From assembly GCA_019828565.1 (NCBI GenBank), contig JAHDYR010000009.1, positions 248,001 to 312,000 on the forward strand: 64,000 nucleotides of DNA. Reading direction: 5' to 3'. Position 1 is the stretch's first letter, and each line of letters begins with the position of its first letter. Source of the stretch: Carpediemonas membranifera BICM (taxonomy: Eukaryota; Protista; Fornicata). Below, piece after piece: positions 1 through 64,000 of the stretch. Both the position numbers and the translations under genes were made by a program. Below the pieces are notes generated by a model. It worked only from the letters and a program-made list of their open reading frames with translations, searched no databases and was not told where the DNA came from.

Positions 1-1
1 C

Positions 2-2020
2 CACCGCCTCTACGGGGGCCGCCTCTTCGAGTTCCGCACGACCTTCGGCGAGGTGGACCGGTACCAGAGGGTCCACGTCCCCCCGATCCTCGAGCACCAC
101 GGTCTGGGCACTCACTCTATCCTGCTTGTCACAACGAGGGGCTTATACGGCCTGTGTCGTGACCCTGTACCGCCCGGGTTCAACGAGCAGGACCCGAGGC
201 GTAGGATGGCTAGGGCGGCCCGAGTCGCCTTCTCCCACTGTCCTAAAGTGCACGAATACGTAGCGGGCATCCGGGACTGGCGCATGCACGGACTGGTGAT
301 TGACCACCACCGCGACTGGACGGTCATCCTGACCCCAGTCGGCGCCGTCTCACTGGGCAACAAGGGGCTGATCGACGAGTCCGTGCCTGAGGCAGACGTG
401 TGCATGTTCCACCCCATGGCCCTGCCCGACGACTTCATCCCAACGAGCATCTTATCGACGCCCCGAGCCGTCGTCCTCACAATGGGCGACCGGCAGATGG
501 TCGGCGGTGACCTTGGCGGCTCTAGTGACCTGCCCAGAGGAACCTTCACGGACATGCCGTTCAAGGTCGACTGGGCCCGAGGCTACGAGGACTTTAGCCT
601 GCTCGGTAATCGCCAGCAAGTTATGTTTGCTGGGAAATCGACGCCCGCCATCACTGCCTCTGGCCTGCTGCCAGACTCAGCTGGAGACTTCATCAGACTT
701 CAGTTCCCTTCCGGGACCGAGCGTTTCGCCATGCACCCCCTGCTCGTGGCCCTCGTCTCCGATGGGTCGACCCGCGTCGTCAAGGACGTCTCCGATGACA
801 CGAACACGCGGGTCCTGACCGTTTCTATCGCCGCCAAGGCCTCCGCGGTCGTGTTCTCGCCAAGCACGTTCGAACAGACCATTTTTGTCAAGACGAACGA
901 GGGTTGGCTCAGCGTCGATCTCGCGACACAATCCGCTGATCAGATCACGGAGTTGCCGGCCAAGCTTGGATACGAGTCGATCGAGCTTGACGCCGCGCCT
1001 GAAACCACGGGGATTGACAGTCGCTCAACCGTAGCTAATGACGAACCCCCTCTTGTCAGCGTCATTTCCGACATAACCAAGCCCAAGAATGTGGAGCATG
1101 CAGTCGACGAGTCGTTCTACACCTTCCGTGGTCACGCGGCCAACAACCTCGCCAGCATCGTCGCCGTCGCCTTCCTCCCCGACGGTTCGGTCGCCTCGAG
1201 CGGGTGGGACCAGACGATGCGGGTCTGGAACTCCACTGGCGAGTGTAAGCTGAACATATCGACCGGCGAAGAGATCTGGGATATCGTTGCATCGCCCGAC
1301 GGCAAGCTTCTCGTCACTGGCGGCCTCAAGACCGTCCAGGTATGGAACGCAGAGACAGGTGAACACGTGTTCAAGCCTCTACTCGGCCACGACAAGTGGA
1401 TTGTGTACGTCGCCGTCTCCGCGGACAAGAAACTCGCGGTGTCAAGTTCTGGTGACGGCAGCATCATCGCCTGGGACCTCGTCCGCGGGGAAATGGCCTG
1501 GCGCGGATGGGAGCATGATAGCCAGACTAACTGTGTTGCGATCTCGCCTGATGGAAAAGTTATCGTGTCCGGATCTGATGACTGCACAATTAAGCTCTGG
1601 GACGCTGAGACGGGGCGTGTCCTCCAGACGCTTGAAGAGCAGGATGGCGGTGTCTTCTGCGTCGCCTTCTCACCTGACGGCGCGCTGCTGGCGTCGAGCG
1701 GCATCGAAAAGATCGTCTGTCTTTGGGATGTGGCCACCGGGGTCTGCCTCGCGAAGTTCGAGGAGGGCACGCACACCCAATTCGTTCGCGGACTCAGATT
1801 CTCGCCCGACGGAAGGATGATTGCGACTTCCTCCCGTGACGCGACGATCAAGCTGTGGAACGTCGCCACGGGCAAGTGCATGCGTACTCTGCGGGGCCAT
1901 GCCCAGAACGTGCGGCGTGTGGACTTCTCTCAGGACGGGTCGACTCTGGTCAGCAGCTCAATGGACAAGACGGCCAAGCTGTGGGACCTCAAGGGCCTGG
2001 TGGGCGATGCTTCAACGTAA
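2..2020 (+). CDS. 5'-partial protein: lineage-specific N-terminal region plus C-terminal WD40 propeller
   Basis: Frame is open from base 2. About 7 GH...WD repeats in the C-terminal half. N-terminal YGGRLF...R(V/I)xVP...TxxGL(Y/F) motifs are shared with the ORF at the far end of the window. Confidence 0.8.
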   Translation, partial: HRLYGGRLFEFRTTFGEVDRYQRVHVPPILEHHGLGTHSILLVTTRGLYGLCRDPVPPGFNEQDPRRRMARAARVAFSHCPKVHEYVAGIRDWRMHGLVIDHHRDWTVILTPVGAVSLGNKGLIDESVPEADVCMFHPMALPDDFIPTSILSTPRAVVLTMGDRQMVGGDLGGSSDLPRGTFTDMPFKVDWARGYEDFSLLGNRQQVMFAGKSTPAITASGLLPDSAGDFIRLQFPSGTERFAMHPLLVALVSDGSTRVVKDVSDDTNTRVLTVSIAAKASAVVFSPSTFEQTIFVKTNEGWLSVDLATQSADQITELPAKLGYESIELDAAPETTGIDSRSTVANDEPPLVSVISDITKPKNVEHAVDESFYTFRGHAANNLASIVAVAFLPDGSVASSGWDQTMRVWNSTGECKLNISTGEEIWDIVASPDGKLLVTGGLKTVQVWNAETGEHVFKPLLGHDKWIVYVAVSADKKLAVSSSGDGSIIAWDLVRGEMAWRGWEHDSQTNCVAISPDGKVIVSGSDDCTIKLWDAETGRVLQTLEEQDGGVFCVAFSPDGALLASSGIEKIVCLWDVATGVCLAKFEEGTHTQFVRGLRFSPDGRMIATSSRDATIKLWNVATGKCMRTLRGHAQNVRRVDFSQDGSTLVSSSMDKTAKLWDLKGLVGDAST

Positions 2021-2272
2021 GATGGCAGCTGTAATGGGTATAAAGTAGTTAATACTGTTGGTGAGCCTATTCAGCGCGGGAGCTTGTCTCGTGGGCCAGG
2101 GTCAACTTGCTTCCCATCATTTCCGCCATTTACAGCTGTATAGTTCACTACACCAAGCATCTTGACGGCCTCGCGTCAGTCCGATGCTGCCACTGGCTCG
2201 GCGGGTGTCAGCTGAATTTGGCTCCGACTTCATGCTGAGTCATCACGATACAATCCACCGCCACACGTCCCT

Positions 2273-2834
2273 ATGAGCGACCTAGAGCTTGTTCAACTCA
2301 GTATTAACCAAACACATGTGTATAGAATCCCACCGCGTCCTTCGGCGCAGGGCTGGTAGTGCGTATTCCCCCAATCTCTCACCTAGTTGCCAAGCATGGC
2401 GTCCTGAAGACCGTATCTTCACAGGAAGGCTCAAAGTGATCACTACTGGAAGCGAATGCATCATTCGCATCGAGAACACAGAGACAAACCAGGTTTTCGT
2501 CGAGGCCCGCTATCGTTCAGCAGACGACGTCGAACGGGCCCTGGACAGCTCTCGGTACTTCATCGTGACTGTGGAGGACCCCAACACCAAGCGCAAGGCC
2601 CAGATCGGTATCGGGTTCGAACGTCGGGAGGAGTCGTTCGACTTCAACGTCGCGCTACAGAACTTTTTGAAGCCCCACACCGACGCTATCGCACCAAACC
2701 CTGAGCTCAACCTCGGCCTAAAGGAGGGCGAGAAGATCCACATCAACATCAACGTCCCCAAGAAGAAGCACACTTCTTCCAAGCCGGCTGGGTCTGGCGG
2801 CTTCAGCCTCAAGCTCGCACCGCCCCCGAAATAG
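2273..2834 (+). CDS. NECAP: NECAP (adaptin ear-binding coat-associated protein, PHear domain)
   Basis: join(2273..2358,2387..2834) with a 28-nt intron. Motifs VYRIPPR, FTGRLKV, DSSRYF, IGIGFERREESFDFNVALQ, LKEGEKIHINI, LAPPP. Confidence 0.9.
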
Positions 2835-2949
2835 GAATGAAGCGGTAAATAAAATACGAGATCTCACGGGCTCTCTGGAGCATCCGGGAGGTTGTGGATG
2901 GACAGTGAACTCGCCAAGCTCGGTGAGCAGTTTATGGCACGAACACAAA

Positions 2950-4412
2950 ATGACCGATCTCGCCGTTCAGGCCGCACCAGAGTTTAAAAACACATGCACT
3001 GGTACAAAGCATGGCTCTGATACTTCTATTGCCGTTCGTCTTTCTTCTATCTGCAGATAATTACACAGACACAAACAGAGGACAAAATCGTACTCAATGC
3101 CCTCCCACCAGAGGAAATAGACACTGATATACTTTCAAAAGCCCTGAATGTAATTGAACCGCTCCTGCAGCACATGTTTAGGGCCAATATAGCGAACAAA
3201 TCCCTCCTAGAACTCCGCACGTCTAATGAGGCCTTCTCTGCGACACAAATCGCATCTACGATGGCTGTGCAGGTCGACGAAGTCTCCGCCTCCACTATCC
3301 AGGTCCGCCACGCCCAGGACCTGCTCGTGTCCTCCATCAACGCGTCTGGCGTCTTCATTGCCATAGCTTTCGGATCCACCTCGCACTCAACCGAGTCAGA
3401 AGGCAGGGTTTTTATTGTCAACCACCTCAAGCTGGCCAGCCAGACCACTCTGGTCCACAGCGAGGCGATCGTCATTGACACTATGGCTCCCGTCAGTGCT
3501 CTGGCATTCCATCCAGTCAGGCCTCATATCATCGCCGTGGCTGACTCAAGCGGAGTTGTGAGTGTTTATGACTTGTCATACCAGCGCAACCCCGAACGGA
3601 TCGCGACGACTGAGCAAGCCGAGTTCCGTCACAACAGCGCTGTCGTCGCAGTTCACTGGGTACGCGATGTGGCTGAACGGAGCGGCTTCCGGCTCGTCAG
3701 TGTCGGCCAGGACAGCCTTATCCTGCACCTCAGGATGTCGACGTCCCCCCCGCTGTCCACCCCAGTCGCCTGTACGACTCTCGCCAAGGACGTCCACACC
3801 CGCACACAGACCCTCGGCCGCATGTTCAAGCCTGCCGCGGCGGATGTCCCAGCCCTTGCCCAGGGCACGCTGCTCGTGGGGACTCGGGAGGGGGCCGTGA
3901 TGCTGGTCAACACAATGCTCAGGGCTGGTGCTGTCACGAGGATCGAGGAGTCAATGACTGCGGGTATGCGGTCACAATTCGTCGGCCATTTTGCAGGCGT
4001 GACAGTGGTGGCAGCGTCTCCGCTCTCGAGGCAGCTGTTTTTGACTGCGTCATTGGACGAAACCGTGTTGGTGAGACACACCGGGCTCACACTCGCCCTG
4101 GCCGAGATCGCGCTCGATGACACGCCGTACGCTGCGGCGTGGTCGCCACACAGGCCGTGTGTTTTTGCTGTTGCTTGCGAATCTGTTGTATATATCTTTG
4201 ATCTGACTGAATCTTATGATACACCAGCTGAGCGTATAGATATCGCAGACTCGAGTCGACCCTCTTTCGTGCAATTTAATGCAAAGTATCCTGGGATGCT
4301 TGTCTGCGGCACCGTGTCGGGCAGAGTGACCTTTGTCCACCTCAGCAACCGCTTCACTCAGTCCAGCAACAAGGAGGAGGCGTTGAAGAAGTCGCTAGAA
4401 GCAACGGAGTGA
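2950..4412 (+). CDS. WD40 protein, dynein intermediate chain-like (WDR34/DYNC2I2-like)
   Basis: join(2950..3033,3069..4412) with a 35-nt intron. TQT motif near the N-terminus; SPLSRQLFLTASLD, WSPHRPCVFAVA, IFDL. Confidence 0.7.
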
Positions 4413-5194
4413 GCGCGCGATGGTCGTTTTGCTGTCATGTATCCGTATTACCGTAGTAAATGGCCCTCTGTTAACGCAGTCAACGGCCTGCTTGAAAGTG
4501 GAATACAAAAGTCGCCCGAAGCCTGGTGGGGCATTTTTGCGCGGCGACTGATCCAATTCCCCGGGGTCACGGGAGGTCGGTGTTCCTGTTCGATGCCAGC
4601 CGTTGCGGCAGGGTAGAGTAGAGGCCATGTTGTGTGGCTAAGTTCTGACCATTTTTGCTTGGTCTTCGGAAACCCGTTAAGCCAGTGATCGCGTGCGTTG
4701 CATATGCTGGCCAAATCATCTTTCAGCACTTGTTCTTTGTGAAATCGTTCGTTCTTTGGGGTACGATGATACTTATGACGGGCGGACTGAAAAATCCATG
4801 TCGATTCGTCATCCTCTGACCCCTTGCACCTTTCTTCTTATACAGACTTCTGATTCGATTGAACTGGCATTGAGGATCCCAGTGTCTTGACGTCCAACCC
4901 GGAGGTGTATGTCTAGGAGCTTGCTTCGCTTCGTATGCGTCCCCGGAGTGGCGTTTCGCGTGCTGTAAATGGTTGCTCCCACTTATATGCTCGGTTAACG
5001 ACTCTTGATCACCCCGACTCTGTGGGGACCGTCGCAGCGTTGCCTTTTTGGCGCCAGTAGTGCTCTGCTGAGCATCTAGCCAGGTCAACCCGCTTGCCGG
5101 ATCCTAACGTGCGGCCAGGAGCGTGGCGGACATCACTGTGGGCTATATGGGTAGTGGATGGTGCTACAGGCGTCGTTTCCCGCGATTTATTGTG

Positions 5195-5836
5195 ATGCAT
5201 GTTAACGACAATTTGGAGACCATCCGACGGGGTTCTCAGCTACTCGCGATGAACTCCGCCATTCTCTCCATTCTTCCCTCTAACCCAACAGTTGAGGATG
5301 TCGAGGTTGCGAGTAGGGCTCTTGAAACATGCTCAGAGCCGATTATCATCAACTCGTTGCTCCGCAAGCTCGTCCAGCGCCTTGCTGTCGCTTTGTCCGA
5401 CGCAAGCATCGATTCAACGATTCATATCGCTCTTACGGAGGCTATAGTACGCTTCAGTGGCCATATTGACCGCCCCACGGCCCTTGTGATGCTCGATATG
5501 CTCTCTAGCTCGACATCCCCGTCCAAGCACACGCTGCCAGTGCTAGAGAAGCTCATACCATTCGTCACAGTCCATGATACTGAGCTGGACGGCATCCTGG
5601 CCATGCTCGACGCCCCCGAATCCGCCTCTGCCGCTGTCACCATGGTCGTCAGGGCCGCCCCGACCCTGGACGGCAGCCTGGTCCCCGTAGTCGCCACCCA
5701 TGTAGCCGCATACCTGCTGTCGGCGGTCCCCACGGGAGACCACCGGGCTGAGGCCCTCGAGTGCTTGGACAAGCTCGCCGAGCACGGCGGGCTGTGGGCG
5801 TCCAGTGTCAGAGAGCTCCGGGACAGGTGCGGGTGA
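5195..5836 (+). CDS. hypothetical helical protein (start uncertain)
   Basis: Open frame with host-like codon usage; no recognised motif. Confidence 0.5.
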   Translation: MHVNDNLETIRRGSQLLAMNSAILSILPSNPTVEDVEVASRALETCSEPIIINSLLRKLVQRLAVALSDASIDSTIHIALTEAIVRFSGHIDRPTALVMLDMLSSSTSPSKHTLPVLEKLIPFVTVHDTELDGILAMLDAPESASAAVTMVVRAAPTLDGSLVPVVATHVAAYLLSAVPTGDHRAEALECLDKLAEHGGLWASSVRELRDRCG

Positions 5837-6027
5837 GGTATGGAGTCATGTGACTGTAGAATGAGTGGTTATGATCCCGAGTTCTGAGTGAAGAGCATCC
5901 GGTGGTGTGACTCTGACTTGTGGACCCGAGTTGCCTGCTGGAAGTAGTGAGTAGCCTTGGCAGAGTGCCGACATTCCTATGAGTTCAGTCCGGGTCGGAA
6001 TAAACTTACGCATCAAATTCTCTGAAC

Positions 6028-7075
6028 CCGATTGGGGCCGCTAGGTCCGTGCCCGATCGCTTTCAGCTTCGAATGGGACGGCATTTATTGAGCCTGAGAA
6101 CACAACCCCGGCGAGTATTACGTAAACATAGGTAGGCCGGCCGCTGTGCGAGTCGCGGGCGGCGCGTGGGACCTCGAATCGAATGTGCAGTTTAGCCGGA
6201 TCCAGAGCACCCAACGAAAATGTGTCCGCAAAGCCGCGCCAGCCGCCTCGCTCGGCCCACTCGCGTCGCCTCGCGCGCATTTCTGCGACTGTGTCGCGGA
6301 CCGATTTAACGAAGGTGTCGTCGTTCGAGTGATCCACGCCATTTTGAACGATGGAATAATTTTTTTCGAACAACACGTTCAAGCGCCCGCCGATGTCCAC
6401 AAAGTCGAAGACGAAGCACCTCGAAGCTATCCTGTTCTGGCAGGAACATGGGCCAAAGCACGTTCCCATCGAGACGAACCTGCAGCGCTACGTGCGCGAC
6501 ACTACGAAGGCAAACTTCGTCAGAAAGGTCGTTTTGCTCGTCCACGACGTCCAGGTTTCCTGCGGAAGGAAGCCTGCCACCGAGTGCTCGATGATCACCC
6601 CGGTTCCCCCGGCCACGACCGAGAACAAGGCGTTTGTCCTTTCCCCTGCGCCTCACACAGCCCCTCCCGCAACCACATTCAGATCGACATCAGCAACGTC
6701 GCCTACCAGATCCGCCGCAAGCACATCGCCTCGGCCTCCGACTTCTTCACCCAGTTTCTCTTCGAACTCGGGCTCTGCCCCCAGCTCATCGCCATGCGCG
6801 AGCTGACCGAGGATCTGGCGACCGAGTCTGTCGGCCGGCAGTGTCTGTGCAGCACGGTCTACCCAGAGGACGACCAGATGTGAGCGCGCCGCCGCTATTT
6901 TCCTTTCTAAACGATCTTTCGCCACAACGTGAATAAGCGAGTGCCCCAGAAGCAGTCCTCTTCTTCTGGCTGGGCCGGAATAGCCTGCATCAACTCGCGC
7001 GCAGTTTAGCCGTTGCGATGAGCGACTTCGAGGTGAAACAGACGGAATTGACGACCAGGCGTGTGATAGTTTACA
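6028..7075 (+). repeat. direct repeat copy 1 (about 1.04 kb; copy 2 at 17220-18267)
   Basis: By-eye identity between 6028-7067 and 17220-18259, then one mismatch and 7 more matching bases. Offset 11192 bp. Identical ORFs appear in the ORF track for both copies. Confidence 0.97.
6393..6883 (+). CDS. hypothetical protein (in repeat copy 1)
   Basis: join(6393..6631,6661..6883). A 29-nt intron gtttgt...ctcacacag joins two ORF-track frames. Confidence 0.65.
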
Positions 7076-7596
7076 CTGCAAACAAAAGAGAGTTCGAACT
7101 CTCTATATATATTCTGGACACCGTCCTTTCTCTGAAGCAGAGCCTTCTTGCCAAGATCAGCGAGATCAGCCCAAGGGAAGGTGAACAGCTTCCATCAGCG
7201 ATAGAAAACGTCATACTTGTACATAACGGCGAGATATTGGAAGAAGGTGCATTGCTTTCATCATTTTACTTTGGAGACGGCGACGAGGTATTCATGGCCC
7301 CGCTTGACTCGGCGGGGAAGCCCGATCTGTCGAAAATACTCCTCATACCAGGACTACCGCCATCCGAGCAGCCCTCTGCGGACGCAGAGGCCGTTCCAGT
7401 GCTTGTTTCCGTCATGGGCGACCTTCTCGACCACACCATCAAGCCCAGCTGCACCACCGCGACATTCAAGGCCTCTCTCGCGAAACAGCTCAACGTTAGG
7501 CTGGACGATAAGCGGGTGTTGTGGGGTGGTGTCTTTAGGGAGGATGAGCAGACGTTTGCGGGGGTCGCCGGCAACGACCTGATCAGTCTTATTTAA
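7018..7596 (+). CDS. ubiquitin-like domain protein
   Basis: DTVLSLKQ...ILVHNGEILEEGALLSSF is Ubl-like, with a second Ubl-like segment at the C-terminus. Confidence 0.7.
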   Translation: MSDFEVKQTELTTRRVIVYTANKREFELSIYILDTVLSLKQSLLAKISEISPREGEQLPSAIENVILVHNGEILEEGALLSSFYFGDGDEVFMAPLDSAGKPDLSKILLIPGLPPSEQPSADAEAVPVLVSVMGDLLDHTIKPSCTTATFKASLAKQLNVRLDDKRVLWGGVFREDEQTFAGVAGNDLISLI

Positions 7597-7824
7597 ACTA
7601 TGCCTCGGGCGCCTGAGAATGAATGTGTGACGATTCACACGGCTTCCTGGCATCGTGCCGCTGCGGATGTTGATCTCAATTGATGGCGGACAAATTTCCA
7701 AAATTAAATGAGAAGGATACCCATTTACATCCGGTCGGCATGTATACGAGCCTGCCGCCGCTGCCAAGCGACTGGACTGGGGTGCAGTTTTTGTTCTGAG
7801 TCATCTCGGCCAAGCCAATCTGTG

Positions 7825-9372
7825 ATGTCCAGCGGCCAGGACGGGCATTTAGACCAGTCCAACATGGAGCTAACGTCTATAGATGATTTTGCCATCCCAC
7901 GTTACATTACGTCGCTTTCACTGGCGAATAACAACCTCACATCCCTTACTGGCAATAACGCAGCTTCTGCGATCTTCAGAAACCTGCAATCCTTAGACCT
8001 ATCGTTTAACAATATTACCGACGTCCAGCCCCTTGCTTTCTGCCACTCTCTAGTTGAGCTTGATCTTTCCCACAACGAAATTCGGCGAGTAACCTGCCTT
8101 GAGACGCTCGTATCTCTCCAGGTCCTCGATCTCTCCCACAACAAGATCGACAACTTCCTCACAATCCGAGCCATCGCACTCAGCCCCCGTCTGAAGCACC
8201 TGTCTCTCGAGGGCAACCCCATTTGCCAAAGCCCCAAGTTCGCCGTCACCGTCCGGAGTCAGCTGACCCGCCTCGAGACTCTAGACGGGGCCCTTGTCCG
8301 GGGTGGGTCAGCCCCCGCTGCCTTCTCCCCGACCAAGCCGAAGGTCCAGGCCGTGTCACCCCTCGCCCGAACTACTAGACCTAATCCAGAGGCTGTGGCC
8401 AAGGCAAGGGAGACCCCATCGTTTGTCCAGACTAGAGTGCGGTCGCCTGAGCGGCCCTCTGCTTCCTCCAGGCGTGCAAGAGCCGAGCTGAGCGAGCTGG
8501 ATGAGATGCTCCGGGAAGAGAGGGAGGCGGCCTCGTTCACGGCGTCTACGTTCAGCAGACGCCCCCAGCCCCACAACGCTGGCCGCCCAGCCCCTCTGGC
8601 GATCTCCCCGTCCTCACACCTGCACCCCACAGGCTCTGAGGGCGGCGTGCCGTCGTTTGTCGAACGTCTCCACTCAACCCACACGGCATCGTCCCGGAGG
8701 AAGGTCAAGGGCGTGTCCTCGGGTTCCTCCACCCCCATACCGATCGAAGAGCGTCGCGGCCGTAAGGCTCAAAGCCCCGGCCCGACGCGAGCCCGCTCCG
8801 CGTCCAGGATTCGACCCGAGCCTACCCCTGCACAGAGACAGGGCGCTTCGTTCGCCCAGTCCGGCCCCCGCATCGTCTCGGCCGACCCAGCCCGACAGTC
8901 GGCTACGGAGTCCAGACCGAGGGCTGCGTCAGCTTCCAGGACAACGGCAAGTCCACGGTGGGACGGCCGGGCCGAGAACGACTGGAACGACAACGAGAGG
9001 CCCGGTGCTGTGCCGAGGGATTGGGCGCCGACCCCGAGGAAAACTGTGCAGCCAGCCCCCCGTAACCCGGCGGCCTCTAGACGGTTCGACCTTGAGCTTT
9101 CCGAGCTGGACGTCATCGGCCCTCCAACCGACTCGACCCTGGGTCTGAGTGCCTCCGTCGGGTCAGCCCTGCATGCCTCGCAGCTCACTGAGCGGAAGAA
9201 CAGCCCGATCAGACTCACCCCCCGGCCCATTGACATTAGCCAGCCGACGGTGGACAACCCTCCGTCACCCATTGCTTGTGCGCTGACTAGTTTGAGGGCC
9301 GGCAGTGTTGCTCTGAGCGCTCAGATGAGTTTCCTCAAGTCGAAGATCAGGGGGCTTGATGGGTTGGGGTAG
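7825..9372 (+). CDS. leucine-rich repeat protein with low-complexity tail
   Basis: SDS22-type LxxLDLSxNxI repeats and an LSLEGNPIC LRR cap. Confidence 0.85.
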   Translation: MSSGQDGHLDQSNMELTSIDDFAIPRYITSLSLANNNLTSLTGNNAASAIFRNLQSLDLSFNNITDVQPLAFCHSLVELDLSHNEIRRVTCLETLVSLQVLDLSHNKIDNFLTIRAIALSPRLKHLSLEGNPICQSPKFAVTVRSQLTRLETLDGALVRGGSAPAAFSPTKPKVQAVSPLARTTRPNPEAVAKARETPSFVQTRVRSPERPSASSRRARAELSELDEMLREEREAASFTASTFSRRPQPHNAGRPAPLAISPSSHLHPTGSEGGVPSFVERLHSTHTASSRRKVKGVSSGSSTPIPIEERRGRKAQSPGPTRARSASRIRPEPTPAQRQGASFAQSGPRIVSADPARQSATESRPRAASASRTTASPRWDGRAENDWNDNERPGAVPRDWAPTPRKTVQPAPRNPAASRRFDLELSELDVIGPPTDSTLGLSASVGSALHASQLTERKNSPIRLTPRPIDISQPTVDNPPSPIACALTSLRAGSVALSAQMSFLKSKIRGLDGLG

Positions 9373-10085
9373 GTCGTAGTTGTAAACTTAGCGAAGGGCA
9401 GAGTAGTGGCGTGTCGATGAGGCTGGGTAGTTATTCTCGGGCGTGGGTGCTGGAGGTGTCGTCCGACCTGACCGCACTGATGTCCTCGTGTCGTTCTACT
9501 GGCAAATGATGAGTCATGGATTAGCAACTTTGGACTGAGCATCTCCATTCATGACCCGTTTGGATCTAGTCCGCTGACGGTCCAAGACCTGACTCAACCC
9601 GCCTTGTCTGATCAACGGAATTGCCACGTCGCATATATGCTGCCGCACAACCCATGGCATATGGCCCGGCTTATGGCCAGGCTTTGACCCAATGCCTCCA
9701 TTCCGGGTTCCTCATTCCCGTTTTGCTTCTTCCGTTGCCGTGATTTCTTTCTGTTGCCCAACTAACGAGTCAGGCCGACTCCAGTGTGCCTAACAGGGAT
9801 TTGAACCCAGTGCGAGCACACCCTCGGCCTGCCGGAAAATAGTTGACTCAGTGGCGACTTAAGACGAAAACTGTGCGAAAACGTGGCGAAAAATTCTGCG
9901 ACTCCAGCTCGAGTCAGATTCTTTGAATAACCCGTATGTTGGCTGCTGTTGCATTAGAGTGAGCGGGGATGAGGGAGATGCTTGGCTACGATACTGACTA
10001 ACCGTGCTTTTCTTTTGAAACGTGAGCATTCCTCTTTTCCTCGCCATGATTCTTTTGCCCAAAAATTTCATCACTCACACAGACA

Positions 10086-11426
10086 ATGAGAGAGATCGTC
10101 CACATTCAGGCTGGTCAGTGCGGTAACCAGATTGGTGCTAAGTTCTGGGAGGTTGTCTCCGACGAGCACGGCATCGACCCCGCTGGCAAGTACAACGGTG
10201 ACTCCGAGCTCCAGATCGAGCGCATCAACGTATACTACAACGAGGCTACCGGCGGCCGCTACGTCCCCCGCGCTGTTCTCGTTGACCTCGAGCCCGGCAC
10301 CATGGACTCTGTCCGCGCTGGTCCCTTCGGTCAGCTCTTCCGCCCCGACAACTTCGTTTTCGGCCAGAGCGGTGCTGGCAACAACTGGGCCAAGGGCCAC
10401 TACACCGAGGGTGCTGAGCTCGTCGACGCCGTCCTCGATGTTGTCCGCAAGGAGGCTGAGGGCTGCGACGCCCTTCAGGGCTTCCAGATGACCCACTCCC
10501 TTGGCGGTGGCACCGGTGCCGGCCTCGGCACTCTTCTGATCGCTAAGATCCGTGAGGAGTACCCCGACCGTATGCTCACCACCTTCTCTGTCGTGCCTTC
10601 CCCCAAGGTTTCCGACACTGTTGTCGAGCCCTACAACGCTACTCTCTCCGTTCACCAGCTCGTTGAGAACTCCGATGAGGTCTTCTGCATCGATAACGAG
10701 GCCCTGTACGACATCTGCTTCCGTACCCTCAAGCTCACCACCCCCACCTACGGTGACCTCAACCACCTCGTCTCACTCGTCATGTCCGGCGTAACCTGCT
10801 GCCTCCGCTTCCCTGGCCAGCTCAACTCTGACCTCCGTAAGCTCGCTGTCAACCTGGTCCCCTTCCCCCGTCTCCACTTCTTCCTCGTTGGCTTCGCTCC
10901 CCTGACCTCCCGCGGCTCCCAGCAGTACCGCGCCCTCTCTGTCCCCGAGCTTGTCTCCCAGATGTTCGATGCCAAGAACATGATGGCTGCCTCCGACCCC
11001 CGTCACGGCCGCTACCTCACCGCCTCTGCTCTCTTCCGTGGCCGCATGTCCACCAAGGAGGTTGATGAGATGATGCTCAACATCCAGAACAAGAACTCTT
11101 CCTACTTCGTTGAGTGGATCCCCAACAACGTGAAGGCTTCCGTCTGTGACATCCCCCCTAAGGGCCTCAAGATGTCTGCCACCTTCATCGGCAACTCCAC
11201 CGCCATCCAGGAGCTCTTCAAGCGCGTCTCTGAGCAGTTCACTGCTATGTTCCGTCGCAAGGCCTTCCTTCACTGGTACACTGGTGAGGGCATGGACGAG
11301 ATGGAATTCACTGAGGCCGAGTCCAACATGAACGATCTCGTTTCCGAGTACCAGCAGTACCAGGAGGCCACCGCCGAGGAGGAGGGCGAGTTCGACGAGG
11401 AGGAGGAGGAGTACGCCGACATGTAA
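10086..11426 (+). CDS. TUBB: beta-tubulin
   Basis: [17 protein letters not shown] start, GGGTGAG, acidic tail; 446 aa. Confidence 0.99.
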
Positions 11427-11605
11427 GCAACCTCATCAGTAAATGTTCTTGAGTAGCCTTTCCACTATCACTTTACTATCATGGAGAGGTGAGCATGCCT
11501 TGATACCACATCCATGTATACCCTGTGGCCATCACTAGTGCCGTCGTCCAGCTCGGCCCAAACCGTCTGACATCTTCGCAGCCTAGCCACAATCATCGAA
11601 CAACA

Positions 11606-12670
11606 ATGGAACTCGGCAAACACGTGAATATGTGCTCCAGCGATGGGCAGAAGCGGCAATTCCCGGTGATAGAGGAGCTTTCCGAGGATGATGACGTGCC
11701 TGTCGTCTATCCTGAGCCCATTTGGGAGCCAGACGTCGAAATGAACGACATGACCATCATCCCGGCTGATGAGGACACGACAGTGATCAGAGAACATGCG
11801 AGAAGCACTGCTAAGCCTCAGGATTCGATGATCACCCGTATTTCGAAGGTTCAGTCGACTTCTTTCATCAAACTCGGTCTCGTGCTCGGCCAGGCCTTCA
11901 AGGACGCAGGCAAGGTCCTCCAGGACTCTATACAGAAGCAGCAGGACATCCTCATTGAGAGTGGCATCAAGCTGAACATCAAGGTGCCCGACAAAGTCAA
12001 GAAGCAACTGATGAAGCCTCAAAGCAAGATGATCGTCGGGGCCCAGCGCGGGGATGTGGCGATAGACACCATAGCAGAGATGCTCGCCCTGATCGGGACC
12101 GAGATGATCCGGCGGCAGAGTAGGGTCTCATCAACAATCCACCAAGTGCCTGTGGTGTGTCAGGCCTATGACGTGGGCATGTCCTATCTGAGGGGGTTCG
12201 CCTCGTTCTACGGCATGCTCGCGCACGTGGGCATGTCCGCTGTGGACGCTGCGGAAGAGACTGTTGTTGAGACAATCAGGGCGACCGTCAATACCGCATC
12301 ACACATGTTTGGTGACGATATCGGTGAGATCGCCGAGGAGACCACAATGATGCTTGTCAACACGTACATGATGACAACATCGGTCCGCACCGTCCTCGAG
12401 AGCAAGCGGATCATGGAGCGACTTGTGAACCAGACGGTCGCACGGAGCGCGGCAAACATCGGCGAGGCAGCCATCAATGAGGCCATCGCTAACGTCATGA
12501 GCAAGGCCCTCGGCGCTGATGGGCCGAACCCCGAAGCTGGACAAGAGGTCAACTCGCTGATTCGGAATATTGCCGCCATGCTGGCGGGCACGTCAATGGA
12601 GACTGGCGAAGACCTCCCTGATGCGGATACTGAGGGCCTTCTTTCAGTGACATTCGACGATGTAGAGTGA
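11606..12670 (+). CDS. senescence/spartin-like domain protein (tentative)
   Basis: Helical protein; ...NTASHMFGDDIGEIAEET resembles the senescence-domain C-terminus. Confidence 0.5.
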   Translation: MELGKHVNMCSSDGQKRQFPVIEELSEDDDVPVVYPEPIWEPDVEMNDMTIIPADEDTTVIREHARSTAKPQDSMITRISKVQSTSFIKLGLVLGQAFKDAGKVLQDSIQKQQDILIESGIKLNIKVPDKVKKQLMKPQSKMIVGAQRGDVAIDTIAEMLALIGTEMIRRQSRVSSTIHQVPVVCQAYDVGMSYLRGFASFYGMLAHVGMSAVDAAEETVVETIRATVNTASHMFGDDIGEIAEETTMMLVNTYMMTTSVRTVLESKRIMERLVNQTVARSAANIGEAAINEAIANVMSKALGADGPNPEAGQEVNSLIRNIAAMLAGTSMETGEDLPDADTEGLLSVTFDDVE

Positions 12671-12770
12671 GTAAAGTTTTATTTTACGGATGATATGAAA
12701 AGATTTGACCGTGTCAATATCTTGACTGCGATCCGGGTCGTGCGCGCATTTGTGATCTCGTTTAGCGTCT

Positions 12771-13631
12771 ATGAGCTGCATGCCAACGGAAAGAACCTCG
12801 AGAAGAGCACCTATGGTGCTTGAAACTGCGGAAGAAGGTTCAATGGCTGAACTGGTGTCGACATCGGAGTATTTCGACGTCAACATGGAGCTCATCCGTC
12901 GTAGGGAGGTGGAGATCAGCATAATCACGAAAAGAGACTATCTAAGTATCGTACACAAGAACTATATCAGCCAACATCACCGTTCGGAGGCTGTCAGCTT
13001 CGTAATCGATATTGCGAGAACCCTTGGCCTTCAGTGCCCTGCCATTGAGAGGGCGATACGACTGTTCGACATCGCCCTAGCCTCTACCGCATGCCGCAGG
13101 GACTCGCTGCAGCTGATGGCGTCGGCCTGCGTGTCGATTGCGGCTAAACTGGACTCGGACCTCTCCCCCGCCAAAACCCTCGTCAAGCTGCAGGATAACG
13201 CGTTCACCACGGACAAGCTGAGACTAGCCGAGCAGGTGGTGCTCGACCACGTCCACTGGGAGGCCGCTGTCCCGACAGCCCACCGGTCCATGGCCCTCGT
13301 GCTGGGTCGGGCTGCCGTGGGTCTGGGGCTAAGCCTAGGGCAGACGTATGAGATTTATACTACTGCCTCGACCCTGATCATGTCAGCTCTGGGACAGTAC
13401 GCCATGTCGAGGATTGAGCCCACCACTCTTGCCGTTGCAGTCGTGAATTGTGCGGCAAAGCTCTTCGACGTTGAGGCCGCCTCTGTGCTTGTCTCACTCC
13501 GTGATCGCGGAGTCGACCTGGCGACTGCAGACAAGTGTGCTGCCGCTCTCTTCCCTGCGCTGACTAGATCAGCAAGGCCCACTCCTCAGACAACTCCTAA
13601 GGACGCGAGGGCAACCATGCTGATGCACTAG
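12771..13631 (+). CDS. cyclin
   Basis: Cyclin box RSEAVSFV...AIRLFD...LQLMASACVSIAAK...AEQVVL. Confidence 0.88.
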   Translation: MSCMPTERTSRRAPMVLETAEEGSMAELVSTSEYFDVNMELIRRREVEISIITKRDYLSIVHKNYISQHHRSEAVSFVIDIARTLGLQCPAIERAIRLFDIALASTACRRDSLQLMASACVSIAAKLDSDLSPAKTLVKLQDNAFTTDKLRLAEQVVLDHVHWEAAVPTAHRSMALVLGRAAVGLGLSLGQTYEIYTTASTLIMSALGQYAMSRIEPTTLAVAVVNCAAKLFDVEAASVLVSLRDRGVDLATADKCAAALFPALTRSARPTPQTTPKDARATMLMH

Positions 13632-13997
13632 ACCCAGTTGATGGAACTGGGGCCGGCTGGCGAAAGCTCGACCTGTACTATTAAACCGGATAGTTAACTT
13701 GCAAGCGAATGCCGATGATGGCAGGCATGCCTGAGCGGGAGCAAGTATAGCATGCTTGTTGATAGTGTTGACCAGGATTACTCTGTGTCTGCGGCTTGTC
13801 CCATAATCGTCGGCCGGCCGGTAACGGAATCGGAAAACAGCCCTCGGAGGCGCCTAGAATTTTGCTCTTTTGCTCATTGTTTCGAGGCATGACAGAGGAT
13901 GGCGGACTGGGGCACTGGGGGTTTTCACGCTCTGATTACAGTGTCATCATTCTCTGCTAAAACTGCGCGATCCTGCCTCAGAGACGATCAGACACAA

Positions 13998-14469
13998 ATG
14001 AGCGGGAACAGATCCATCACAGTCTCTGCGAAGGCAAATCAGAATACTCTTTTCATTAGGAACAAGTCCTCGTGGCTGTTTTACCTGCTAGCTTTGGTTG
14101 GGGCCTACGGTATGCTCATTTCTTCAGTTTTATACAGGAATCCTGTCCCTCTTCCATCCAGTGCTCGATACACACCAGATCTGGACAATCCTCCACATCG
14201 GCCATGCTGTAGTGACCTTCATCTTCTTCCACTGGATCAAGGGCTCCCCGATTGATGACGAGCAGGGCAAGATCTCAGACCAGACCTGGTGGGAACAACT
14301 GGCCCACAGCGGTGCCCGGGCCACGCCCAAGTTCCTCATCGTGATACCGACGGTGCTGTACATGCTGACGAACTTGGCCACACACGACCATGCCGGCCTT
14401 GTTGTACCCAACCTCCTATGCTACCTGATCCTGATGATCCCCAAACTCCACAGGCCCCGCAAGCACTGA
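13998..14469 (+). CDS. ORMDL: ORMDL family protein
   Basis: join(13998..14109,14138..14469) with a 28-nt intron. FFHWIKGSP, TWWEQL, KFLIVIPTVLY, IPKL. Confidence 0.9.
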
Positions 14470-14649
14470 GGGCCGTGTTTTAAGCTTTTAAAGATGTGAA
14501 TAGCCTTTGTCGGTTGTCGATTCGAGAGTTGGATTAAAATCCACACTGCCTCAGCTGGTTGCTCATTGGCGTCACAGTCACAGCCTCCGTATCGTCATCA
14601 GAAGCAAGCCCTTGCAGTCTGTCCGACTCCTCGACTCGCCAGTGATAAG

Positions 14650-16260
14650 ATGGCGATCAATAAGCGTGGTCCGATCGGTGTGCGGTTCAATAGGCCGACC
14701 AGAAGAGCCGATGAGCGTGTTTCGCACCTCACCAAGCTTCTTGATCCGAAGAAGGCAAAGGTTGCGATGTACCTCGACGTCGGCTGCGATAAGGGCGAAA
14801 TAACCGAAACTGTGGCCTGGAACTTCGACGTGAAAGAAGCACATGGCGCCGATGTCTTCCCTCTGCACAAATTCCGCGGCTCCCGCAAGATCCACTATCA
14901 TGAGGTGCGAGACAACGCCTTTACGGACCTCCCCGACGACTGCATGGACCTCATCACCTGTTTCCAGTGCATCCACCACTTCGCTGACCTCCACGCGATG
15001 CTTGCCGAGATCATCCGTGTGCTAAAGCCCGGAGGACACCTCTTTCTCCGCGAACACGACGCACCCGAGGATGCCACAGACGTCCGCAAGTACGTTGACG
15101 AGCAACACGCCAAGTACGACGACGGCATAGGCCTCCCGTGCAGCTACACCGGCCGCCAAGAGCTGGCCGACCTCCTCGCCACCCGGTACCATCTGACACA
15201 CCTGACTGACTCAGTTTACGGGGGCCGGAACCCCAACGCGATATACCACTCCCTGTTCTGCAAGTTCACACCCACTGTGCCCACGTACGACGAGGTCCGG
15301 GCCTCAGCCCTGGCCCTGCCCGCTACGGCCAGGAGAACGCCGCAGCACCCGACGGCGGTGGTGTTCCTGTTGATGGGAACCAACCCTAAGTATGCAGCTG
15401 GTGTGCTGGCGGCCGGGTGGTCAGTCAAGCAGCACTGGACGACCCCACACGACCTCGTACTGATGGCCACACCGGACGTGCCCACTTCTGTCCTCGAGGA
15501 CCTGTCCGCCGTGTTCAGGGTCGTGCCAGTGCCGTACTGGACTGTGCTGGCTACAGTGCGATGGAAGGGGTACGCCAACCTTTACGACGGATGGCTCTCG
15601 AAGGTCCTGACGAAGCTCAACATACTCACCCTCGAGGAGTACGAGAAGGTGCTCTTCCTCGACGGGGACACTGTTGCTGTGGGCCCAGTCGACCCACTGT
15701 TCGACCTCGAGGCCCCTGCCGGCACCCTCAGCGTCCCGTTCGACAAGGAGGAGGGACAGCTGCCACACGGAGCTCCAATTACCACCGAGGCGCTGGAGCT
15801 CAGCCTCAAGAGATCCGACTGCTACGGTATCTGTGGCAGTGCGATGATCCTCAAGCCGTCACGCGAGCACTTTAACGCCTTTAGAACCAGAGTGCTCCAG
15901 ACACGCTGGCGTACCTCTGACTGCAACGCCGGGCCGGATGAAGAGCTTATGTCGCGTCACTACATGGGTGAGTGGACCCACATCGGCCGCCAGTACAACT
16001 GTCAGTCATGGAAGCAGAACGAAGTCAAGACCAAGACCGGAGCCGACCCGGTAATCCTGCACTACGTGGCCTGCAAGCCATGGACGGACAAGGTGTGGCC
16101 GGACTTCAAGCCGTGGTATGAGAGCCTGCACCATGCGGTCTCGACCCATGGACAGCTCAGAAGTATGGCGGTGAAGGCGGTGGGGCCGAGGAACGCGAGG
16201 CTGGTCACTGAGTTTGATACGGCTAGCAGACATGGGGCGTTTGGGGGCAGCAGCTGGTGA
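14650..16260 (+). CDS. class I SAM methyltransferase fused to a GT8 (glycogenin/P13-like) glycosyltransferase
   Basis: YLDVGCDKG and RVLKPGGHLFLREHD; then TKLNILTLEEYEKVLFLDGD, PDEELM, ILHYVACKPW. Confidence 0.85.
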   Translation: MAINKRGPIGVRFNRPTRRADERVSHLTKLLDPKKAKVAMYLDVGCDKGEITETVAWNFDVKEAHGADVFPLHKFRGSRKIHYHEVRDNAFTDLPDDCMDLITCFQCIHHFADLHAMLAEIIRVLKPGGHLFLREHDAPEDATDVRKYVDEQHAKYDDGIGLPCSYTGRQELADLLATRYHLTHLTDSVYGGRNPNAIYHSLFCKFTPTVPTYDEVRASALALPATARRTPQHPTAVVFLLMGTNPKYAAGVLAAGWSVKQHWTTPHDLVLMATPDVPTSVLEDLSAVFRVVPVPYWTVLATVRWKGYANLYDGWLSKVLTKLNILTLEEYEKVLFLDGDTVAVGPVDPLFDLEAPAGTLSVPFDKEEGQLPHGAPITTEALELSLKRSDCYGICGSAMILKPSREHFNAFRTRVLQTRWRTSDCNAGPDEELMSRHYMGEWTHIGRQYNCQSWKQNEVKTKTGADPVILHYVACKPWTDKVWPDFKPWYESLHHAVSTHGQLRSMAVKAVGPRNARLVTEFDTASRHGAFGGSSW

Positions 16261-16597
16261 GGGTGTGCCGGGTATAAATAGCGTTCGTCTGTTTGTGGAT
16301 GTCCGGGGCACGACTTGACAAGCACTGGGGTGTGGCAACTGAGGTGTGCATGCAGTGATAGACATTGGCGGGAATAGATGGGTTGTCATTGACTCGTGAG
16401 GACTTAGAAGCCGGTCGACCCACTCAAGTGTTGTGGACTACGGAACACGGCGCCCATAGAGGTAAGATCAAACGGCTTTACCGGGCTAGTTTTCCTGTGT
16501 AAAATCATGTCGGGTCAAGGGTGATCCGATTTGGCACCCGGGCCTCGCCGTTTTTGGCGACAGCATCAACCACTCCTGAAGATCCGCCAACAGACGC

Positions 16598-17236
16598 ATG
16601 AATGTGCCTCTTGCACTAGCGATTGGATTTATAGTGCTAATAGGAGTGGAGCTAGCCATTTTCTTGGTCATGGCGGCGTCCTGCCAGGCCAGTCTTCTTG
16701 TTCTCGTCTCTCTGATCCTAGCGCGGAGGATATCGGCCCGGAAGGAGAAGCGTCGCGCAGCAAAGCATAATGCAATGAGCGCATCGCCGCCACCGTCAAT
16801 TCAAACCGGCCTGGTGATGGACGAGGTGCCGACGTTCGTCCAGCAGACCGTCCCGGCCAAAGCAGCCGCTTCCAGTCATGGAGACTCGTCCAGCGACGCC
16901 CTGCTCGACGCAGACGACTCGGACGCGCTGTGCTCAGCCTCATCATCTTCGGAGAACGACAGCCCGACGATCACGATCACCTACGACTCACATCCTTCTC
17001 CCGCGACGCCGCAAATAGATCCGCGGAACCTAGTTCCGCCGACGAGCATGCGCAAGCAGCCCGCCGGCAGACGGGCGAAGTCTCTGAAGACCGAGGCCAG
17101 GCCTGGGCCAGTTCGGACTTCGCCGCAGCGAGAGGCGCCGCCGGCCTCGCTGACGTCCCCAACGTCGCCGCCGGGTATGAATCTTGTGCGGCAGCAGTCG
17201 TTTGGGGGCTTCAACATCGCCGATTGGGGCCGCTAG
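16598..17236 (+). CDS. hypothetical protein with N-terminal transmembrane segments
   Basis: Hydrophobic N-terminus and S/P-rich tail; the stop codon lies inside repeat copy 2. Confidence 0.6.
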   Translation: MNVPLALAIGFIVLIGVELAIFLVMAASCQASLLVLVSLILARRISARKEKRRAAKHNAMSASPPPSIQTGLVMDEVPTFVQQTVPAKAAASSHGDSSSDALLDADDSDALCSASSSSENDSPTITITYDSHPSPATPQIDPRNLVPPTSMRKQPAGRRAKSLKTEARPGPVRTSPQREAPPASLTSPTSPPGMNLVRQQSFGGFNIADWGR

Positions 17237-18267
17237 GTCCGTGCCCGATCGCTTTCAGCTTCGAATGGGACGGCATTTATTGAGCCTGAGAACACAACCC
17301 CGGCGAGTATTACGTAAACATAGGTAGGCCGGCCGCTGTGCGAGTCGCGGGCGGCGCGTGGGACCTCGAATCGAATGTGCAGTTTAGCCGGATCCAGAGC
17401 ACCCAACGAAAATGTGTCCGCAAAGCCGCGCCAGCCGCCTCGCTCGGCCCACTCGCGTCGCCTCGCGCGCATTTCTGCGACTGTGTCGCGGACCGATTTA
17501 ACGAAGGTGTCGTCGTTCGAGTGATCCACGCCATTTTGAACGATGGAATAATTTTTTTCGAACAACACGTTCAAGCGCCCGCCGATGTCCACAAAGTCGA
17601 AGACGAAGCACCTCGAAGCTATCCTGTTCTGGCAGGAACATGGGCCAAAGCACGTTCCCATCGAGACGAACCTGCAGCGCTACGTGCGCGACACTACGAA
17701 GGCAAACTTCGTCAGAAAGGTCGTTTTGCTCGTCCACGACGTCCAGGTTTCCTGCGGAAGGAAGCCTGCCACCGAGTGCTCGATGATCACCCCGGTTCCC
17801 CCGGCCACGACCGAGAACAAGGCGTTTGTCCTTTCCCCTGCGCCTCACACAGCCCCTCCCGCAACCACATTCAGATCGACATCAGCAACGTCGCCTACCA
17901 GATCCGCCGCAAGCACATCGCCTCGGCCTCCGACTTCTTCACCCAGTTTCTCTTCGAACTCGGGCTCTGCCCCCAGCTCATCGCCATGCGCGAGCTGACC
18001 GAGGATCTGGCGACCGAGTCTGTCGGCCGGCAGTGTCTGTGCAGCACGGTCTACCCAGAGGACGACCAGATGTGAGCGCGCCGCCGCTATTTTCCTTTCT
18101 AAACGATCTTTCGCCACAACGTGAATAAGCGAGTGCCCCAGAAGCAGTCCTCTTCTTCTGGCTGGGCCGGAATAGCCTGCATCAACTCGCGCGCAGTTTA
18201 GCCGTTGCGATGAGCGACTTCGAGGTGAAACAGACGGAATTGACGACCAGGCGTGTGATTGTTTACA
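17220..18267 (+). repeat. direct repeat copy 2 (of 6028-7075)
   Basis: See copy 1. Ends inside a duplicated 5' fragment of the Ubl gene. Confidence 0.97.
17585..18075 (+). CDS. hypothetical protein (duplicate of 6393-6883)
   Basis: join(17585..17823,17853..18075); identical to copy 1. Confidence 0.65.
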
Positions 18268-18427
18268 TTAAACATGTACCATTTGCACTGCAGACAGGCT
18301 CAGCCCACCGCTACCGCACAAGTCGCTTTCTTGAGCTGCGTGACCGCACAGTCAACTGGTTCTAGCGCCCCTAGACTGCTGCCACCCCCCGGACACGAGA
18401 GAATCCAGGGTCATCTTGCCAAGGCGT

Positions 18428-18620
18428 TGTTGCGCAGGATAAACACATTGTTCGACCCTTCGATAGCACAAGCCTCTGTGCTGCGCAGGATTAGAATTGT
18501 TGAGTCCAAAACACACAGTGATCCGAGCAGCATCAGGATCGCAGTGTGGTTCATCATACTCTATCAATCGTGCGCTGCATATCACGCGCGCTGCAGCGCG
18601 TGCTTGCTCAACTTAGCAAG
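18428..18620 (-). ncRNA. candidate Fanzor omegaRNA scaffold, copy A
   Basis: Directly after the Fanzor stop. Hairpins cttgct-aagttg-agcaag, gatcc..ggatc and agcaca-gaggct-tgtgct. Ends in tcgaacaatgtgtttatcctgcgcaaca, shared with copy B. Confidence 0.7.
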
Positions 18621-19892
18621 TTAATGATAGCGAGGAAGAGCACCTCTCTGGGAGTCGTAGTGGAAAGGAGATTGCTCTATCTGATCTGAAGTTGCATCGA
18701 AGGTGCACCAAAGGATGTTCTCGCTGGCGCTCTTATCTCGGTGAGAGAGATTGAGAAGAATGACTCTCTGCTCGGGATGCCGACGTAGCCGTTCAACGCG
18801 CCATGGAGCTCCCTCGCACGCGGGATTCTGGCAGAGCATGGTGCGGTGTGTGTGCACCACGCGTCTGAAGTGTGCTTTGCAGTATGGGCACACGATGGAA
18901 GTGCGTAATTCGGAGACCATCGTGACACTCACGACGACGTTGTGCCGGAGCATGATGCCAGGGAGAGCTCGAGCAAAGTGGCGGTACGGTGCACAGGAGG
19001 GAGTGCCGGCGGAACCGAACAGTGCAGCCCCATACACGACTTCGAGATGAATGGGCTCCGGGGGGCGCCCCCCGAGATCATCAAGGAGTTGACGTCCAGC
19101 CCGGGCGAAGTGCTTCAGGCGCAGACAGTGATTGGCAAAAGTCGCACGGCGGAAACACTTTCTCGTCCCCTCGTTGATGATCTGAACGGTGTTCTCATGG
19201 ACAAACCTAATCGACTGTTTGAGAGCCTCTAGACTTGTCGTTTTGAACGATGCTGCGCTCATATTCATGCGGAAAGAGAGGGTGGCAGTGTAGCCACACT
19301 TAGCGAGTACGCCAGATACACTCTGCCCGTCTGGGCGGCGGATTGTGTAGCCGCCCAGCGACCGAGCACCAGGGTCGAAGCCCATGAGAGCTTGAATGTC
19401 CGGGGCAGGAGTAGCTTCGGCGTCATCCTGACCGAGCCGAGTCCGCTTGTTGCTGCTACCCTTTTTGTACGTGGGCCGGTCAGCCACCCGACCGCCACGG
19501 TATTTCTCGCGACCCACCCAAACCGTCACAGCAACAGAGACCCCGTCTGTCTTCACATAGAGCACTCTGCGGAGCTTGGTGATGTCGCCGTGATCACGCT
19601 CGTATTCAGCCACCTGCTCGTCGGTCAAATTCTTGGTTGCTGACCAATTCACGTGCACACGCAGGCGCCGCTTCATCGCTGGGGTGAGCGACATATAACC
19701 GTACTCGAGGGTCATGCTGGAGCGAGAACCAAGATCCCGCCCAGAACCGTCGCTCTTACCATCGCCGACGCCCTCATGTCCGCTACCCTTCTGGTGTACG
19801 ACAGGTGGGCCGTCAGACTGAACCTGTTCAGTCCTCTGGAGTTCATCCCAGGGGGGTCGACAGCTTAAGTCACCTTTACATGAATCCTCCAC
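18621..19892 (-). mobile_element. Fanzor1-like RuvC nuclease, 5'-truncated (homology begins near 19715)
   Basis: KTDGVSV; RuvC-I GFDPG; VVYG at the usual RuvC-II position; SELRTSIVCPYC; CQNPAC; RuvC-III HRDKSASENI. GTG start and no N-terminal REC-like part. Confidence 0.88.
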
Positions 19893-19950
19893 ATAAACAA
19901 AATCGCATTAACCTGCGATTTTTTGATTCTCCAAAGAAGAACAGTGTGAA

Positions 19951-21705
19951 ATGAGCGAGGACGAGCACGTTTTCGAAAGCACGCTGCTCACACTTTTTTC
20001 CGCGTGTATTATTGTTCTTTGCTTCATCGTATACTTCCTAGAGACGTTCAAGCTTCATTTTATCCCCGAAAGCATAGTAACGATCGGTCTTGGAGCGCTA
20101 TTGAGCGGTGTCATGAAGCTCTCAACAAGTGCTGGTGTGCACTCGGAAGGCTCATCTTATTTTGACGCGCTTCACTTCAACTCTGAGCTCTTCTTCCTCA
20201 TCCTGCTCCCTCCCATCATGTTCGAGGGCGGATACAGCTTGGATAAGGTCCACTTCTTCCGAAACATTGTCAGCATCATCGTCTTTGCTGTTTTCGGAAC
20301 CATCATCTCGACATTCATTGTCGGTGTCGGCCTCGCTCTCCTCGGCCATTTCGGCATCATCACTGGCGTGAGCTTCATCGACAACATGATCTACGGTGCC
20401 CTTATCAGTGCAGTCGACCCCGTAGCAACCTTGGCGATCTTCAACGCCCTCCACGTGTCCCCCATGCTCCACATGATGGTCTTTGGCGAATCCGTCCTCA
20501 ACGACGCCGTTTCCATCGTCCTGTTCCGCACGTTCACCAACTTCAAGTCCACGCCGTTCTCTGCGGCCGTCCTAGTCCTTGCAATGGGCCAGTTCCTCAT
20601 CATCTCGGTTGGCTCCGTCCTCCTCGGCACCGTGGTCGGGCTGGCCAACGCTTTCCTGTTCCGAGTGCTCGACTTCAGCCACCGCCCGATACTCGAGGTC
20701 GTGTTGGTCATATCTATCGCCTACATGTCGTACTTTATCAGCGAGGCACTCGACCTCAGCGGCATCATGACTATTTTGATGATCTCCATCATTGCCAATC
20801 ATTACACTTCGTACTCCATGTCTGATTCATCCAAGAAGACTCTGGCCGAGGTTTCCCAGGCGCTGTCTTTCGTCTGCGAGAGCGCTGTCTTCGCCTACCT
20901 CGGAGCGTCTGTCTTTGCATTCGAGCATACCTTCAGCATCACCTATGTCGTCGCCACAATCGCTCTGTGCATGATCGGCCGTGCAGCCAACGTCTTCCCC
21001 CTCACGGCCCTGCTGAACCTCTTCCGCACATATCGCACGCCGCAGAAGTTCCAGTTCATCCAGTTCTGGTCGGGGCTCAGAGGCGCGGTGGCGTTCGCCC
21101 TCGTACTTTCAATCACTGGGTCAAGTGCCAACATGCTAGTGACTACCACTCTTACCGTGGTGCTGTTCACGGTCATCATCTTTGGCGGATCAACTCTCCC
21201 CATGCTCAAGGTCCTTAAAGTGCACGATGTTAAGACCGAGCCCAAGGAGAAGCTATATGAGACGATACTACGGTCGAACAAGCGTGTCTCCGCCTACCTG
21301 GCCCGCCTTGGTCTTCTTTCCCAGCAATCCCTCATGCGGAACGCCGCCAGCGGGGTCCAGCCTGACGAGTTCAAGTCCAGCTTCGAGACGTTCGATGAGC
21401 GGTACATGCAGCCTCTCTTTCGGAAGTCGACACCCCTCGGCCCGGCCCTGTCTGCCATTGTCAACCGTATGGCGCGGCGCCGTCTCCAAGCTGCACCAAG
21501 CGTGGCAAAGCGTGGGGTCCCGAGTATCGACGTGGTGGGAGGCGACATCCTTGGCGATGGGGACCAATACGGCCCTATTTCTGGGGAGGGCGGGGCTGTT
21601 GAGCTAGAGGCAGAGGCAGGGGCGAAGTTCATGCCGCACGGGGCACCGCCGCTGATCCAGGAGTCGAGCGGTGACTTTGCGGATATCAAGTTTGATTTGG
21701 AGTAA
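19951..21705 (+). CDS. Na+/H+ exchanger (CPA1, NHE8/NHX-like)
   Basis: FFLILLPPIMFEGGY, ISAVDPVATLAIF, FGESVLNDAVSIVL, WSGLRGAVAFAL. Confidence 0.95.
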   Translation: MSEDEHVFESTLLTLFSACIIVLCFIVYFLETFKLHFIPESIVTIGLGALLSGVMKLSTSAGVHSEGSSYFDALHFNSELFFLILLPPIMFEGGYSLDKVHFFRNIVSIIVFAVFGTIISTFIVGVGLALLGHFGIITGVSFIDNMIYGALISAVDPVATLAIFNALHVSPMLHMMVFGESVLNDAVSIVLFRTFTNFKSTPFSAAVLVLAMGQFLIISVGSVLLGTVVGLANAFLFRVLDFSHRPILEVVLVISIAYMSYFISEALDLSGIMTILMISIIANHYTSYSMSDSSKKTLAEVSQALSFVCESAVFAYLGASVFAFEHTFSITYVVATIALCMIGRAANVFPLTALLNLFRTYRTPQKFQFIQFWSGLRGAVAFALVLSITGSSANMLVTTTLTVVLFTVIIFGGSTLPMLKVLKVHDVKTEPKEKLYETILRSNKRVSAYLARLGLLSQQSLMRNAASGVQPDEFKSSFETFDERYMQPLFRKSTPLGPALSAIVNRMARRRLQAAPSVAKRGVPSIDVVGGDILGDGDQYGPISGEGGAVELEAEAGAKFMPHGAPPLIQESSGDFADIKFDLE

Positions 21706-21898
21706 ATATCAAGTCTTTTGGACGGTGGGGTGGCGGTGGTTCCTTTTGAGTTGAGTCACGGCTGTACCGGGCAGAATATGGTTGAAACTATGAGTCTGCT
21801 GAAAACTATGGATGGCTTTGACTAGTATTGTCACTCTGTGCAGTCCATGTCACGGGTATTTGACGGAATTGCGGTCTCGGAGTCACGGCAAAGTCGTA

Positions 21899-22901
21899 AT
21901 GGGAAAACGTACAAACATCCCTAGAGACGGCGAGAACGCCGCGTTTGACGATGAAATTGAGGATTTAATCACGTATGATACCAGAAACGCATCCGTTATA
22001 CAGCCGATTCATCTTCCACATCCCCGAAACCGAGCTTGCGGAGTCCAACCGCTTCCTCCATCACGTTGAGAAGGCCCACTGGTCATATATAGATGATTCA
22101 CGCTCCAAAAACCCTAAGCTTCCCCATTTGAAGTGGAAAGACTTTGTCCGGGCCTTTGTTGACCGCATCCCAGCATCGGTGATCACAAACATCAAGGACT
22201 ACGACCTAGAGGAGAACCTGAAGAGCTTTGCAGCCTACCAGGGCAACATCCCAACCCGTGGCATCATCGCTCTTTCTGCGGACTGCCGCCGCGCCCTCTT
22301 TATTGAGAGCATGGCCTGCCCCAAATGTTGGTCTCTTCCCAAGGGCAAGCGGGAAGAGGACGAAAGCGACTTCGACTGCGCCATCAGAGAGGCGAGGGAG
22401 GAGACCGGTTTCGACTTTACTCCATTTGTCAGGCCCGAGTCCCAGCAACAGGCCGGGGTGGATTACATTGAGATGAAGGAGAAGAAGATCCGAGGCCACG
22501 TCATATTCTACATTGCACGGGCCGTGCCTGAGGATTACGACTACCAGCCGACCTGCCGCGGAGAGGTGAGTTCCATCCGGTTCCATCGCATTGATAAGGC
22601 CATCAAGAACGAACGCGGGATCCGTTACACCTATCTCGCTCAGTGCGTCCTGAAGCAGTTGCCTGGGGTGATCGCGAACCTCCCTGGGGTGTCGAACGGC
22701 AAGACCCGGCGTGGCATGAAGCGGCCGCAACGAAAGGAGAAACCCCTGGCGGTAGAGGTGTGCGACAGCGAGGATAAGCATTCTTCGATTCTCCGCACAC
22801 CTGTGGCGCCGGTGGGCCGCTGCTTCCCCGAGGACATTGGCCGTGTCGTGCTGACCCGCGGACCCGTGGCGGACAGACTTATGATGGCACTGCTGGCCTG
22901 A
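21899..22901 (+). CDS. DCP2: mRNA decapping enzyme Dcp2 (Nudix)
   Basis: join(21899..21972,22004..22901) with a 31-nt intron. Box A EDLITRFI...EKAHWSYID; Nudix box WSLPKGKREEDESDFDCAIREAREETG. Confidence 0.9.
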
Positions 22902-23112
22902 GGTGCACGGTGGCTGGCTTCATTGGTTGTAGCCGTCCATGACGATTATATGGTGGTGAGGCATACCCTGGGGGTGTTATCGGGCATGTAAATGGCTGGC
23001 TGGCTTGACTGGGCGTCTGTGAGAGGCTGCGGGCCTATGCAGCGAGGCTACCGGGACCTGTGTCGTGTCATTATCATGCTGTATCCATGGTCCCGGCAAA
23101 CATGCTCTCCAT

Positions 23113-23805
23113 ATGACCACTAAGCCCCTGATCTTGAAGCCCATCGAAAAGAGCACTTTTGCCCGAACAACCTCTGCGATTTTTGAAATGTCGAAGAAGC
23201 CAACAAACCCGGCCTTTAAGGTTCGCGCTGCATCTCCTACTATCTTCCGGAAGTACTATGAGCGTGGTGATCTCCCTATCGCTGTTGAGCACCATGCTAT
23301 CGGCAACAAGATCCAATGGAAGGTAGAAATCGAGAAGCTCGACTACCACCACTACCTGCCAGTCTTCTTTGAGGGTCTGCGTGAGAAGCAGCACCCCTAC
23401 AAGTTCCTGGCCCGCGAAGGCGTTGCCAACATGCTCGAGCACGGCGGTGGCAAGATTCTCCCCGTAATCCCGCAACTCATCATCCCGATCAAGAAGGCGC
23501 TCAACACCCGTGACCCCGAGATCATCTGCAACGTCCTCGAGGTTCTCCAGCTCCTCGTGGTAAGCGGAGAGATGGTCGGCGAGGCGCTCGTCCCCTACTA
23601 CCGCCAGATCCTCCCCGTCCTTAACCTGTTCAAGAACAAGAACGTCAACCTGGGCGATCGCATCGAATACGGGCAGAGGAAGCGCCAGAACATCGGCGAC
23701 TTGATCCAGGAGACCCTCGAGCTGCTCGAGCTCCACGGTGGTGATGACGCCTTTATCAACCTCAAGTACATGATCGCCACGTATGAGTCGGTCGTACTCA
23801 ACTAA
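23113..23805 (+). CDS. PACRG: parkin co-regulated protein (axonemal)
   Basis: [38 protein letters not shown]. Confidence 0.96.
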
Positions 23806-23969
23806 GCCTTGTAAATTTGCCATAAACTGCTGGGAGATCTCGACTGTGGAAGGGTCTCGTGGCCGGCTGGAAGAGGGCTGGGAGAGGCGTGCACTGCTTC
23901 ACTGAAGGTACTGTTGATGACTCAATCGCCTCTTAACCAGTCTAGCTCGACTGTGCAACAAACACCATC

Positions 23970-24647
23970 ATGCCACCAAAGCCAAAGGCGTCTGCCAAGG
24001 ACACCCAGGCGCTATCACTAGACGACGATAAGGACTTTAGTTCGGATTCTGATGTCTCAGACGCAGAGGTTGAGCAGAAACGCGTCTACGTCGAGGATAT
24101 CCAGGAATTCTGCATTCCCACCGGGACGTACCACCAGCCATCACTCTATCGTCTTTTAATCTACGCAAAGTACGGCCCAACTCGCGATGGGAAGCTCTAC
24201 GGCGGCCGCCAAGGAGCACACGAACTGTCCGACTTCGAACTGAACGAAATGGTCAACACCGAGCGGAACGACGACATCTGCTTCGTCTACACAGGCTCCC
24301 GCAAATACATTACCCCCGAGCTGCGCCGGGACATCCTCGCGGAGGTTCCTAAGGACTTCCTCCCCATCACCCACCCCCTGAGGGCGCAGATCGCCGCACT
24401 CTTCGACAGCGTCCCTAAGGATGATGACGGGGGCATGACCTTTGCTGCAGTGCAGGCTGTGGTGCTTGACTATCATGCAGAGATTATCCACGAGTGCCAG
24501 CTGGCCACAGTGTCGAGGGCCCCAAAGATTCGGGCGAACGGGATAACCAACGACTTCGATACGACTGTGGTGTTCCAGGGGGCTGTGGATCGGACCGATC
24601 GGGAGCGGAGGAAGGCGAAGATGGCCGCGGATTACGGGGCGGTGTGA
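23970..24647 (+). CDS. hypothetical protein
   Basis: 225-aa ORF with host-like codon usage. Confidence 0.6.
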   Translation: MPPKPKASAKDTQALSLDDDKDFSSDSDVSDAEVEQKRVYVEDIQEFCIPTGTYHQPSLYRLLIYAKYGPTRDGKLYGGRQGAHELSDFELNEMVNTERNDDICFVYTGSRKYITPELRRDILAEVPKDFLPITHPLRAQIAALFDSVPKDDDGGMTFAAVQAVVLDYHAEIIHECQLATVSRAPKIRANGITNDFDTTVVFQGAVDRTDRERRKAKMAADYGAV

Positions 24648-25076
24648 GAGATGGGATGGAGTAAACGGCATGCGATGATTGCTGATGATATTGTTGGGGC
24701 GGAGTACATTGGGTTGGGGCAGTTATTGGGTCAACCTTGCTGGTCATCGCTCACGACCCTGACTTAGTGTGGAGTCGACCTTGGTGGCACTATTGAAGCG
24801 GGCACCCTGAATACTCATGGCACGGACCTGTCGCGTCCCTTAGGGGCCATGGTATCGCCCATGTCATCAGCTATATCGGGATAATGGCCGAACCAAACTT
24901 ACCACCACATAGGGCTGTTACAGCGAAATGCATACGAGCTTGCAGTTCTCAGTTCAACACCCAAACTCCAAACTGATGATATCAAGCCTCTCTTCTTTCA
25001 ATTCGCCGCGTGCCCCACACATTATTAAAAACTTTTGCATGAAAAAAAGTGCTTGCAAGCGCGAGAAAGCCCGGAT

Positions 25077-26042
25077 ATGATCCCTACTCTTTCTGTTTAC
25101 GCCATCGATGCCGAGAAGAAGGCTACCAAGGAGGTTAACACCCCTGCTGTTTTCAGCGCCCCTGTCAGAGCTGACATCATCCAGTTCACTCACACTCAGC
25201 TGAACAAGAACCACCGTCAGGCTTACGGCCGCTTCAAGTACGCTTCTCTCGACACCACCTCCCACTCCTGGGGTGTTGGCCGCGCTCTTGCCCGTGTTCC
25301 CCGTGTCTCTGGCTCTGGTACCGCTCGCTCCGGCCAGGCTCACGGCGGCAACATGTGCCGTGGTGGCCGTATGTTCTCCCCCGTTCGCGTCACCCGCCGC
25401 CTTTACCGCAAGGTGAACCTTCCCGTCAAGCGCTACGCCGTCACCTCCGCTATCGCTGCCACCGCCAACCCCTCTTTCCTTCTTGGCCGCGGCCACCTTG
25501 TTGAGAACGTCCCCCAGGTTCCTCTGATCCTCGACAACTCCGTTGAGTCTATCACCCGCACCAAGGATGCCATCAAGGCCCTCGAGATGGTCGGCGCCTA
25601 CGCTGACTGCGAGAAGGTCAAGGACACCAAGAAGACCCGCGCTGGCCACGGCAAGTGGCGCAACCGCCGCTACAAGCAGCGTAAGGGCCCCATGGTTGTC
25701 TACGCTGAGGACAACGGCATCGCCCGCTCCTTCCGCAACATCGCTGGCGTGACTGTCGCCAAGGTTGATGCCCTCAACCTCCTCGACCTCGCCCCCGGTG
25801 GCCACATGGGCCGCTTCGTCATCTGGACTGAGGGTGCCATCGCCAAGCTCGACGAGATCTACGCCGCCAAGATGCACCGCGGCATCTCCACCGAGACTGA
25901 GCTCAAGAACGTTCTCGAGAACGACGCCGTCAAGGCTGCCCTCCGCGCCCCCATCCGCACCAAGAAGTACTTCCAGATCAAGCGCAACGGCCTCAAGAAC
26001 CGCGCCTTCGGCAAGAAGCTCAACCCCGCCATGGGCAAGTAA
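25077..26042 (+). CDS. RPL4: 60S ribosomal protein L4 (uL4)
   Basis: SWGVGRALARVPRV, GNMCRGGRMF, LNLLDLAPGGHMGRFVIWTE. Confidence 0.98.
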   Translation: MIPTLSVYAIDAEKKATKEVNTPAVFSAPVRADIIQFTHTQLNKNHRQAYGRFKYASLDTTSHSWGVGRALARVPRVSGSGTARSGQAHGGNMCRGGRMFSPVRVTRRLYRKVNLPVKRYAVTSAIAATANPSFLLGRGHLVENVPQVPLILDNSVESITRTKDAIKALEMVGAYADCEKVKDTKKTRAGHGKWRNRRYKQRKGPMVVYAEDNGIARSFRNIAGVTVAKVDALNLLDLAPGGHMGRFVIWTEGAIAKLDEIYAAKMHRGISTETELKNVLENDAVKAALRAPIRTKKYFQIKRNGLKNRAFGKKLNPAMGK

Positions 26043-26146
26043 GCTAGTAAATGGACTCCGGGTCATTTAACTTTGACCAGCCACACTTGCTTCCGGCCAA
26101 GTCGTTTTCGCACTTTATGCCAAAACGCCCGCGTACTTTCTGACTC

Positions 26147-26662
26147 ATGAACAACATTCCCGGCGTTAAAGTGATCAAAGCAGCGAAAAGCGTCACGCCT
26201 GGAAAGACTCCGAGGAAGGAAACGCCAAAAATGACCCCAGGAACTACAAAACGTATGCGTTCAGTGCAAAGGACCACCCCGAGGAGCAAACCAGCGCCAC
26301 CCGCTGTTGTTTACGAGGATATATCTGATATTTTGAAACTGTGCAATGCCAAGAGTCAATCTGCGGCAACCACGATCAAAATGAGCCTTCTTCGACACAA
26401 TCTCAAGCGCATCCTTGCTGCTACCGAACGAGCTGCTGCTGCCCGCTCAGTAGAGCGCCCTCATGTTGTCCATAAGCAGCACGTTGAGATCCCCGCCTCC
26501 GCCTGTACCCGCATCCTTGAATCACACCGCCGCCAGACAGCAATGCCCGACGAGTGGGCAGGCGAGTGGGCCATGACGACCGTGCAGGTTAGGGCTAAGA
26601 AACCAGTCGTGTCGGCAGATGGGCGAGCCCGGATGATGAGGAACCTGCGGCTGCCGGAGTGA
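26147..26662 (+). CDS. hypothetical basic protein
   Basis: 171-aa ORF; no recognised motif. Confidence 0.5.
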   Translation: MNNIPGVKVIKAAKSVTPGKTPRKETPKMTPGTTKRMRSVQRTTPRSKPAPPAVVYEDISDILKLCNAKSQSAATTIKMSLLRHNLKRILAATERAAAARSVERPHVVHKQHVEIPASACTRILESHRRQTAMPDEWAGEWAMTTVQVRAKKPVVSADGRARMMRNLRLPE

Positions 26663-26794
26663 GGCGGCGGGGCGGGGTGGCTGTTCATTGATTCGATAAA
26701 TGCATCGTTGCCTGTATGTCCAGCTGTGGATCAACCTTTGCTGCCGACACCACAATGGTGCAGATTATGCCAAGAATTGTGGAGTGCGGTGAGC

Positions 26795-27221
26795 ATGAGC
26801 GCTAAGAGCAGATTTGAGGCTTTTGTTAACCATAGAGTCCGCGTTGCTGTGCATGGAAACAGAGAGATGGTCGGAACACTCATGGCGTTTGACCAGCATC
26901 TCAATCTTGTATTGAACGACGCTGAAGAGATCAGAAAGGTCGGAAAGCGTGCAGATGGTATGTAACTGCCTTACACTTCACACAGATGCTCGTACAGAGA
27001 AGCGTGCGCTCGGCATGATCATTCTTCGCGGCGAGGAGGTCATTCACTTCCACAGCGAAGGCTCGCCTGCCTCGACTGGTGTGCGCACAGGTATCCTTGG
27101 TGTTGCGCAGGCCGATCCAGCTGCGTCCGCGGGTCTGGGCCGTGCTTCCACGGCAACGGCCGGTGGATTCCTCAGTGCGGCAACGAACAAGGCGGTGCCG
27201 GGCACTGTTCCGTCCTCTTGA
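26795..27221 (+). CDS. SNRPB: snRNP protein SmB
   Basis: join(26795..26957,26986..27221) with a 28-nt intron. Sm1 GTLMAFDQHLNLVLNDAEE; Sm2 EKRALGMIILRGE. Confidence 0.9.
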
Positions 27222-27750
27222 AGCATCCTTGGTTGATTTATCGTGGAAATAAAGCGCATTAGGACCCATGTGCGGTGTGTGCTATCCTGCTCGGCGACAA
27301 AGTGAAGTCTGCTATAGACGATTGAGAGTTACTTTACTGCTTGCACTGTGCACTCTATGATACTTCATTACCTCTTCCCGCTCTCCCTTCCTTCTTCTTG
27401 AGAGTGATATTTCGATAGTCAGTCATCATCGTCGGGGGTCATCAATCAGTGCTTCTCCAGTCCTCTCGCCAAGCAACTAGCTTCCCACCTATCGTCTACC
27501 CCATCTTACTTCCATCCACTCTCTTCTGCTTGTCGTATTTCGGGGTCTTGATCATGACGTCTTTGCATCATCACCATGGCCTTCCATCGCACAGCGGGCT
27601 CTTCTATGCCGCTGCCTGAAGATAAAACACTTCAGTTCTTCTAATTCTCGCCATTATCACTGCATAGTCTCGTTCATTAAACGTCTGTCGTCTTTGATGT
27701 GTGTTGTTAACAAGTGATCGGTTCATTCACCGCAAAACGCAGAGCTTCAC

Positions 27751-29700
27751 ATGACCAGCATCTATACGGTCAAGTTCTCCATATCCTCCATTCTCCATAA
27801 CCGTAGAAACGTGATTCCTTTCATCGCGGACTTCTACGCCGGATTGGAGAACAGGCTCTGCTCGTTCACGAAGGCCAAGTTCTTTCATACTTGCCTTCTG
27901 TCATACATCGCCGCGTGTTGCCACCACGCCAATCTCTCCTTGCCCGTGCATGACCAGGCTCTGCACCAGGCCATCGTTATCGTCGCCTACCGGCGAAGTG
28001 GAGAGTACCGAAACCTCGCCGCCGACTCACTCGTCGACCGCTTCCTGGGCGCGAAAAAATACACCGCAGTTCGGCAGGTTGTCACCTCAATAGCCGAGAT
28101 GCCACTGTGGCATGACGAGTTCATCATCCGCCTCAGCACCGCCCTCAGGGCAGCTCGTCAACAGTGCCCTCGCGAGTTCGACGTGTGGCTGGGCGAATAT
28201 GCTACGAGCACCAAGCTGTGGCTCGTCAATGCCCTTGAAGGTTACTGCTGGCGCCTGGCGAAGATCATCACTCGGGTCGACACTGCCCTGACTCAGCGTG
28301 ACCCAGACGTGCCCCGGGATGACATCACCCGGTTGCGCACCGAACAACGCGCTGTCAAGGCGATCGTTGATGAGCACCTTGCAAAGATCTCAACTCCGGG
28401 ACGAGTCGACGAGGGCGTTCTACTCACGCTGCCCTGCGTCTGGCGGATCTCCGCGGCTCCGGGAGAGCTCACGGATATGGTTGCGGCATTCAACCCCGCC
28501 CATCCACCTCTTCCGGGTGATAAGCCGCTGGCTGGCCCCAAGCTTGTTCCGATGGCTCCGGTCCGCCCCGGGTTCATGCACGTTCCCTGTTCTCTCAACG
28601 TGCTGAACCCGGCTTGGCTTGCCCAACTTGGGGTCGACCCGGAGCATCACGCCACTGAGCGCATGACGCGAGAGCAGCTGGAGGCTCTTCCTCCGAACAT
28701 CCGTCGGGTGCTGTCTGTCAAGGCAGATGGGGTCGCCGTGGACCTCACGGTCCAAGTTGGTGCTCTGCCATACGTCAGAAGAAGTGCCAGTGGCAACCCG
28801 ACGATGAAGCGAAAGGCTCGGGAGCGTCTGGGTGTGGATGACGCGGATGCTCGCCCCGCGCCAGACCCCGATGCCCACCTCATGGGTTTCGACCCGGGCG
28901 CGAGGTCCATCGGAGGGTATTAAATCAGGCACCCCGATGGCACCACCAGCTCCGGCGTCCTTCCAAAGTGCGGATACACTAAGACGCCAAGTTTCGGCTT
29001 TGATATGACGGCCGCGTCGTTCAAGAGCACAAGACTAGTGAGTATCAACAACTCTATTAGGTTTGTGCTGGACAACGCGAACGACATTTTCGAGGCTGGA
29101 AAGCGTAAGTCTTTCCGCCGAGTGCGCTTTGCGAACCACATCCTTCGCCAGAAGCACTTCGCCCGCTGCGGCCAACAGTTGGCTCGGGAGTTCGGTTGGC
29201 TTCGCCACCATCCCATCGCCACCCCCATTCGCCTGAAAGTCTTCTACGGGAGCTCGGGATTCACCACGCCTGCTGGTATGTTCATTCCTTGCGCGCCATA
29301 TCGAAAGTTCGCGAGAGAGATAGTTTCCCTTCTCAAGGGGTATAACATTGTCGTCGATCTTAACATGGTTAACGAGGATCGCACCACCGTCGTCTGCCCT
29401 CACTGCCACGCCCCCTACAAGCGAGTTCGTCCGCGTGATGACCAGCACGTTCACCCACATCGTGTGATGCTCTGCGAAAATCCACAGTGCCGTGGTGCTC
29501 AGTGGCGCGCAACAGTTCCTGATGCTCTGAATGTTGATCATCGGGACAAGAGTGCTGCAGAGAACATCCTGTGGCGTTCTCTTGCCACGGAAGATGAGCT
29601 CAGTGGCTCTCCGTTCAGTCGCACATTGATCCCGCGCCTTCCAACATCATTCCAGTATCATCAATTGGCTAACCGCCAACATTCGTCTACGGACGGATGA
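27751..29700 (+). mobile_element. full-length Fanzor1-like nuclease (about 650 codons) interrupted by one in-frame TAA at 28921-28923
   Basis: ORFs 27751-28923 and 29005-29700 are in the same frame. KADGVAV, GFDPG, VFYG, NEDRTTVVCPHC, CENPQC, HRDKSAAENI. Colinear with the 18621-19892 protein. Confidence 0.9.
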
Positions 29701-29779
29701 TGTTGTACAGTTTGGCACTTTGATCGTTCCTTTCAGGCCCTGTCTGGAGGTTCGAACAATGTGTTTATACTGCGCAACA
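29662..29779 (+). ncRNA. candidate Fanzor omegaRNA scaffold, copy B
   Basis: Hairpins ttggc-taacc-gccaa, cattcgtc-TACG-gacggatg and tttcaggc-cct-gtctggag. Long-range stem 29701-29711/29769-29779. Shared 28-nt end motif at 29752-29779. Confidence 0.7.
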
Positions 29780-29792
29780 CACAAAGACATCA

Positions 29793-31214
29793 ATGATGGA
29801 TCGTCGCGATAGATTGGTCCAGAATGAAATGCTAGACGTCCTGTCAAGGATGTATGGCTCAGAGAATGACATTGCTCTGCTCCGAATCATCTTAGCTGAG
29901 CGTTTCAGCGCTCTTCCGGGTGTTCGTCGTGCTGACGTCGCTTTCAATCGCACAGAAGGTGAAAACGGAGCCACCATATCATACAATGCTGTTCCAAACC
30001 TCACCAACACAGATTGGCGGAACTTGCGGCTGTTTGTCGGTCTGACGAGCGGCAAGCCCATCGGAGAGATCAGTGGCGCCGTTCTGAACAAGCTCCCTGG
30101 ATTCATGCACGCTAAGGGGTCTAGTACGTGGAGCAAGCCTATCAGGGGGCCCACGACCACCAAATACTCTGCCTTCATCTCTGACATCGGCCTCTTCAAC
30201 TCTCTCCGAAACGCATGGACAGTTGGGACTGATAAGACGGATAGCGAGGAGGAGCAGGCGTCCCACAACCACGCATGTACCACAGCGTACGCGGAAGTGG
30301 TCCGTACGGGCCCTACTACTGGCATTTACGACATCCTCGCTGCCCCATCGACCTTCGCCATTGCCCCTCCCCGCCGCATGTTTACGAGCTGGTTTGGCGT
30401 CCTCCGTGCCTTTTGGTCAACCCGGGAGATATCCAAGGTCACGATCACTGCCTCTGAGGCGATCAAGTCCCTTGAACCCCGTGACAACAAGGCTGGCCTC
30501 GCCATGGGCTTATTCAAGAACAACATGAAGTTCTCCCACGGGCGGCCAGTCAAGGGGTTCCAGGCCTCAGCCTCAGCAGAGGCAGCAATGGTCAAGCCCA
30601 AGGCCCGGGCCCCACCGGTTCCCCAGGGTCGAGTCGAGGCGGCACTATCCCTGACCAACCCTCTTGGGCCATGGTCATGGGCCCCAGCGCTGACTACCGG
30701 TGTCTCCGCCGGTGTTCTCCGGGCCCGCTCATCTGACAGTGGAAGCAAGGATGCTTCTTTCCACGACCGGTTCCACTTGGGCGGAGGTGCTCTCCGCCAC
30801 TTCCAGGCGAAGAAGGTGGGACCATGCGAGCCCCGCAGCCCGATGTGCCCTGAGGCGCCGGTGTCTGTCGGCGTCGACTGGCTTGGCGGCGACACATACT
30901 GGAACAGTTATGTCGGGGCAAATGTGCCCATGCCCATCCACAGGCTGGCTGACATCCCAAAGGTCGGCCGTTTCCTCCAGGCGGCCCAGGGTCTGAAGGA
31001 TGTCATATTTGCTCATGTATACGGTAACGCCGGCGGGTTGACTCTCGGCAAGGATCCCAGGGCGCTGATCAAGGATATCCGCTGTTCAGTGGGGGCCGGG
31101 GTGCTGGTGAGGACCGGTGGTGGGCTGATGGAGATCGGGCTGGGCGTGCCCCTGTGCTTCCAGCCATTCGACGTCACGCAGGGCCTTGTGTTCGGGGTGG
31201 GGCTCGAGCTGTGA
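29793..31214 (+). CDS. SAM50: Sam50/Omp85 beta-barrel assembly protein
   Basis: DRFHLGG.ALRHF, LGGDTYW, IRCSVGAGVL, and a C-terminal beta-signal-like LVFGVGLEL. Confidence 0.8.
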   Translation: MMDRRDRLVQNEMLDVLSRMYGSENDIALLRIILAERFSALPGVRRADVAFNRTEGENGATISYNAVPNLTNTDWRNLRLFVGLTSGKPIGEISGAVLNKLPGFMHAKGSSTWSKPIRGPTTTKYSAFISDIGLFNSLRNAWTVGTDKTDSEEEQASHNHACTTAYAEVVRTGPTTGIYDILAAPSTFAIAPPRRMFTSWFGVLRAFWSTREISKVTITASEAIKSLEPRDNKAGLAMGLFKNNMKFSHGRPVKGFQASASAEAAMVKPKARAPPVPQGRVEAALSLTNPLGPWSWAPALTTGVSAGVLRARSSDSGSKDASFHDRFHLGGGALRHFQAKKVGPCEPRSPMCPEAPVSVGVDWLGGDTYWNSYVGANVPMPIHRLADIPKVGRFLQAAQGLKDVIFAHVYGNAGGLTLGKDPRALIKDIRCSVGAGVLVRTGGGLMEIGLGVPLCFQPFDVTQGLVFGVGLEL

Positions 31215-31917
31215 GTGTTAAACGAGGGGTTGTAAACTGGGTAGTATATATAAATGGTTTTATGTAAATGTTGCAGTGTGGGAGGGTCAAGAGTGTCCGT
31301 CGTCGGGCTTGTCGTCCAGCTCATGAGGTCGACCCGGCTCTCACCCGATGGCCGGGGCAGACTGGGTGCTAGCACTGCATAGCATCGAGTGAGTTAGAGG
31401 TCACCGGCGTCAACTCGCACTGTCATGCTTGGTGCTACTCCAAAGCTTCTCATCATCATCGGGAGCGAGTGGTCGTATCACATAGTCGAACAGTGGCGAG
31501 AATGAAGCCAACTCGCAGAGGGCGAGGACAATCATTGTCCACCCACGCCCCAAAGGAGACGCATGCAAGAACTGAAGAGCACCACAGGTGAGAGGGTCCA
31601 CCAGTGTTCACAGGACACTCAGCAGGGCATGAAGTCAAGGCTGATGAATATGTCGCCTTGCCGTTGTGGCTGGCCCGAATGTCGTCCTAAGCGAGTCTTG
31701 GCAGTGAATTCCACGAATCTGCTTTGCTGCACTGACCAGACGTCTGTGTCATCTCGTCAACTGATTTCATCTGCGCAGACACCCGCCCATCGCCCAGAGG
31801 GATAGCTGGACCAGCTTTGTTCGCCTCTGAACCGCAGGACTGCCGATCCTCACTCTTTACGGTAAAGTGCAGGTTATGTCATAAACGAACGCCGACTAGA
31901 AATTCTTCCTAACTTCG

Positions 31918-32706
31918 ATGGATTATGCAGAAGAGGATGTGTACGAAAGCGTTTTAGCGGCTGCTGATGAGACTAACTACTCAGACATGATGCCAGAGGA
32001 CTTAGATCCGATAGATCCGCTGATGGACGACGGCCTAGCGAGCGAGCACGCCTTTACTGTCGAAAACAGGCTCACAAGCGAGCGTATTAGGCGTGAAGCC
32101 GATGAATTCCAGAACCAGGAGCTCATTGATGAAGCGAAACGGCACCGGGACCTCCAGCGTGAGGCCAACATCACCACAAGAGAACAGGAGTGGTTTGACC
32201 GGAGCACGGCCGAGATCATGGGGCGGAAGGAGTACTTCAACCTTGTTGAGAAAGAAAAGCGCCACAAGATTGCTGACGGGCGAGAGAAGCTCCGTATGAC
32301 AATCAGCATCAAGAAGAACCTCGACAAACAGACCGCTGCGAGACAGCGGGAGATCGACGAGCACCGCTCAGCCACTGTGGACGCCGCGGGCAAGGACTAC
32401 TACCAGCGACAGGCCCACCATTGTTTGGAAATCGCCCGAGCGAAGGTGGAGGCCGACATCAAGCGGGAGGAAGTGTTCGCGGCAGAGCACAAGGCTGCAT
32501 ACGAAGCCAAGGTGGAAAAGAAGCGCGAGGAATACCGCAAACGGCGTGAGAACAAGGAACTGAACGAGAGGAGAGAGCTCGCCGCCCTCAAGCGAGACGA
32601 GGCGACCAAAGCCAGGCGCGAGGCCGAGTGGGCGGAGTGGAAGGCGAGGAACGGGGCCAAGAAGCGTCTCTTCGACGTGGCGGGCTGTGCGACGGTGTGT
32701 CTCTAA
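31918..32706 (+). CDS. coiled-coil hypothetical protein
   Basis: E/K/R-rich helical 262-aa ORF. Confidence 0.65.
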   Translation: MDYAEEDVYESVLAAADETNYSDMMPEDLDPIDPLMDDGLASEHAFTVENRLTSERIRREADEFQNQELIDEAKRHRDLQREANITTREQEWFDRSTAEIMGRKEYFNLVEKEKRHKIADGREKLRMTISIKKNLDKQTAARQREIDEHRSATVDAAGKDYYQRQAHHCLEIARAKVEADIKREEVFAAEHKAAYEAKVEKKREEYRKRRENKELNERRELAALKRDEATKARREAEWAEWKARNGAKKRLFDVAGCATVCL

Positions 32707-33010
32707 CCTCTGAGAGCATGGCAGGATTGTGTGGCTGGTTGGGCAGCAGTGGTGGGCCTGTAATAAGTAGGGACGGTGGATGGGTCGTTGTATCATAAAG
32801 CCCGCGTGCTACGATGTATCCGGCATCCTATTTGCTGGAATGGGTGAAACCATCAGATATTCGACGATTTCTAGATTACCTCAGGATTTCGCCCAAGCAC
32901 AGTGGTAGCCGAGCCCCAGATTCGTTGACTGAGTCAGCTGACACGATAACGCAGTCAATCTTACGGTTTCAAATTATCGAAGTGAGATTTGCGAAAGCCC
33001 GCGGTGTGTA

Positions 33011-33682
33011 ATGGATGGCAGTGTAATGACACAAAATGCAGAGGAAAGTGAGGAATACGATGTTATTGATGAGAATGATGAGAATGCGGCTCTCAATCGG
33101 CCAGTTGAGAGAATTATTCGCACAAATAGCCCCTCTTCGCTGGCAATTAGAGAAGGTTCCACGAAGAGCATACAGAAATGGCGTGTCAGATGGACTGCGG
33201 AGCTTCATGCATGCTTCAAGAAAGCTGTCCTAAAATACGGCATCAAATCGGCGCAGCCCCGGGTGATCCAGGCCGAGCTGGAGGCCATGGGCGTCACCAA
33301 CATCACCCGCACCAGTGTGGCCAGCCATCTGCAGAAGTTTCGGCAGCAGGCTGTGCTGCTCAACTCCCTTTCGTCCACGTCCCAGCTGACCGACGCCCAC
33401 GGGGCTGTGTTCCCGGACTACGTCGCTGTGACGCCAGCAGTGACCATCAAGCCACGGAACCCCGCACCAGACGCCGCAGCGATCAGGGCCCGTGTCCTGT
33501 CTTGTGTGAGGGACCCCGTGCCCACCGTGAGGGACCCCGATCGGGTGCTGGGGGGCGGGTTCAGAGGATGTGGTGGACCGGACAGTAAAATGTGTTATTA
33601 TGGGGGTTTGCACGGAGTGTGTCGTCAGTCAATGGGCGTCTACATGCATCGATCAAGGTTGGCACTCGCCAGAGGAAGTTGA
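33011..33682 (+). CDS. Myb-like SHAQKYF (GARP) transcription factor
   Basis: RVRWTAELHACFKKAV...TRTSVASHLQKFR. Confidence 0.88.
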   Translation: MDGSVMTQNAEESEEYDVIDENDENAALNRPVERIIRTNSPSSLAIREGSTKSIQKWRVRWTAELHACFKKAVLKYGIKSAQPRVIQAELEAMGVTNITRTSVASHLQKFRQQAVLLNSLSSTSQLTDAHGAVFPDYVAVTPAVTIKPRNPAPDAAAIRARVLSCVRDPVPTVRDPDRVLGGGFRGCGGPDSKMCYYGGLHGVCRQSMGVYMHRSRLALARGS

Positions 33683-33939
33683 TAGTTACAGAACCCGGCC
33701 CGTTCTACCAAAACCTAAATATGCCAGGGATGGAGCGGGCGTCTGATTCTCGAGAAGAATTCCCAAAGCCATGATCATCTAGTCCCTTGAGTCCGGGCCG
33801 AGCCGACTCCCGCAGCGTAGAATTTGGCTTATCGCAGACGTCATCAGCTTTATACATGTGCTACGGTCCGATACCACGGTAGGACTGGGAGACAGACTCT
33901 GGACGATTGTACGCGCAGTTTAGCCGGCCATCACTGGCA

Positions 33940-34267
33940 ATGATCGCGTTTGACGGAGCCGTCGTCGTTTTCATCGGGTTTCTCATCACATTGAACGTGG
34001 CTTTCCTCTTTTCTGCTATTGAGTCGCTTGGTTTCACCAAGATCGTCGCCTTCGTCCAGAGACAGCTTGATAAGGACGTAGCCTTCAGTAAGTACTTCTT
34101 GACAGTTTTACACAGTGCATAAGAACCCAGACTACCGTTATCTCTATACCCCCAGTGATGTCTACAAGCAGGTTGTCGTAGACATCGTTCCCAGCATCAG
34201 CATTTGCCGATCCGATATGCCTCAGCATGAGATGCCGGAGGTGGCTGCCAAGAGCAAGATGGCATGA
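33940..34267 (+). CDS. small membrane hypothetical protein
   Basis: join(33940..34087,34116..34267). A 28-nt intron gtaagt...ttacacag restores the frame. Confidence 0.55.
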
Positions 34268-34484
34268 ATGATGAGAGCATTGACCTCACCCATCGCTTGT
34301 TATAAAGGCTTGTTCGTTCATCCCAGTCCTCTGGTCCCCTGAGGTCAAGAACGCAACGATAAGTGTTGTCCCTACCTGCACACATGCCTTGATCCTCGTG
34401 CAAGCACGGTGCTAGCTTGGATGTGGCCGGATTTGCACCGTCTTTTTCCAGTCCCACAACTTTTGTCTCGCCATCATTCACGGC

Positions 34485-36206
34485 ATGAGTTGGACTGGCG
34501 AGTACTTTGAACAGCTCAGACACGACTATAAGAACCTAATCGCGTTCTACCGCAATGCTGGCGAGTACGCATGCCCCTACGACTTCTAACACAGAGTATG
34601 TGCCACGATCTCTAACAACATCCCTGCTTCAGAGTATCCGGGCCTCGCAAGATTCCTACTCAAGGCATGCGGTGACGAGCCCAGCATGCTAGCGCTTATG
34701 CCTCCACTTCTAGATGCGGAATTCTCATTTGCCAAGAACGACATCACGACTTTCATGCGGGAGCGTTCCCGCCTGCCCAACCGCTTCACCGGCGAGTTCA
34801 TCCTGCATACCAGCAGCGAATTCCTGGTGAACACGCTCCGCCCGTTCGTAACGGACCTGTGCCAGCAGCGGATGCTGACGATGGAGGTCGACTACGATAA
34901 GACCGTAAGCGACCTCGAAAAGAAGCAGGAGCTGCTCATCGAGTACTCCCAGAAGCTCCTGGACCACCTCCTGTCTGACGCGGTCGTCGCGGCCATCCCC
35001 CGCCCCCTCCGCGCCCTGCTCGGCCTGCTCTACAGGACCGCACGGGAGAAATACAGCGAGGAGCAGGCTATACCGCTCATAGGGAACGTCTACATCCTCC
35101 GCTTCCTGAACCCCGGACTGTCTGTGCCCGACTACTACGGCGTCCTCCCGCCCTCGATGACTTGCGGCGTCAGATCCCGTCGGAACCTCGTCCTCATTGC
35201 TAAAATGCTCCAGGCGCTGTCAAACGGCGTGATGTTTGGAGATAAGGAGGACTACATGAAGCCGATGAACCCCTTCATCGAGAAGAACTTCGCCCCCGTC
35301 CGTGCTCACCTGCTCGCCCTCACGGAGGACCCAGAGGGCAAGGACTTCGCGGACATCCTCGACCCCACGCCGCTCGACCTCGAGGACCCCGCGCTGATGA
35401 ACCGCTTCCAGCTCCGGGAGCTCGCCATCGCCCACAGGCTCCTGTCGACCCACGGGGCCAAGCTCAGAGGCCTGCTGGGGGAGAAGTACGCGCCCGTCGC
35501 CGCGCTCGTGGAGATGCTGCCCGAGGCGCCCCGCATTGGGCCCGAACCGTGGTACAACCCGAAGGAGCCGAGGGTGAAGGAGTACCACGTCGTCAAGGTC
35601 AATAAGAAGGGCAAGCGTCAGAACAGGGTGATTAAGCTCACCTTGAACTCCCTGCTCAACATCGACAAGCAGGAGCAGCAGATCAAGAACGAGCTGCTCG
35701 TGTCGGAGATGAGCGCCCTCATGGCGCCCGCCCACACCCCGACGCTCGTCATCGTCCACGGAAACCCGCCGGACATCTCAAAGGACACGCCCGGGTACTT
35801 CCCGCACCGCGACAAGGGCGAGGACGGGCACCCAAGGACGTATGAGTGCACCAACATCAGAATCAGGGACGAGGTCCTCGGCGAGGTGTTCGAGATGATC
35901 TGGGCATACCACGCCAAGCCCGTCCCGGTGGCGTATGACCTCGTCAAGGTCAACAAGTACGGCAAGCGGCAGAACCGGGTGTTCAAGCTGACGCGGGACT
36001 CTGTCATGAACATGCGCGGCTCCCACATTCAGACCGAGACCCACTTCGCCACAGTCGCCGCAGTCCAGGTGGAGGGGTCGACCCTGTACATGACGATCGA
36101 GGGGGAGGACTCGCCCAGGGAGAACATCCTCAAGACGCCCGAGCTCGCGGAGGAGTTGTGCCGCGCAATCAAGGACGGCATGCGGAGGTTCGAGTCGGGG
36201 CGGTAG
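34485..36206 (+). CDS. RasGAP with two C-terminal PH-like repeats
   Basis: join(34485..34564,34595..36206) with a 30-nt intron containing an in-frame stop. TFMRERS, YILRFLNP, LIAKMLQALSN; repeated VKVNK.GKRQNRV.KLT. Confidence 0.9.
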
Positions 36207-36311
36207 TTGCTTAAATGGAATAGACTGGGGTTTGGGGCGATGTTGGGGGAGTTATGGTGGCTCGGTTGTATTTTGACCGATGTTGACTGATTTCGCAGAT
36301 TTAGAATAACG

Positions 36312-37229
36312 ATGAAGTTTTCCAAGCCTACGAAGCGCGCTGGCAAGTATGAGGAGCTTACACACGATCTCCGTGCCATTATAGATGTTCCTGTCAGCGA
36401 TGGTTTCTCGTGCAACATTAGCAAGCTTCTTTCGCCTCATTTTCAAGTAGGGCACTCCATTGGCTTCGGCCAGCGCCAGGCGCCCCCGTCATACATGTTT
36501 AAGCCGATGTATGCCAAGAACAACTTCTCTCTCATGGGCGGCGTGGACCCCAGCGGAAATGTCAGCATGCAGACCAGATACGTCGTCGGTTCCTTCGGCG
36601 CGGTCTCCGCCACAGCGCAAGCCGTGCCCTCCCAGAGGGCGTTCCAGTACGGCGTGGAGGCGGAGGCATACGGCCCAACGACGACTGTCGCCGTGAAGGC
36701 CCACAGCACGCCATTCTTTGGCGCCGGAATGACGCAGGCGATTACTGACAACATCGCCATCGGCGGAGAGGTCCTGCATGTCGTGGCCCGGAAGATGACG
36801 ATCGGAAGCGCCGGTGGCCGCGTTTCCTTCCCTGCGAAGCCTGCCAGCGAACTTCTCGCCAAGTACACCAAGCAGGGCGAGAACCTTCCTCATCCTGCTA
36901 CTCAGAGCCCAGCACTCGGCCAGGTCGTTAGCGTCAACGTCAACAGCATGAAGACTGTTACTGCCGGTTTCGTCCGTCAGCTGTCGGAGCGCTTCACGGC
37001 GGCCGTCGAAGTGGAGGCGAACATCGCGAACAAGAAGATGGTCTCGACTGTGGCGTACGAGGGCCGCTTCCCCGAGGCTGTCGTCAAGGCCTCGGCCAAC
37101 AGTCAAGGCCAGGTGATGTCCAGCGTCAGCCACCAGCTCGCACCCGGGGCGACACTGAGTCTGTCTGCGGGCCTCAGCTTCAAGGACAACGGGTACGTCA
37201 CTGGCATGGGCATCAGCTTCGGGCAATAA
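36312..37229 (+). CDS. TOM40: Tom40 (mitochondrial porin family)
   Basis: N-terminal GKYEEL, LSPHFQVGHSI, amphipathic beta strands, C-terminal GMGISFGQ. Confidence 0.85.
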   Translation: MKFSKPTKRAGKYEELTHDLRAIIDVPVSDGFSCNISKLLSPHFQVGHSIGFGQRQAPPSYMFKPMYAKNNFSLMGGVDPSGNVSMQTRYVVGSFGAVSATAQAVPSQRAFQYGVEAEAYGPTTTVAVKAHSTPFFGAGMTQAITDNIAIGGEVLHVVARKMTIGSAGGRVSFPAKPASELLAKYTKQGENLPHPATQSPALGQVVSVNVNSMKTVTAGFVRQLSERFTAAVEVEANIANKKMVSTVAYEGRFPEAVVKASANSQGQVMSSVSHQLAPGATLSLSAGLSFKDNGYVTGMGISFGQ

Positions 37230-37422
37230 ACCTTGACCTGAACTTGAAGTTATTACTGTTATTAGATTGAGATAGCGATTTGTCAGACCTGGAGGTGTCC
37301 GCCTATCCAAGCTGGACAGCTGTAGACTGGCTATATTGGCAAGGACATGCGATACCATCAATGAGATCTTTTCCAGAGCTTGCGATCCGTCTCATTTCAG
37401 ATTTTTCCGCAGAGTGACGTCG

Positions 37423-40400
37423 ATGCAACCACTTCTAGATTTCCCGAACGAAGTGAGCGTTGGCGATCCACAAAAAGCCAAAGACGACGCCTTATCGGCG
37501 TTTAACACAGAATCCCTCGACGCCTCGTCGTTCGAGGAGAGCCGCCAAGCTGAGCGCGACATGACGCTCTTGCGCACTCTCGCGGCTTCGTGGTTCATAA
37601 TTCGTCATGGATTATCACCTCTTGCGATCCTCCTAGCTTTCCTCTCATTGGTTAGTATCGCGGGCAACATCTTCGGGAACATCATGCGGAACCATGCGTT
37701 CACCGACCTCTCCTGCATATGCTTCGGCACATGCCAGCAACCGCACCACTGGAGCTACTACCTCGCCCGCCTTTTGGCCTGGGACGTCGTGAATATGGTC
37801 ACGAGCCTGTCAACTTTCTCGTGGCTTTGCGGTCGAGAAGTACGCGCCCGTCTCACGCGTCATTCCGTCAAGCAGTTCTACCACAAGGGCGTCCCATATC
37901 GCGTGCTCTCCTCCAACCGACGCATCGACAACGTGGACCAGCGTATCGCGGCCGACATCAAGTCCTTGTCCGCCCTGTTGTTCGGGTCACCCCATCTCGG
38001 CGTGGTTGGACTGCTCACAGAGAAGAACGGCCTCGTAAGCTCCATCGCCCAGGCCGTCGGCTTTGGATACGTCATCATGCAGGCCGAGGGCCTCCCAATC
38101 CTCCTCATCGTCCTGGTGTACTTCGCCGTAACCTCTGTGTTCGCCGTAGTAATAACGCTGCCGCTCTCCCGCCTCACGTACATGCAGGAGAAGCTCGAGG
38201 GCGACCTGCGTCGAGTCCATTCTCGAGTCCGGGAGTTTGCAGAGTCCATTGCCTTCTTCACACCCAGCCCGGCAAGGGAAAAGGACCTGGCCAACGCTAG
38301 TCTGAAAGCCGCGGTCCACAACCAGTCCAGGCTTGTCCGCTGGGGGCTCCCATTCGTCCTCTTCAAGCAGCTCCAGTCGTTTTTGTCCAGCATGCTCCCC
38401 ATCATCATCCTCTTCGCGAAGATGGCCCTGACCAACTGGAAGTGCCTCACATACTCTGAGATCCAGTTCTTCCAGGACACGCTGCCCCTGCTCCTTGTCG
38501 CTCTGTCCAGCCTCCAGGGGCTGCTTGAGCCCGTCGCCACGCTAAGGGGGCTCATGGGCAGGGTCCACACTATGGGAACAACCTCATACGTCGCACGGAG
38601 AGACGTGCGGGCATTGAAACCATCCACGGGCACTGCCGACGCTCTCCGGATGTCTGGAGTGACAGTGTGCACCCCCACCGGTCGGACCCTCATCTCCGGC
38701 CTCGACCTCGAGGTCACCCAGGGCAACTCGATCGTAGTCATGGGCCCCTCCGGGTCTGGCAAGAGCTCGCTGCTGAGGGTTATCGCCGGCCTCTGGCCGC
38801 CGACGAGTGGGAGCATCGAGAAGCCGGCGTCGACTTTCTTTTTGCCCCAGCGGCCCTACTTACCTGTCGGCACGCTCTTAGATCAGCTGACGTATCCGGA
38901 AAAGGGGAAGGGGAAAGATGCCAAGGAGCGGGCGGCGATGGCGCTTCAGCTGTGCGAGCTGGGTCATCTTCTTGAGGACCATCAGCTGGAAGACACTGAG
39001 CCCTGGGCTGACATGCTCTCAGGGGGCGAGCAGCAGCGCCTGGGCTTCGCGCGTCTCTTCTTCCACAACCCGCGCTGGGCCGTGATGGACGAGGCGACGT
39101 CCGCCCTCGACGGCCCCCTCGAGACGCGGCTGCTGACTGAGTGCACCCGCCGCGGCATCACCATGGTCAGCGTCGCACACCGCCCTTCTGTTGCAGAGCA
39201 CCACAAGCTTGTCCTCGAGCTAGACCAGTCTGGCTCCGTCGTCCGTCTCGAGCCTGTCAGCGAACGCTTCGCCCGTGACCCAATCCCCGAGCCCCCTATA
39301 CGTGAGATAATCCGCGAGTCGACCCAACCCGCAGGACCCTTGCCGCCGCTGAAGTCAAGCCTGTCCTGGCCTAACGTGGCCGGCCTGCTCCTCGCCCTGC
39401 TCCCACCCCTCTTCTCGCTTGACACCCTCCTCGTTGCCGTCATGCCTCTCTTCTACCTGGGCCGGAGCACCATCGCTGTGTTCGGCACCAGTCTCGCTGC
39501 CCACTCGGCGGCCATGATGGCTTGTGCGGATAAGCAGACGTACGCCAGTCCAGGTACTTCCCTCGCCTTCGCCAAGAGCATGGGGTCAAGCGTGGTCAAC
39601 GGAGTTAGTGTTGCTGCTCAGATGATCGCGCTGCTGGTGCTGGGCTACAGGACCCGAGGCAGACTCACCGCTCACTTCCACGGCAAGTACTTCAGCAGTA
39701 GCGTGTTCTACAACGTCCAGCGTAGCATTTCAGACGCTGATCAGAGAATCACGGCGGACACTGCAAACATGGCTGACGCCGTCTTCGGTTCCCTCGCACC
39801 ACCGGTCACGGCAATCGTCGACAACGCCATGATGCCCGGCCTCCTCGTAACATTCGCATTCGTTGCTCTCCGTGATGAGCTCTGGATCACTGTTATCCCG
39901 GCACTATGCGCGGTCGCTATGATCGGTGTTTTGATTATCTCCTCCATCCCCAGCGGGGCTGCCACACGCCGACTCGAGAAGGCGGAGGGAGAGCTCAGGT
40001 ACCAGCTCGCACACACCATCGAGCACGCAGAGAGCATTGCTTTCCACAGCGGCGAGAGCCGCGAACGTCTGCTCGCGATCCATCGTCTCGAGCGGGTTCT
40101 CAGGCGCGAGCTCCACCTCATACTGGCCGGGACCGTCTCCCAGTTCGGCGCGTTGTTCGGCAAGAAGGAGCTGGGGCACATGGGCGGTCTCGCGCCCGTC
40201 CCTGTTCTCAAGTATTTGAATTACTCATTTGAGGAAATTTATGCCATTACTCTCTTCACCGAGTTCATCGGCAAGAGCTCCCCCGGGATGATTCTCGACC
40301 TCGTCCAGCGCTTGGCACCCATTCTTGGCTCTTTCACTCGTCTCGCTGAGCTTTCCGGCAACATGAGTCCGACTCCCCCAGCCGTGGTCGAAAAGTCACA

Positions 40401-41082
40401 CCCGGCCGGGTACCAATCAATTGATGACGGTGAAGACAAGGGCAGGCTGGTCATCGAGGACGCCACGATCGCCACCCCCAGCGGGCTGGTACTCGCGTCA
40501 GACCTGAACCTGGTGCTCACCGCCGACAAGCCGCTGCTGATTGAAGGGCCGAGTGGCAGCGGGAAGACATCCATTCTCCGCACTTTAGCCGGGCTCTGGA
40601 AGCCCAGGTCAGGACGCATTGTTCTTCCCAGCGATGCTTCGTTCCTCCCACAGACCTCATACATTTTCCCAGGGTCGTTATCTGAACAAGTGGCTTATCC
40701 TGCGAAAGTTGACATGAAGGACGCGGAGCAGACGAAGACGCTGATCCAGGCCCTTGTGGACGCGGGTCTCGGCTTCCTGCTGGACAGCCACGACATTCAC
40801 TCAGTGGCGCCCTGGGCTGACATGCTCTCAGGGGGCGAGCAGCAGCGCCTGGGCTTCGCGCGTCTCTTCTTCCACAACCCGCGCTGGGCCGTGATGGACG
40901 AGGCGACGTCCGCCCTCGACGGCCCCCTCGAGACGCGGCTGCTGACTGAGTGCACCCGCCGCGGCATCACCATGGTCAGCGTCGCACACCGCCCTTCTGT
41001 TGCAGAGCACCACAAGGTCGCTCTTCAGCTGCGGCGGGACCATACCTTCGCCATCGCCGATATCCGCCCGGTCGAGCAGTAG
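37423..41082 (+). CDS. full-size (TMD-NBD)x2 ABCD-family transporter
   Basis: DNVDQRI and EAA-like EFAESIAF; two Walker A motifs (GPSGSGKS, GPSGSGKT); two LSGGEQQRL...MDEATSALD. Confidence 0.93.
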   Translation: MQPLLDFPNEVSVGDPQKAKDDALSAFNTESLDASSFEESRQAERDMTLLRTLAASWFIIRHGLSPLAILLAFLSLVSIAGNIFGNIMRNHAFTDLSCICFGTCQQPHHWSYYLARLLAWDVVNMVTSLSTFSWLCGREVRARLTRHSVKQFYHKGVPYRVLSSNRRIDNVDQRIAADIKSLSALLFGSPHLGVVGLLTEKNGLVSSIAQAVGFGYVIMQAEGLPILLIVLVYFAVTSVFAVVITLPLSRLTYMQEKLEGDLRRVHSRVREFAESIAFFTPSPAREKDLANASLKAAVHNQSRLVRWGLPFVLFKQLQSFLSSMLPIIILFAKMALTNWKCLTYSEIQFFQDTLPLLLVALSSLQGLLEPVATLRGLMGRVHTMGTTSYVARRDVRALKPSTGTADALRMSGVTVCTPTGRTLISGLDLEVTQGNSIVVMGPSGSGKSSLLRVIAGLWPPTSGSIEKPASTFFLPQRPYLPVGTLLDQLTYPEKGKGKDAKERAAMALQLCELGHLLEDHQLEDTEPWADMLSGGEQQRLGFARLFFHNPRWAVMDEATSALDGPLETRLLTECTRRGITMVSVAHRPSVAEHHKLVLELDQSGSVVRLEPVSERFARDPIPEPPIREIIRESTQPAGPLPPLKSSLSWPNVAGLLLALLPPLFSLDTLLVAVMPLFYLGRSTIAVFGTSLAAHSAAMMACADKQTYASPGTSLAFAKSMGSSVVNGVSVAAQMIALLVLGYRTRGRLTAHFHGKYFSSSVFYNVQRSISDADQRITADTANMADAVFGSLAPPVTAIVDNAMMPGLLVTFAFVALRDELWITVIPALCAVAMIGVLIISSIPSGAATRRLEKAEGELRYQLAHTIEHAESIAFHSGESRERLLAIHRLERVLRRELHLILAGTVSQFGALFGKKELGHMGGLAPVPVLKYLNYSFEEIYAITLFTEFIGKSSPGMILDLVQRLAPILGSFTRLAELSGNMSPTPPAVVEKSHPAGYQSIDDGEDKGRLVIEDATIATPSGLVLASDLNLVLTADKPLLIEGPSGSGKTSILRTLAGLWKPRSGRIVLPSDASFLPQTSYIFPGSLSEQVAYPAKVDMKDAEQTKTLIQALVDAGLGFLLDSHDIHSVAPWADMLSGGEQQRLGFARLFFHNPRWAVMDEATSALDGPLETRLLTECTRRGITMVSVAHRPSVAEHHKVALQLRRDHTFAIADIRPVEQ
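39000..39207 (+). repeat. 208-bp identical internal repeat (second copy 40809-41016)
   Basis: The signature/Walker B/H-loop DNA of the two NBDs matches by eye. Confidence 0.93.
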
Positions 41083-41192
41083 GGCAGTTATAAATGTATT
41101 GTATGGGGTTGATCGGCGATGTGACTCAGTCAGTTGTCCAATCCTCGTGCTGTCATTTTTGGTCCTTAACCTGCTTGTTGACACGCCTTCGA

Positions 41193-42435
41193 ATGGGCCA
41201 GTCAGAAACCCCGATAGACGAACTAAGAGTGATTGAAGAAATAGGAAGAGGTGCATATGGCACTGTCAGTATGTTTATTCCACGCCCAGCTCGCTACTTA
41301 CCAAGAACTAGTGGAAACCCCCGATGAACAGCAATACGTCCTCAAGGAAGTTAATCTCGAGGGCCTAAGCCCGGTAGAAGTCGCAGGCGTGCTTCTTGAG
41401 GAGAAACTAAGCCGCTCAGCCATCCTGAACCATCAAAACTTGACTCGCTGCGTTAACACCGACGTGAAAGGCAACACGCTCTGCTTTCTCCAAGAATACG
41501 CAGACCTCGGTGACCTAGCCCAGTTGATCGAGCGCAAGAAGCAGGTTGGCCAGATCTTCACGGAGATCGAAGTCCTCGACGTGGCCTCGCAGGTCGCAGC
41601 CGGTCTGGCCCACCTTCACGCACACGACATCATCCACCGCGACATCAAGCCTGCCAATGTCCTATTGTTCAGCCAGGATGTCCCAATCAACGGTGTCGGC
41701 TTGACTGCGAAGATCTGCGACTTTGGTGTGTGCCACAAGAAGGAGAAGGAGAAGGGGAGCAACGAGGGCTGGCCAACAGTATGCATCGGCACGCCGCACT
41801 ACCAGTCCCCGGAGATGATCAGCGGCGAGCCAGTGGGCCCGAAGTCAGACATATGGGCCCTGGGCGCATTGATGTTCGAGATGTGCAACCTGAAACCACC
41901 CTTCGACTCGAGCAACAAGTCCGCCATCGCTCTCATGGCCAACATCATGGACGGCAAGCACCGAGTGGTGTCCACGAAGTATTCCAAGTGGATGCGGCAC
42001 ATCATCCTCGACCTCATGCTCAACCCTGACCCCGCCAAGCGCCCCACAGCACACAGCTTCGCGGAGAGCATGGCTAAGCGTAGAGACGACCTGCTCTCCC
42101 GGCGACACACGCCGACTCAGGCCCGGCAGGTCCGGCCAAGGAGTGCAGGGCCGGTGAAGGTTGGCGGGGCAGGGCCGGTGGGGCTCCGGCAAGGGGCGGG
42201 TGAGAAGAGGGCTGAGAGCAAGCCCGAGCACCGCAGCCACAGGCCGGTGAACGTACCCCCGAGCGGGAGTCGGACTGACAGGCCCCGGGAGCGGCGGACC
42301 AAGTCGAACGTCGCAGAGTTTATTGCCCGGCAGAGGTCCGTGAGCCAGGCATCGCTGCATGAGGACATCGGCGTGAGCATCTTCACTACCATCCCGGAGG
42401 ATGTGCTCGAGGCCATGGAGAGTGAGAACGGGTGA
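41193..42435 (+). CDS. NEK-family Ser/Thr kinase
   Basis: join(41193..41268,41306..42435) with a 37-nt intron. GRGAYG, VLKEV, HRDIKPANV, DFG, GTPHYQSPE, KSDIWALG. Confidence 0.92.
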
Positions 42436-43258
42436 GGACGGTGTGTTGATCATGGACGGGCGTTGACATGGTTGAAGTTACTCATATTGGTGGATAATAA
42501 TAAAGGTAATGCTGACCCACTTTTTATTATTGGCGCTGATCCTCAGTCAACATGGGTTCGAGGTCATTTGATCCAATCCGCCACAAGCCACACCCATGGA
42601 CCTCGCTGTGAGTTGGCCTGACTTGAATGTGAATGCCGCACTTGCAAATAAGTGTTCAATGTCGACCGTGATCAAGATGGCCTCACCGAGTTCGGCGCCA
42701 CTGAATTCGGATGACACTCAGCCAGAGGCTGTAAGTGGGGCAATAGCCTTAGATACGTCTAAAACAAAGATTGATGTGGTCATCTTTCATTCTGACACTC
42801 CGATGGGTCTACCCACAGTCGATATAGACAGACTAGACTCGACTTGACTCGAGCCAACACCCCGCCACCATGAACAAGCCCTTCATCTCACCACTTGTGA
42901 GTTCATTCATCCATGAGTCTCAAGATGCGTGAACTCATTCCAATGAAATCAGGGGTTGACTATACTCCAACCTCATGAATTCAGCGCTGGCTATTCAAAT
43001 GTTCTGACCGAGTCAGCCTCGTCTTCTGGCAAGCCGTGGCTCTGACTGCACACTTGTTCCAGGATAGGGCCCGAGCTGGTCGACCATGGGCATGGGTTTG
43101 TTTCCTTTCCATGCGACCAAGCGGCTCTGACAGAAGAGCAGCATTGTCAGTCACGCATGTGCTTCATTGCTTCACGCATCTGCGTCCAGTTGCCCTGGCT
43201 CGAACTTCACCCCCGACAGGATGACGGCCTCATTTCGAGCAAATTCTCGAACCCGATA

Positions 43259-46200
43259 ATGAAGCCAGAAGCCACCACGGAGAGCATTGGTGGCGCATTA
43301 GAGAACAACAGAGCAGAAAGTGATAGAACAAGGTCTGAAATCGGCGATATACCCGCTAGCGTGCAGGATTCAACGATCCTACCTGATACCAACGCTACAG
43401 AGCAGGAAGAGAAGCAGAACCGCGCGCACGAGCTATTACAGAAGGCTACACATCATTCCCGCGCCGGCGATCATTCTCGTGCGAAAACCTTTGCTTTGAA
43501 GGCGATCGCTCTCCTTGAAGAGACAGATTTCCACGTCGAGCTCGCTGTAGCGCACCACAACCTCGCCGTGGAGCACGAGTTTCTCAAGGCGTACCATCAG
43601 GCAATAGACGAGTACGACAAGTGTGCCAGGATCCTCCACAAGCACACGGACGTCACCGACGACGTTCCCGCCCAGTTGCTGCAGGCAAGGAAGGATGCAA
43701 GAGCACTGCTGCTGTCCAAGATCACATACACAGGCCCAGCACGGCGAGCGAAGTCACCCGACCAGACACAGAAACCGTCGAGCTATGGCTTGAAGCGGAT
43801 GACCGTGCAGCACAAGGTGGTGAGGTCAGCAAAGGCCAGGCCTGGGTCAACTATCAAGCCGACTCGACCCAGCAGCGGGGGTAGGCCAAGACCACCGAGG
43901 ACCAAGCGCTCACTCACCCCGGTCCAGGGGTTCTTCGACTCGAACCCGACTCTGGCCCGTTTCCAGCTGTCGACCAAGCAGACGCCGACCCCGACTGGGC
44001 GGAAGTTTGCATTCCCACTGGCTAAGGGTAGCTCTTACGAGCCGCAGAAGGCGTTTGACGTTACCGTGCCGCTGAATGTGAGTTTGCCAAAAATTGATCG
44101 GACGCCGAAGAAAAGTACCGTCAGAAAGCCAGCTACAGCTGGAGCTAATGGACGAGCTGGCCGTGCGTTACCCAGCGTGCCTAGACGATCGAATGGAGAG
44201 CCCGATGAGAACTTCCCAACCCCCAAACCAGTGCTTATTGGGAGAAAGACTCCAATCAAAGTCAGGGCATGCTCGCCAGTCGTCAGAGACCGTCTTAAGG
44301 CCCAACACGAGAGAATAGAGGCCGAGCTCGAATACGGTGAAGAGGAGCCCCAAGATGATTTGACTGCGTCATTTGATAATTCCCCGAGACCACTCACCGC
44401 CTCCCCCGGCACTCCAGTACCGTTGACGAGCGATCGCCCAAGTTTGAAGGGGACGCCGGTTACTGATTCAGACGCTGATGACAAGTTCACATGGACGACC
44501 ACAATTAGTGATGTAAGGGAGGGAGCTGAGACTCCGGATAGACTCAACAGATTGCCGGAGATTGGAGAAGTGACATCGTCGGTCATTGAATCTGATTTCG
44601 AGACTGAGGACGAGTTTTCTGAAGGGATGAGGCAGACACCGCACTTTGAGGGGCAGTTTGAGCTCAACTTCGAGCGGGTAGCCGAGGGGTACGACCTGGG
44701 TGACGCCGACGAGAAGATCGAAGCTGACGCTGAGCAGGCCGACGCCGACGAGAAGATCGAGGCCGACTCCGACGAGAAGATCGAAGCTGACGCTGAGCAG
44801 GCCGACGCCGACGAGAAGATCGAAGCTGACGCTGAGCAGGCCGACGCCGACGAGAAGATCGAAGCTGACGCTGAGCAGGCCGACTCCGACGAGAAGATCG
44901 AAGCCGACGCCGACGAGAAGATCGAGGCCGACGCTGAGCAGGCCGACGCCGACGAGAAGATCGAAGCTGACGCTGAGCAGGCCGACGCCGACGAGAAGAT
45001 CGAGGCCGACTCCGACGAGAAGATCGAAGCTGACGCTGAGCAGGCCGACGCCGACGAGAAGATCGAGGCCGACGCTGAGCAGGCCGACTCCGATGAGAAG
45101 ATCGAAGCCGACTCCGACGAGAAGATCGAAGCTGACGCTGAGCAGGCCGACTCCGACGAGAAGATCGAAGCCGACTCCGACGAGAAGATCGAAGCTGACG
45201 CTGAGCAGGCCGACTCCGACGAGAAGATCGAAGCCGACTCCGACGAGAAGATCGAAGCTGACGCTGAGCAGGCCGACGCCGACGAGAAGATCGAGGCCGA
45301 CTCCGACGAGAAGATCGAAGCTGACGCTGAGCAGGCCGACTCCGACGAGAAGATCGAAGCTGACGCTGAGCAGGCCGACGCCGACGAGAAGATCGAAGCT
45401 GACGCTGAGCAGGCCGACGCCGACGAGAAGATCGAAGCCGACTCCGACGAGAAGATCGAAGCTGACGCTGAGCAGGCCGACTCCGACGAGAAGATCGAAG
45501 CTGACGCTGAGCAGGCCGACTCCGACGAGAAGATCGAAGCTGACGCTGAGCAGGCCGACTCCGACGAGAAGATCGAAGCCGACTCCGACGAGAAGATCGA
45601 AGCTGACGCTGAGCAGGCCGACTCCGACGAGAAGATCGAAGCCGACTCCGACGAGAAGATCGAAGCTGACGCTGAGCAGGCCGACTCCGACGAGAAGATC
45701 GAAGCTGACGCTGAGCAGGCCGACTCCGACGAGAAGATCGAGGCCGACTCCGACGAGAAGATCGAAGCTGACGCTGAGCAGGCCGACTCCGACGAGAAGA
45801 TCGAAGCCGACTCCGACGAGAAGATCGAGGCCGACGCTGAGCAGGCCGACTCCGACGAGAAGATCGAAGCCGACTCCGACGAGAAGATCGAAGCTGACGC
45901 TGAGCAGGCCGACGCCGACGAGAAGATCGAAGCCGACTCCGACGAGAAGATCGAAGCTGACGCTGAGCAGGCCGACGCCGACGAGAAGATCGAGGCCGAC
46001 GCTGAGCAGGCCGACTCCGATGAGAAGATCGAAGCCGACTCCGACGAGAAGATCGAAGCTGACGCTGAGCAGGCCGACTCCGACGAGAAGATCGAGGCCG
46101 ACTCGACGAGAAGATCGAAGCTGACGCTGAGCAGGCCGACGCCGACGAGAAGATCCGAAGCCGACTCCGACGAAGATCGAAGCTGACGCTGAGCAGGCCG

Positions 46201-49200
46201 ACGCCGACGAGAAGATCGAGGCCGACTCCGACGAGAAGATCGAAGCTGACGCTGAGCAGGCCGACGCCGACGAGAAGATCGAGGCCGACTCCGACGAGAA
46301 GATCGAAGCTGACGCTGAGCAGGCCGACGCCGACGAGAAGATCGAGGCCGACTCCGACGAGAAGATCGAAGCTGACGCTGAGCAGGCCGACGCCGACGAG
46401 AAGATCGAAGCCGACTCCGACGAGAAGATCGAAGCTGACGCTGAGCAGGCCGACTCCGACGAGAAGATCGAGGCCGACTCCGACGAGAAGATCGAAGCTG
46501 ACGCTGAGCAGGCCGACGCCGACGAGAAGATCGAAGCTGACGCAAAGATCGAAGCTGACGCTGAGCAGGCCGACGCCGACGAGAAGATCGAGGCCGACTC
46601 CGACGAGAAGATCGAAGCTGACGCTGAGCAGGCCGACGCCGACGAGAAGATCGAGGCCGACTCCGACGAGAAGATCGAAGCTGACGCTGAGCAGGCCGAC
46701 GCCGACGAGAAGATCGAAGCCGACTCCGACGAGAAGATCGAAGCTGACGCTGAGCAGGCCGACGCCGACGAGAAGATCGAGGCCGACGCTGAGCAGGCCG
46801 ACGCCGACGAGAAGATCGAAGCTGACGCTGAGCAGGCCGACGCCGACGAGAAGATCGAAGCTGACGCTGAGCAGGCCGACGCCGACGAGAAGATCGAGGC
46901 CGACGCTGAGCAGGCCGACGCCGACGAGAAGATCGAAGCTGACGCTGAGCAGGCCGACTCCGACGAGAAGATCGAAGCCGACTCCGACGAGAAGATCGAA
47001 GCTGACGCTGAGCAGGCCGACGCCGACGAGAAGATCGAGGCCGACTCCGACGAGAAGATCGAAGCTGACGCTGAGCAGGCCGACTCCGACGAGAAGATCG
47101 AGGCCGACTCCGACGAGAAGATCGAAGCTGACGCTGAGCAGGCCGACTCCGACGAGAAGATCGAAGCTGACGCTGAGCAGGCCGACTCCGACGAGAAGAT
47201 CGAAGCCGACTCCGACGAGAAGATCGAAGCTGACGCTGAGCAGGCCGACGCCGACGAGAAGATCGAGGCCGACGCTGAGCAGGCCGACGCCGACGAGAAG
47301 ATCGAAGCTGACGCTGAGCAGGCCGACTCCGACGAGAAGATCGAAGCCGACTCCGACGAGAAGATCGAAGCTGACGCTGAGCAGGCCGACGCCGACGAGA
47401 AGATCGAGGCCGACGCTGAGCAGGCCGACTCCGACGAGAAGATCGAAGCCGACTCCGACGAGAAGATCGAGGCCGACGCTGAGCAGGCCGACTCCGATGA
47501 GAAGATCGAGGCCGACTCCGACGAGAAGATCGAAGCTGACGCTGAGCAGGCCGACTCCGACGAGAAGATCGAAGCCGACTCCGACGAGAAGATCGAGGCC
47601 GACGCTGAGCAGGCCGACTCCGATGAGAAGATCGAAGCCGACTCCGACGAGAAGATCGAAGCTGACGCTGAGCAGGCCGACTCCGACGAGAAGATCGAAG
47701 CCGACTCCGACGAGAAGATCGAAGCTGACGCTGAGCAGGCCGACTCCGACGAGAAGATCGAAGCCGACTCCGACGAGAAGATCGAAGCTGACGCTGAGCA
47801 GGCCGACTCCGACGAGAAGATCGAAGCCGACTCCGACGAGAAGATCGAAGCTGACGCTGAGCAGGCCGACGCCGACGAGAAGATCGAAGCCGACTCCGAC
47901 GAGAAGATCGAAGCTGACGCTGAGCAGGCCGACTCCGACGAGAAGATCGAAGCCGACTCCGACGAGAAGATCGAAGCTGACGCTGAGCAGGCCGACTCCG
48001 ACGAGAAGATCGAAGCTGACGCTGAGCAGGCCGACGCCGACGAGAAGATCGAAGCTGACGCTGAGCAGGCCGACGCCGACGAGAAGATCGAGGCCGACGC
48101 TGAGCAGGCCGACGCCGACGAGAAGATCGAAGCTGACGCTGAGCAGGCCGACTCCGACGAGAAGATCGAAGCCGACTCCGACGAGAAGATCGAGGCCGAC
48201 GCTGAGCAGGCCGACTCCGACGAGAAGATCGAAGCCGACTCCGACGAGAAGATCGAAGCTGACGCTGAGCAGGCCGACTCCGACGAGAAGATCGAAGCTG
48301 ACGCTGAGCAGGCCGACGCCGACGAGAAGATCGAAGCTGACGCTGAGCAGGCCGACGCCGACGAGAAGATCGAGGCCGACTCCGACGAGAAGATCGAAGC
48401 TGACGCTGAGCAGGCCGACGCCGACGAGAAGATCGAGGCCGACGCTGAGCAGGCCGACTCCGACGAGAAGATCGAAGCCGACTCCGACGAGAAGATCGAG
48501 GCCGACGCTGAGCAGGCCGACTCCGACGAGAAGATCGAAGCCGACTCCGACGAGAAGATCGAAGCTGACGCTGAGCAGGCCGACGCCGACGAGAAGATCG
48601 AGGCCGACTCCGACGAGAAGATCGAAGCTGACGCTGAGCAGGCCGACTCCGACGAGAAGATCGAGGCCGACTCCGACGAGAAGATCGAAGCTGACGCTGA
48701 GCAGGCCGACGCCGACGAGAAGATCGAAGCCGACTCCGACGAGAAGATCGAAGCTGACGCTGAGCAGGCCGACTCCGACGAGAAGATCGAAGCCGACTCC
48801 GACGAGAAGATCGAAGCTGACGCTGAGCAGGCCGACTCCGACGAGAAGATCGAAGCCGACTCCGACGAGAAGATCGAAGCTGACGCTGAGCAGGCCGACT
48901 CCGACGAGAAGATCGAAGCCGACTCCGACGAGAAGATCGAAGCTGACGCTGAGCAGGCCGACGCCGATGAGAAGATCGAAGCCGACTCCGACGAGAAGAT
49001 CGAAGCTGACGCTGAGCAGGCCGACGCCGACGAGAAGATCGAGGCCGACGCTGAGCAGGCCGACTCCGACGAGAAGATCGAAGCCGACGCTGAGCAGCCC
49101 CTCCACCCACGCATCCTACAGGTGGACGGCAGCCCGACCCGCATCTACAGCGACCACATCACGAGCACCATCAAGCTCACCGCCGCAGTCGGCACCGCCA

Positions 49201-49532
49201 TCACCCAGGCCGAGCAGGCCGCAGAGCAGGCCGAGGCCATGACGAGGAAGCTGTCGCACCCCGCCTTCCCCACCCGATCCTACTTCCTCCCCGCTGCTGA
49301 CGAGAACGCCGGTAACCACGGAGTCAATGCGGAGTCCCCCGAGCCTAGTGCCTCAGTGCTCAGTGGCCGGAGCTCCACGATGAGCCAGCACGAGGGATCT
49401 CAGTTCATCAAGGACCAGATCCGAAAGACACTCACCAATGCTGACAAGCTGCTTGAAGGGACTGACGCCAAGGTCACATGGGGCCGGAGTATCGCTGTGC
49501 CGCCCCTGCCTGGAAGACTCACTGTTGATTAG
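43259..49532 (+). CDS. giant acidic repeat protein with N-terminal TPR-like helices (apparent frameshifts at about 46104-46175)
   Basis: LAVAHHNLAVEHEFL is TPR-like. The repeat frame continues into ORF 49122-49532 after indels of -1, +1 and -2. Confidence 0.75.
44701..49097 (+). repeat. coding minisatellite of interspersed 39-bp and 24-bp units
   Basis: 39-bp unit encodes DEKIEADAEQAD(A/S); 24-bp unit encodes DEKIEADS. Confidence 0.98.
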
Positions 49533-51283
49533 ACGTGCATTTTACTTATTTTACTCTTTTTTAAAGATCTCTCTTTCCTTCCTGAACGGGTCGTTGGAGA
49601 CAGTGGAGGTGATACTGGCTGGTCAACTGGAGTCAAAGTCGCTTGTGGAGTTTTTACACGAGCACCAGAGCATTGCGTTTGAACATCAATCCAGGGTGGT
49701 CTGGTCGTGGAACCCATCAAATCTAGTCTTGACCAGTGGAGACGGCTACTAGGACTGTTGATGGGATCACTCGGCCGGGCCAACCATGACTCAGGTTGCT
49801 GTGCCTGTGAATGTCCTTGCTCTTGGCAATGTCCTTGTTCCTGGCGTTGCATTGCTCAAATGTCGACCATCCGTGAATCCGATGAGGTCAACCTGTCAAA
49901 GTACCACTAATGAGTGCGTGGCATTGGGCCAGCGCGAGCGTGGTGTTATTTATTTATGAAGACCTGCATTTACAGGCCAGGACTGCGTGCAGCTGGGGCG
50001 AGAGGCGACGCGGGCCATGATGATCAGAGACAAGGCTCTTGGAAATCTTTATCCCACGCCCCGTACTCCTGTCCCGATATTCACTCACGTAGACGCGGCT
50101 ATCCATGGGAAAGGCTGCACCTGGATCAGGGAAGGGGGTCTGCAGTACAGTCGGGCAGAGTCGTCACTCCGGCCGGGTCGACGTTACCAGGCAATTCACA
50201 AAAGACGTCCCGTTTATCCAACGTTCCATTCGCTGATGAGTTGTTAAAGGGAGCGTTAGTCGACCCGTTGGCGGCGCTGTAGGGCGTCTTCCGACCTCAT
50301 TCATTGCTTACATGCAACTTCTCATGCGTGGCCACCCAACCCGCGGCAACCCTTTGCCCAGCCGACGTCACCATCAGTCATCACACTGCCAAGGAACAAT
50401 ATCCAAGCCACGTTCCTCCCGCCAAGGTGATCTTCCTTTTTTTCGCGCATTTTTTCTCACAACTCATCATGGCATGGTTGTGTGAATTGTGTGAACTCGC
50501 GATTCATGCAGTTAGTGATGCTGATTTCGTACTCTTTCTCTCTTCTACACGTCTAGATCGCATTTATTCTCGCTATCTTTGTTTCGGTCTCTCCACGGTG
50601 CCGAACTAAACAACATCAATCAGGTGCGCCGACGGGACCCTGGAGCGGCAACAAGGTAAGTCCGCCACCATCATATGATGTCAGAATCCTAGCTGTGCGC
50701 CACGGCGTCTTCGGACCCGTGGGATTGCATTGGCCTCTGGCCCTTGCTGCACACCGGGACAGCCGCGCCACTTTGTACGGCGTGGAACCCGAGTTAGTGC
50801 TAGGAACGTGTGGATAGTATGAGACTACCGCGCGACATCAGATGGACCTGGGACATTGAGCCTAGATGATACACTTGGACAACCCCGCAGCTGCTGGGAC
50901 TGGCGAGTGTATGCGGGAGGGCAGCCCGCGGCGTGGAGCCCCCATTGGAGTCATACCCATGGGGGGTCATTTTCGTCCGAAATCCAGCACGCCAACTCTC
51001 TGCCCGGCTTCAGCAAGTCTGCCGTGAAGTAACAACGAGTCATGATATGTGCTATCGCCACGACGACAATGCGGAGTCATTTATCTCTCTAAAGATGATG
51101 TTACAGCAGAGACCACCATCAGCCCGAGCGACCAGCGACCCCTTTGAAACGCCCATAAACGCTGTATTTATGGCGTGCAATGCTGTTTCGCAGGTCTGCG
51201 GTGCCAGGAGAGCGTAGCTTAAGGTGCCTCGCCTGAGTCGAGAAGTCACCATTTTTCGTTTTCCAGAGTGCTGGAAAGCTCGA

Positions 51284-53082
51284 ATGTTTGTCTCGACACC
51301 GAAGAACATCCAAGTTGTATTCAGAGCTGGTGCTACCAAGCTGGACAACAAGGATATGGCCTACGTGAACAAGATCAACCAGGAGAAGTCTAAGAAATCC
51401 TTCTTCGACCGTGTGCTGTTCGTATCTCTCGTTTCAAGCCTTATTAAGCGACGAATTTGCCAAGATGGAGCGTGATCTCGGCCTTGCACAGCAAGCTACG
51501 ATGCTGCTCGGCATGGCTCGCGTGCACCACCGAAACACCGAGGATCTCGCCAGTATGTGCCTACCACCACCAAGCTCACACAGAAGACTCCAATGCCGCT
51601 CTCCGCAGAGCTCTCATAGGCGACCAGAACAAGAGGAAGCAGAAGAAAAAGGCCGCTGTGCTTATTGAGAAGGCTGCCGACGAGCTGTTCGAGTTGATGG
51701 ATGATGGCATCGACGACCTCAGCGCCTTCGCCAATGCCGGCGACGAGGTGTACCACGGATTTGCCGCAACAATGCTCAGCTCAAACTACAACGACAAGAC
51801 GCAAAACACTTCTTCTTTCAGCGCCACTGACCAGAACCCCGGCGCTGTCCACCAGAGGCTGTACGAGGATTCCATCAACAGACCTAACTTCGATCTCCAC
51901 GGGGCTGAGCGCGAGTTCGAGGAGGAGGCTGCCCGTTCCACTGTTGGCGATGATGAGTACGTCAACGACTTCCTCAACGACCAGATAGACGGTATGGATG
52001 ACCTCGATATGGTTGGCGGAATGGCCGATCTAGGCGATTTCGGGGACGCAAACCCCCTGAGCGGTGGTTTCGAGGACCCCGACGCTGATGATGGCACGCA
52101 GCCTCTTCCTGCAGAACTTCAGTCCGATGGCGAGGCCGGCGATGGTGAGGCACCGGCGGCTAAACCTGCGCAAAAGAAGAAGAAGCCTGCCAAGAAGAAG
52201 GGGAAGGTGACCAAGGACAAGGCGATCAGCCTGACAGACGCCGAGTTCCGGTACCAGCTCGCCCACTCCCATCTGACGACGGTGCGGCGCCCCACCATCC
52301 TCGACTATGACCCTTTCATCGAGGACAGTGGAGACCTCGTGCCCCTCGAGTATGACGACTGGCTGCACAACAAGCTCGTGGCCCGGATGATCGCGTTGCA
52401 TGACCAGCAGGCCGAGCCCAAGATCAAGAGCACCAAGAAGAAAACTCAGAAGGACAACGGCGAAGTTGCCGCCGGGGAGCTTTCGGAGGACGCCGCGCTC
52501 GACGAGATCTTCGGTGCCGCTGCCGTCGACGGCCCCGATGCCGTCCAGGACTTCGACCTCCCCGAGGACGACTTTGGCGGCTTTGCCCCAGCGATGGACG
52601 AGCCTGACTTCGAGGACAACGGCCTCCAGCCCCTGCCCCGCACTGAACGCCCGGCCCCGGGCATGTTTACTGATGATGATCTCAAGGCGATGCCTCTGCC
52701 CGTGGCGACAACTGTCTTGAGCGATAAGGCGTTCCTCCGGTATGCTAATGTTGTTGAGACGGAGGACAAGGCAATGGCTGCGGAGATCCAGGAGCGTGTG
52801 ATGGAGAACGAGGGCAAGAACAAGCGCCATGAGGATGACCGGGCCGGCATGTACATCGCCGCCGTGGTGAACAGTCTGAAGGATGGCGAGGCGGTCGAGA
52901 TCGAGAAGATCATCCGCCGCGACGAGATGAAGGTGACCTCTAAGGAGCAGGCCCAAGACAAGCGCCATGCGACGGCCGTGCTGTTCATGCAGTCACTTCA
53001 TCTCATCCGTGATGGCACCGTCGGGTACGAGCAGGGGAAGGGGCTCAGCATGAAGCTCAAGCGGAAAGCAGCCAATATGTAA
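51284..53082 (+). CDS. Rad21/Rec8-like kleisin
   Basis: join(51284..51410,51439..51552,51584..53082) with 28- and 31-nt introns. N-terminal LGLAQQATMLLGMARVHHRNTEDLAKDSNAAL, acidic linker, winged-helix-like TAVLFMQSLHLIRDGTVGYEQ. Confidence 0.72.
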
Positions 53083-53301
53083 ACGGTGGGAGACTTGGAT
53101 GAGACCATCGCCCTTGCCGTTGCACCATGGGCTGTCACCCCAAGGCCAGTGCCACTTCCAGATGTCGCCGACTGGGACCTAGCGCGACCTCTTCAACCCT
53201 TGTCTGGGCGTGTGGGTGTACAGCATGGCCGTCGTCTGAGTTGATTCGGATGACTGCAAGATTTCCGAGATCGATCGTATCGATCACAGTTTCTTCAACG
53301 C

Positions 53302-54354
53302 ATGCCCGAAAGAAAGGCAAGCCTTCGCGACGCAGTTCGAGCTTGGGGTGGTTTACTGCTTATCACAGCCCTATGCTTCGGCCTGTTCTACATTGGTCGC
53401 CACAACATCCCGTCGTCGAGAATTCAGCGATTCTGCATCATTCTCGCCGGTGTTTTCCTCATAGGCCTCATATTCATCTCCATTCCCAACTGCTGGTACG
53501 CCAACTGCCTCTCGATCATGAACTTGATGTGCGGCGTCACCGCCATGTACCTCATGGTGGAATACTCTGGCCAGATCCCCCCACAGCACCCGGACGAGCT
53601 CCTGAGGCATCCCCCAGTGCTCTCGCACACACGTATCATGCTGTATAAGAAGGAGCTTGTCCTTCTCCTCGTGTTCATCGGCCAGTTCTTTGACCTCTTC
53701 GACGGCCGTGCCGCCGAGCAGTGGGGGTCAACCCCCAAGGGTGAGTACTTCGACGACGTCGCCGACGGTACAAGCTTCGGATTCACAATTGGTGCGCTCA
53801 TCTTTGTATCAACAGAGAACCGAGTCGTTGGCCTCTTTGCCGGCGCCACGCATGCCATTAGCACCCTGTACCGCCTCGTCCGCTTCATCGTCGAGAAGCA
53901 CAAGGCGGGCCAGACCGGTGGTGTCCTCCAGTTCGACGGCATGCCGTCCCCCGCTGCCGCTCTCCTCCTCGGCTCTGGCGTGATCGTCTTCTCCCGCTTT
54001 GGAAAGCCCGGAGACCTCGCCATTGCCGCTCTCACCGCCCTGTCCTCCGCTCTCCAGGTCTCATGGACCCCCTACCCCCACCTGTCCCGCGCATTCTTTG
54101 CCTGGGTCCCTCGTCGTATGCTCACACTGTGGTTCATTGCCGGGGTGATCGGCGCGACAGTATGCACTGCCTTCCACCGGGTGTGGGTCCCCGTGTTTGC
54201 CGTGCATGTCCTGGTCATTATTTACGCCATTTCACCGCTCATCAAGGGATGGCCTCTGTTCAGCAGCCCGGCACTCATCAGCGTGCTCGAGGCGCTGTGG
54301 CTTAGATCCAAGGATGGCTCCAGGTACCTGAACAAGATGGCCAAGCAGGAGTAA
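53302..54354 (+). CDS. CDP-alcohol phosphatidyltransferase (PssA-like)
   Basis: FDLFDGRAA...GEYFDDVADGTSFG; FDGMPSPAAA. Confidence 0.88.
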   Translation: MPERKASLRDAVRAWGGLLLITALCFGLFYIGRHNIPSSRIQRFCIILAGVFLIGLIFISIPNCWYANCLSIMNLMCGVTAMYLMVEYSGQIPPQHPDELLRHPPVLSHTRIMLYKKELVLLLVFIGQFFDLFDGRAAEQWGSTPKGEYFDDVADGTSFGFTIGALIFVSTENRVVGLFAGATHAISTLYRLVRFIVEKHKAGQTGGVLQFDGMPSPAAALLLGSGVIVFSRFGKPGDLAIAALTALSSALQVSWTPYPHLSRAFFAWVPRRMLTLWFIAGVIGATVCTAFHRVWVPVFAVHVLVIIYAISPLIKGWPLFSSPALISVLEALWLRSKDGSRYLNKMAKQE

Positions 54355-54578
54355 ACATGATTTTTTTGACCTCGTCAAATTGAGACGATCTGATCTATTG
54401 ATGAAGTTAAGACTCTGCATCTCCAGCTGAGATTTATTGAATGCACTCTGGATGAAGATCGAAGCTTTGTGCCCACTCCTGTAACCCGATACTCGCCCCC
54501 GTATTGTGCTGTACTGACCAAGAGTTTGACTGCGTCATTTCACGGGAGTCAGGGGAGTCGAGGACTAAAACCCGCCAA

Positions 54579-56162
54579 ATGGCACGAGAGTTGGTGCTAG
54601 ACAGCAGCCAACGCCATCTGGAGCGATATGAGAAGTATTCCGACAGCCTCTTCGGAGTTGGGCGCTTCAAAACGGTTTATCGTGCTTTCGATCATGAGGA
54701 AGGCATAGAAGTGGCTTGGAACGAGATCCAAGTTGCTGAGAAGAGCGATGAGGAGATTAAGCGTCTGTTGAGCGAGATAGAGATCATTTCGTCCATCGAA
54801 CACCCATCCATTATCAACTTCTACGATGCCTGGAAGAGCGACGACGGTAACCAGGTGGTCTTCATCACAGAGGCGATGACCAGTGGCACCCTGACCGAGT
54901 ACATCAAGCGTGTGACCCGTGTCAAGGCTATCCGCCCCCATGTTGTCAAGCGGTGGTGCCGCCAGGTGCTCTCTGGTCTCGACTACCTGCACAAGCACAA
55001 CCCGACCATCATTCACCGCGACCTCAGCTGCGCGAACATATTTATCAACGGTAACAACGGCGAGGTGAAGATCGGCGATCTGGGCCTCTCCACATATCTC
55101 ACGGGATCAAACACAAGCACGAGTATCGGGTCCCCTGGTTTCATGGCCCCTGAGCTGTACGAGGGTCCATACGACGAGCGGGTAGACATCTATTCGTTCG
55201 GGATGTGCGTCCTCGAGATGGTAACGGGGCAGGTTCCATGGGCCGAGTGCACAAACACAGTGCAGATTTACAACCGAGTCATTAACGACGAGAAGCCCGA
55301 TGTGTTCGACACCATTCCTCCAGGCCCCTTCCGCTCCATGATCGAGCTCTGCCTGATGCCCCAGTCCGCTCGACCCACGGCCGCAGAGCTCCTCGCGTCA
55401 CACTTCCTCGACGACGACCCTGGGTCACCCTGCTCGCAGGCTATAGCCTCCCCGACGTACCAAGTAGTCAACCTTACAGTGCACATTGAGCGGCAGGAGG
55501 ATGGTGAGCGTACGACGAGCGAGATCTCTTTCCCATTCGACACTCGCCAGGACACACCGCTGTCTGTGGCCGGGGAGATGGCGAGAGAGTTCGAGCTGGA
55601 CACCGGCACCCCCATGACGCTCCAGTTCGCCGAGTGCATCCAACACGCGCTCCGCAAGACCATTGAGTTTGTCCGCCTTCACGGACCCGACGTCGAACTA
55701 CCCGACTCCTGCTGCCCGACCTTCAGGATCAGAGCAGGGTCGCCCACCGGGTCTGAGGCCGTGTACTCCCCCGGCAGGGGCCAGAGTCCTGTCAACGAGG
55801 GCTCTGACCGCAACGGCCGGGTCATCTCACCCCAGTGCCTCTTCCCGGTCGACACGCTGAGCGGCGGGGGGAGCAAGAACCCGTCTGGGGCGGTGTCGCC
55901 CGTGCCACTCTTGCTCCCGGTCGCACAACACAGTGAGTCACTGTCCTCGGCCGTTGCGGCCGCGGTGAGCGCGATGGAGCGGGAAAAGCTTGAGAAGAAC
56001 CACAACCGTAGTCGGAGCGAGGTGCCCTCCCCCAACCGGTCGCTGCCACTCTCGCCGCACCTTCTGTCGCCGGCGGGGTCGGACAAGATGCGGGTGGCGA
56101 ACAAGGAGGTGAGTAGCAAGATCACACATCTCGAGGAGCGTCTGCTGATGGGGCTGCCATGA
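54579..56162 (+). CDS. WNK-family kinase
   Basis: GVGRFKTVYRAFD.EEGIEVAWN, NGNNGEVKIGDLGL, GSPGFMAPELYE, downstream EISFPFD. Confidence 0.92.
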   Translation: MARELVLDSSQRHLERYEKYSDSLFGVGRFKTVYRAFDHEEGIEVAWNEIQVAEKSDEEIKRLLSEIEIISSIEHPSIINFYDAWKSDDGNQVVFITEAMTSGTLTEYIKRVTRVKAIRPHVVKRWCRQVLSGLDYLHKHNPTIIHRDLSCANIFINGNNGEVKIGDLGLSTYLTGSNTSTSIGSPGFMAPELYEGPYDERVDIYSFGMCVLEMVTGQVPWAECTNTVQIYNRVINDEKPDVFDTIPPGPFRSMIELCLMPQSARPTAAELLASHFLDDDPGSPCSQAIASPTYQVVNLTVHIERQEDGERTTSEISFPFDTRQDTPLSVAGEMAREFELDTGTPMTLQFAECIQHALRKTIEFVRLHGPDVELPDSCCPTFRIRAGSPTGSEAVYSPGRGQSPVNEGSDRNGRVISPQCLFPVDTLSGGGSKNPSGAVSPVPLLLPVAQHSESLSSAVAAAVSAMEREKLEKNHNRSRSEVPSPNRSLPLSPHLLSPAGSDKMRVANKEVSSKITHLEERLLMGLP

Positions 56163-56300
56163 CGGTGTTTAGACCATATCTGTATACATACTGCATACTA
56201 GTCATATAAATAAGAGTAGGGCTACAGGACGACGTTTTCGTTCTTGAAAGAGCAGTTTATGGCTTAATCTGCACGAAGCTCGAGTTCTCTAAAACTGGTC

Positions 56301-57335
56301 ATGGAAGGAAGGAATGAGGGTGCTTCATCAACCATTAACGCCGTTGCCAACATCCTTATGTTTCCATATGGCGTTCGGCCGCTGGTATCAGTTCTGGACT
56401 CGTTTTTGACACAAAGGAAGTTTCTTATAAGCAGTCAGGACAATCCATACGAAATAGACCCCCTATTCTACCCCAATCCACTAGATTTCTTCAACGACGA
56501 GCAGCGGAAGATCTACCTTCAGGTTATCAGAACGAAAGACAAGCTTCGTTCGCCGCTTGGGATGAAAAACATCATAGACCGCATCCAGAACTTCAAATAC
56601 GTCTTCCTCTGGGAGGTTATCCGCGACATCTACGAGCTGTGCGACAATGCCCGCACGTACAACGCCCAGTTCCAGAACATGGTCGACCACGCCAACCAGC
56701 TCGAGGTTGCGGCGTATAACACGCTCGTTCGGAACATGCTTCGTATAATGCAGTCCAAGAACCTCCTAGACAGTGTGGGTCTGAGTGATTTAGACATTTC
56801 AGCGCTTTCCGATGACATGCTGCGGTCCATCGCCCAGGGCTACTTCCGGAAGATGGAACCGAAGATGCTGCCCTTCACATACATCAGCAACTTCATCATG
56901 AGCATGTTTGTGTGGATCGAGAAGCGGTCCGACTTTACTGCTGAGGTCCTGATGAAGGTTATGAAGCTCTCCATCGCCGAGGCAAAGAAGCTGATCAACG
57001 CCGAGAACGCCATCGAGGTGGACATCGGAAAGTACAACCACGACCAGTTCATCCAGTTTATGAACATCCTCCGGGAGTACTCGACGGACGCCATGTACAA
57101 GCACCTCGTCAAGATCCAGAAGCCCGGGCTGCCCAAGACCAAGGGCTGGGTCCACTACAACAACCAGACCATCGCCAACTTCCTCGGCGAGGGGCAGCCT
57201 GACTTGCCGCCGGCGGATTACACGGAGAAGAAGGCGTCGACGAAGGCCAAGAGGCCAGTGTCGGTCAAGACCGTGAAGCGGACGTCGACGAAGCAGCCGA
57301 AGAGGGTCAATATCAAGCTCGGGGCCAGGATCTAA
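56301..57335 (+). CDS. bromodomain protein, possibly with an ET domain
   Basis: PLGMKNIIDRI..Y...DIYELCDNARTYN; AIEVDI. Confidence 0.7.
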   Translation: MEGRNEGASSTINAVANILMFPYGVRPLVSVLDSFLTQRKFLISSQDNPYEIDPLFYPNPLDFFNDEQRKIYLQVIRTKDKLRSPLGMKNIIDRIQNFKYVFLWEVIRDIYELCDNARTYNAQFQNMVDHANQLEVAAYNTLVRNMLRIMQSKNLLDSVGLSDLDISALSDDMLRSIAQGYFRKMEPKMLPFTYISNFIMSMFVWIEKRSDFTAEVLMKVMKLSIAEAKKLINAENAIEVDIGKYNHDQFIQFMNILREYSTDAMYKHLVKIQKPGLPKTKGWVHYNNQTIANFLGEGQPDLPPADYTEKKASTKAKRPVSVKTVKRTSTKQPKRVNIKLGARI

Positions 57336-57965
57336 GGGCATTTACTCTGGCTTTAGTAAACGGCTTGTGGTATCTGTTGCTCAGGCTGGGCAGAGCGTCG
57401 GCGTGGGGGATCTGTTCGACCAGAGCTCTGACAGCGACATTCAGATTCTTCTCAGCATGGGCCAGGAGGTCATTCCAGTGGCGTGAGTCTCCAACGCTTG
57501 GCACAGCGAAGCTGGTCGTTGACGTCCCTGTTCGCACGTTTAACGCGGCCGTTGGCTTTGACGATACGGAGTCGTCACGTGGTGTACAATGTAGTGACGG
57601 AGGCAGAGCTGCTGGAAGTCAGCGGCAACGAAGCAAGCAGAGTAGGCTGGGTGTGCAATGTTTGATTAGTCGACATACAGCTGGAAAAGCTGATACAGCT
57701 CGCTGCCGACACAAATTCCGAGTGAGTCATGACCTGAAAGCGCCATTACACGAATCAATATCGGAGAATACGCGGACTCCGTTTGACTGCTTAGGGCGCA
57801 TGACGACGAGGGTGAGCTCACTGCCCGCCACATGACCAAGCGAGGGGACCCATGATTTATGCGATTACACGAGTGTGATAAGGTTGATATGATGCCGCGA
57901 CAGCCAGAATCTTCAGACTTCTGTTGACCAATCTCGGCTATTCGAGTTCCAGAAGACAACAAGCG

Positions 57966-59495
57966 ATGTTCTGTGTCGGTGCCGGTTCTGGTTCTGCTCC
58001 CAAGGCTGCTGCCGTGACTTCTTCTAAGAAGGGCGAAGTTAAACTCACCGAATACGCCCAGGGCCTTGGCTGCGCCTGCAAGATGCCCAGTTCCATGCTC
58101 ACGCAGGTCCTCAGCGCTGTACAGCGTGAACAGGGCAACGATCCTAATCTTATCATTGGCAATGAGACGAACGACGATTGTTCCGTCTACAAGGTCTCTG
58201 ACGATCTCGCCATCGTGAACACAACGGACTTCTTCCCCCCAATTGTCGACGATCCCTACGATTTTGGCCGTATTGCCGCCGCAAACGCGCTCTCCGACAT
58301 CTATGCGATGGGCGCCGAGCCTATGACGGCCCTTTCGATCTGCACCTTCTGCCCCGACAAGCTCGACATCTCCATCCTCACCAAGATCCTCCAGGGCGCC
58401 AACGACACCGCCACTGAGGCTGGTATCACCATTGGTGGAGGCCACACTCTCCGCGACGTCGAGCCTAAGTTCGGGCTGGCCGTCACCGGCCGCGTTCACC
58501 CCGACCTCATCATCCGCAACGTTGGCGCCGAGCCGGGCGACGTCCTTGTGCTCACCAAGCCTCTGGGTGTAGGTATGCTCACCCGCACCGCCAAGCTCGG
58601 CATTGTTCCCGACATTAAGGACGCCATTGCTCAGATGACCACGCTCAATGCCGCTGCTTCCCGTGCTGCCGTCAAGGTCCACACGGACACCAAGGCCGTC
58701 CACGCCATGACCGACGTCACTGGATTCGGCCTTGCCGGCCATCTGACCGAGATGCTCGGCTCTGCCCGTGACGCCACCGTCACCCACCTCCCCACCCTCC
58801 CCGCCGCCGTCCAGGCCCTCGCCGACCACGGCAAGCGTGTCCTCTCCGGCGGCGCGTACACCAACAGCGGCTCCGTCGGCGACCGTCTCCTGGCGCCCAA
58901 GGCCGGTCCCTTCGACCTGGCCCACTTCTGCCTTGACCCCCAGACCTCTGGCGGCCTCCTCATGTCGGTCGCCCCCGATCAGAAGGACGCCCTCCTCGCT
59001 GCTCTCGAGGACGAGGGCGTCTCCGGTGTCGTGATCGGTGCCGTGTCAGCCGGTACCGGTGTTATCCGTCTCCCTGGCGCCGACCTCGCGCCCTACCGCC
59101 TGACCCGCCCCTACACGGCCCCGCCCACGCAGGAGATCGTCAAGGGCCGCGCCATCTTCGTCAAGTCCGACCTCACCGGGCACGTTAAGGATCCTAAGGA
59201 CCAGGGTCTCGGCTACAAGCTCATGGTTGGCGCTCTCATGAATCTCTCGAAGAAGCCGAAGCTGCCCGAGAAGATCATGCTCGTCGGTAGCGCTGCACTC
59301 ATGGCATGCGAAGGCCACGAGGGCTATGAGGTGGCCCTTGATGCGCTGAAGACCATGGACGCTGCCGGCGTCGACGTCATGGTGTGTGTGACCTGCACGG
59401 ATTGGTTCAAGGCCGAGAACGCGGTCGGCCGCATCGTTACGGCAGTGGATGTGACTGACGTTCTGTCGACCCATGACGTTGTCACTCTAGCTTAA
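57966..59495 (+). CDS. selD: selenophosphate synthetase SelD fused to a YedF/DsrE-like domain
   Basis: GCACK, TTDFFPPIVDDPYDFGRIAAANALSDIYAMG, GGHT, TDVTGFGLAGHL, DPQTSGGLL; C-terminal LGYKLM...VMVCVTC. Confidence 0.92.
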   Translation: MFCVGAGSGSAPKAAAVTSSKKGEVKLTEYAQGLGCACKMPSSMLTQVLSAVQREQGNDPNLIIGNETNDDCSVYKVSDDLAIVNTTDFFPPIVDDPYDFGRIAAANALSDIYAMGAEPMTALSICTFCPDKLDISILTKILQGANDTATEAGITIGGGHTLRDVEPKFGLAVTGRVHPDLIIRNVGAEPGDVLVLTKPLGVGMLTRTAKLGIVPDIKDAIAQMTTLNAAASRAAVKVHTDTKAVHAMTDVTGFGLAGHLTEMLGSARDATVTHLPTLPAAVQALADHGKRVLSGGAYTNSGSVGDRLLAPKAGPFDLAHFCLDPQTSGGLLMSVAPDQKDALLAALEDEGVSGVVIGAVSAGTGVIRLPGADLAPYRLTRPYTAPPTQEIVKGRAIFVKSDLTGHVKDPKDQGLGYKLMVGALMNLSKKPKLPEKIMLVGSAALMACEGHEGYEVALDALKTMDAAGVDVMVCVTCTDWFKAENAVGRIVTAVDVTDVLSTHDVVTLA

Positions 59496-59939
59496 ATTAG
59501 CTTAGTGTTTTACGTGCAGTTTAAAGCGGTGGAGGGGTACCCACATCAATGCGGGTGAGGATATACGTGTGTCCTTGGCCCGGGGACGATGAGGTCTATG
59601 CAGTGGACTTCCAGCAGTTGGGCTGAGTCGATCACGTCTGGAGTGAACTCCACGTTTGGACGGTTTCGCTGCTTAGCACAAGCCAAGGCAGCCCGCGAAG
59701 TCGTCATTGATTCACGCCTGGCGTCCTCACGACCTAACGATTACCTTATGATCAGTGAGCTGTCGCGCATCACTGCCTGATAGCTTGTGGCAGGGTGATC
59801 ATGCTCCACGCGTCTATCTAGACGCACCACAATGGTCGTCCAGGCGACGGTTGGTGAGCTACGACTGATGGTTGAGCGGGACTGGCTACATGCGCCGACT
59901 CCCGGAGACTCGCCATAAACTGCACGTTCCAGACGAAAA

Positions 59940-60353
59940 ATGACCAAAATTCTCTCAGCCTCTGCTGAGTCTGAGGACTCGTATGCCACACACACAACAC
60001 ATAGAGCAGTAGAAAGTTCAGATCTCTGTCCTTCAGATGTTTCGATGCGAATGCAGATTGATTCGATCATGTTCCCCGTGCTCTCGTTCATCAAGCATGC
60101 AGGAGTAGGAAACCTCGTCGATCGGCAGAAGAGATACCTATCTGATAAGACTGGCATTCCTATTTACAAGCCAAACGCCATCGACATCACGAAATCCCGC
60201 ATCCCGCACCAATCCACCCCGATGGGCGACCGTATGCCCGAGGACGTCGGCCGGCACATGTACAACAGACTGGAAATAGCAGTAGATGACATCAAGGGCG
60301 GGCTGGACTGGACTGTGGCTGATGGGTGTGTCCTGTTTGACACAAAAGTCTGA
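59940..60353 (+). CDS. hypothetical protein
   Basis: 137-aa ORF; weak support. Confidence 0.4.
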   Translation: MTKILSASAESEDSYATHTTHRAVESSDLCPSDVSMRMQIDSIMFPVLSFIKHAGVGNLVDRQKRYLSDKTGIPIYKPNAIDITKSRIPHQSTPMGDRMPEDVGRHMYNRLEIAVDDIKGGLDWTVADGCVLFDTKV

Positions 60354-60497
60354 TGTGCGCAGGTTTTGGCTGAATGGATACATGCGGCAACGAATATGAC
60401 TGGTCGCCATCGATATGCCCCCCTCCCCAAGCTGACATGCCCCGCCCTGAATCTGACCGGACAGGATAAGGCACGACGATTCGCTCTTTGCGCCGAC

Positions 60498-61115
60498 ATG
60501 CCAATCCAGGTGACGAGACGCAATCAAGCTGCCACTATCCATGTATCCGGACTTGATCCGAAGGTTACCGAGGAGCTTTTGTGCGAGCTCTTCATACAGG
60601 CCGCTCCCGTCGTCTCGGTTAACATTCCTCTGCCGGACAAGATCACTGGCAAGCCTAGAGACTTTGGTAAGTAAGATTGAGTAAGATTGAATTCCGCAAT
60701 GAAGCCGATGCAGAGTATGCGATGGATATCATGAACGGCATCAAGCTTTTTGGCCAACCATTGAAGCTGAACCCAGCTGACCGCGACAACACGTCCGCAT
60801 CCTCCGTACTCGGCGCTAACCTGTTCGTGGGCAACCTGGATGCCACTGTGGACGAGAAGATGCTGCAGGACCCCCTTCTCCTTCTCTATGTTCGGCAAGC
60901 TTCTGGGCAAGCCCCGTATCATGCGGGACGACTCGATGCGGACGAGGGGCTTCGGGTTCGTCGTGTTCGAGTCGTTCAAGTCAGCTGATGCGGCCATCGA
61001 GGGCATGAACAACCAGAACCTGGGGGGCCGTCGGCTCACCGTGTCCCACTCGACCAGGAGGGACGGCAGGACGCGGCACGGGACAGAAGAGGAGCGGAAG
61101 CTGGTCGACGGATGA
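60498..61115 (+). pseudogene. SF3B4: SF3B4/Hsh49 two-RRM splicing factor with two frameshifts (pseudogene or assembly error)
   Basis: RNQAATIHV.GLD..VTEELL.ELF.QA; EADAEYAMDIMNGIKLFGQP; GANLFVGNLD; GFGFVVFESF. Split across three frames. Confidence 0.75.
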
Positions 61116-61586
61116 GGGGCGGGAAGACCAGGGTGGGTTTGGGGTGGAGGATGCTTGGGAAGGGAGGGTGTTGAAGTGATCATTGCAGTGTCGCCACTGG
61201 CCAGGCTATAGCATATTTACAAGGTAAAGAGCACTTATCCCCTTCCTTTCCTTACACACCCCTGGGTCGCGCCATGAGCGACCCACGAGACATGTTCACC
61301 GGCTTTGGCGGCCAAGAGACGACAGGGAAGGTATCTGATGATTTCGTTGAGACCACCACGGAGAAGGACCGTGCTGCAATGCGAGCAAGAACAAGATTTA
61401 CCATGCACCTCATCACCCGCCACATTTCCGGACCCCGAGTTCGACTGGATCGGCCGGACAACACTGCGGCCCCAGCCACCCGCCTCAGAGGCCAGGGAGC
61501 CGCGGGCAGACCCCCTCTCGCACATGGGCCCTGGTCTAGGGGGTCATCGATTGATCAGGTGTCATTCCTATTCGAAGAACGAAACA

Positions 61587-62667
61587 ATGTTTGGAGGCTT
61601 CGGAGCTCAAAACAGTAATCGTGCGTACATTCCTAAGCCTTTATACAGAACCTCCGCCTGATAGCGGTGAGACTATGGTTATCTCTTCTCTCGCACTCTT
61701 GAAAATGCTCAAACACGGCCGTGCTGGCGTCCCCATCGAGGTTATGGGCCTCATGCTTGGAGAATTCGTTGATGACTACACAATCCATGTCGTGGACGTC
61801 TTTGCTATGCCACAGACGGGCACTGGCGTCTCCGTGGAGGCCGTCGACGAGGTATTCCAGACCAAGATGCTCGAGGCGCTCAAGCAGGTGGGCCGCAAGG
61901 AGTCTGTCGTCGGCTGGTACCACTCTCACCCCGGCTTCGGCTGCTGGCTCTCTGGCGTGGACCAGCAGACGCAGCAGATGTTCGAGCAGCTTCACCCCCG
62001 CGCCGTCGCCGTCGTCGTCGACCCGATCCAGTCTGTCCGCGGCAAGGTGGTTATCGACGCCTTCCGCCTGATCCCCCACATGGTCATGATGACTGGCGCC
62101 GACTACCGGCAGACGACGTCCAACCGCGGCTTCCTGACGAAGCCGTCTATCCAGGCCGTCGTGCACGGGCTCAACAGACAGTACTACTCCCTCCCGGTGG
62201 AGTTCAAGAAGAACGAGCTGGAGCGGCAGATGCTTCTCAACCTGAACGCTGAGTCGTGGGACAGCGTGCTCTCACTGGGGAACACCAGGGAAGACGGGAA
62301 GGACACCACGGCTAAGCTCAAGAGCCTCATCAACCTCGCCGGCGTGTACACAGCGCATCTGACGAAGGAGAAGAAGGACGCCGAGGAATACGCCAAGGAG
62401 AAGGCCGAGAAGGAGGCCAAGGGCGAGGAGACGAAGGAGGAGGAGGCTGACGTCGACATGGACGCCGGACCAGAGCTCAAGGACACGGACGACGCGGACG
62501 AGCGGGCGGACAAGGTGAAGGCCCGCAAGGAGGCCAAGCTCCGCCAGCTGAGGCGCACTGTCGGGCGGCTGGACCCCGTTCGCCACCTCGAGGAGGAGAG
62601 CGACGACCTCGCCCTGACGTCGGTGCGGCGGGCGGTGACGATGATCATGAACATTGCCAGCATGTAA
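61587..62667 (+). CDS. PSMD14: proteasome lid deubiquitinase Rpn11
   Basis: join(61587..61620,61649..62667) with a 28-nt intron. [24 protein letters not shown]; JAMM motif [16 protein letters not shown]. Confidence 0.97.
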
Positions 62668-63095
62668 ATGAAGTATATGGGCAGGGTCCCGCTTAAATGG
62701 GCGGGCGGGTCCTAGGGAACTTCTGATTCGAGGCGCGAGACAAGAAGTAGCTTGCGGATGTCCGTCTTTCGGGCCTCTGCAAGGTCTCCGTGATACTGAT
62801 CGACTCACCATCGAAGTCAGCCCAAGACGCATTCCAGTCGTGCCGCGTCTGACACGCGCTGGGTTACCCAGAGGCATATCTGATCTTACCCGATTCGACC
62901 TGCGTTACAGAACCCACGCAGAAGACATGATCCGCCCATTTTATAAGCCAAGGTCAACCTCCCTTCCATGCCCGTCTTGGCACGAGATCGAATCATTTGT
63001 GCCGACTTCTGGACGTTCAACCACGGTCAGAGGCGATGGCGTATGCATCATTTGTGGAGAAGCTGCAGCTCCTTGCTGTCTACGCCGATATATTA

Positions 63096-64000
63096 TGCAA
63101 TGAAACGCCCGGTGACGTTCCCGGCTTGCTTCGTAATGCTCTCAGCCGGTTGAATACGAAAAAGGACGTGGTGCAGCCGCCCTATCAGCTCCAGCTCCCC
63201 GATGACTACACGCTAGACAACCTTCGCTCAGATATTCTTGAAGTGATGGCCACAGCGATGTCATCGAGCTCTCTGGCGGACCGCATCCTCCAATCCTCCC
63301 TTGCTTCAGCGGGAGGCATCCTCTCCACAGGTGCCAACCTCAGCATGAACATCCCGGACAACAAGCTGCCAACCGCCATCTACACCCTCCTACAGACGAC
63401 TATCTGGGCCATTCTGATGCGAGCTGGGGCTGATCCGGCCATTGATGCCGTTGACGACGACCCCACAGAGTTGGACCAGACCTGTCCGCATGAGGACGCT
63501 GAGGCCATGAAGTCCAAGGCCGCTGACCGCAAGATCATGTGGTTTATGTGCAAGAAGTTCCTGTCTACGGCCTTTGCCGCCGAGAGGGATGGGAATAACA
63601 GGAGATCGCTGGACGACACCGTCATGTGCTACGGCGGGCGTCTCTTCACGAACGAAGAGGAGAACGTCGCTCTCGTCTCCGCCCCGTCCTCGGAGCGGCA
63701 CTTCCACCGCATTCGGGTCCCGGGCGTCGTCGACTACCGCTGGGCGAACGGCTTCCTCATATCGACCTCCCAGGGCCTCTTTGCTGTTGGAGACAACGAC
63801 AGCGGCCGCCTAGGCGTTCTCGGCGAGCGTCGTCTCGTCTCTACGCCCGCCCGGATCACCTTCCCCGCCGCCCCGGACGTGTCAGCCCACGAGGCGTCCC
63901 TCCCCCGCCACCGCAAGCACGGCCTGGTGATCGACATGTGGCTCGAGTGGAACCACTCTGTCATCCGCACCCCGCTCGGCCTCCTCGGGGCGGGGTCGAA
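63096..64000 (+). CDS. 3'-partial protein of the same family as the window-start ORF (RCC1-like motif); start uncertain
   Basis: Frame reads open to the window end. YGGRLF...HRIRVPG...TSQGLFAVGDNDSGRLG. Confidence 0.6.

Follow-up and report, generated by a model that had tools for sequence, protein, structure and literature searches.

A divergent Fanzor1 gene in a probable non-autonomous mobile element of Carpediemonas membranifera

We analyzed a 64,000-nucleotide stretch of the Carpediemonas membranifera BICM genome (contig JAHDYR010000009.1, positions 248,001 to 312,000), hereafter the window. Segment 27303-29779 of the window is best explained as a degenerate, recombinant copy of a non-autonomous C. 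membranifera mobile element whose sole gene encodes a divergent Fanzor1, a reading to which we assign a probability of approximately 0.8. Fanzors are eukaryotic RNA-guided nucleases that are in development as compact genome editors. The evidence comes from the motifs of the gene, the ends and insertion sites of the element, the comparison of the window copy with its paralogues and the relationship of the family protein to Fanzor1.

The window gene and its Fanzor1 motifs

The window gene is made up of two pieces that share one frame and total approximately 648 aa (Table 1). The first-pass annotation had described two in-frame ORFs of approximately 650 aa split by one TAA, in a metamonad-like genome, and both statements hold, given the piece lengths of 390 and 258 aa and the position of C. 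membranifera among the metamonads. The N-terminal piece is 94-96% identical to the copies on C9 and C16, and in hhalign its columns align with the N-terminal half of Fanzor1. The C-terminal piece, which aligns with the Fanzor1 RuvC/TNB region in hhalign, is at the protein level 100% identical to the L002 copy and 98% identical to the L003 copy.

Every motif that had been named in the first-pass annotation (DGV, FDPG, VFYG, a Glu before the zinc finger and HRDKSAAENI) is found in the window, DGV as part of SVKADGV. Column numbers in Table 1 refer to alignment A4, in which the Carpediemonas family and Fanzor1-like proteins are combined. The Fanzor1 catalytic set, consisting of the RuvC-I Asp, the relocated Glu and the RuvC-III Asp, is complete in the window copy. 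In Fanzors, the canonical RuvC-II Glu is swapped for Pro or Gly, and an alternative Glu is located approximately 45 residues from the canonical site (PMC10530073). The rearranged RuvC-II Glu of the window copy, which had been called typical of Fanzor1, agrees with this description, with 42 residues between the Gly (29248) and the relocated Glu (29374). The Glu codon and the Cys codons at 29395 and 29404 belong to NEDRTTVVCPHC, and the Cys codons at 29473 and 29488 belong to CENPQC.

Table 1. Features of the Fanzor1-like gene, its carrier element and the adjoining host sequence (window positions)
Feature	Position	Strand	Remarks
Host motif CTATCCTGC	27282..27290	+	precedes the left end by exactly 12 nt; may be the core promoter of the gene downstream
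Target-site duplication, left (CAAAG)	27298..27302	.	5 bp
Whole mobile element	27303..29779	+	2477 bp; Fanzor1-like gene is the only long ORF
Left terminal repeat, subfamily A type	27303..27367	+	65 bp, TGAAGT...ACTTCA
Polypurine tract	27368..27391	-	adjoins the left repeat; strand opposite the ORF; 90% purine over 20 nt
N-terminal ORF piece, Fanzor1-like	27751..28920	+	390 aa; ATG start; REC/WED part and RuvC-I strand; subfamily A
A/B recombination breakpoint	28888..28898	+	last A-specific base 28887, first B-specific base 28899
RuvC-I catalytic Asp (GFDPG)	28891..28893	+	invariant column D392 of A4; pairs with the Asp of IDPG in the Fanzor1 profile
Nonsense TAA, in frame	28921..28923	+	separates the two ORF pieces
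C-terminal ORF piece	28924..29700	+	258 aa and TGA at 29698-29700; RuvC-II/III and zinc finger; subfamily B
Gly (VFYG) at the canonical RuvC-II position	29248..29250	+	nearly invariant G507 in A4
Relocated catalytic Glu (NEDRTT)	29374..29376	+	nearly invariant E547 in A4
Zinc finger CxxC...CxxxxC	29395..29490	+	C554, C557, C573 and C578 nearly invariant in A4
RuvC-III Asp (HRDKSAAENI)	29545..29547	+	counterpart in the Fanzor1 profile: NRDVNAAxNI
Structured 3' end	29700..29779	+	80-nt imperfect hairpin; right repeat pairs with the sequence directly upstream
Right terminal repeat, subfamily B type	29741..29779	+	ends ...GCAACA; contains the promoter-like motif TTTATACTGC
Target-site duplication, right (CAAAG)	29782..29786	.	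separated from the element by CA (two bases)
Host gene	29793..31214	+	473 aa; ATG 13 nt past the element

Anatomy of the carrier element

The gene is embedded in a 2477-bp carrier, missed in the first-pass annotation, whose ends are LTR-like rather than TIR-like. The homology with copies of subfamily A has a sharp onset at 27303, that with copies of subfamily B stops at 29779 (a boundary that is sharp in 18 copies) and the flanking sequences are unrelated. Seven other full copies exhibit perfect 5-bp duplications of differing sequence. Throughout the family, the terminal repeats are direct, imperfect and 34-66 bp long with TG...CA ends, and the ends are inverted only at TG/CA (6 bp in subfamily A). 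The two repeats of the window copy are unlike each other, being of the A type on the left and of the B type on the right: subfamily A elements end on the right with the last 30 nt of the left repeat, and the last ~27 nt of the right repeat recur in the B-type left end.

A polypurine tract located by the left repeat and antisense to the ORF is present in all three subfamilies (purine content of 75-95% over 20 nt); of the 20-mers in the window, 0.43% consist of purines to at least 85%. Solo repeats also occur, namely a B repeat in L050 with the duplication GACTC and a second one at window positions 18428-18470. The position of the primer-binding site is occupied by a hairpin or an inverted repeat in the B and C types, and no tRNA-type primer-binding site was found in the elements. 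This last feature counts against retro-mobility, as do the imperfect repeats. The unlike ends of the window copy and the 2-nt shift of its duplication also weigh against our reading of the element. Many copies are internal-deletion derivatives that have kept both ends, which fit cut-and-paste DNA transposons as well.

The genome also contains 4.55-kb units that are bounded by the start of the B repeat, for instance at C11:577555-582132, C13:389046-393623 and C27:103554-108131, and we suspect that these units are the autonomous partner of the element. No reverse transcriptase or integrase was found inside them among the candidates scored (150 of 716 for integrase and 98 of 1357 for reverse transcriptase). 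The earlier observation that no transposase is visible nearby was correct, as none is present in or beside the element.

Proposed mode of movement

How does such an element spread? We infer that the carrier is a micro-LTR retroelement that moves through RNA. In the proposed mechanism, the carrier would be copied via a transcript antisense to the Fanzor gene, and the resident Ty3/gypsy integrase would insert the copies in trans. Insertion would take place near transcription start sites, where the element end would take over the role of the host promoter, and intact copies would produce an RNA-guided nuclease and, from the 3' end, an omegaRNA. We give roughly even odds to this proposal as a whole, that is, to Fanzor1 being carried antisense, as the only cargo, by micro-LTR retroelements that are moved in trans by Ty3/gypsy and inserted at start sites, with their own end replacing the host promoter.

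The carrier may instead be a conventional non-autonomous cut-and-paste DNA transposon that is moved by a DDE transposase with 5-bp duplications as its product. Every Fanzor1 element described to date resides in a DNA transposon (PMC3627910; PMC10711439), and the many internal-deletion copies with both ends resemble the products of abortive gap repair. However, this reading is at odds with the direct repeats that take the place of inverted repeats past TG/CA (6 bp, subfamily A), with the solo repeats that bear a 5-bp duplication and with the polypurine tract beside one repeat in all three subfamilies. Moreover, the architecture mirrors that of the resident gypsy elements with their 82-bp LTRs, and no matching transposase was seen. 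We consider a DNA transposon an unlikely vehicle, at perhaps one chance in four. A similarly low standing is given to the nuclease role that goes with it, in which Fanzor and its omegaRNA would cut the emptied donor site and repair would restore the element, as in the TnpB model, even though the structured 3' end would suit an omegaRNA that runs into the flank.

The 3' end and the insertion sites

Segment 29560-29779 of the window folds with a predicted energy of -76.9 kcal/mol (z -4.3), and 0 of 200 shuffled sequences were as stable. The unusually stable 3' fold is limited to the B type and is not seen in the A and C types. A search of Rfam with the 3' end gave no match, and the 18 B copies, which are 95% identical per column at the structure, are too alike for covariation. 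The hairpin may belong to an omegaRNA scaffold or may serve in self-priming.

The left flanks of the elements share a sequence feature: in 11 of 12 subfamily A copies, a WWHHCTGC-like motif ends 12 nt before the element. Motifs of this type are enriched in the interval 20-45 nt before ATGs, with 7 and 9 occurrences in two bins versus 1.3 expected. On the other side, a true ORF start is found within 60 nt for 14 of the 54 right ends, versus 4.0% in the control (p 2e-8), and the element at start-codon insertions has the same orientation as the downstream host gene. The host junction of the window copy is spanned at 29757-29900 by a DNA contig of single-copy depth (91) with zero differences. The element appears to insert close to transcription starts, at a point 12 nt downstream of a TAWCCTGC-like motif. 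A transcription start 12 nt after the motif would leave the B-type repeat without an R region, which counts against retro-mobility.

The motif lies 19 nt from the host ATG when it is provided by the right end of the element, versus 18 nt before insertion. The host gene would therefore keep a promoter, since the element supplies the motif at a nearly equal distance from the ATG. We also considered that Fanzor itself makes the 5-bp staggered cut at insertion and set this idea aside, because the 12 nt between the motif and the insertion point vary and no fixed guide could match them.

The window copy and its paralogues

The nonsense codon at 28921-28923 corresponds to TAC (Tyr) in subfamily B paralogues and to TTC in subfamily A paralogues. 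TAA is an ordinary terminator here and closes 13 of 31 long plus-strand frames; a variant code that reads TAA as a sense codon, as in some diplomonads, was rejected on this ground and on that of the paralogue codons. Two further conserved positions are altered in the window copy: the Thr of TDG, a nearly invariant residue, is replaced by Ala, and a 3-codon deletion has left the conserved LVPxVP with one LVP missing. In addition, the copy is a recombinant of subfamilies A and B, and the breakpoint sits within the F-D-P-G codons, which form the longest patch of A/B identity. Given the TAA, the A/B junction and the two other departures at conserved positions, the window copy is, on the grounds of its sequence, a degenerate, recombinant Fanzor1 pseudogene. 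The statement in the first-pass annotation that only one nonsense change separates it from function does not hold.

An error of assembly or polishing at the TAA, which would make the window copy an intact and possibly active Fanzor1 gene of 648 aa, is improbable. The read evidence consists of Logan contigs, which are fragmented over the repeat and carry no strand or end information, and the only contig that spans 28923 reads C, that is, TAC. However, the depth of this contig is 1564, versus ~90 for single-copy sequence, and the C therefore reflects the collapsed family rather than the window locus. An intact gene would be in keeping with the complete protein identity of the C-terminal piece to another copy, but the Thr-to-Ala change of TDG and the 3-codon deletion would still be present in the copy, and polishing errors in repeats usually drift to the consensus, not from it.

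The window copy is not the single locus that it had been taken for, but one among more than 150 copies and fragments in the genome, which fall into three subfamilies. The genome-wide check for intact copies that had been suggested at the outset turned up at least one such paralogue (L041:1664-3589:-, 642 aa), located on the minus strand at C18:237663-239588. Its coding sequence is uninterrupted, whereas that of the window copy is broken by the TAA, and it is the better candidate for function.

Relationship of the family protein to Fanzor1

The two window pieces were searched separately, and the intact paralogue and a family profile were used for the full-length analyses. Against Pfam and NCBIfam, the two pieces gave only a sub-threshold match to PF07282 (C-terminal piece, E 0.023), and several paralogues likewise matched PF07282 below the threshold. 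Neither the C-terminal piece nor the family profile had a match among PDB sequences, and word-indexed homologue searches matched only hypothetical proteins of C. membranifera, to which a mixed-alignment round added none.

More distant relatives emerged from a search of 1.84 billion representatives with the family profile, namely P0044 (E 2.9e-5), P0045 (E 7.8e-5) and P0047 (E 8e-4), and P0044 and P0047 exceed the Pfam cut-off for PF07282. Profile A3, built from these three proteins and relatives of P0044, matched the Fanzor1 structures SpuFz1 (8gkh, 1.7e-73), PpFz1 (1.3e-65) and GtFz1 (9.4e-48), but reached just 3.4e-5 for Fanzor2 and 4e-3 for TnpB. hhalign aligned the family with the A3 profile over its full length (568 columns) with a probability of 99.25% and an E value of 5.5e-20.

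A structural model was obtained for the intact paralogue using AF2 with an input alignment that included Fanzor1-like sequences (pLDDT 72.9); the family-only alignment yielded an unusable model (pLDDT 44.8). The first-pass annotation had proposed a Foldseek comparison with SpuFz1 and TnpB, and Fanzor1 proved strongest when the paralogue model was the query, as the top seven matches were all Fanzor1 (E 1e-10 to 4e-9). In VIA-align, the same model matched Fanzor1 with Z scores of 15.8-18.3 over ~475 residues, and the next tier did not exceed 10.5. By profile comparison and predicted structure, the family protein is a divergent Fanzor1 that is homologous over its full length. The divergent Fanzor family with a D-E-D triad that had been suspected earlier is thus supported by hhalign, the A3 profile, Foldseek, VIA-align and the A4 columns. 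A Fanzor2 or prokaryote-like TnpB lineage is very improbable: although the RuvC/zinc-finger core is common to all these proteins and Cas12f, Fanzor2 and TnpB structures match as well (Z 8.6-10.5), the Fanzor1 matches span the whole protein, including its N-terminal half, and are 5-8 Z units higher, the intermediate profile gives 1e-48 to 1e-73 for Fanzor1 versus 3e-5 for Fanzor2, and ~645 aa is the size of Fanzor1.

Discussion

A divergent family in a deep-branching, free-living metamonad extends the known range of Fanzors, and this family supplies at least one intact candidate gene. We judge the vehicle to matter more than the divergence of the protein. An LTR-like vehicle is new for Fanzor, as no such vehicle has been reported so far, and if our reading is true, no Fanzor before this one has been carried by a retrotransposon. 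Elements that copy and paste leave no empty donor site, and the accepted rationale by which TnpB and Fanzor restore the element after excision would therefore not apply. If micro-LTR carriers move through RNA, the homing-after-excision model needs revision, and a different role would have to be sought for the nuclease, for example homing into empty alleles. The start-codon placement and the promoter-like motif in the element end together provide a handle on core promoters. This placement also shows how a gene-dense genome could bear hundreds of insertions.

Comparison with known systems

No paper that pairs Fanzor with Metamonada or Carpediemonas was found in the literature searched. Among characterized proteins, Fanzor1 (SpuFz1 8gkh, PpFz1 9cf0 and GtFz1 9cer) is the closest counterpart, with a fold and domain order that are predicted to be alike over the full length. 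Both have IDPG-type RuvC-I and RDxxAxxNI RuvC-III motifs, a Gly at the old RuvC-II site and a Glu that has moved directly before the zinc finger, and both are proteins of ~640 aa whose gene is the only one in a non-autonomous element present in many copies. However, the Carpediemonas family is only 12-15% identical to the solved Fanzor1 proteins and has no above-threshold Pfam match, and its carrier has direct terminal repeats where Fanzor1 elements have inverted repeats. TnpB (IS200/IS605 and IS607) and Fanzor2 share the RuvC and zinc-finger core with the family, and a 3'-encoded guide RNA that reads into the flank would, by analogy, be expected here too, but their sequence and structure matches are far weaker than those of Fanzor1. 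The carrier also has no TnpA partner and is flanked by a 5-bp target duplication; Y1 and serine recombinase elements create no such duplication.

The vehicle resembles LTR retroelements. TRIM/LARD-type elements have TG...CA ends, 5-bp duplications and direct and solo repeats, as the carrier does. The LTRs of the resident Ty3/gypsy elements are 82 bp long, and the carrier repeats are also very short (34-66 bp). The gypsy polypurine tract before the 3' LTR resembles that of the carrier, both ending in GGTAR|TG beside the repeat. The resident gypsy element has a 10-nt palindrome at the position of the primer-binding site. Unlike LTR retroelements, the carrier bears a nuclease gene on the opposite strand as its cargo, and its repeats are imperfect and not accompanied by a tRNA primer-binding site. 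Ty3 and Tf1 insert near gene starts, and the placement of the carrier resembles theirs.

Reading frame and motifs

The first-pass annotation described two in-frame ORFs split by a single TAA, and the sequence has exactly this structure. The frame opens at ATG 27751, runs for 390 aa to TAA at 28921-28923 and continues in the same frame for 258 more codons to TGA at 29698-29700. TAA is an ordinary terminator here, closing 13 of 31 long plus-strand frames. The corresponding codon is TAC in subfamily B and TTC in subfamily A of the paralogues, and the TAA is therefore a nonsense change. The motifs named in the annotation are all present in the window copy.

Motifs of the window copy and examples of the 4.55-kb units (window positions, except those with the name of an assembly contig)
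Feature	Position	Strand	Basis
SVKADGV	window copy of Fanzor1-like ORF	+	motif reading
GFDPG	Asp codon 28891-28893	+	motif reading
VFYG	Gly 29248-29250	+	motif reading
NEDRTTVVCPHC	Glu 29374-29376	+	motif reading
Second Cys pair	29473 and 29488	+	motif reading
HRDKSAAENI	Asp 29545-29547	+	motif reading
4.55-kb repeat-bounded unit, pairs	C11:577555/582108, C13:389046/393599, C1:1513863/1518415	same strand	first 25 nt of B-type repeat

Protein identity

What protein does the family encode? Direct Pfam searches of the family proteins gave only sub-threshold matches to PF07282 (Cas12f1-like TNB), and direct searches of PDB sequences gave no match. A HMMER search of 1.84 billion representatives with a profile built from 15 family members matched three proteins outside the family itself, P0044, P0045 and P0047 (E 2.9e-5 to 8e-4). 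Two of them, P0044 and P0047, score above the Pfam threshold for PF07282, and P0044 matches SpuFz1 directly. An alignment of these three proteins with P0044 relatives (A3) matches three solved Fanzor1 proteins with E-values of 1.7e-73, 1.3e-65 and 9.4e-48, versus only 3.4e-5 for Fanzor2 and 4e-3 for TnpB. Profile-profile comparison of the Carpediemonas family with A3 bears out the proposed relationship (probability 99.25%, E 5.5e-20, 568 columns), and the alignment extends from the N-terminal strand through to the C terminus with the catalytic motifs in register. In the joint alignment of the family with Fanzor1-like proteins, the RuvC-I Asp is invariant, and the Gly, the relocated Glu and all four Cys are nearly invariant. 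Fanzors have Pro or Gly in place of the canonical RuvC-II Glu and an alternative Glu about 45 residues on (Jiang et al., PMC10530073); the window copy has exactly this arrangement, with a Gly-to-Glu distance of 42 residues.

AF2 produced a poor model with the family-only alignment (pLDDT 44.8), and the joint alignment yielded a model of the intact paralogue with pLDDT 72.9 and pTM 0.67. Fanzor1 structures account for each of the best seven Foldseek matches of the latter (E 1e-10 to 4e-9), in agreement with the annotation. VIA-align gave Z 15.8-18.3 over about 475 residues against Fanzor1, compared with at most 10.5 for Cas12f, 9.5 for Fanzor2 and 8.6 for TnpB. This structural match is not independent of the sequence evidence because the AF2 alignment contained Fanzor1-like sequences. 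After the weak direct searches, identity is settled by the HMMER, intermediate-profile (A3) and profile-versus-profile steps, and the Fanzor1 assignment is well supported.

The family in the genome and the state of the window copy

The genome had been called metamonad-like, correctly, as the homologues bear NCBI names from Carpediemonas membranifera. In six-frame searches of the 24.2-Mb assembly, in which the window is G000:C10:248001-312000, the C-terminal piece had at least 150 matches and the N-terminal piece 109, mostly truncated or stop-bearing. Of the three subfamilies that stand out, subfamily A is 94-96% identical to the N piece of the window copy and subfamily B 97-100% identical to its C piece, with about 40% (N piece) and 54% (C piece) for subfamily C. 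The genome-wide check for intact copies turned up a subfamily C gene of 642 aa that is uninterrupted and has every motif (L041:1664-3589, minus strand). P0002, a C. membranifera family member, is publicly named 'cytosine deaminase', a name that looks wrong because its alignment to the Fanzor family spans 83% of the query. The window also holds a second, 5'-truncated subfamily C copy at 18428-19892 on the minus strand (ORF 18621-19892). The right repeat of this copy ends near 18477, and a few bases beyond lies a B-type repeat (18428-18470) that we read as a solo repeat rather than a second guide unit. Elsewhere in the window, 44000-50000 combines a very pronounced AT skew (reaching 0.54) with long overlapping frames on both strands and a repetitive, Asp/Glu/Lys-rich coding repeat.

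The window copy is a dead recombinant. Sliding identity is 96-100% to subfamily A across 27303-28887 and 97-100% to subfamily B across 28899-29779. The switch falls within the F-D-P-G codons, the longest A/B-identical patch, with the TAA 30 nt downstream. The view that the locus is one nonsense change from function is not borne out: besides the TAA, the nearly invariant Thr of TDG is replaced by Ala and the conserved LVPxVP lacks one LVP. With these three changes, the locus is therefore a degenerate pseudogene copy. In the read check, the sole contig over 28923 has C at a depth of 1564, which represents a collapsed family consensus and is not locus-specific. A contig of single-copy depth (91) bridges the right junction (29757-29900) with no difference.

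The carrier element

Interest centres on the family and its LTR-like vehicle. The element has sharp edges at 27303 and 29779. The full copies compared are 2.2-2.5 kb long with TG...CA ends, and their terminal repeats (34-66 bp) are direct, not inverted. Perfect 5-bp target duplications, differing in sequence between copies, flank seven copies; the window copy has CAAAG on both sides, the right one displaced by 2 nt. Solo repeats occur both beside the second window copy and, with the duplication GACTC, within the end of another element. In every subfamily, a tract of 75-95% purine adjoins the left repeat on the strand antisense to the ORF and ends in GGTAA|TG, GGCAG|TG or GGTAG|TG; just 0.43% of window 20-mers reach 85% purine. 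Taken together with a likeness to resident Ty3/gypsy elements, the ends, duplications, direct and solo repeats and purine tract point to a micro-LTR retroelement that carries the Fanzor gene as antisense cargo and that we infer to be retro-mobile. Same-strand pairs of the opening 25 nt of the B-type left repeat also stand 4551-4555 bp apart in at least 12 places, and the 4.55-kb unit that they bound may be an autonomous partner.

Insertion sites and the 3' end

The region 20-45 nt upstream of ATGs is enriched in TAWCCTGC-like motifs, and 11 of 12 copies of subfamily A have one that ends exactly 12 nt ahead of the left end. The same motif lies inside the B and C right repeats, 6-8 nt from the repeat ends. 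The forms TAACCTGC, TAATCTGC and TATCCTGC recur 20-45 nt upstream of host-gene ATGs in the window and extracted loci and are a candidate for a core promoter element in C. membranifera. At 14 of 54 right ends, a true start of a same-strand ORF (at least 120 aa) lies no more than 60 nt away (random control 4.0%, p 2e-8). In the window, the host gene ATG (29793) is 13 nt beyond the element. Before insertion the motif stood 18 nt from this ATG; now the motif of the element itself stands 19 nt from it. Insertion would thus target transcription start sites or their vicinity, and an element end could potentially replace the promoter.

An RNA-run contig ends in a poly(A) run at 27264, 39 nt before the element. 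This position is likely the polyadenylation site of the upstream gene, and the insertion therefore sits in a very short intergenic space. At L002, L012, L036, L050 and L058, elements often lie inside the right end of another element or no more than about 5-10 nt past it, as they would if the right repeat resembled the preferred target.

The B-type 3' end (29560-29779) has an unusually stable predicted fold (z -4.3); the A and C 3' ends show no unusual stability. Rfam has no match for the 3' end, and the copies are too similar to show covariation. The terminal hairpin may function in an omegaRNA or in retro-priming.

Comparison with known elements

In the literature library searched, no paper pairs Fanzor with Carpediemonas or Metamonada, and Trichomonas yielded just an unrelated review. 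Fanzor surveys (PMC10530073, PMC10711439, PMC3627910) make no mention of LTR elements.

The genome holds at least 716 integrase candidates in 24 Mb. Many copies of its Ty3/gypsy family (L061-L066, L005) are 99.6-100% identical, and L005 has three LTR-plus-390-nt units in a tandem array. On the minus strand of L047 (G000:C13:341500-347000), an 857-aa ORF fuses a B-type Fanzor element in frame to Ty3/gypsy pol. This hybrid of about 4.6 kb retains the initial 1.5 kb of the B-type element, joined to pol from about nt 1288 of the gypsy element, with the gypsy 3' LTR at C13:341072.

By Pfam, the resident Ty3/gypsy elements have the domain order PR-RT-RNaseH-IN. Their LTRs are just 82 bp, with a spacing of 4278 bp between paired copies; after the 5' LTR, at the expected place of a tRNA primer site, comes a 10-nt palindrome, and a PPT precedes the 3' LTR. 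In their short LTRs and in a purine tract ending GGTAG|TG, these elements look similar to the Fanzor carrier.

Follow-up and report, generated by a model that had tools for sequence, protein, structure and literature searches.

Predicted omegaRNA scaffolds at the retroelement-like 3' ends of Fanzor1 elements in Carpediemonas membranifera

A stretch of 64,000 nucleotides from the genome of Carpediemonas membranifera (the window) contains two copies of a nuclease-bearing element, one on the minus strand (copy A) and one on the plus strand (copy B). We regard it as probable, with a chance of roughly two in three, that the right end of copy B, as the 3' terminus of a Fanzor1 element, encodes an omegaRNA scaffold whose guide is taken from the flanking DNA, and that its terminal 28-30 bases are also a retroelement-like end. 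The scaffold would consist of two hairpins (SL1, SL2) and a long stem (SL3) at the 3' end of the element, with the guide read from the flank, and the resulting RNA would be loaded onto the Fanzor protein. Read on the opposite strand, the last 28-30 bases would provide a non-autonomous element with its U3-R-like end; Ty3/Gypsy-type machinery would mobilise this carrier by reverse transcription and an integrase. By integrating in the orientation of the host gene, 15-16 bp beyond a probable host core-promoter motif, the element may allow the host promoter to transcribe the Fanzor and a new guide together. An omegaRNA that crosses the right end and draws its guide from the flank had been proposed for both copies in a first-pass annotation; for copy B this is well supported, with the boundary, a predicted fold and a topology found in three families in its favour, while the boundary and the guide given for copy A had to be replaced. 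Element statistics below are drawn from 90 loci and from genome-wide pattern counts.

Copy B, the nuclease and the predicted scaffold fold

The following features of copy B are referred to below:

27751-29700 (+): chimeric Fanzor1 ORF of copy B, with an in-frame stop (TAA) at 28921-28923; RuvC D/E/D and zinc finger present
29665-29779 (+): predicted omegaRNA scaffold of family B (SL1 29665-29679, SL2 29680-29699, SL3 29701-29779), from a 24-copy alignment, folding and a topology test
29752-29779 (+): terminal direct repeat of family B (28-mer), the 3' arm of SL3 and, on the minus strand, a U3-R-like end; present at both ends of B elements
29780-29799 (+): predicted guide of copy B, from the unrelated flanks of 26 B right ends; Pfam Omp85

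As first described, the 28-mer at 29752-29779 recurs on the minus strand at 18455-18428 with an identity of 27/28, and the likeness stops at CAACA. The genome-wide collection of this motif that had been recommended yielded 228 matches in a pattern search, far beyond chance, against none for a reversed control. About two thirds of these matches are left ends or solo copies, and only ~73 genome-wide are right ends. Occurrence of the motif independently of Fanzor ORFs, with conserved sequence downstream, had been named in advance as grounds for abandoning the omegaRNA reading, and such sequence does follow the left-end copies; this refutes the 28-mer as an omegaRNA marker, but not the scaffold. 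The role of the 28-mer as direct terminal repeat in an LTR-like carrier had been overlooked. Right ends retain a paired TCGA, whereas left ends vary at this place and often read TCAA or TCCA. The boundary assigned to copy B at 29779 is real: 26 distinct B right ends are near-identical through the equivalent base and continue into unrelated flanks, and the ~73 genomic right ends likewise have unrelated flanks.

Judged by its sequence, the encoded protein is a Fanzor1 with a RuvC triad. The full-length family-A protein comprises 642 aa, and the triad (D392, E547 and D605 in L039) is found together with the zinc finger in families A, B and D, whose proteins are 45-55% identical to each other, and in both window copies. 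Family D is a third family found among the examined loci, with 44 right ends that end in the 30-nt repeat of the D left end. A profile search recovered Fanzor1-type proteins at E 2e-6 to 1e-3, most of them with Cas12f1-like_TNB above the cut-off; hhalign gave 99.2% and E 3e-19, the Atlas score for Fanzor1 identity was 0.97, and one hit links to SpuFz1 (8GKH). Pfam applied to pieces of the ORF returned only a sub-threshold TNB match, a word-based homolog search only Carpediemonas copies, and AlphaFold run from the single sequence, with no alignment, a pLDDT of 36.8. The family-A Fanzor cluster (P0001) carries a cytosine deaminase label in NCBI/UniRef, apparently a misannotation, and our literature search found no paper naming both Fanzor and Carpediemonas.

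The pN/pS of the Fanzor genes is ~0.6, or 0.4-0.5 for shared changes, and most copies are broken. This includes both window copies: A is 5'-truncated, and B is a chimera with an in-frame stop, its 5' part belonging with a family-D-type left end and its family-B 3' part beginning at ~28843. Other copies have open frames, and each of the three stop codons is found among the broken ones, for which reason an alternative genetic code for this TAA was set aside. A further chimera, L059, joins a D-type left end and 5' ORF to an A 3' end, just as window copy B joins D to B, and these two chimeras indicate that the families recombine.

Two features of copy A enter the comparison of folds:

18621-19716 (-): 5'-truncated family-A Fanzor1 ORF; RuvC triad and zinc finger retained
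18477-18620 (-): predicted omegaRNA scaffold of family A (SL1 18620-18603, SL2 18602-18583, SL3 18579-18479)

Known Fanzor1 omegaRNAs lie in the interval from stop codon to right end, extend 14-15 nt into the flank and contain 2-4 stem loops (PMC10432273, PMC11423790). In copy B, 29665-29779 folds as two abutting hairpins followed by a stem of 79 nt, closed at the final base (terminal CA), and the 12 final codons of the Fanzor ORF (stop codon 29698-29700) lie within this predicted scaffold. The hairpins noticed at first inspection (29665-29679 and 29680-29699 in B, 18620-18603 and 18602-18583 in A) are present in the MFE folds. The suggested pairing of 29701-29711 with 29769-29779 also exists, with one G-U pair and one A.C mismatch in the window copy, and the closing stem reaches its full 11 bp in 15 of the 24 aligned copies. 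The B fold has a z of -7.25 in the Fanzor sense against -2.36 in antisense. Folded to its true end, A has the same topology as B (z -2.6 in the window copy, -3.9 in L034), which is lost when A is cut at 18428; its antisense strand folds as well or better (z -4.3 against -2.6 in the window copy). Family D shows this topology in its last 90 nt, although weakly and in a manner that varies with the length folded.

Common to A, B and D is the succession of hairpin, hairpin and long stem closing at the terminus, formed by differing sequences; by a rule that was defined after the folds had been seen, the topology occurs in 3 of 400 random windows (under 1%) and in none of 22 left or solo ends of family B. 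SL1 contains GCUAA in all three families. Between A and B both sides have changed at five of the eight SL2 pairs, and the stems differ two-sidedly between families. A covariance model built from B only retrieves SL1-SL2 of family A as its top non-B match, which is weak (E 0.11-0.18). Compensatory changes within family A were not found, the family-B copies are with 98% identity too uniform for covariation, and Rfam gave no match to the scaffold region.

It appears improbable that the fold is only a signal of the carrier, acting in packaging or strand transfer or, on antisense RNA or DNA, as inverted LTR termini, and that the Fanzor is a decaying passenger lacking a working guide. SL3 does span TG..CA as an LTR does, its 5' arm in family D is the start of the left end, family A folds well in antisense, most copies are broken and there is no TAM; however, the G-U pairs of B favour the Fanzor-sense strand (the z values of -7.25 and -2.36 given above), three families have SL1 and SL2 where omegaRNAs canonically lie and not within the repeat, proteins of 45-55% identity have all retained the catalytic triad, and pN/pS is below 1.

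The LTR-like carrier and its insertion sites

The carrier is described with the help of four further features:

27303-27400 (+): family-D left end of 65 bp, TG..CA (27303-27367), then an antisense polypurine tract; 30-nt repeat as in 44 D right ends
29763-29773 (-): copy of the promoter-like motif inside the 28-mer, antisense; weight-matrix match, with an apparent RNA 5' end at ~29760-29762
19906-19916 (-): weight-matrix match, upstream of the A left junction, to the host promoter-like motif
19715-19898 (+): non-LTR element with restriction-like endonuclease, 5'-truncated copy (3' end), targeting family-A left ends

The terminal 28-30 nt of A, B and D are found again, in direct orientation, at the left end, where an antisense purine tract follows them. 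The termini of the elements are TG..CA, and the duplication measures 5 bp in 14 of the 17 elements with a normal left end and 6-7 bp in the rest. In copy B the duplication is not clear-cut: the left-hand CAAAG is found again two bases beyond 29779. A 22-bp TG..CA stretch (27278-27299) directly left of the D end resembles a B left start fused to an A right end. A 4.55-kb Ty3/Gypsy element with a Gag knuckle, an integrase and a chromodomain has a 92-bp LTR that coincides at one end with the first 32 nt of the B left end; the middle 1.5 kb of the element, where the reverse transcriptase is expected, lies outside the sequence read. This element is represented at L066/L067, L069-L072 and L077/L078, and about a dozen full LTR pairs of it, two of them in tandem, were counted. 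Such an autonomous partner with shared ends was recognised for family B only, and no helper for A or D was found among the loci examined. Inspection of the Fanzor elements and the Gypsy helper revealed no TGG-type tRNA primer-binding site. First-strand transfer between different RNAs is known (PMC6894440), and B might borrow primer DNA from the Gypsy helper.

In contrast to canonical LTRs, only 4 of 16 A elements have left and right repeats of identical sequence. The carrier behaves like a non-autonomous Gypsy derivative, but is not classed as one because a complete, identical LTR pair is lacking: only ~30 nt are common to both ends. As a standard of comparison we used non-autonomous Ty3/Gypsy derivatives (TRIM-like elements). 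The carrier shares with these and with the resident Gypsy the TG..CA termini, 5-bp duplications, purine tract, solo repeats and a fixed promoter distance, and differs from the TRIM-like derivatives in its partial repeats (the right end is without the U5-like part), its often non-identical ends, the absence of a visible tRNA primer site and its cargo, an antisense RNA-guided nuclease.

Insertions are situated 15-16 bp downstream of a host promoter-like motif: a GCAGTTTAAGG-like motif occurs in 38 of 47 left flanks, mostly 21 (B) or 20 (A) bases upstream. In the window, 23 sites of this GCA(G/C)TTTA(A/T)G(G/C)-like motif (e.g. 26110 +, 56252 +, 7001 +) compare with 1-4 in shuffled sequence, and 11 of the 23 precede an ATG ORF (random 31%), often 17-80 nt before the start codon. 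Given this tenfold excess over shuffles and the position before ATG ORFs, the motif is a candidate for, and probably is, a core promoter element of Carpediemonas. Half of the A right ends have an ORF of at least 100 aa within 60 nt downstream.

The same motif lies in antisense inside the repeats of both A and B. A cDNA adaptor in the orientation of a minus-strand RNA start terminates two contigs (two runs, one sample) at 29759-29762, and in another contig it stands just upstream of a D left end, on the plus strand; its sequence has been published as a 5' RNA adaptor (PMC3025573). These expression data are assembled contigs from one study and one sample, and the RNA origin of the runs is presumed. 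Owing to the antisense motif inside the repeat and the apparent, adaptor-marked antisense RNA start, the 28-mer is interpreted as a minus-strand U3-R; the observations behind this role comprise direct repeats, TG..CA, 5-bp duplications, the purine tract, 32 bases of a Gypsy LTR, the motif and the apparent antisense start. Loose contig ends at 27785, seen in three runs, join the D-type left part to another TG-starting end, possibly a fourth end type.

It is quite improbable that a real omegaRNA sits on a carrier that transposes as DNA. A Ginger-like, integrase-related DDE transposase would then act on the TG..CA ends, and the nuclease would serve restorative homing after excision. Left and right ends are indeed not homogenised, two insertions (L039 and L043) have one common left junction, and no primer-binding site was seen. 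Yet the terminal repeats are direct and not inverted, three families have the antisense purine tract, solo repeats occur with duplications, one end is shared with the LTR of a chromodomain Gypsy, an apparent antisense start lies inside the repeat, and no such transposase was seen in the window or the loci. Helitron and IS607-type carriers are ruled out by the 5-bp duplications and direct repeats.

A variable piece in the A left ends was considered as strong-stop DNA of a helper and proved to encode the C-terminus of a restriction-like-endonuclease non-LTR element. This element, mostly 5'-truncated, inserts at TTTAGA in family-A left ends, of which 43 are interrupted and 5 intact genome-wide. 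Other copies lie at L032:550-1030 and L078:1599-3023 (-), and a related piece is found just inside some B elements (L014, L016, L079).

Corrected end of copy A, guides and the role of the nuclease

Two features follow from the comparison of family-A copies:

18428-18470 (-): solo 43-bp family-B terminal repeat, matching B left ends and solos elsewhere
18457-18476 (-): corrected predicted guide of copy A, a 6-bp spacer and the start of the solo B repeat

The 28-mer had been taken for the common 3' end of both nucleases. For copy A this does not hold: the match between the window and other family-A copies ends at 18477 +/-3 or earlier, the 28-mer is absent from the corresponding place in all copies compared, and the true family-A end is 18477. 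Positions 18470-18428 form a solo family-B terminal repeat that stands 6 bp past this end, outside element A, and has two substitutions and no clean duplication; elsewhere several solo B repeats possess 5-bp duplications, and their sequence is that of B left ends. That the 28-mer adjoins the A end in the window is explained by stacked elements, which are also seen elsewhere at shared sites with a spacing of a few bases (L029, L042, L056, L074 and L088). Since A ends at 18477 and the 28-mer is a solo B repeat, the guide originally given for copy A is wrong, and 18476-18457 takes its place. A common scaffold end of both copies at the 28-mer, with an A guide from 18427 (or two A guides), is practically untenable: although the 28-mer stands 49 bp past the A end in the window, its lack in other A copies already refutes this version, folding A out to 18428 destroys the terminal stem (z -0.84), and the stacking seen at those five loci offers a ready explanation.

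The guide predicted for copy B can be kept, since the boundary at 29779 holds; it covers the 5' leader and the start codon (29793) of an Omp85/Sam50-like host gene. Predicted guides are often such host 5' leaders, because insertions fall 15-16 bp past the host promoter-like motif. No fixed TAM was detected next to the left end, where positions -10 to -1 hold at most 0.22 bits (B) and 0.45 bits (A); the conserved flank motif occupies -21 to -11 and is not beside the guide start. With none adjacent, the TAM is predicted to be relaxed or displaced, which would be useful for editing if the enzyme is active.

The only possible matches of a guide are its own insertion site in the empty state and repeats of that flank. 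Matches of guides to other loci showed no excess over chance in the DNA examined, nested insertions and own-locus duplications aside. The 28-mer as a fixed guide against the helper LTR was discarded, as the A repeat has no such match in the DNA examined. Four copies that lack a normal left junction have at this place duplications of their own guide, 11, 12, 17-18 and 19 nt long (L054:1476-1493, L033 left junction, L008:256-274, L087:264-275), two of the four at the promoter-anchored position. Fanzor1 cuts 14-21 nt into its target. The duplications are suggestive of aborted homing into an empty sister site, but also fit one-ended integration or templated repair.

Given a real omegaRNA, the most likely role of the nuclease, at slightly less than even odds, is homing, in which it would cut the empty sister chromatid or allele and repair would copy the element in; this role needs a relaxed or displaced TAM. 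The fuller proposal, active RNA-guided homing on a retroelement chassis, with integrase placing the element shortly beyond a host core promoter, the guide made from this promoter at once and the empty site cut without an adjacent TAM or with a displaced one, is unlikely. On that proposal the promoter motif 15-16 bp upstream could be the displaced TAM, and the same 28 nt would combine three functions, those of a scaffold arm, an antisense promoter and an integrase end.

Comparison with known systems and further features of the window

At the sequence level the element shows the features expected of a Fanzor1 omegaRNA, with the exception of the TAM. Like the Fanzor1 systems SpuFz1 (Spizellomyces punctatus), GtFz1 and PpFz1 (PMC10432273, PMC11423790), it has a single ORF of ~640 aa with RuvC triad and zinc finger, a structured (here predicted) scaffold between ORF end and right end, a variable flank as guide, and many copies with internally deleted derivatives; the overlap of the scaffold with the last ORF codons recalls GtFz1. 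In contrast to these systems, the terminal repeats are direct rather than inverted, no fixed motif adjoins the left end (CATA in SpuFz1, TTAA in GtFz1), SL1 has 5-6 pairs instead of 7, and the scaffold end doubles as a predicted antisense promoter. With the homing of IS605/IS607 TnpB (PMC13565253) it has in common the right-flank guide and the empty site as predicted target; those elements, however, excise and their TAM is the insertion motif, whereas the present carrier looks copy-and-paste.

According to a 2026 review, no retrotransposon-encoded Fanzor is known, and a copy-and-paste carrier has neither evidence nor expected benefit (PMC13565253). Three scaffold families on LTR-like carriers, with well over 150 right-end copies, make this question directly testable, and three divergent scaffolds of one topology provide exact RNA boundaries for expression tests. 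New here are the corrected A boundary, the three-family fold, the apparent dual use of the terminal repeat, the long guide duplications and the non-LTR parasite of A left ends.

Among other features of the window, 6028-7075 and 17220-18267 form a direct duplication of 1048 bp with 99.9% identity, which ends 160 bp from the solo repeat. A long A-rich tandem-repeat region at 44702-49100 contains minus-strand ORFs of more than 1400 codons, and a perfect 208-bp repeat (39000-39207 and 40809-41016) lies within one long ORF.
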